A DNA stretch of 20,000 nt from an uncultured virus (IMG/VR IMGVR_UViG_3300022752_000050) (lineage: Duplodnaviria > Heunggongvirae > Uroviricota > Caudoviricetes). Below the pieces are notes generated by a model. The model made no database searches. It saw nothing but the letters and a program-made list of their open reading frames with translations, and was not told where the DNA came from. The stretch is from IMG/VR virus record IMGVR_UViG_3300022752_000050; one strand, 5' to 3'. Both the position numbers and the translations under genes were made by a program. Positions 1 through 20,000 of this stretch are shown here, one piece after another (position 1 is the first letter of the stretch; each line of letters opens with the position of its first letter).

Positions 1-378
1 AACTTGAACCAATGGAGGAGTTTGATAACCAAATCCACCACTCACCAAATCAACTGCAAGAATTACTCCATTTTTATCAATAACTGGATTTCCCTCTGCC
101 CCAATTCCTTGCCCACCAAAAAAATTAATCAAAGGTGCAGTGCAAGGTAATTGTCCAGTATTACAAGGATTAGATCGCAAAGTATCTTGTATTGCTAATT
201 GATTTACCTGATCAATATTTAAATATTTTAATTGCCCATCACCATTTCTAAAAATAAAAGTAGTTCCTGGATTTAATTTTTCATGTAAATTTGCCTGAGA
301 AATTGTAAGATCACTAATATATCCCTCAGTTTTACTAATATATCCAACTCTAAGAACTGAATTAGGATTGATTGTCAT
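1..378 (-). CDS. Virion structural / baseplate hub-associated protein, N-terminal part (runs off window start)
   Basis: Manual translation from ATG at 378 (RBS AGGAGA upstream): MTINPNSVLRVGYISKTEG...PCTAPLINFFGGQGIGAEGNPVIDKNGVILAVDLVSGGFGYQTPPLVQV, open to position 1. The V-D-x-x-S-G-G-x-G-Y-x-x-P-P-x-V module is typical of cyanophage structural proteins. Not in the ORF track. Confidence 0.8.
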   Translation of the reverse strand, partial: MTINPNSVLRVGYISKTEGYISDLTISQANLHEKLNPGTTFIFRNGDGQLKYLNIDQVNQLAIQDTLRSNPCNTGQLPCTAPLINFFGGQGIGAEGNPVIDKNGVILAVDLVSGGFGYQTPPLVQV

Positions 379-388
379 TATATTTCTC

Positions 389-2131
389 CTATCCTATGTC
401 TGATGGTAAGGTATATGTCACTTCTGCTTCTGTTCCTGCTCCAGTAAGTGTTCCTCCACCCGTTGCTGATGCTAAACTTGCTTCATATTTTGCTTGTCCT
501 TTTGTAGTGGTTACAGCAACATTACCTGGACTTGGTTCATCTTTAGATGGTTGTCCACTTCCACCAGATTTCATTGTATGAGTATCATTTGGAGAAAATA
601 CTGGTTCTGGATCACAACCAAACATTTTCATAATCGCACTAACAAAGTTAAGAGCAGATGCCATATCAAATCCACCTCCAATTCCACCAAGATCACCTAA
701 GCTTCCAAGACCTCCGCTTAAATTGCCAAGACCACCAGCACCACCCAAACCTCCTATTCCACCAAGAGCACCAATATTGCCTTGCGATATTCCATCAATA
801 GTATTGACCACTGAAGTAGCAGCACCCAAACCTGTATTTGTAACATCAAAAGCAGTACTTGCATAATTTAATCCAGGAATATTTGGAGAACTGATTCCGC
901 CAGATGAAGTTGAGTATGATGGTGAATCACTTGTTCCAAGACCATACTCATTTAATACATTATTAACTCCATCAAAAATAGGAATCATTCCTGCGTTTAC
1001 ACCCTGAACAATTTCATTAACATATTTTCCAACAATATCTCCAACAATTTCCTCTACAGAACAAATTGGGTCTGGTTGATAATAACCCGCTGGTGGAAGT
1101 GGGGGAAGAGGATCACCACCTCTTCTTGCAATGGCATCATTAATTGATTTCTTTGCATCATCACATAAATTTAATCCGATTTTATTAAAAATACAAGAAA
1201 TAAGTTCCAATGCTTTAATAACTTTATCCAAAAATTTAATCGTAGTTGTTGGTGGAGCGATTTTAAAAATTGGTTCCATAATTTTGGAAAACAAATCACT
1301 AATAAAATCTCTGATCGATTGAATAATCGTCATTAGAAATTTAGCAATTTCACAAGCAGCATCTTGAATTGCATTAGCAATTGCTGATGCACCACCTGCT
1401 AAACTACTTACAGCGCCAGCATATGTTTGTAGTGCTGCTTGATATTGTTGTAATTTTGCAGTTAAATTTTCAAGAACTGTTTTAATCCCTTTCATCGGGG
1501 ATTGTTTTTGTGGATCAGGACATGCAAGAGCGTGTTTCTTTTCTAAAACTTTTGTTTTTTTCTTATCTGCAGCATTTTCTAAGTTTGGTGATGTTGGACT
1601 ATTGACCGCAGGAGAAATACCAGGTTTTGGTTGTTCTGTTTTTAAATTTTGATCTGAAGTAAGTTGTAAATTTGGATCAGGATCTTTGCCACCTAAACCA
1701 CTTTGAGATGTAAAATTTTGTCCCCCTTCTGCTCCAGTAGCACTTTCTTGATCAATCTGAGCATTTGCCCCCAAAAGTCCCATAATCACGGGAACTTGTT
1801 GATCCTGCCCATCCATGAAAAATCCAAAAACAAAATTTCCTTGACGAATTGCTGGAGTTTGCCATGATCCACCTTGTCCACCCCCAGCAGTGATGGGATA
1901 CATGACTTGTGCCCAAGGTAATTGATCGGATTTTAATGTTTGTTCCTCTTGATCATGTAATCCAATGATTCTGATTTTGTATCGATATCCCCAACCTTTA
2001 ATATCTTTTGTGCTTTTAATTTTTTCTTGATTAACATTATCTCTCCACTCCTTATCATCAACTACTTGACCAACCCACCATAAAAAATTACCACCCAAAA
2101 ATCCTGGATTAAAAAGAGCACCACCTTGCAT
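389..2131 (-). CDS. gp5: Baseplate hub subunit gp5-like (N-terminal OB-fold; no lysozyme domain visible)
   Basis: WWVGQV...YRYKIRIIGLH...LPWAQVMYP...FVFGFFMDGQDQQVPVIMG matches the T4 gp5 OB-fold N-terminus; followed by helical and Gly-rich regions. Confidence 0.88.
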   Translation of the reverse strand: MQGGALFNPGFLGGNFLWWVGQVVDDKEWRDNVNQEKIKSTKDIKGWGYRYKIRIIGLHDQEEQTLKSDQLPWAQVMYPITAGGGQGGSWQTPAIRQGNFVFGFFMDGQDQQVPVIMGLLGANAQIDQESATGAEGGQNFTSQSGLGGKDPDPNLQLTSDQNLKTEQPKPGISPAVNSPTSPNLENAADKKKTKVLEKKHALACPDPQKQSPMKGIKTVLENLTAKLQQYQAALQTYAGAVSSLAGGASAIANAIQDAACEIAKFLMTIIQSIRDFISDLFSKIMEPIFKIAPPTTTIKFLDKVIKALELISCIFNKIGLNLCDDAKKSINDAIARRGGDPLPPLPPAGYYQPDPICSVEEIVGDIVGKYVNEIVQGVNAGMIPIFDGVNNVLNEYGLGTSDSPSYSTSSGGISSPNIPGLNYASTAFDVTNTGLGAATSVVNTIDGISQGNIGALGGIGGLGGAGGLGNLSGGLGSLGDLGGIGGGFDMASALNFVSAIMKMFGCDPEPVFSPNDTHTMKSGGSGQPSKDEPSPGNVAVTTTKGQAKYEASLASATGGGTLTGAGTEAEVTYTLPSDIG

Positions 2132-2136
2132 TTAAA

Positions 2137-2355
2137 TTAATCCTCGTAAATCCTACACTCTGATGCATCTGGATGTTCATCACAATACATCTCAAATGCT
2201 GTTGGATCATGATCCTCATCGGGATGATTTGCCTGATATTTTTCAAGATGATCTAGTTCATCCTCAACATGACGACGCATTTGCGGAGATAAGGTTGAAT
2301 CATCCAATTTATCTCTATCGTCATTAATGTGTTGTTGAATGCTTTTTGTTGTCAT
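2137..2355 (-). CDS. cp12: CP12 Calvin-cycle regulatory protein (phage auxiliary metabolic gene)
   Basis: 72 aa, acidic, with C-terminal motif FEMYCDEHPDASECRIYED (C-x8-C pair) characteristic of CP12; start overlaps the upstream stop (ATGA). Confidence 0.92.
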   Translation of the reverse strand: MTTKSIQQHINDDRDKLDDSTLSPQMRRHVEDELDHLEKYQANHPDEDHDPTAFEMYCDEHPDASECRIYED

Positions 2356-3695
2356 AATGGAATCCTACTTGTGTGATTACCTTTTCTTCCAAAAGAATCT
2401 CTAACCAAGTTTAATTTAGTAAACGTTTGAGTTTGAGAAATATAGTGACATAAATCAGCTATAATATATAGACCTCCATACTCTTTGTTTACTTCATTAG
2501 ATTTTTCTGATCTAAGACCAGGAGTATCTAAAAAGATGACATCTCCAGCATGTAAACTAAAATCTCCAGCAATGGTAATTGTCTGCATTCCAGCAAACAT
2601 TTGATTATAACGACGAATTGCCTGATTTAAAACTTTTTGTGCTTCAAAATTTTGTTCGGTTGATTTATCAATTTGTTGTTGAGTGCTTCCAGAGGGAAGA
2701 GTTCCTCTGTCAATCAACATGTATGTCGTGCGGGTAAACTGACTTTTAAATTTATCATTAAATTTTGGAAGATCTTTAGCAGCAAGATTAGTTCCTTTCT
2801 TAGATTCATCTGCTGTTTGTTTAATCACTTCATAATAACAATTAAATGGATCAAAACAAACTAAACGAGTTCCATAAGCACCCATCTGAAACTTTTCTTG
2901 AGCATTTACAGAATTATCTGATTGTTGTTCCAAAACTTTACCATCATATCCTGCAGGAACTTTTCCATCTTTATCCGTGGATTCATTATATATTAATGAC
3001 TTTTTTTTCTCTTGTGCAAACAATCCATCAATTGATTTAAATTTAAATCCATCAGCAGTTTCAAAGAAAAAGAATCCTGCGCTATCACCCTTTTTTCCAT
3101 CTTTTCCTGGAACCGATGCTTTTGACAACCAATTTAGCGTATAATAAGGTTTGCGATTATTGCCAATAAAATTATAGTTATTACTTGTTTCCTCGATATC
3201 CAATTTTTTCTTTGTATTTAAAAACTTTTTATCAGTTAAAATTTGTTTAATATGATTAGATATTTTTCCATCAAATCTAATATTTAATCTAATCTGCTCA
3301 TTCCTTAAGAATTCTTCAGATACTAGACTAATCATAACTCTAGATTTTCTAGTATCCTCATAAGCTGGTGTCACTTTATTGACGTATAGTTTTGTTTTTA
3401 TTGTATTATCATTATTATCGGTAAATACCAAATTAACCTCTTCAGTTCCAACCAAAGGAAGTCCCTCAATCGTTGATTTATTGTCAATAGCACCACCAGT
3501 ATCATCAAAGATTACTTCTGCTTTTACTGTATCTTGTAAAATGCTTTCATAATACATTAACCTAACAAGTCTTGGTCCAGGTGCTTGAGTTCCACCCAAC
3601 AAACTTACAACTTTGCTTGGATCTTTATTTGATTTAATTTCTGCTTTAGTTATAAAGGAAGATCTAGCGTTCCTTGATACGTTTGCCTGTGCCAT
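2352..3695 (-). CDS. Baseplate hub structural protein (gp27-like / phage late control D-like)
   Basis: 447 aa with motifs YYESIL, GFFFFETADGFKFKSID, ITIAGDFSLHAGDVI and GLYIIADLCHYI, resembling the hub/GPD fold; position between gp5 and the tape-measure-like genes; RBS AGGAG. Confidence 0.7.
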   Translation of the reverse strand: MAQANVSRNARSSFITKAEIKSNKDPSKVVSLLGGTQAPGPRLVRLMYYESILQDTVKAEVIFDDTGGAIDNKSTIEGLPLVGTEEVNLVFTDNNDNTIKTKLYVNKVTPAYEDTRKSRVMISLVSEEFLRNEQIRLNIRFDGKISNHIKQILTDKKFLNTKKKLDIEETSNNYNFIGNNRKPYYTLNWLSKASVPGKDGKKGDSAGFFFFETADGFKFKSIDGLFAQEKKKSLIYNESTDKDGKVPAGYDGKVLEQQSDNSVNAQEKFQMGAYGTRLVCFDPFNCYYEVIKQTADESKKGTNLAAKDLPKFNDKFKSQFTRTTYMLIDRGTLPSGSTQQQIDKSTEQNFEAQKVLNQAIRRYNQMFAGMQTITIAGDFSLHAGDVIFLDTPGLRSEKSNEVNKEYGGLYIIADLCHYISQTQTFTKLNLVRDSFGRKGNHTSRIPL

Positions 3696-3714
3696 ATTTT
3701 ATGTCTCCTTCTTA

Positions 3715-3722
3715 TATTTAAC
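3715..3722 (-). promoter_or_regulatory. T4-type late promoter-like motif (GTTAAATA)
   Basis: TAAATA core overlapping the stop codon of the 974-aa gene, about 20 nt upstream of the hub gene ATG. Confidence 0.55.
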
Positions 3723-6642
3723 CACCCTTGTATAAAATATCCATTGGGTTTGAAGTTTCTCCCGAAGAAGACATACTTACAAGATTAGCCTCAACATCAC
3801 TATCATCTCCCATTGATTCTTGCATAGGTAAAGCAGAAGCAATAATTGTTTGTGGTGACATTGCATCATAAGGAGCATATTGTTGTATTGCTTTCATCAC
3901 TCCTTTATAGTCTTTTGCTTGGTTAATGGCAAGAAGCATATCTCTTGCAGGAGGAACACTGTTGCCATCTATGACAATTTCTTCTTGATTTTTATCGCCC
4001 AGTACTGCCAAATGTGGGTAATTTGGTGTTATACCCCCATTGCCATATGCTTTTGCGATTGTTGGATTGAAAGATCCGCCAAGAAATTCTTTTAATGCCT
4101 TCCTAACTTTTGCAGATCCACTATATTCTCGTGATCCAATAGAACCAGATCCTCCCCATTGACTTCCAGGAATGTCGAAGGCTCTCCCGACATAATGAAG
4201 AGATCCTGGATTATGTCCCTCACGAACATTAAGTTCAGTAACTTGAAATCCTTTGGATTTGAAAAAATTAAATGCTCTTTGAGTTGTCTCTTTGTCCTTA
4301 AATGCCAAGTGATCGTGATAGTTGTCAGGTGTTCCATGTCCAGATTTATCAAACTTTCCAAAAGGAGTATTGGGATCACCAGTTATATATTGTGAAAGAA
4401 TTCCACCAACTCCACCTTTATCCGCTCCAGTAATATCCATGCTGCCAGGAATTTCATATCCTTTTTGAGTCTTATATTTTTGCAATCCAGCAAGATATTG
4501 GGCATGTATTTTTGGTCCTTTATCATTCTGAATATATCCCGCAGGTCTTTCCCAGTTTCTCATCCACCAATCAGCAGCATCTTGTGGTGATGAAAAGTTT
4601 TGTGTAAAGTATTGTGGAGCAACATCTTCTTTTATAGCAAAGTCAATTTGACCTTTCCAATTAGTTGCATAATCTGGTACTGCTCTCAAAAATGCAGATT
4701 TTCTACCACCACTAGAGTACTGAAATAAACCAACTCCAGGTCCACCAAATTCTGAAACACCAGGTTTAAATCCACTTTCCCTATGAATATTTGCCATAAT
4801 ACCAAGTGCATGATTATCACTCATTCCTTTTGAGAGAAGATATTTGTATATGTCACCCTGAAGTCCTGTTGGAGAAAATTCTCCTGCTGTTCCACCAACA
4901 TTTTCTCCTTCACCTTTAGTACCTTCTTCATATTTTTTCTTTTCTGCATTCTCACGTATCATTCTTAAAGTTCTTTGGGCATTACTTTCAATCTCACCTT
5001 GGAATGTTTTTGCTACCCAATTACTAATATCCCCACCAGTTTCAGCAGCAGATAAAACGTCTGGATCTACAAGACCACCCTCAGCAAAAGCAGCAACAAT
5101 ACCACCTTTTAATTGTTTGTCTTGTATTCCTTTTGCAATTAATAAGTTAAGACCACGCCCAACATTTTGATAGTCTTGTTGAGATGGTTTTTGCCCTGCA
5201 GTGATCTTTGATGAAATTGCAAGAATAGGTCCAAAATAATCAGTTTTTCCAAGTTCTTCACCAGTATCTTTAACAGTTTTAAATGGATTTATTGCATTTG
5301 CAACTTTTTGTGCAGATGCAAGTGGGTTTGGAAATATTCCAAATAACTTATCTTTTCCACCAATGTCTGCGCCAGGAGAAGATATTTCTACCTTTCCAGG
5401 TTTTTGTGGTATTGTTCGTCTATACTTTCCTTTTTTAGAATCTATCGTTCTCTTTACACCCCCCTGCACTCTTCCTCCACGAGATACAGGTGCTCTTCCA
5501 CCACCAGCCATTCCAGGAACTGATGGTCCACCAAATGCTTTTACAATATCACTAACTAATAATACAGCATCAATACCCATTGATATTGAAGTAGCAACTC
5601 CAGCAACTAGTTCTAAAAGCCCGCCTGCTGGTAGACCAACTCCAGTGGCAGCAGCTGCTAATCCAGCGACAGCAACAGATCCAGCAAAAGCATCAAGAGC
5701 TGCGCCAATTCTTGCCATCCATCCACCAAGTTGTTCACCTCTTGCAAATCTTGATCTAGCGTCCATTTCACCAAATGCTGCACCAGCAAAAGGTATTGCA
5801 GCACCAGCAAATTTTGAAAGAGGTCCTGCTAGTTTGGCAAAAGGACCACCTTTTAATTTTGAGGTTATTTTTTGCCACCACTTTGGACCCTTTGGACCGG
5901 TATCTCCAGTAATTCTTGGTCTTCCTGTTGGTTTTTGACCTCCTCTACCTTGAGTTACATTTGGTTTACCTCTAGGTCCTTTTCCTGGTTTACCAAACCC
6001 ACCACCTCCAGCAGTAGCCATTCCAACAATGATTGCCAGATTTAAGAATTGATTTAAAAGTCCAGCAAATTTGTCAAATTCTTTTGCTTGATTTTCGCCA
6101 AACAAATTTTTCATAAACCCACGAGTGGCATCATATGCTTTATATCCCCAATCAATAAAAGTTACAAGTCCATTTAATAGTTTTCCTCCAATATTAATAA
6201 CAAAATCTGCCGCACCCGCCAATACTTTTACAAATGGCATTAACTTTGGAAGATGATCAATCATTCTAATAGCAAAATATCCTAAAATAGTTTTACCAAT
6301 AAAATTTTTTATCCACTCCAAAAATCCCATTTTTGGGAGACCTGTCTTTTTAACATCATCTTTCTTCATATCAGATTTTTTTTCCAAATCCGATTCTAAC
6401 TTTTCCCTTCTAGATTCACTATCTCTTCTCTTTTTTTCATCAAGATTTTTCTTTCTAGAGACAAGAGTCCCCTTCATTATATCTTCAATTTGTATAACTT
6501 TTACTCGGATAATACCTACATTTTTAATTGATGTTTCTGATAAAGAAACAACCACAGAATTTTTTTTAATGGTCTTTGACACTTTTGCAAGTGCTCCACC
6601 ACTAGTTCCTGAAGGTAAAAATTTTTGAGCATTAATTGCCAT
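3718..6642 (-). CDS. Tape-measure-like tail protein with phage tail lysozyme domain and Zn-peptidase (M15/LAS-like) domain
   Basis: Charged coiled N-terminus and hydrophobic/Ala-Gly-rich middle. ALGIMANIHRESGF...GLFQY...GQIDF...WERP (about 4520-4860) is Phage_lysozyme2-like; HNPGSLHYVGRAFD (4171-4215) is an H-x6-D Zn motif. Confidence 0.8.
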   Translation of the reverse strand: MAINAQKFLPSGTSGGALAKVSKTIKKNSVVVSLSETSIKNVGIIRVKVIQIEDIMKGTLVSRKKNLDEKKRRDSESRREKLESDLEKKSDMKKDDVKKTGLPKMGFLEWIKNFIGKTILGYFAIRMIDHLPKLMPFVKVLAGAADFVINIGGKLLNGLVTFIDWGYKAYDATRGFMKNLFGENQAKEFDKFAGLLNQFLNLAIIVGMATAGGGGFGKPGKGPRGKPNVTQGRGGQKPTGRPRITGDTGPKGPKWWQKITSKLKGGPFAKLAGPLSKFAGAAIPFAGAAFGEMDARSRFARGEQLGGWMARIGAALDAFAGSVAVAGLAAAATGVGLPAGGLLELVAGVATSISMGIDAVLLVSDIVKAFGGPSVPGMAGGGRAPVSRGGRVQGGVKRTIDSKKGKYRRTIPQKPGKVEISSPGADIGGKDKLFGIFPNPLASAQKVANAINPFKTVKDTGEELGKTDYFGPILAISSKITAGQKPSQQDYQNVGRGLNLLIAKGIQDKQLKGGIVAAFAEGGLVDPDVLSAAETGGDISNWVAKTFQGEIESNAQRTLRMIRENAEKKKYEEGTKGEGENVGGTAGEFSPTGLQGDIYKYLLSKGMSDNHALGIMANIHRESGFKPGVSEFGGPGVGLFQYSSGGRKSAFLRAVPDYATNWKGQIDFAIKEDVAPQYFTQNFSSPQDAADWWMRNWERPAGYIQNDKGPKIHAQYLAGLQKYKTQKGYEIPGSMDITGADKGGVGGILSQYITGDPNTPFGKFDKSGHGTPDNYHDHLAFKDKETTQRAFNFFKSKGFQVTELNVREGHNPGSLHYVGRAFDIPGSQWGGSGSIGSREYSGSAKVRKALKEFLGGSFNPTIAKAYGNGGITPNYPHLAVLGDKNQEEIVIDGNSVPPARDMLLAINQAKDYKGVMKAIQQYAPYDAMSPQTIIASALPMQESMGDDSDVEANLVSMSSSGETSNPMDILYKGG

Positions 6643-6647
6643 TTATT

Positions 6648-9089
6648 TTACCTCATCAACCCAAGAGTTTCGGTTTTTGATCTCTGTCCTGGTGATCCTG
6701 CAGTAAAGTTTGGAACTGTAGTCTTAGGAGCACTATTTTTTTTATTTTTTAAACGTGATGGAACTGGAGGACCATAAACAACTTTTGGTTGTGGTTTTGC
6801 GGGTGGTTTAACTGGTTTTGCAACTGGTTTTGATTTTTTTATTTGTGCTGGTGGTCTTTTAACTGTTCCAATTTTAATTCTAGACCCAAGAGCTCTTTGA
6901 TTTAACCACCCAATATCTTGAGCAAATCTTCCTGCCATCGATGCTCCATAATAAGCAGCATCACTCAAAGATCCTTTTAATAATCCTTTTTTTGCCATTC
7001 CAGCGTATTCAGAAACTGATTTATTAAAATTATATCGGTCATCCGTGTATAAAGTATTACCCTTACCTTCTGTTGATGCAGAAAATCTTCCTAAAATAGA
7101 ATTAAATGCTTTTCCTCCTGGTCCAAGTTTATCTGTATATGCTCCACCACCACGACCACCTTTATTAATATCTTCCTGGTTCCAATTCATTTTAATTTGA
7201 CCAGTTTTTGGATCAGTAATTAATCCATGTTTCTTGGCAGTAAGATCAATTGTTTGTTGTCTCATTTTGTCAACTTCTTTATTTGACATAATTTTAAAAG
7301 GTTTGCCTAAAGGACCTAGCATTGCCTTTACAAAAGTCAAGTTTCTCATCATTTTTGCATTACCTGATGGAATAGGAATTAATCCCTTATCCATCATTTC
7401 CCTAAAAGGACCCTCAGGAAGATTTTTAACAAATTTGTCACTAAATGTAATAAGTTTATCCTGTACCTTATTTGATGTATCAGAGAAATTTTCATATCCC
7501 TTTGACGATGTTCCTTTTTCTATTCTACCAAAAATTCCTGCACCAGTATTAACAACATTTTTTTTAGTAGAATTTAATGTTTTCTGGGCAGAATTTAATA
7601 TATTTTTTTGTAAATTTGGATCATTGACAGTATTATTCACTTGATTATAAATTCCACTTGCACCGCCTGCAGCAGAAGTTAAAAGATTTCCTGCATCTTT
7701 TTGCAACTTTGTCCCTTGACTCATGACTGCATTATATGCATTATTACCAACTCCAGAAAGATTGACCCCAGTTTTTCTTGCCAAATCATTTGCCCATTTA
7801 TATTGTGAGGACAATCCTCTAATAATTTCATTAACAACTGGTTTTAAATTTCCACCAGATAATCTATCAGCTCCTTCATATAACTTGCCTATTAATCCTC
7901 CGCCTGCAGCATAAGTAGTTCCACTCATAATTTTAGGTCTATTCGTTCCTCCGCCAGCAGCGTTCATTGCAGATAGTGTATCTGCACCATACATCTGAAC
8001 TGCACCACGAGACATCACAAATTCACCGTCACTTAACATCGCAGGGATTTTATCTACACCCTTTTGACCACTTACATATCCGGGATACCCACCACCATCA
8101 AGACCAAAAAATCTCCTTAGACTTGCAAGACCACCACCACGAAATCTTCTTGGTCTTACATACCCACCACCTGCCAATTGTTGTGTTGGTTGTTTATCTG
8201 ATGAATTAAGAGCTTGATTTGTTAAGTATGTTGTTGCACCTAAAGCAAGTGCTGCAGTTGCTGGATTTCTTCTTGCAAGAGAAATTAATCCAGGAATTGC
8301 TTTTGTTGCAAGTTGAACTCCAAATCTTGCTACCGTAAAAATAATTTTTGTAGTAAATCTTCCAAAAGAATTTCCGAATATAATATATGCGCCAAGCAAA
8401 GCAGGCCACCAGTCTCCTAGAAATCTTATTACAGATTTAACTTTACCTGCATTTTTTGGATCACCAAACCATTCTATCAGTTTATATAAAACCCTTCCGA
8501 AGAAAACCTTGACTAAAAATCCAAATATTTTGTCCAGAATACCTTTTACTGGAGCAATAATTTTTTCTGCTGCTTTTTTTAATCCCTCAAATCTCTTCTC
8601 AAGTTTATTTTCCGAAACTGCTCTCCTTTGCTGCTCCGACCTTCTTCTATCATACGCTGCTTCCTCAGATGCTAAACCTGCCTGTTGTCTCATCATCTCT
8701 GCAATAGAGACAACAGAACTTGTTATAGCAGCAATATTTTGATCTAAACTTTTTGCAATTGATGATTTACCAATTGCCATTCCAGGTAATGCTTTTGTTG
8801 CTTTACCACCTGGTAATTGTTTTCCACCTATCGAAAAAGATTTTGCTGTTATTTTTTTAGTCTTAACTTTAAATCTACCTTTATCTTTTTTTGTTTTTAC
8901 TCTTTTATATTCTTCATCAAGTAACATTATTTCTTCAGTAGGAATTGTTTTTTTAACCATCCTACCCTTAACCATTGCCTCTTTAAGAAGAGTCAAATAA
9001 GTTTCATAATCTAAGTCAAAAACATCCTCCAGACCAATCAGTCTTAGTATCCTTGGATCAATAGTTTCTGATTGATTAGAAGTGGGCAT
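6648..9089 (-). CDS. Tape-measure-like / baseplate hub (gp29-like) structural protein
   Basis: 813 aa; coiled-coil, then amphipathic/hydrophobic segments, then GYVSGQKGVDKIPAMLSDGEFVMSRGAV motif typical of tape-measure proteins; directly downstream of gp26/gp51. Confidence 0.7.
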   Translation of the reverse strand: MPTSNQSETIDPRILRLIGLEDVFDLDYETYLTLLKEAMVKGRMVKKTIPTEEIMLLDEEYKRVKTKKDKGRFKVKTKKITAKSFSIGGKQLPGGKATKALPGMAIGKSSIAKSLDQNIAAITSSVVSIAEMMRQQAGLASEEAAYDRRRSEQQRRAVSENKLEKRFEGLKKAAEKIIAPVKGILDKIFGFLVKVFFGRVLYKLIEWFGDPKNAGKVKSVIRFLGDWWPALLGAYIIFGNSFGRFTTKIIFTVARFGVQLATKAIPGLISLARRNPATAALALGATTYLTNQALNSSDKQPTQQLAGGGYVRPRRFRGGGLASLRRFFGLDGGGYPGYVSGQKGVDKIPAMLSDGEFVMSRGAVQMYGADTLSAMNAAGGGTNRPKIMSGTTYAAGGGLIGKLYEGADRLSGGNLKPVVNEIIRGLSSQYKWANDLARKTGVNLSGVGNNAYNAVMSQGTKLQKDAGNLLTSAAGGASGIYNQVNNTVNDPNLQKNILNSAQKTLNSTKKNVVNTGAGIFGRIEKGTSSKGYENFSDTSNKVQDKLITFSDKFVKNLPEGPFREMMDKGLIPIPSGNAKMMRNLTFVKAMLGPLGKPFKIMSNKEVDKMRQQTIDLTAKKHGLITDPKTGQIKMNWNQEDINKGGRGGGAYTDKLGPGGKAFNSILGRFSASTEGKGNTLYTDDRYNFNKSVSEYAGMAKKGLLKGSLSDAAYYGASMAGRFAQDIGWLNQRALGSRIKIGTVKRPPAQIKKSKPVAKPVKPPAKPQPKVVYGPPVPSRLKNKKNSAPKTTVPNFTAGSPGQRSKTETLGLMR

Positions 9090-9264
9090 TGCTCATCTGT
9101 TGTTTTTGTTTTAACTCTTCTTCTTCAAGATGTTGTTGTAATAAAGCAACATAGATGTCCCTTTCCCAAGGCATCCAATTCTCAATTTCTGTTAATGAAT
9201 ATTTATGATACTGCATTAACGAAAAATTTAATCGGAAATAATTCTCAAGGTCCATGTGGACCAT
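9076..9264 (-). CDS. gp51: Baseplate hub assembly catalyst gp51-like (small cyanophage form)
   Basis: LENYFRLNFSLMQYHKYSLTEIENWMPWERDIYVALL motif; follows gp26; no clear RBS. Confidence 0.85.
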   Translation of the reverse strand: MVHMDLENYFRLNFSLMQYHKYSLTEIENWMPWERDIYVALLQQHLEEEELKQKQQMSNAHF

Positions 9265-9266
9265 CG

Positions 9267-9986
9267 CTACGCGAAAAAAGATGCTAACCCTTCTAAAATA
9301 ACTTCACTTTCAATTTCTGTCACCGGGTTTTTAACTTTGATTGTATGAGAAAGTTTAGGCATTGTCTCAAAAAACTTTTCAATACCTTTAAACTGAGAAG
9401 AATTCATAGATTCCAAAAAGTCAGAAATTTCTTTTTTGGTTACATCAGAAGCAGCCCAAACCTCATCTTCGGTATAAATTTTGTCAATACAGGAACCAAT
9501 CAATTCAAACGATTGATCCATTGCATTTTTATCATTAAAATCAAAATTATTTTTGATGAATTGGTCTAGTGATGGATATTTCATTTCCATCATAATAGAA
9601 TCGTCAAGTTTGATTCTATTAGTATGTTCATCACTCTTTTGGACTTTGATATCATCAAGATTAATTTTCACAGGAACTTGAGTTTCACCATCATCAGGAC
9701 AAATAATGTTCACCTCAAGTTCTTCTCCTACAGATTTTCCACGAATGTTGAGAAACAAAAATTCTATGTCAAAAGTAGGAAGTGCCTCTACTTTAACATT
9801 TTTTGTTAAAATGCAATTTTTAATGACAGTTTTAATAGCAGTTGTAATTTGCTTTGTGTCTTCACTTTCCAAAGCAATTACAAGAAGTTTTTCTTCTTTA
9901 ACTAAAAATGGTCTATATTGAATTATTTCTCCTGTTGATGGCAACTCAAGGTCATATGTTGGTGTAGCAATCTTTGGTAAAGGCAT
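9267..9986 (-). CDS. gp26: Baseplate hub subunit / assembly chaperone gp26
   Basis: MPLPKIATPTYDLELPSTG...YRPFLVKEEKLL...FDIEFLFLNIRGKSVGE...FFETMPKL...LEGLASFF. Confidence 0.92.
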   Translation of the reverse strand: MPLPKIATPTYDLELPSTGEIIQYRPFLVKEEKLLVIALESEDTKQITTAIKTVIKNCILTKNVKVEALPTFDIEFLFLNIRGKSVGEELEVNIICPDDGETQVPVKINLDDIKVQKSDEHTNRIKLDDSIMMEMKYPSLDQFIKNNFDFNDKNAMDQSFELIGSCIDKIYTEDEVWAASDVTKKEISDFLESMNSSQFKGIEKFFETMPKLSHTIKVKNPVTEIESEVILEGLASFFA

Positions 9987-10012
9987 GATGTCCTATAAAT
10001 GTTCAGTGTGAT

Positions 10013-10020
10013 TATTTATG
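10013..10020 (-). promoter_or_regulatory. Late promoter (CATAAATA) for the gp26 operon
   Basis: NATAAATA match about 27 nt upstream of the gp26 ATG. Confidence 0.75.
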
Positions 10021-10026
10021 GGGGAT

Positions 10027-10082
10027 GGACAGATGAAGAAGTGTCTACTGACCTTCCAAATACCGTTTATATGTAGTATAAT
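10027..10082 (+). promoter_or_regulatory. Sigma70-like early promoter with upstream inverted-repeat motif
   Basis: -35 TTCCAA (10054-10059), 17-nt spacer, -10 TATAAT (10077-10082); upstream GGACAGATGAAGAAGTGTCT (GACA-N10-TGTC dyad). Confidence 0.7.
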
Positions 10083-10104
10083 ATGAAGGTAAACAAACAA
10101 CATT

Positions 10105-10344
10105 ATGCGTCAGTTCTTTTTTGGTTTGGTTTTCCTTTATGGAGTTGGTCTATCCGCATATTTTGGTTCTTGGGGAATCCGTGATATGGAAGCTCTAGAA
10201 AAAGCAGTAGCAGCAGGTGCCAAACACGAAGAAGTTAGGCACCGTATGAATGTTGCTGCAGAAGGTAACTGGTTCTTACTGGCAAATCTGATTGCAGTTA
10301 CTGGTGCTCTCGGAACAATTGGAACTTTGAAGAAAGATGATTAA
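10105..10344 (+). CDS. Small two-TM membrane protein, hypothetical
   Basis: 79 aa with two hydrophobic segments (FFFGLVFLYGVGLSAYFGSWGI; WFLLANLIAVTGALGTIG); own promoter upstream. Confidence 0.75.
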   Translation: MRQFFFGLVFLYGVGLSAYFGSWGIRDMEALEKAVAAGAKHEEVRHRMNVAAEGNWFLLANLIAVTGALGTIGTLKKDD

Positions 10345-10474
10345 TATACTAAAAAAAATATTTTTTGCATACTGCATAATAGTTTGTTCAGTCTTTGGTG
10401 CTGGTTATTTATTTGCAAGTTTAGAAACTTTTGGTCTAATTCCACCACCACCCACTGATTGGAAAGATAAATGA
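10337..10474 (+). CDS. 45-aa single-TM membrane protein, hypothetical
   Basis: Manual translation MINILKKIFFAYCIIVCSVFGAGYLFASLETFGLIPPPPTDWKDK; overlaps the previous stop by 8 nt and ends at the terminator. Confidence 0.65.
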   Translation: MINILKKIFFAYCIIVCSVFGAGYLFASLETFGLIPPPPTDWKDK

Positions 10475-10497
10475 GAGTCTTCGGACTCTCTTTTTTT
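10473..10497 (+). terminator. Rho-independent terminator with C(UUCG)G tetraloop
   Basis: GAGAGTC-TTCG-GACTCTC followed by T7. Confidence 0.92.
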
Positions 10498-11428
10498 ATT
10501 TGAAATCGTTAACTGTAATCAATCTATCACCAGTATCAATAATATCCCCATTTATGTTATATTGGGCGTTTTCTGGTGGAAGAGCTTGCCCATTAATATT
10601 TCTTTGTAAATTGGGAGAATATTCACCGATTCCCAGAGCAGATCTTGCTCTTCTATCAAGTTCTGCATCAGTAAATCCAGGACCAGCACTATTAATTAGT
10701 GCTTGCTCTTCTATAGATGGTGTCGTTGTAGTTGTATTTGGAGAAGTAGGATTCTCTTCCAATCCAGGATCTCCAACATTTACGACATATCTTATATAAG
10801 ACATTGACACTGTGCATTTTAATAATGAGGATGAGTCATATGACACTGGCATTGAGGAAACGCTGATCGGAAAGGAACGAATGAACTCATATGTTAAGGA
10901 ACTTGCTTTTTTTCCTTTGATATTACCATATGTACTTTTTTCAAATTTAGTTACTTTTAATCCCTCTGCAATGTAATCATCTGGATAAGCAAATCCATAA
11001 TAATAAGTTTTATCTTTTGATGATGGTTTTAATTTATTTCTATTCTGATCCTCTGGAGCAGTGATGCTTTCTTGTGCAATGTATTTCATCCATATTTCAA
11101 AAACTCTAATTGGCAGATAATTTTCAGCATCAACATAAAACGTCAAATCAATTCGGTCATCGTATACTCTACGATATGCATATCTTTCAGTGACTCCAGT
11201 ATAATCATTGTTGAGATCCAAAGTTGCCAAATTGGAACCAGGAAGAGATGCCTCTGAGCATAACAAATTAAGTTTTGATAGATTAACATTACTAATGTTA
11301 ATTCCATTATCACTAAAATACTTTGAATTTAACTTTTTTGGTAAAGAAATTTGCATCTCAAAGTGAGACGTTGTTGCTGGATGCAATAATGCAGATTTAA
11401 TATCCGATACACTCTTTGGTGAGGGCAT
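10496..11428 (-). CDS. Tail tube-like protein (gp54 baseplate tail-tube initiator / gp19 family)
   Basis: LLCSEASLPGS...RRVYDDRIDLTFYVD...FEIWM...YEFIRSFPISVSSMPVSYDSSSLLKCTVSMSY, a tube-fold signature; divergent from gp4. Confidence 0.75.
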   Translation of the reverse strand: MPSPKSVSDIKSALLHPATTSHFEMQISLPKKLNSKYFSDNGINISNVNLSKLNLLCSEASLPGSNLATLDLNNDYTGVTERYAYRRVYDDRIDLTFYVDAENYLPIRVFEIWMKYIAQESITAPEDQNRNKLKPSSKDKTYYYGFAYPDDYIAEGLKVTKFEKSTYGNIKGKKASSLTYEFIRSFPISVSSMPVSYDSSSLLKCTVSMSYIRYVVNVGDPGLEENPTSPNTTTTTPSIEEQALINSAGPGFTDAELDRRARSALGIGEYSPNLQRNINGQALPPENAQYNINGDIIDTGDRLITVNDFK

Positions 11429-11429
11429 T

Positions 11430-11437
11430 TATAAATA
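11430..11437 (+). promoter_or_regulatory. Late promoter TATAAATA for gp4
   Basis: Perfect T4 late consensus about 33 nt upstream of the gp4 ATG. Confidence 0.8.
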
Positions 11438-11470
11438 CTTTTTGACCGTATATATTATGTAGTAAGGATA

Positions 11471-11920
11471 ATGGCAGAAAGTATTAAAAGCTTATACAAA
11501 CCATCATATCCTCAAAAATATAAAGGCGATCCAAATAATATTATTTGTAGAAGCAGTTGGGAAAGACGCTTTTCTTATTGGTGCGACCATAATCCAAGTA
11601 TCATATCCTGGGCATCGGAAGAGTTTTGCATTCCCTATTACAATCCAGTCAAACAAAAAATATGCAAATATTTTCCAGACTATCTAATTAAAGTTAAGGA
11701 ATCAACTGGTCAAATTAAAACTTATGTAATAGAAGTCAAACCAAAGAAACAAACTGTTCCCCCACAAAAAAAATCAAGAATCACTAAATCATATCTTTAT
11801 GAAGCACAAACGTTTGCAGTGAATCAGGCTAAATGGAAAGCAGCAGAGGAATTTTGCAAAGATAGACTACTAGAATTTAAGATTATAACAGAAAACGAAC
11901 TTTTTGGTTTTTCTAAATAG
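11471..11920 (+). CDS. gp4: Head completion protein gp4 (TnsA-like endonuclease fold)
   Basis: KYKGDPNNIICRSSWERRF...WASEEFCIPY...YFPDY...IEVKPKKQT...VNQAKWKAA...FKIITE. Confidence 0.93.
   Translation: MAESIKSLYKPSYPQKYKGDPNNIICRSSWERRFSYWCDHNPSIISWASEEFCIPYYNPVKQKICKYFPDYLIKVKESTGQIKTYVIEVKPKKQTVPPQKKSRITKSYLYEAQTFAVNQAKWKAAEEFCKDRLLEFKIITENELFGFSK
11912..11919 (+). promoter_or_regulatory. Late promoter-like motif TCTAAATA
   Basis: CTAAATA at the end of gp4, about 18 nt upstream of the next ATG. Confidence 0.55.
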
Positions 11921-11937
11921 TAACAAGGTATCAAATA

Positions 11938-12327
11938 ATGGCAGAAGGTTTTGGTCAATACGTAGGAACAGGAACTGTAAGAACCAAAGAACTTCAGAAA
12001 AGAGTTTTAGAATCTGGAAGTACAGATCCAGAAGATATTATGATGTTGATTATGGACATTTTTAAGGAAGAAGTGTTATATCCAGAACCAGGAAAATATT
12101 ACACATTTCTCTATAAACCAAAAACCCCAGAGATAGAATATGACCAACACCCCTTGATTGCCTGCACAGAACTTTATAAATGGGGGTTTAAAGGAATCAA
12201 TTTTCATTGGAGAGAAGGAAGACAATATACTTGGGAAGAAGTAATTGGTAAGTTACACGTCGTAAAATATAATGAACTTGATGAATTGCTTGCTTTGCAG
12301 TACGGAAAATTCCGTCTAAATAAATAA
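11938..12327 (+). CDS. gp2: DNA end protector gp2-like protein (short form)
   Basis: PEPGKYYTFLYKPKT...YDQHPLI...GFKGINFHW resembles the gp2 core; adjacent to gp4. Confidence 0.7.
   Translation: MAEGFGQYVGTGTVRTKELQKRVLESGSTDPEDIMMLIMDIFKEEVLYPEPGKYYTFLYKPKTPEIEYDQHPLIACTELYKWGFKGINFHWREGRQYTWEEVIGKLHVVKYNELDELLALQYGKFRLNK
12315..12326 (+). promoter_or_regulatory. Late promoter-like motifs TCTAAATA/AATAAATA
   Basis: Overlapping TAAATA cores at the end of gp2, upstream of the gp48 GTG start. Confidence 0.6.
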
Positions 12328-12344
12328 AAACTGTACCTGATAGA

Positions 12345-13766
12345 GTGGCTGATTTTAAAGAAGGTATAAACTATCAAAAAGGAGATATCGTAAGCGAACA
12401 GGCACGAACTGAAATTGGTGCTAAAACATATTTCAATCCATTAACACAAAAAACTGAAGTAAACAGAATAACGGGAACCAATATCTATCACAGAACAGTC
12501 ACAAGAATAACCTCTCAAGATCAAAACGAAAACATTAAAGGATCTCAAACTGAAGTCTGGGTCATTGCAGATAAAAAAGACGGTAAGGGTGATCAATGGG
12601 TAAAAGCATATACAACGACTGATGGTGGAAGAACAAAAACATTTAATGAAGAGACACGTTCAGATGGATCAAAAGTTATTAGTGATGCATTAAAAAAAGA
12701 TTTAACAAATTCAAATTCGCCCATTGGAAAAAATGTATCTCGACAAATAAATTTATCTGCAGATAAAGCAGGAATTAGTAAACAAAGTAAAGAAGTTTTA
12801 GATAAGTCATTAAAAAACAAAGAAAATCAACCAAATACTAATGGATCCTCCTCCACCGAAACTAAATCCGAAGATTGGAACAAAGCTGTTGGAAATTCTT
12901 CCAAAAGTAGAGTGGCATTCCCTACATTATATTACCCTCTTGCGATGAGAACATCAAAGCAGGATAAAATTCATTTTGAGATGGTAAAATATTCACCATC
13001 AACATTTTCTTCTGCCTCGGGTCAATTTGGATGGAACAGAGCTTCTGAAAGAAAAAACAGAGAAGTTATTGGAAATGTGTACTTACCAATTCCATCAGGA
13101 ATAACAGAAACAACCGGTGCAAAGTGGGGAGATGATGAAGCTGGTCCAGGAAAAACCGCTGCAGCAAACATAGCAATGGGTGGTATCACTGGCGGCGGTG
13201 AAGGATTTACAAAAGCAATTGAGGGTCAATTAGGAGCACTTCAAGGAGCTTCTGGAGATGTAAAAACTGCAATTGCTGGTCAAATTGCAGGAGAAGCATC
13301 TGGAATTGGTGGTGGATTATTAACTAGAATGACTGGAGCCGTTCTAAATCCAAACTTGGAACTATTATTTGGAGGAGGAACTTTAAGACCTTTTAATTTT
13401 ACGTTTAAACTATCAGCAAGAAGTCAAGAGGAAGCAAAACAAATCATAGGTATTATTCGCTTCTTTAAGCAAGGAATGGCACCGCAAAGATCAGATTCTA
13501 ATTTGTTTTTAAAGTCTCCGCACACATTTAGGATTAAATATTTACATCAAGAAAAGGAACACAAATTTCTTAATAAATTTAAAGAATGTGCCTTGCAAAA
13601 TTTTACTGTGGATTACACTCCTGAAGGACAATATGCAACATATTATGATGGTATGATGGTTTCATATCAAATTACAATGCAATTCCAAGAACTTGAGCCA
13701 ATCTTTAATGAAGATTATGGTCCAGGTACAGGTTCAGGTGGACCAGATACGGAGATAGGTTTCTAA
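12345..13766 (+). CDS. gp48: Baseplate tail tube cap gp48
   Basis: LYYP...VYLPIP...NPNLELLFGGGTLRPFNFTFKLSARSQEEA...IIRFFK...KFKECALQNFTVDYTPEG...FQELEP; about 190-aa N-terminal extension. Confidence 0.9.
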   Translation: MADFKEGINYQKGDIVSEQARTEIGAKTYFNPLTQKTEVNRITGTNIYHRTVTRITSQDQNENIKGSQTEVWVIADKKDGKGDQWVKAYTTTDGGRTKTFNEETRSDGSKVISDALKKDLTNSNSPIGKNVSRQINLSADKAGISKQSKEVLDKSLKNKENQPNTNGSSSTETKSEDWNKAVGNSSKSRVAFPTLYYPLAMRTSKQDKIHFEMVKYSPSTFSSASGQFGWNRASERKNREVIGNVYLPIPSGITETTGAKWGDDEAGPGKTAAANIAMGGITGGGEGFTKAIEGQLGALQGASGDVKTAIAGQIAGEASGIGGGLLTRMTGAVLNPNLELLFGGGTLRPFNFTFKLSARSQEEAKQIIGIIRFFKQGMAPQRSDSNLFLKSPHTFRIKYLHQEKEHKFLNKFKECALQNFTVDYTPEGQYATYYDGMMVSYQITMQFQELEPIFNEDYGPGTGSGGPDTEIGF

Positions 13767-13767
13767 A

Positions 13768-14442
13768 ATGGCAAATCCTTACTTTCGCAACATACCAAAT
13801 TTTGAATATGTAAACAGAGTTGATGAAAATAAAAGTTCTGTTTCTTATATTGCTGTAAAAAATCTTTTTAAAAAGGGTAAACTTAGAGATGATATTCTTT
13901 ATGCCTCTACTATATTTGAGAAATATCAAGTCAAAGGTAATGATCGCCCAGATAATGTTGCGTATGAAGTTTATGGAGACTCCACATTAGATTGGGTCGT
14001 TTTACTCTCAAACAATATCTTAAATGTACAGACAGAATGGCCTATGGTACAAGAAGCATATGATTCTTATCTATTAGAAAAATATGGTGACTATAATACA
14101 TTATACAATGGGATTCATCATTATGAATCAAACGAAGTTAAAAATAGTCGGGGAGTAACTATTTTCCCCGCAGGACTCCGTGTTGATTCCACTCAGAGTG
14201 TAAGTTACTATGATTACTTCCAAGACATTCAAGTAACTATTAACAATGTAGCGTCACCAGTCACAAATTATGAGTATGAAGAAAAAATCAATAATGAAAA
14301 AAGAAATATTTACATTCTTAAACCACAATATCTCAATGTTGTATTTGATGATATAGAAGAAATAATGGCATATAAAGAAGGTTCCACTCAGTATGTGAAT
14401 GGAACCTTAAAACGTGCTGATAATATCAGACTTTATGAGTGA
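13768..14442 (+). CDS. gp53: Baseplate wedge subunit gp53 (LysM-like)
   Basis: YFRNIPNFEY...RPDNVAYEVYGDSTLDWVVLLSNNI...EWP...IHHYE...TNYEYEEKINNEKRNIYILKP. Confidence 0.92.
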   Translation: MANPYFRNIPNFEYVNRVDENKSSVSYIAVKNLFKKGKLRDDILYASTIFEKYQVKGNDRPDNVAYEVYGDSTLDWVVLLSNNILNVQTEWPMVQEAYDSYLLEKYGDYNTLYNGIHHYESNEVKNSRGVTIFPAGLRVDSTQSVSYYDYFQDIQVTINNVASPVTNYEYEEKINNEKRNIYILKPQYLNVVFDDIEEIMAYKEGSTQYVNGTLKRADNIRLYE

Positions 14443-15381
14443 TCAACTTTCTGCAAGTTTCTGAAAATAAGAAAGAGCATCATCTTCGTCCTCATCTTCT
14501 TCTTTGCTTACAACAGGAAGTGATGGAGTCTTGGAACGACTGTAAGATTGTTCAATTTCTTTTACAACCGAACTCTCAACTTCATTCTGGACATAACTAT
14601 CATACTCTGTTTCTTCATCAACAGGACTTACGCGAGCAGATCCTTTTTGTCCAAGAACATACTTCAGACGACGCTCAAGTTCTTCATAAGACTTAAATTG
14701 TGATGCAGACACAAGATCAGTAAGAGAATATTCTTTTTTCCAAAGAGATTCCAGAGCATCATCATCACTCAAAAGAGGACCAGGAGACTCAAATTCTGAT
14801 TTATCATAGTTCCAATAACCATCAACTTTACGAATTTTGAGTTTAAAATTCGCACCTTGCCAGAAGTCAAAAGGATTGATAGGAGTTTCATCCTCAAATT
14901 CTGGTTGCATTGCTGCCATAACTTTATCAAAGATTTTCTTACCATACTTAAACAAGAAAACTTTTCCTTCGTTATGAGGATTGACGGGATCTTTAACAAC
15001 GTAAATGTTTGAGTAGTAAGACAGTTTACGTTTTTGTTTACGAACAGTTTCTTTATCCTTTTCACTACCACTGTTCCAGAGTTCACGATTGTGTTCCGAA
15101 ACGGGATCTTTTTGACCGATAGTGGTCAAGGAATTTTCAATATACCAACCACCAGGACCTTGGAATGCATGGGAATACATTTTTGCCCAGGGAACTTCTT
15201 CACCTTCTGGTGCAGGAAGAAAACGGACAACTGCAAAACCGTTTCCAGTTTTATCAAGTTCTGGTTTCCAGAGACGATCATCATCTCCACCAGTGGTTGC
15301 GTTCATCTTCTCTACCTCTTTAACAAGTTTCTGCGTAAGAGCACCAAGAGAAGATTGTTTTTTAAGATCAGCAAAAGACAT
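14443..15381 (-). CDS. gp32: Single-stranded DNA-binding protein gp32
   Basis: DDRLWKPELDKTGNGFAVVRFLPAP...HAFQGPGGWYIENSLTT...NPFDFWQGANFKLKI; acidic C-terminal tail. Confidence 0.97.
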   Translation of the reverse strand: MSFADLKKQSSLGALTQKLVKEVEKMNATTGGDDDRLWKPELDKTGNGFAVVRFLPAPEGEEVPWAKMYSHAFQGPGGWYIENSLTTIGQKDPVSEHNRELWNSGSEKDKETVRKQKRKLSYYSNIYVVKDPVNPHNEGKVFLFKYGKKIFDKVMAAMQPEFEDETPINPFDFWQGANFKLKIRKVDGYWNYDKSEFESPGPLLSDDDALESLWKKEYSLTDLVSASQFKSYEELERRLKYVLGQKGSARVSPVDEETEYDSYVQNEVESSVVKEIEQSYSRSKTPSLPVVSKEEDEDEDDALSYFQKLAES

Positions 15382-15428
15382 TTGGATTACCTCGGATTGT
15401 GTACAGATTTGGCTTTTTGTACTTCGTT

Positions 15429-15457
15429 ATTCTACAGGATTTAATTGGAAGTGTCAA
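15429..15457 (-). promoter_or_regulatory. Sigma70-like promoter for gp32
   Basis: TTGACA (15457-15452), 17-nt spacer, TAGAAT (15434-15429). Confidence 0.85.
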
Positions 15458-15776
15458 TCGACTTCTTCATTAGATCCAGTATTTTAGTCATATCATTAAA
15501 AATAACATTCATATCTAAATGAGATGGAAGTCCCATCATCACAGCAGATTTATGAATTCTTTCTTTCATTTCCACTGCTTCTGGATCATCTGACAAACTT
15601 AATCTTGTATAAAGAATTTTTTGCTTGTTCAGAAGATCTTCCAGAAGATTTACATGTTCAAATTTTTTATCATTAGACATAAATGGAAATTGTAAAATTC
15701 CACTATAAACCTCTTCCTGAAGTCTGGAAATTTCTGCCATCTCAGATCTAACAATATCAGATTTGAAAAAACTCAT
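15441..15776 (-). CDS. DUF1825-like conserved cyanophage/cyanobacterial protein
   Basis: FFKSDIVRSEM...KQKILYTRLSLSDDPEA motif; typical position between gp59 and gp32. Confidence 0.75.
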   Translation of the reverse strand: MSFFKSDIVRSEMAEISRLQEEVYSGILQFPFMSNDKKFEHVNLLEDLLNKQKILYTRLSLSDDPEAVEMKERIHKSAVMMGLPSHLDMNVIFNDMTKILDLMKKSIDTSN

Positions 15777-16375
15777 GAATCCCCCAAAATCACTTCTTTT
15801 AAAATATTTTTATAACGTTGTACATCGCTATTTAGAAAGGAAGAATATTTTTTGATTCTCAAACTGACGGTTTCCCATACAGGATCTTTTAGTTTTTTAT
15901 CAAAGTTCTTTCCAAACAAAAATATTTTATCATAGATTACTAAAGTCTCAAGGGAAATTTTTCCATTCAGAAAATTTTTAAGAACTGGTGGATGACCTTT
16001 GGAACAATCAAAAACATCATCCACTTTTTTATCCTGAAATAAATTTTGCGTTTCTTCTTTAAAAATGTAAGAAAGAGATTGAGTTCTTTTTTTCCATTCT
16101 GAGTATCGACTATCTCCCTCTTTTATAATTTCACCAATCCATAATCTGCCTGGATCAGTACATGTAATAAAGTTTGATACAAAAAATTCCTCAACTTCTT
16201 TATCCGTTTTTTGTCTGGAAACTTTTTCAAACCAAAATCTATCTTTACGCTTGTAAAATGATTGAATAGTTGCTTTACTTTTACCACAGTATTTGTGATA
16301 ATCGTAACTGTCTTTGGTGAAATGATTTTTTAAAGACAAATAACATTTATACGCTTCAAATGGACTCATTATCAT
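15773..16375 (-). CDS. gp59: Helicase loader gp59
   Basis: YKCYLSLKNHFTKDSYDYHKYCGK...FYKRKDRFWFEK...ISLETLVI...IKKYSSFL. Confidence 0.92.
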   Translation of the reverse strand: MIMSPFEAYKCYLSLKNHFTKDSYDYHKYCGKSKATIQSFYKRKDRFWFEKVSRQKTDKEVEEFFVSNFITCTDPGRLWIGEIIKEGDSRYSEWKKRTQSLSYIFKEETQNLFQDKKVDDVFDCSKGHPPVLKNFLNGKISLETLVIYDKIFLFGKNFDKKLKDPVWETVSLRIKKYSSFLNSDVQRYKNILKEVILGDS

Positions 16376-16629
16376 AAGGGTAGTTTAGCCCTAGAGCTTT
16401 TCTTAAGAAAATTAAGTTGCATTGCTTCACACTTAAGTTTTTCCTTAAGTGGTTTTGAAATAAGTTTTGGAACAGACTCAATATCAATTGAATTCATTTC
16501 ACAAAAGTAAACAATTGCATCAATATAATTCATATCTGTTTGTTTATGAACAAGATTCTCTATCTCTTGTGCAAATTTTGTAGGACAGAAAAATTTGCTT
16601 TCAAATGCCTTTTCTAGTTCATTATTCAT
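16372..16629 (-). CDS. gp33: Late promoter transcription coactivator gp33
   Basis: FAQEIENLV...YIDAIVYFCEMNSIDIESVPKLISKPLKEKLKCEA...LNFLK; probable start MNNELEK at 16629 (the ORF track extends to 16650). Confidence 0.92.
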   Translation of the reverse strand: MNNELEKAFESKFFCPTKFAQEIENLVHKQTDMNYIDAIVYFCEMNSIDIESVPKLISKPLKEKLKCEAMQLNFLKKSSRAKLPL

Positions 16630-17296
16630 TACTAATATTGTGCTGTACAAATTCTTTAATATACCGTACTAGTAACTTAATATAATCCCCTTTGTTTCTT
16701 TTGTCAAATATTTTTACTTCTCCGCCAGGAGTGACCATGATTGTAATAAGTTTAATTGTAGAAATTTTTGTTAGTTCGTAATATGCAGCAGCATAAAACA
16801 TTTCTTGAACAAAATAATTCTCAATCCACTCTTCAGGTTTAATTTTTTCTGATGTCTTAAAGTCTATAACTGCCAATTCCCCTTCATACTCTGCTATACA
16901 ATCAACTCGCCCAGCAAGTCCAAGATATTCAGAATAAAGAGTTCTTTCAATTGCATGAATATTATTTATCTTATCAAGATATGGTTTTGCATGAAAAAAC
17001 ATGAACTTTGTTAGAGGTTGATAATCATCCCAATTCAGTTCTTTATTCTCAAGATAATCCTGACAAACTTGGTGAAAATCCGTTCCTCTTGCTGTTGCTT
17101 TTCTGGTGATTCGGTTTGCTTCTTCCAAACCAACACGTTGACGCCATTTTGCAAAAATTTGGCGATTATAAAAAGAAGTCACAGATGTAATAGATGGCAC
17201 CCAAGCTCCATTTGGTAGATTATAAAGACGGATACCATTTTGTTCTTTCTTTTCTAATTCAAGATCACCTAAAAAATTATGATGAATAAAACTCAT
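16622..17296 (-). CDS. Exonuclease (PD-(D/E)XK, cyanophage exonuclease A-like)
   Basis: PSITSV...ARGTDFH...IERTLYS...LAGRVDCIAEYEGELAVIDFKTS...Q...YA motifs. Confidence 0.9.
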   Translation of the reverse strand: MSFIHHNFLGDLELEKKEQNGIRLYNLPNGAWVPSITSVTSFYNRQIFAKWRQRVGLEEANRITRKATARGTDFHQVCQDYLENKELNWDDYQPLTKFMFFHAKPYLDKINNIHAIERTLYSEYLGLAGRVDCIAEYEGELAVIDFKTSEKIKPEEWIENYFVQEMFYAAAYYELTKISTIKLITIMVTPGGEVKIFDKRNKGDYIKLLVRYIKEFVQHNISNE

Positions 17297-18048
17297 ACTC
17301 CAACTTCCATTTTTGCAAGAATATACTCCTTAACAAATCCAGAGCGAACAATATCATCAACTCCAAATTCAATAATGTCAATAGATGGCATTATACGAAG
17401 AACCTTCATAAAATCAACGATGCCATTTTTTTCATTTGTCCGTATTAAATCTGATTGTGTTGCATCACCACAGAACATAATCTTGGAATTTTCACCAACA
17501 CGAGTGATAATTGAATCAAGTTCGTGGAAATTAAGATTTTGAAATTCATCTACAATGATAATTGAATTATCTAAAGTAGTTCCACGAATAAAAGATGTGC
17601 TCCAAAAACTAATTGTTCCCTGAGTTTTAAGATTGCCATAGAGCATTTCAAAGCTAGAGTCATCTGGCATTTCAAACATATACTTTACCATATTCTTATA
17701 AGGAATCTGATAAAGTGATGATTTATCTTCATGATCGCCAGGAAGAAAACCAATTTCTCTTGTGGCAACTAATGAGCGAACGATGTAAATTTTTTCATAT
17801 GGAGATTTTTCGTCCAATACATCCTTTAGTGCGTTATAGAGTGCGATAAAAGTTTTCCCTGTACCTGCACAACCATAAGCAACAATGTTTTTATCCAATC
17901 GATAAGATCTAAAAAATTCTTGTTGATTGTCTGTGAGAGGTTCAATGTCTCTCATCAAATCCATATTAATTGGTTTTTTTCGTTTCATTTGTTTATTGCT
18001 CATCCCAAATGGAACTGGAGATTTTGGCGTATTTCTTTTAGTTGGCAT
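17293..18048 (-). CDS. phoH: PhoH family ATPase
   Basis: Walker A GCAGTGKT, IGFLPG, FIRGTTLD, IIVDEFQN, GDATQSD, DIVRSG. Confidence 0.96.
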   Translation of the reverse strand: MPTKRNTPKSPVPFGMSNKQMKRKKPINMDLMRDIEPLTDNQQEFFRSYRLDKNIVAYGCAGTGKTFIALYNALKDVLDEKSPYEKIYIVRSLVATREIGFLPGDHEDKSSLYQIPYKNMVKYMFEMPDDSSFEMLYGNLKTQGTISFWSTSFIRGTTLDNSIIIVDEFQNLNFHELDSIITRVGENSKIMFCGDATQSDLIRTNEKNGIVDFMKVLRIMPSIDIIEFGVDDIVRSGFVKEYILAKMEVGV

Positions 18049-18053
18049 GTTAT

Positions 18054-18302
18054 TCAGATAGGTTTTACATTAGAACCAGGGGCTTTTGATGCTCTATGCA
18101 ATACATCGTTCCATCCCGGATGTGATTTTTTAAGGCGGTCATAAATTTCACCAACTTCTCCACAACCAGGAACAGTTGATGGATCAGACCAATCCCTATC
18201 CCAGTCTGGATTATCATTCTTCCACTGATCCCAGTCGTGAATACTCATACTCACTTCTTTCTGTTCACCAGTGATCTTATTATAAATTGGGTACGTCGCC
18301 AT
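18054..18302 (-). CDS. Conserved hypothetical protein (FmdB-like, lacking zinc-ribbon cysteines)
   Basis: MATYPIYNKITGEQKEV...GWNDVL...KAPGS; typical gene upstream of phoH in T4-like phages. Confidence 0.7.
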   Translation of the reverse strand: MATYPIYNKITGEQKEVSMSIHDWDQWKNDNPDWDRDWSDPSTVPGCGEVGEIYDRLKKSHPGWNDVLHRASKAPGSNVKPI

Positions 18303-18325
18303 AAAGTTACGAATTCAATATAATT

Positions 18326-18333
18326 TATTTAGA
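18326..18333 (-). promoter_or_regulatory. Late promoter-like motif TCTAAATA upstream of the phoH operon
   Basis: Overlaps the thyX stop codon, about 24 nt upstream of the next ATG. Confidence 0.6.
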
Positions 18334-18979
18334 TGTTCCACTCAGAGGCACCGCCAAGTGCTTCATAGCAAACAGGAAACTGTTCAGCAAAAACTGCTTT
18401 ACACGCTTTTGCAATATCCATATGTTCTTTCTGTGTTCCTGATTTTTCTCTGAGAGCGATGTAAGTTATCCAAGATCTACAAGAACCCGTCATATAAATC
18501 CGAGTAGGAACTGCCAAAGGCAATACAAACCTTGCACACTCTTTTGCAACCTCTGCCTCTAGAAGGCGATTATAGAGATTCTGGGCGGCATTAAAGTGAA
18601 CTCGGATATCTTCCAACAATTTTAACTTTACATAGTCTCCAAGGTCATCTGTGGAGTTCTGACGGTTCTTTGTATCCTGCCTACGAAGTTCAGGAAGAGG
18701 AATTTTTTCTGAAATCAGATTTGTGTCTGCATAACGCTGAGAAAATTCTTGAAATGTGAAAGAACGGTGCCTTAGAATCTGAGCAGCAATTCCACGATTG
18801 GTCTCGATCTCAAGCGTCATAGAACTCTGCTCAAACACAGACCAATGATTATGCTTAATACAATAAGCAAGCAACTTGGAATAGTTTTCGTTGTCTTGAT
18901 TCGCAGGATTAGAAACTCGTGCAATAAATGCCATTGTTTTTTCTGCATCGGGAGTTACCGAAATGAGTTTAACTGTCAT
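18329..18979 (-). CDS. thyX: Flavin-dependent thymidylate synthase
   Basis: HWSVFEQ, RHRSFTFQEFSQRY (RHR-x7-S), AKECARFVLP, TQKEH. Confidence 0.96.
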   Translation of the reverse strand: MTVKLISVTPDAEKTMAFIARVSNPANQDNENYSKLLAYCIKHNHWSVFEQSSMTLEIETNRGIAAQILRHRSFTFQEFSQRYADTNLISEKIPLPELRRQDTKNRQNSTDDLGDYVKLKLLEDIRVHFNAAQNLYNRLLEAEVAKECARFVLPLAVPTRIYMTGSCRSWITYIALREKSGTQKEHMDIAKACKAVFAEQFPVCYEALGGASEWNI

Positions 18980-18988
18980 TTAATTTCC

Positions 18989-19159
18989 TCAGTCGTGATA
19001 TCCATCATCATCGTCAAAGACTTCATCGTAATCAGTAAGTGCTGCAGTAATTTTATCATAATCCATATAACTTTCAGGATTAGAATACACTTCTGCTTTT
19101 AGAGAGTCAACCAGAAGTTCCAGATTGCGAACAATCAATTTAACTTTGTCTTTATCCAT
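18989..19159 (-). CDS. 56-aa acidic hypothetical protein
   Basis: Manual translation MDKDKVKLIVRNLELLVDSLKAEVYSNPESYMDYDKITAALTDYDEVFDDDDGYHD; fills the gap between the promoter and thyX. Confidence 0.8.
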   Translation of the reverse strand: MDKDKVKLIVRNLELLVDSLKAEVYSNPESYMDYDKITAALTDYDEVFDDDDGYHD

Positions 19160-19180
19160 AAAATTTAATTGTCTTTATCA

Positions 19181-19210
19181 ATTTTAACACAAAAAAAGGG
19201 GGGAAGTCAA
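19181..19210 (-). promoter_or_regulatory. Sigma70-like promoter for the thyX operon
   Basis: TTGACT (19210-19205), 18-nt spacer, TGnTAAAAT extended -10 (hexamer 19186-19181). Confidence 0.75.
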
Positions 19211-19217
19211 TCCCCCC
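19191..19217 (-). terminator. Rho-independent terminator
   Basis: GGGGGGA-TTGACT-TCCCCCC followed by T7 on the minus strand. Confidence 0.88.
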
Positions 19218-19223
19218 AGAGTA

Positions 19224-19310
19224 TCAGGCAAGTCGAGATGCCATAAACAATTGTGCCTGGTGTAAACGCTGTTCTTTCAGCATTTTTTGTTTAATCAGAA
19301 TCAATGCCAT
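19224..19310 (-). CDS. 28-aa basic peptide downstream of the riboswitch-like leader
   Basis: MALILIKQKMLKEQRLHQAQLFMASRLA; strong RBS AAGGAG 7 nt upstream; ends just before the terminator. Confidence 0.7.
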   Translation of the reverse strand: MALILIKQKMLKEQRLHQAQLFMASRLA

Positions 19311-19322
19311 TGGTTTGCTCCT

Positions 19323-19505
19323 TTACTTGTTTAGGGTATTGGTGCGTTCCTTGGGCTCAACTTTTGCGTCTATTTTACACTCTTTGGGAGAGATTTGTTT
19401 AAGCTCCCATATCAAATCATTTTTTTGTTCGGGAGAAATATATTGTTTATGAATTCTCCCAACAATTAACTGTGCTTGTAGGCAGGTTAGAAAGAGTGTT
19501 TCCAT
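19323..19505 (-). CDS. 60-aa hypothetical protein nested in the riboswitch-like RNA
   Basis: ORF track METLFLTCLQAQ...KECKIDAK...; GAGGT SD-like sequence about 10 nt upstream; two Cys. Confidence 0.65.
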   Translation of the reverse strand: METLFLTCLQAQLIVGRIHKQYISPEQKNDLIWELKQISPKECKIDAKVEPKERTNTLNK

Positions 19506-19514
19506 AGATGAACG
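19345..19514 (-). ncRNA. Second glutamine-riboswitch-like aptamer with 130-nt P2-loop insertion
   Basis: 5' half CGTTCA-TCTAT (19514-19504) and 3' half ATAGA-CGCAAAAG...GGAACG (19373-19345): P1 CGTTC/GAACG and P2 TCTAT/ATAGA both pair; mirrors aptamer 1. Confidence 0.6.
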
Positions 19515-19517
19515 ACC

Positions 19518-19560
19518 TCGTTCCGAGTCGGCTTACTTCCGTCTGTTTCCAGATGAACGA
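19518..19560 (-). ncRNA. Glutamine riboswitch-like aptamer (glnA / Downstream-peptide RNA family)
   Basis: TCGTTC-A-TCTG(GAAA)CAGA-CGGAAGTAAG-CCGACTCG-GAACGA: P1 TCGTTC/GAACGA, GNRA-capped P2 and the GGAAGTA junction typical of glnA RNAs; begins at the predicted TSS. P3 is not clearly formed. Confidence 0.75.
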
Positions 19561-19567
19561 TAGAAGT

Positions 19568-19597
19568 ATTATACTCCCATTTAAATTATATAGTCAA
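19568..19597 (-). promoter_or_regulatory. Sigma70-like promoter driving the riboswitch leader
   Basis: TTGACT (19597-19592), 18-nt spacer, TATAAT (19573-19568); predicted TSS about 19561, the first base of the aptamer. Confidence 0.8.
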
Positions 19598-19612
19598 CTT
19601 GTATATTAATAC

Positions 19613-19843
19613 TTAATCATCCTTTCCAAAAATGGTTCCAAAAAAACCAGATTCTCCTGGTTTACGATTTTCTAGTTTGTCAAGAAGTGCATCAGTATGC
19701 ATCACACTGTCGATACGACTAATAAGATCTGCAATTACACTACAAACCATAGGACGCTCTTGACGAGCAGCATATGCAAGTGCATTTCGCAATGATGCTT
19801 CTGCTTCTTTCAGCGATTCTTCTACTGATTGTGATAATGCCAT
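19613..19843 (-). CDS. Conserved cyanophage hypothetical protein
   Basis: MALSQSVEESLKEAEASLRNALAYAARQERP...; start overlaps the upstream stop (TAATG). Confidence 0.8.
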   Translation of the reverse strand: MALSQSVEESLKEAEASLRNALAYAARQERPMVCSVIADLISRIDSVMHTDALLDKLENRKPGESGFFGTIFGKDD

Positions 19844-20000
19844 TAAAATTCACTCCGTCGTCTTGGTATAAAGGGTTTATCGTTCCATTTGCAATAATCT
19901 GGAAGTTCTGCTTTTTGTTCCTCAAAATATTGACAAATTATAGCATTATCTGGAGGATATTTGGGTCTTGAATATTCCGATTTAACGCTATTAATATGAC
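19843..20000 (-). CDS. Hypothetical protein, C-terminal part (enters from window end)
   Basis: Open frame ...HINSVKSEYSRPKYPPDNAIICQYFEEQKAELPDYCKWNDKPFIPRRRSEF* with TAATG coupling to the next gene. Confidence 0.6.
   Translation of the reverse strand, partial: HINSVKSEYSRPKYPPDNAIICQYFEEQKAELPDYCKWNDKPFIPRRRSEF

Follow-up and report, generated by a model that had tools for sequence, protein, structure and literature searches.

A small gene nested in the hairpin of a candidate interlocked glutamine riboswitch of cyanophages

Riboswitch aptamers are usually taken as compact non-coding domains, and surveys drop the cases in which an ORF intervenes. A leader in a freshwater cyanophage, with a layout common to many cyanophages, raises the question of how a protein-coding gene can form part of a ligand sensor, and what becomes of gene control when codons and sensor core occupy the same letters. 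Here, we examine this leader in an uncultured virus (IMG/VR record IMGVR_UViG_3300022752_000050), of which a stretch of 20,000 nt, referred to as the window, was analysed. We propose, at roughly even confidence, that an interlocked double glutamine-I (glnA RNA) sensor leads a short cyanophage transcription unit, and that sensing and expression of a gene nested within it exclude one another.

A glutamine sensor with an expanded hairpin

All features lie on the minus strand. A promoter-like site of the sigma-70 type (19597-19568), consisting of TTGACT (19597-19592) and, after 18 nt, TATAAT (19573-19568), with 11 of 12 matches, would place the start of the RNA at about 19561, where sensor unit 1 begins. 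This unit, AUCGUUCAUCUG-GAAA-CAGACGGAAGUAAGCCGACUCGGAACG (19561-19519), is composed of CGUUC (19559-19555), a P2 hairpin UCUG-GAAA-CAGA (19553-19542), CGG-AAGUA (19541-19534), GCCGACU (19532-19526) and GGAACG (19524-19519). The inter-unit linker AGGU (19518-19515) contributes to a Shine-Dalgarno (SD)-like GAGGU and leads into the 5′ part of unit 2 (19514-19504), formed by CGUUCA (19514-19509) and the 5′ strand of P2, UCUAU (19508-19504). The 3′ part of unit 2, AUAGA-CGCAAAAG...GGAACG (19373-19345), follows a P2 loop of 130 nt and holds the P2 3′ strand AUAGA (19373-19369), CGCAAAAG (19368-19361), AGUUGAGC (19362-19355), CAA (19353-19351; GAA in other samples) and GGAACG (19350-19345). A 60-aa ORF with two cysteines (19505-19323) occupies this loop, and the A and U of its start codon (ATG, 19505-19503) form the last two P2 pairs. 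Its UAA (19325-19323) overlaps the SD sequence AAGGAG (19323-19318) of a 28-aa downstream ORF (19310-19224), and a terminator-like hairpin with a U run (19217-19190; seven pairs, six of them G-C, then the T run) is predicted to close this small transcription unit. Every sequence statement of the first-pass annotation was found in the window when its coordinates were re-read by script.

The identification of the leader as a glutamine riboswitch, made at first from sequence inspection, is backed by RF01739 scores in the window and in homologues. A scan of the window at Rfam gathering thresholds returned zero matches. Under E-value thresholds, unit 1 with its linker (19561-19515) was the sole glutamine match (RF01739, 34.0 bits against a gathering cut-off of 35 bits, E 1.3e-5). 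The split unit 2 was undetected by Rfam models at E up to 10, and RF01704 (glutamine-II, the Downstream-peptide motif) had no match in 19150-19700 at the same limit. Homologous units pass the RF01739 cut-off in DSL-LC02 (35.6 bits) and P-SSM2 (35.1 bits), and second units of relatives with a natural short loop match it at 31.7-40.3 bits. Both CGUUCA, both ACG motifs and both GGAACG are present in the window and invariant across the 66 listed loci of the split form described below, although the unit 1 GGAACG and unit 2 CGUUCA are fixed by the search pattern. In solved structures, glutamine contacts C1:G59, G2:C58 and G22, and it sits in the groove of the CGUUC/GAACG helix, the ligand-protected part of the RNA (PMC6698751); the corresponding features, the P1 CGUUC/GAACG and the G of ACG after P2, are intact in the window. 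The glutamine-I riboswitch of the Synechocystis gifB/IF17 leader (RF01739; PMC6212724) has the same core, running CGUUCA, P2, ACG(G/C)AAGUA, P3, GAAGGAACG, and relatives of the phage locus share its DUF4278 downstream gene; ligand and translational control are presumably equal.

A junction-motif search of IMG/VR gave at least 119 loci which, together with six named-phage loci and the window, made up a set of 126 sequences. Among these, 66 have the split form and 39 an ORF-less second unit with a short hairpin; the other 21 have neither, 16 being unrelated and five resembling split forms cut at the locus end or changed in the core. Cultured phages are among the carriers of the split form, and the leaders of P-SSM2 and Syn19 are typical members. 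The split loci were picked by their 3′ core motif alone, and standard pairs were found in 326 of the 330 cells of their five P2 levels. In 2000 shuffles of the partners, the paired cells averaged 254.7 and peaked at 287, never reaching 326, and sliding one partner by 1-3 positions left 105-184 of 330 cells paired. These pairs were counted with an anchored script because a MAFFT alignment of the 66 leaders misregisters the P2 5′ strands. Fifteen distinct 5-bp helix types occur, including UCUAU/AUAGA, UCCCA/UGGGA, UCCUC/GAGGA and UCCUU/AAGGA; the short P2 of ORF-less loci also changes on both sides at three of four counted pairs. P2 is part of the minimum free energy (MFE) fold in 57 of the 66 split loci, with a mean pair probability of 0.765 against 0.271 when the interior is shuffled, and the long-range helix appears in both the MFE and centroid folds of the window. 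Both folds extend it inwards (19498-19378) by pairing CACUCUUU (19498-19491) with AAAGAGUG (19385-19378), within the first and last codons of the ORF, and relatives carry a compensatory change there (GCACUC/GAGUGU in DSL-LC02, GCAUUC/GAAUGU in DSL-LC03). The long-range covariation looked for in P1 and P2 is borne out for P2; the P1 strands are invariant, in part because the search pattern fixed them. In genome contigs, only chance matches to the junction pattern were seen among the at least 120 listed, a result that is silent on hosts.

The nested gene and its place in the sensor

The reading of this hairpin as one that encloses a real gene, with a conserved and covarying distal half, is likewise upheld. 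The frame is open in 63 of the 66 listed split loci, against 1 and 0 for the other frames, and the phase of the core codons is constant in 65, length changes being whole codons. Within the frame, pN/pS is 0.298, compared with 0.775 and 2.05 out of frame; on this comparative evidence, the nested ORF is under purifying selection. A weak first test, dN/dS across all pairs, gave only 0.675, and the frame-controlled test took its place. C8 and C43 are invariant in 61 nested-ORF sequences, and the predicted structure of the protein is a bare hairpin of two helices (core pLDDT 83-86). The ORF spans 49-66 codons among relatives. It belongs to the phrog_504 family, which is present in 309 phage records, with a weak profile match in the window (E 2e-4, 22 bits) and stronger ones in P-SSM2 (4e-8) and the related locus L010 (5.8e-24); other nested ORFs are members of phrog_6471 and phrog_13397. 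Phage records annotate them as hypothetical proteins, Pfam offers no family for the nested ORF and a protein atlas only unnamed viral clusters. A profile of the nested ORF did not find it in 401 genomes from the phylum of a Nostoc genome; of two marginal matches there (E ~0.01), one contains stops and the other falls within a frame of 1831 aa. The conserved run of glutamine codons expected of a ribosome-stalling leader-peptide attenuator is missing, the consensus of 61 ORFs having no conserved Gln position.

As the first-pass annotation had stated, the final codons of the ORF are the 3′ core of the sensor, and it stops at an embedded UGA or UAA in 61 of the 66 listed split loci. At the other end, the ATG lies 9-11 nt past the C of CGUUCA in nearly all of them. 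The SD-like linker that had been assigned to the ORF is recovered in part: 31 of 66 split loci have GGAG or GAGG there, against 0 of 39 ORF-less loci, counts uncorrected for relatedness, but 35 split loci are without it. The hairpin of unit 1 contains a homologous ORF in 23 of 105 listed loci (profile-profile comparison with the nested ORFs, probability 97.3%, E 2.5e-11), and from locus to locus such ORFs are found in the first unit's hairpin, in the second's, in both or in neither.

This distribution resembles cassette shuffling between conserved flanks, and it lends some weight to the rather unlikely explanation that the gene is a passenger. A small ORF would have been inserted into a length-tolerant peripheral loop, where the operon supplies its promoter and 5′ end, P2 being kept only for the sensor of the downstream gene and regulatory cross-talk between ORF and sensor being zero. 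The free variation of P2 loop length in ordinary members and the alternation of ORF-less and ORF-bearing alleles among close relatives fit such an origin. The details of the insertion fit it less well, since the AUG is always within the P2 strand, the C-terminus and stop use the sensor core, the ORF interior itself promotes P2 closure relative to shuffled interiors, and the SD-like linker, located inside the inner P1 hairpin loop, occurs only with the ORF. Moreover, a ribosome on the ORF must unfold the sensor, so that some cross-talk is unavoidable.

Pairing between the units

The first-pass annotation had drawn two independent aptamers side by side, and this part of it is not supported. The stretch that follows AGUA in unit 1 pairs with the one preceding GAA in unit 2, and double changes occur at several pairs. 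Pair 54:105 is GC in nine, UA in nine and AU in seven sequences and unpaired in none (25/25), and pair 46:114 is AU in 28, GC in six and GU in three (37/38 paired). Levels 1 and 8 of this inter-unit helix are each paired in 56 of the 57 listed class-A loci, and all five levels in the 41 listed class-B loci, which have no local P3. In contrast, the local P3 closing pairs needed by the tandem drawing are AU in nine and other in 16 of 25 sequences in each unit. Since AGUA is confined to unit 1 and GAA to unit 2, loop E, AGUA opposite GAA flanking P3, requires both units and is present only under the interlocked reading, the GAA being CAA in the window assembly. In four ORF-less relatives (L037, L021, L124, L084), the Rfam Glutamine model spans both units at 37.6-43.6 bits. 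The inter-unit covariation, the failed local P3 and the end-to-end Rfam alignment together make it most likely, from comparison of sequences, that the CGUUC and GAACG strands pair in a swapped, nested fashion. Because the P1 strands are invariant, this choice of P1 partners depends solely on the P3 evidence. By these pairing patterns, the outer, canonical core of the relatives is made of the unit 1 CGUUC, the unit 2 GAACG, loop E and P3, and the inner, circularly permuted core of the unit 1 GAACG, a loop of 3-4 nt and the unit 2 CGUUC. A helix between the P3 region of unit 1 and the linker was rejected, the linker having no covariation.

In the window, the 5′ strand GCCGACU (19532-19526) and the 3′ strand AGUUGAGC, with one bulge, form an inter-unit duplex of 7 bp (-7.0 kcal/mol) in which the level-1 pair is A.C. 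The fold energies are nearly equal, and the unconstrained MFE, at -54.9 kcal/mol, has the side-by-side topology, against -52.4 kcal/mol for the interlocked one. An ordinary tandem, with an own P1 in each aptamer and a 130-nt P2 loop in the second, would also explain the separate Rfam scores of 31-40 bits per unit in class-A loci, and 157 doublets are classed in a review among pseudo-cooperative tandems (PMC9481103). We nevertheless consider it improbable, given that the local P3 closing pairs fail while the inter-unit alternative is kept by changes on both sides, that class-B units carry a perfect 5-bp inter-unit helix, that loop E draws on both units and that a single Rfam model covers them.

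The interlocked reading is drawn from relatives, and the copy in the window could be a decaying one, its sensor non-functional and its three small ORFs merely co-transcribed and coupled. A 1-nt insertion (GAC -> GAGC) has lost the embedded stop, and with the usual core stop out of frame or lost, the ORF runs on for another 10 codons. The assembly reads CAA for GAA in loop E, the usual DUF4278 (IF17-like) downstream gene is missing, and the sequence is a mosaic whose 5′ part resembles DSL-LC02 and whose 3′ part resembles the close relative L121. An anti-SD tail over the downstream SD was not found in the window (-3.3 kcal/mol, against -2.9 kcal/mol in shuffles), a pairing that reaches -6 kcal/mol or lower in only 35 of 103 loci. 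Decay is nonetheless distinctly improbable, as a lake metagenome of another study keeps the arrangement at 99.6% identity, with a variant at 19353 that brings back GAA and leaves the encoded amino acid unchanged. Contigs from two other studies read GAA, the P1 strands, P2, the ACG motifs and the 7-bp inter-unit helix are all intact, and several other lineages put the sensor directly before a small peptide. The interval 19272-19543 is covered by contigs of relatives from one metatranscriptome library; being contigs, they are no proof of transcription.

Finally, a reading of the 130-nt insert as a structured non-coding RNA domain with an incidental open frame is scarcely credible, since the well-folded predicted interior and the high all-pairs dN/dS are outweighed by the open, in-phase frame, its low pN/pS, the two invariant cysteines and the homology with unit 1 ORFs.

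A possible glutamine-dependent toggle

In cyanobacteria, the target of IF17-like peptides is glutamine synthetase. A YRG/DUF4278-like gene follows 56 of the 66 split and 37 of the 39 ORF-less listed loci (93/105); the DUF4278 Pfam score is 29.0 bits in P-SSM2 (cut-off 25.3) and 20.3-23.3 bits in four other relatives. The 28-codon ORF that takes its place in the window has no Pfam family and a weak phrog_545 match (E 1.6e-3); its homologue in related operons is the second small ORF. For gifB and for a DUF4278 gene of Prochlorococcus, glutamine riboswitches are described as ON switches (PMC6212724).

Under the interlocked reading, a ribosome translating the nested gene would have to open P2 and the inter-unit helix and free the outer GAACG strand from its partner. 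Conversely, the folded RNA would conceal the AUG and the SD-like linker, and glutamine would stabilise this fold. Sensing and nested translation would consequently be mutually exclusive on each molecule, and the nested protein would be made mainly from nascent or glutamine-free RNA. At high glutamine, the locked fold would lower the nested protein and raise the downstream gene, a direction that we infer by likening it to the ON switches of cyanobacteria. A glutamine-dependent toggle between nested and downstream output is plausible. In the window, where the UAA of the nested ORF touches the SD of the 28-codon ORF, translational coupling may take over some of the role of the switch. The fuller version, in which the exclusion yields a reciprocal output of two proteins and the nested genes are recombining cassettes between hairpins, is more tentative, and we lean somewhat against it. 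If true, one phage mRNA would give the two-Cys protein at low glutamine and an IF17-like peptide at high glutamine, and cassettes would move between hairpins by recombination at the conserved sensor halves.

Several observations count against the proposal. The hairpin stems of standard aptamers are reported to form without ligand (PMC6698751, citing earlier probing), so that glutamine may alter access to the AUG little. ORF-less alleles at the same locus, in L121 and one contig of the metatranscriptome library, make the ORF dispensable for the switch. The 35 split loci without an SD-like linker and, in the window, the CAA, the A.C pair, the side-by-side MFE and the missing anti-SD tail weigh in the same direction.

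Group I introns of T4-type phages carry ORFs looped out of peripheral stems. They resemble the phage leader in that a functional RNA tolerates a looped gene and its folding competes with translation. However, the phage locus is a ligand sensor, its ORF is no homing endonuclease and the nested ORF ends in codons that double as conserved RNA core. In relation to the glutamine-I riboswitch, the differences are that the phage locus has two cores interlocked via a shared helix, that its peripheral hairpin carries a complete gene whose start and end are sensor nucleotides, and that the split unit is missed by standard scans. Doublet and triplet glutamine riboswitches share with it the two units per leader and the cyanobacterial, marine and phage sources (PMC9481103 and PMC2864571). 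The tandem survey took tandems only when no ORF intervened (PMC9481103), whereas the phage ORF lies inside one unit, and covariation favours nested over serial units. Glutamine-II (RF01704) also has its ligand pocket on a CGUUC/GAACG helix, and a two-piece form assembles on glutamine with this helix built from distant or separate strands (PMC6698751). Unit 1 of relatives yields sub-threshold RF01704 matches, but the window has none at E up to 10 and no 3′ pseudoknot hairpin, and the distant strands of the phage leader lie on one RNA with a gene between them. In the literature open to search, we found no paper describing a gene nested inside a glutamine-riboswitch hairpin, and nothing that places phrog_504, phrog_6471 or phrog_13397 inside riboswitch hairpins. 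The glnA alignment of Weinberg 2010 (supplement 5) shows broad blocks of gaps at the loops of P2 and P3, and strings typical of split or joined forms are absent from it.

Split units are a blind spot of standard RNA scans, and an interlocked double core would change the reading of 'tandem' glutamine riboswitches. A conserved protein gene belongs to the hairpin of an aptamer in hundreds of cyanophage records, and codons and sensor core are written in the same letters. The conflict between the ribosome and the ligand-bound fold is built into such a leader and could act as a switch, tying phage control of host nitrogen status to a small-protein family of unassigned role.

Architecture and distribution of the leader

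The window comes from a T4-like cyanophage of fresh water. Compared by leader, the nearest named phages are three that infect Synechococcus and also come from fresh water (DSL-LC02, DSL-LC03 and S-SRM01, Kyanoviridae), and freshwater metagenome runs from several studies contain the leader stretch. The minus strand carries a promoter-like site (TTGACT-18-TATAAT, 19597-19568, 11 of 12 matches), followed by the first glutamine-riboswitch sensor unit (unit 1, 19561-19515), a 4-nt linker, AGGU, and a second CGUUCA-UCUAU (19514-19504), the 5′ part of unit 2. The 3′ part of unit 2, AUAGA-CGCAAAAG...GGAACG (19373-19345), lies 130 nt beyond. A nested ORF (19505-19323) has its first base within the P2 strand and is followed by AAGGAG, a 28-codon ORF (19310-19224) and a terminator (19217-19190), with ThyX (18329-18979) and PhoH (17293-18048) encoded just downstream on the same strand. 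This order of features, from the promoter to the ORF beginning in P2, is the one described by the first-pass annotation. A second promoter-like site (TTGACT-18-TAAAAT with TG, 19181-19210) shares sequence with the terminator and would drive the small gene that comes next, an ORF of 56 aa (19159-18989, phrog_878). The 76-aa ORF upstream (phrog_1179) has in its final codons, some 25 nt short of the stop, a minus-strand hairpin followed by a U run (AAACCAG...CUGGUUUUUUUU, 19638-19663); in the terminator scan, this palindrome is listed for the plus strand alone.

At gathering scores, an Rfam scan of the window gave no match. When E-value thresholds were used instead, the covariance-model search proposed earlier picked out one unit of the native sequence: unit 1 aligns with RF01739 over its full length (E 1.3e-5) at 34.0 bits, one bit below the cut-off of 35. 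The split unit, in which P2 closes around the ORF, went undetected at E up to 10.

The same layout is present in DSL-LC02, DSL-LC03, S-SRM01, P-SSM2 and one single-cell viral contig; the second unit of S-PM2 is a short hairpin, scoring 33.3 bits. The junction pattern CGGAACG-N3-4-CGTTCAT retrieved at least 119 loci from IMG/VR, and the 119 listed, together with six named-phage loci and the window, form a set of 126 sequences. Among these listed matches, 66 are split with an ORF, 39 carry a short second hairpin and 21 show neither form, five of the latter resembling cut or variant split forms and 16 being unrelated. A third sensor unit, looked for in the 105 two-unit loci listed (66 split, 39 with a short second hairpin), was absent from all of them.

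The hairpin and the gene nested within it

The P2 hairpin closing around the ORF is real, bearing out the long-range pairing claimed for the second unit. Across the 66 split loci listed, whose selection used only the 3′ core motif, 326 of the 330 cells at the five P2 levels hold standard pairs. Shuffling the partners 2000 times gave 254.7 on average and never more than 287, and slid partners pair in only 105-184 of 330. Fifteen helix types occur, and the residue preceding the conserved D-A of the protein tracks the P2 5′ strand, being W where the partner strand is UGGGA, I for AUAGA, E for GAGGA and K for AAGGA; as this residue is linked to bases upstream of the AUG, a protein constraint would not explain the association. 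P2 is present in the minimum free energy structure of 57 of the 66 split loci, with a mean pair probability of 0.765 versus 0.271 when the interior is shuffled. The fold of the window extends P2 by CACUCUUU/AAAGAGUG; DSL-LC02 and DSL-LC03 both keep this extension and differ in it by a compensatory change.

The pattern of conservation marks the nested ORF as a gene. The frame from AUG to core is stop-free in 63 of 66 split loci (1 and 0 for the other two frames), the codon phase of the core is identical in 65, and 61 terminate at the UGA or UAA contained in the sensor motif CU(G/A)AAGGAACG; lengths span 49 to 66 aa. The pN/pS ratio is 0.298 in frame versus 0.775 and 2.05 out of frame (128 pairs, 70-97% identity); a cruder estimate across all pairs is 0.675. 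Two cysteines are invariant among these ORFs, which belong to family phrog_504. In the AlphaFold model, helices at residues 8-20 and 25-38 form a hairpin, and the sensor core encodes the disordered tail behind it. A typical member matches 309 phage records (Synechococcus 255, Cyanophage 50, Prochlorococcus 4), and the window's subfamily as query matches four. Pfam and protein atlas searches returned no function, and a profile search of 401 genomes sampled from the cyanobacterial phylum gave no convincing hit.

The first hairpin can also hold an ORF, of 59-69 codons, in 23 of the 105 two-unit loci listed, with its AUG in the P2 strand and a stop that falls within either the 3′ strand of P2 or GCAAGUAAG. 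Thirteen listed loci have ORFs in both hairpins (L038, L047, L055, L056, L063, L074, L088, L091, L118, L006, L022, L031 and L080) and the others in the first only (L007, L012, L025, L036, L043, L059, L062, L068, L082 and L125). These unit-1 ORFs belong to phrog_6471 or phrog_13397 and are homologous to those of unit 2 (hhalign 97.3%, E 2.5e-11); a near-identical protein is found in unit 1 of L043 and in unit 2 of L014.

The window carries an atypical copy. One inserted nucleotide (GAC to GAGC) shifts the embedded stop out of frame, and the nested ORF therefore runs on to a UAA touching the next SD. The loop-E GAA is CAA in the window assembly; in contigs from the runs of two further studies, C replaces G at 19353 (plus strand), a change that restores the canonical GAA on the RNA and is synonymous in the nested ORF (CCC to CCG). 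The DUF4278 gene (YRG-repeat, IF17-like) usual behind the sensor, and present there in 93 of the 105 two-unit loci listed, is missing, and at 19224-19345 its leader, SD and start are fused to the second small ORF, whose peptide (MxxLxxIxK...LHxAQ) matches phrog_545 weakly. This DUF4278-less layout recurs in loci L121, L116, L097 and others. L121 is nearly identical to the window in the 3′ half and downstream ORF, with a short P2 lacking an ORF, and the window resembles a mosaic, its 5′ portion being close to DSL-LC02 and its 3′ portion to L121. In a contig from a metatranscriptome library, window positions 19352 and 19519 are joined by 39 other letters, which read as a short P2 hairpin, an ORF-less allele of this locus in a relative.

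Evidence for interlocking of the two sensor units

The first-pass annotation took the units for independent aptamers standing side by side, and in the window this fold is favoured over the nested one by 2.5 kcal/mol. The comparative evidence nevertheless argues that the two units are interlocked, sharing an inter-unit helix. AGUA is confined to unit 1 and GAA to unit 2, and the segment following AGUA pairs with that preceding GAA. In the 57 class-A loci, level 8 of this helix is U:A in 38, G:C in 9, A:U in 6 and U:G in 3, and level 1 is paired in 56, whereas the local-hairpin alternative is paired in only 40 and 41 of the 57; in the 41 class-B loci, all five inter-unit pairs are standard. In an alignment of the 39 ORF-less loci, pair 54:105 is GC 9, UA 9 and AU 7, with none unpaired, and pair 46:114 is AU 28, GC 6 and GU 3, while the side-by-side local pairs are AU 9 and other 16. 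Moreover, the Rfam Glutamine model spans both units end to end, the inner unit being an insert in the P3 loop, with both-unit alignments scoring 43.6 bits in L037, 41.0 in L021, 40.3 in L124 and 37.6 in L084. Since the P1 strands are invariant, their partners follow only from the inter-unit helix, which in the window joins 19532-19526 with 19362-19355 (7 bp, one bulge, -7.0 kcal/mol). The class-A helix contains conserved C.A or A.C mismatches at two levels, 3 and 6 (columns 49:111 and 52:108 of alignment A4), in 50 and 42 of 57 loci, and GUUGAC variants convert level 6 to A:U.

Outside Ames and Breaker 2011 and Ren et al. 2015, the literature searched describes neither a glutamine aptamer that contains an ORF nor sensor units that interlock, and neither appears in the available portions of PMC6212724, PMC2864571, PMC9481103, PMC9964418, PMC12379486 and PMC6698751. 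String searches of the glnA alignment in supplement 5 of Weinberg 2010 found no such forms. The 2022 survey, in its available portions, counted tandem riboswitches only without intervening ORFs (PMC9481103), whereas here the ORF lies within one unit.

Proposed switching mechanism

Of 103 loci listed, only 35 show an evident anti-SD tail behind GGAACG, and none was seen in the window or P-SSM2. In one clade (L001 1723-1750, L003 1700-1735, L024 and 14 more loci), the bases immediately behind the final GGAACG, CUCUUUAA, can pair with the SD further down, UUAAGGAG; in another clade the tail/SD pair is GGCCUAAA/UUUAGG.

According to the available portions of the sources, glutamine sits in the groove of the CGUUC/GAACG helix, the part stabilized by the ligand, a two-piece glutamine-II RNA assembles upon glutamine (PMC6698751), and gifB and a Prochlorococcus DUF4278 gene are switched on by glutamine riboswitches (PMC6212724). 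The nested AUG is in P2 and adjoins the inner P1 hairpin. The loop of this hairpin forms an SD-like linker in 31 of 66 split loci and in 0 of 39 ORF-less ones, counts uncorrected for relatedness. A ribosome on the nested ORF would have to unwind P2 together with the inter-unit helix and free the outer GAACG strand, which favours mutual exclusion between the sensor fold and nested-ORF translation. Under this favoured model, glutamine would lock the fold, lowering the nested protein and raising the downstream gene.
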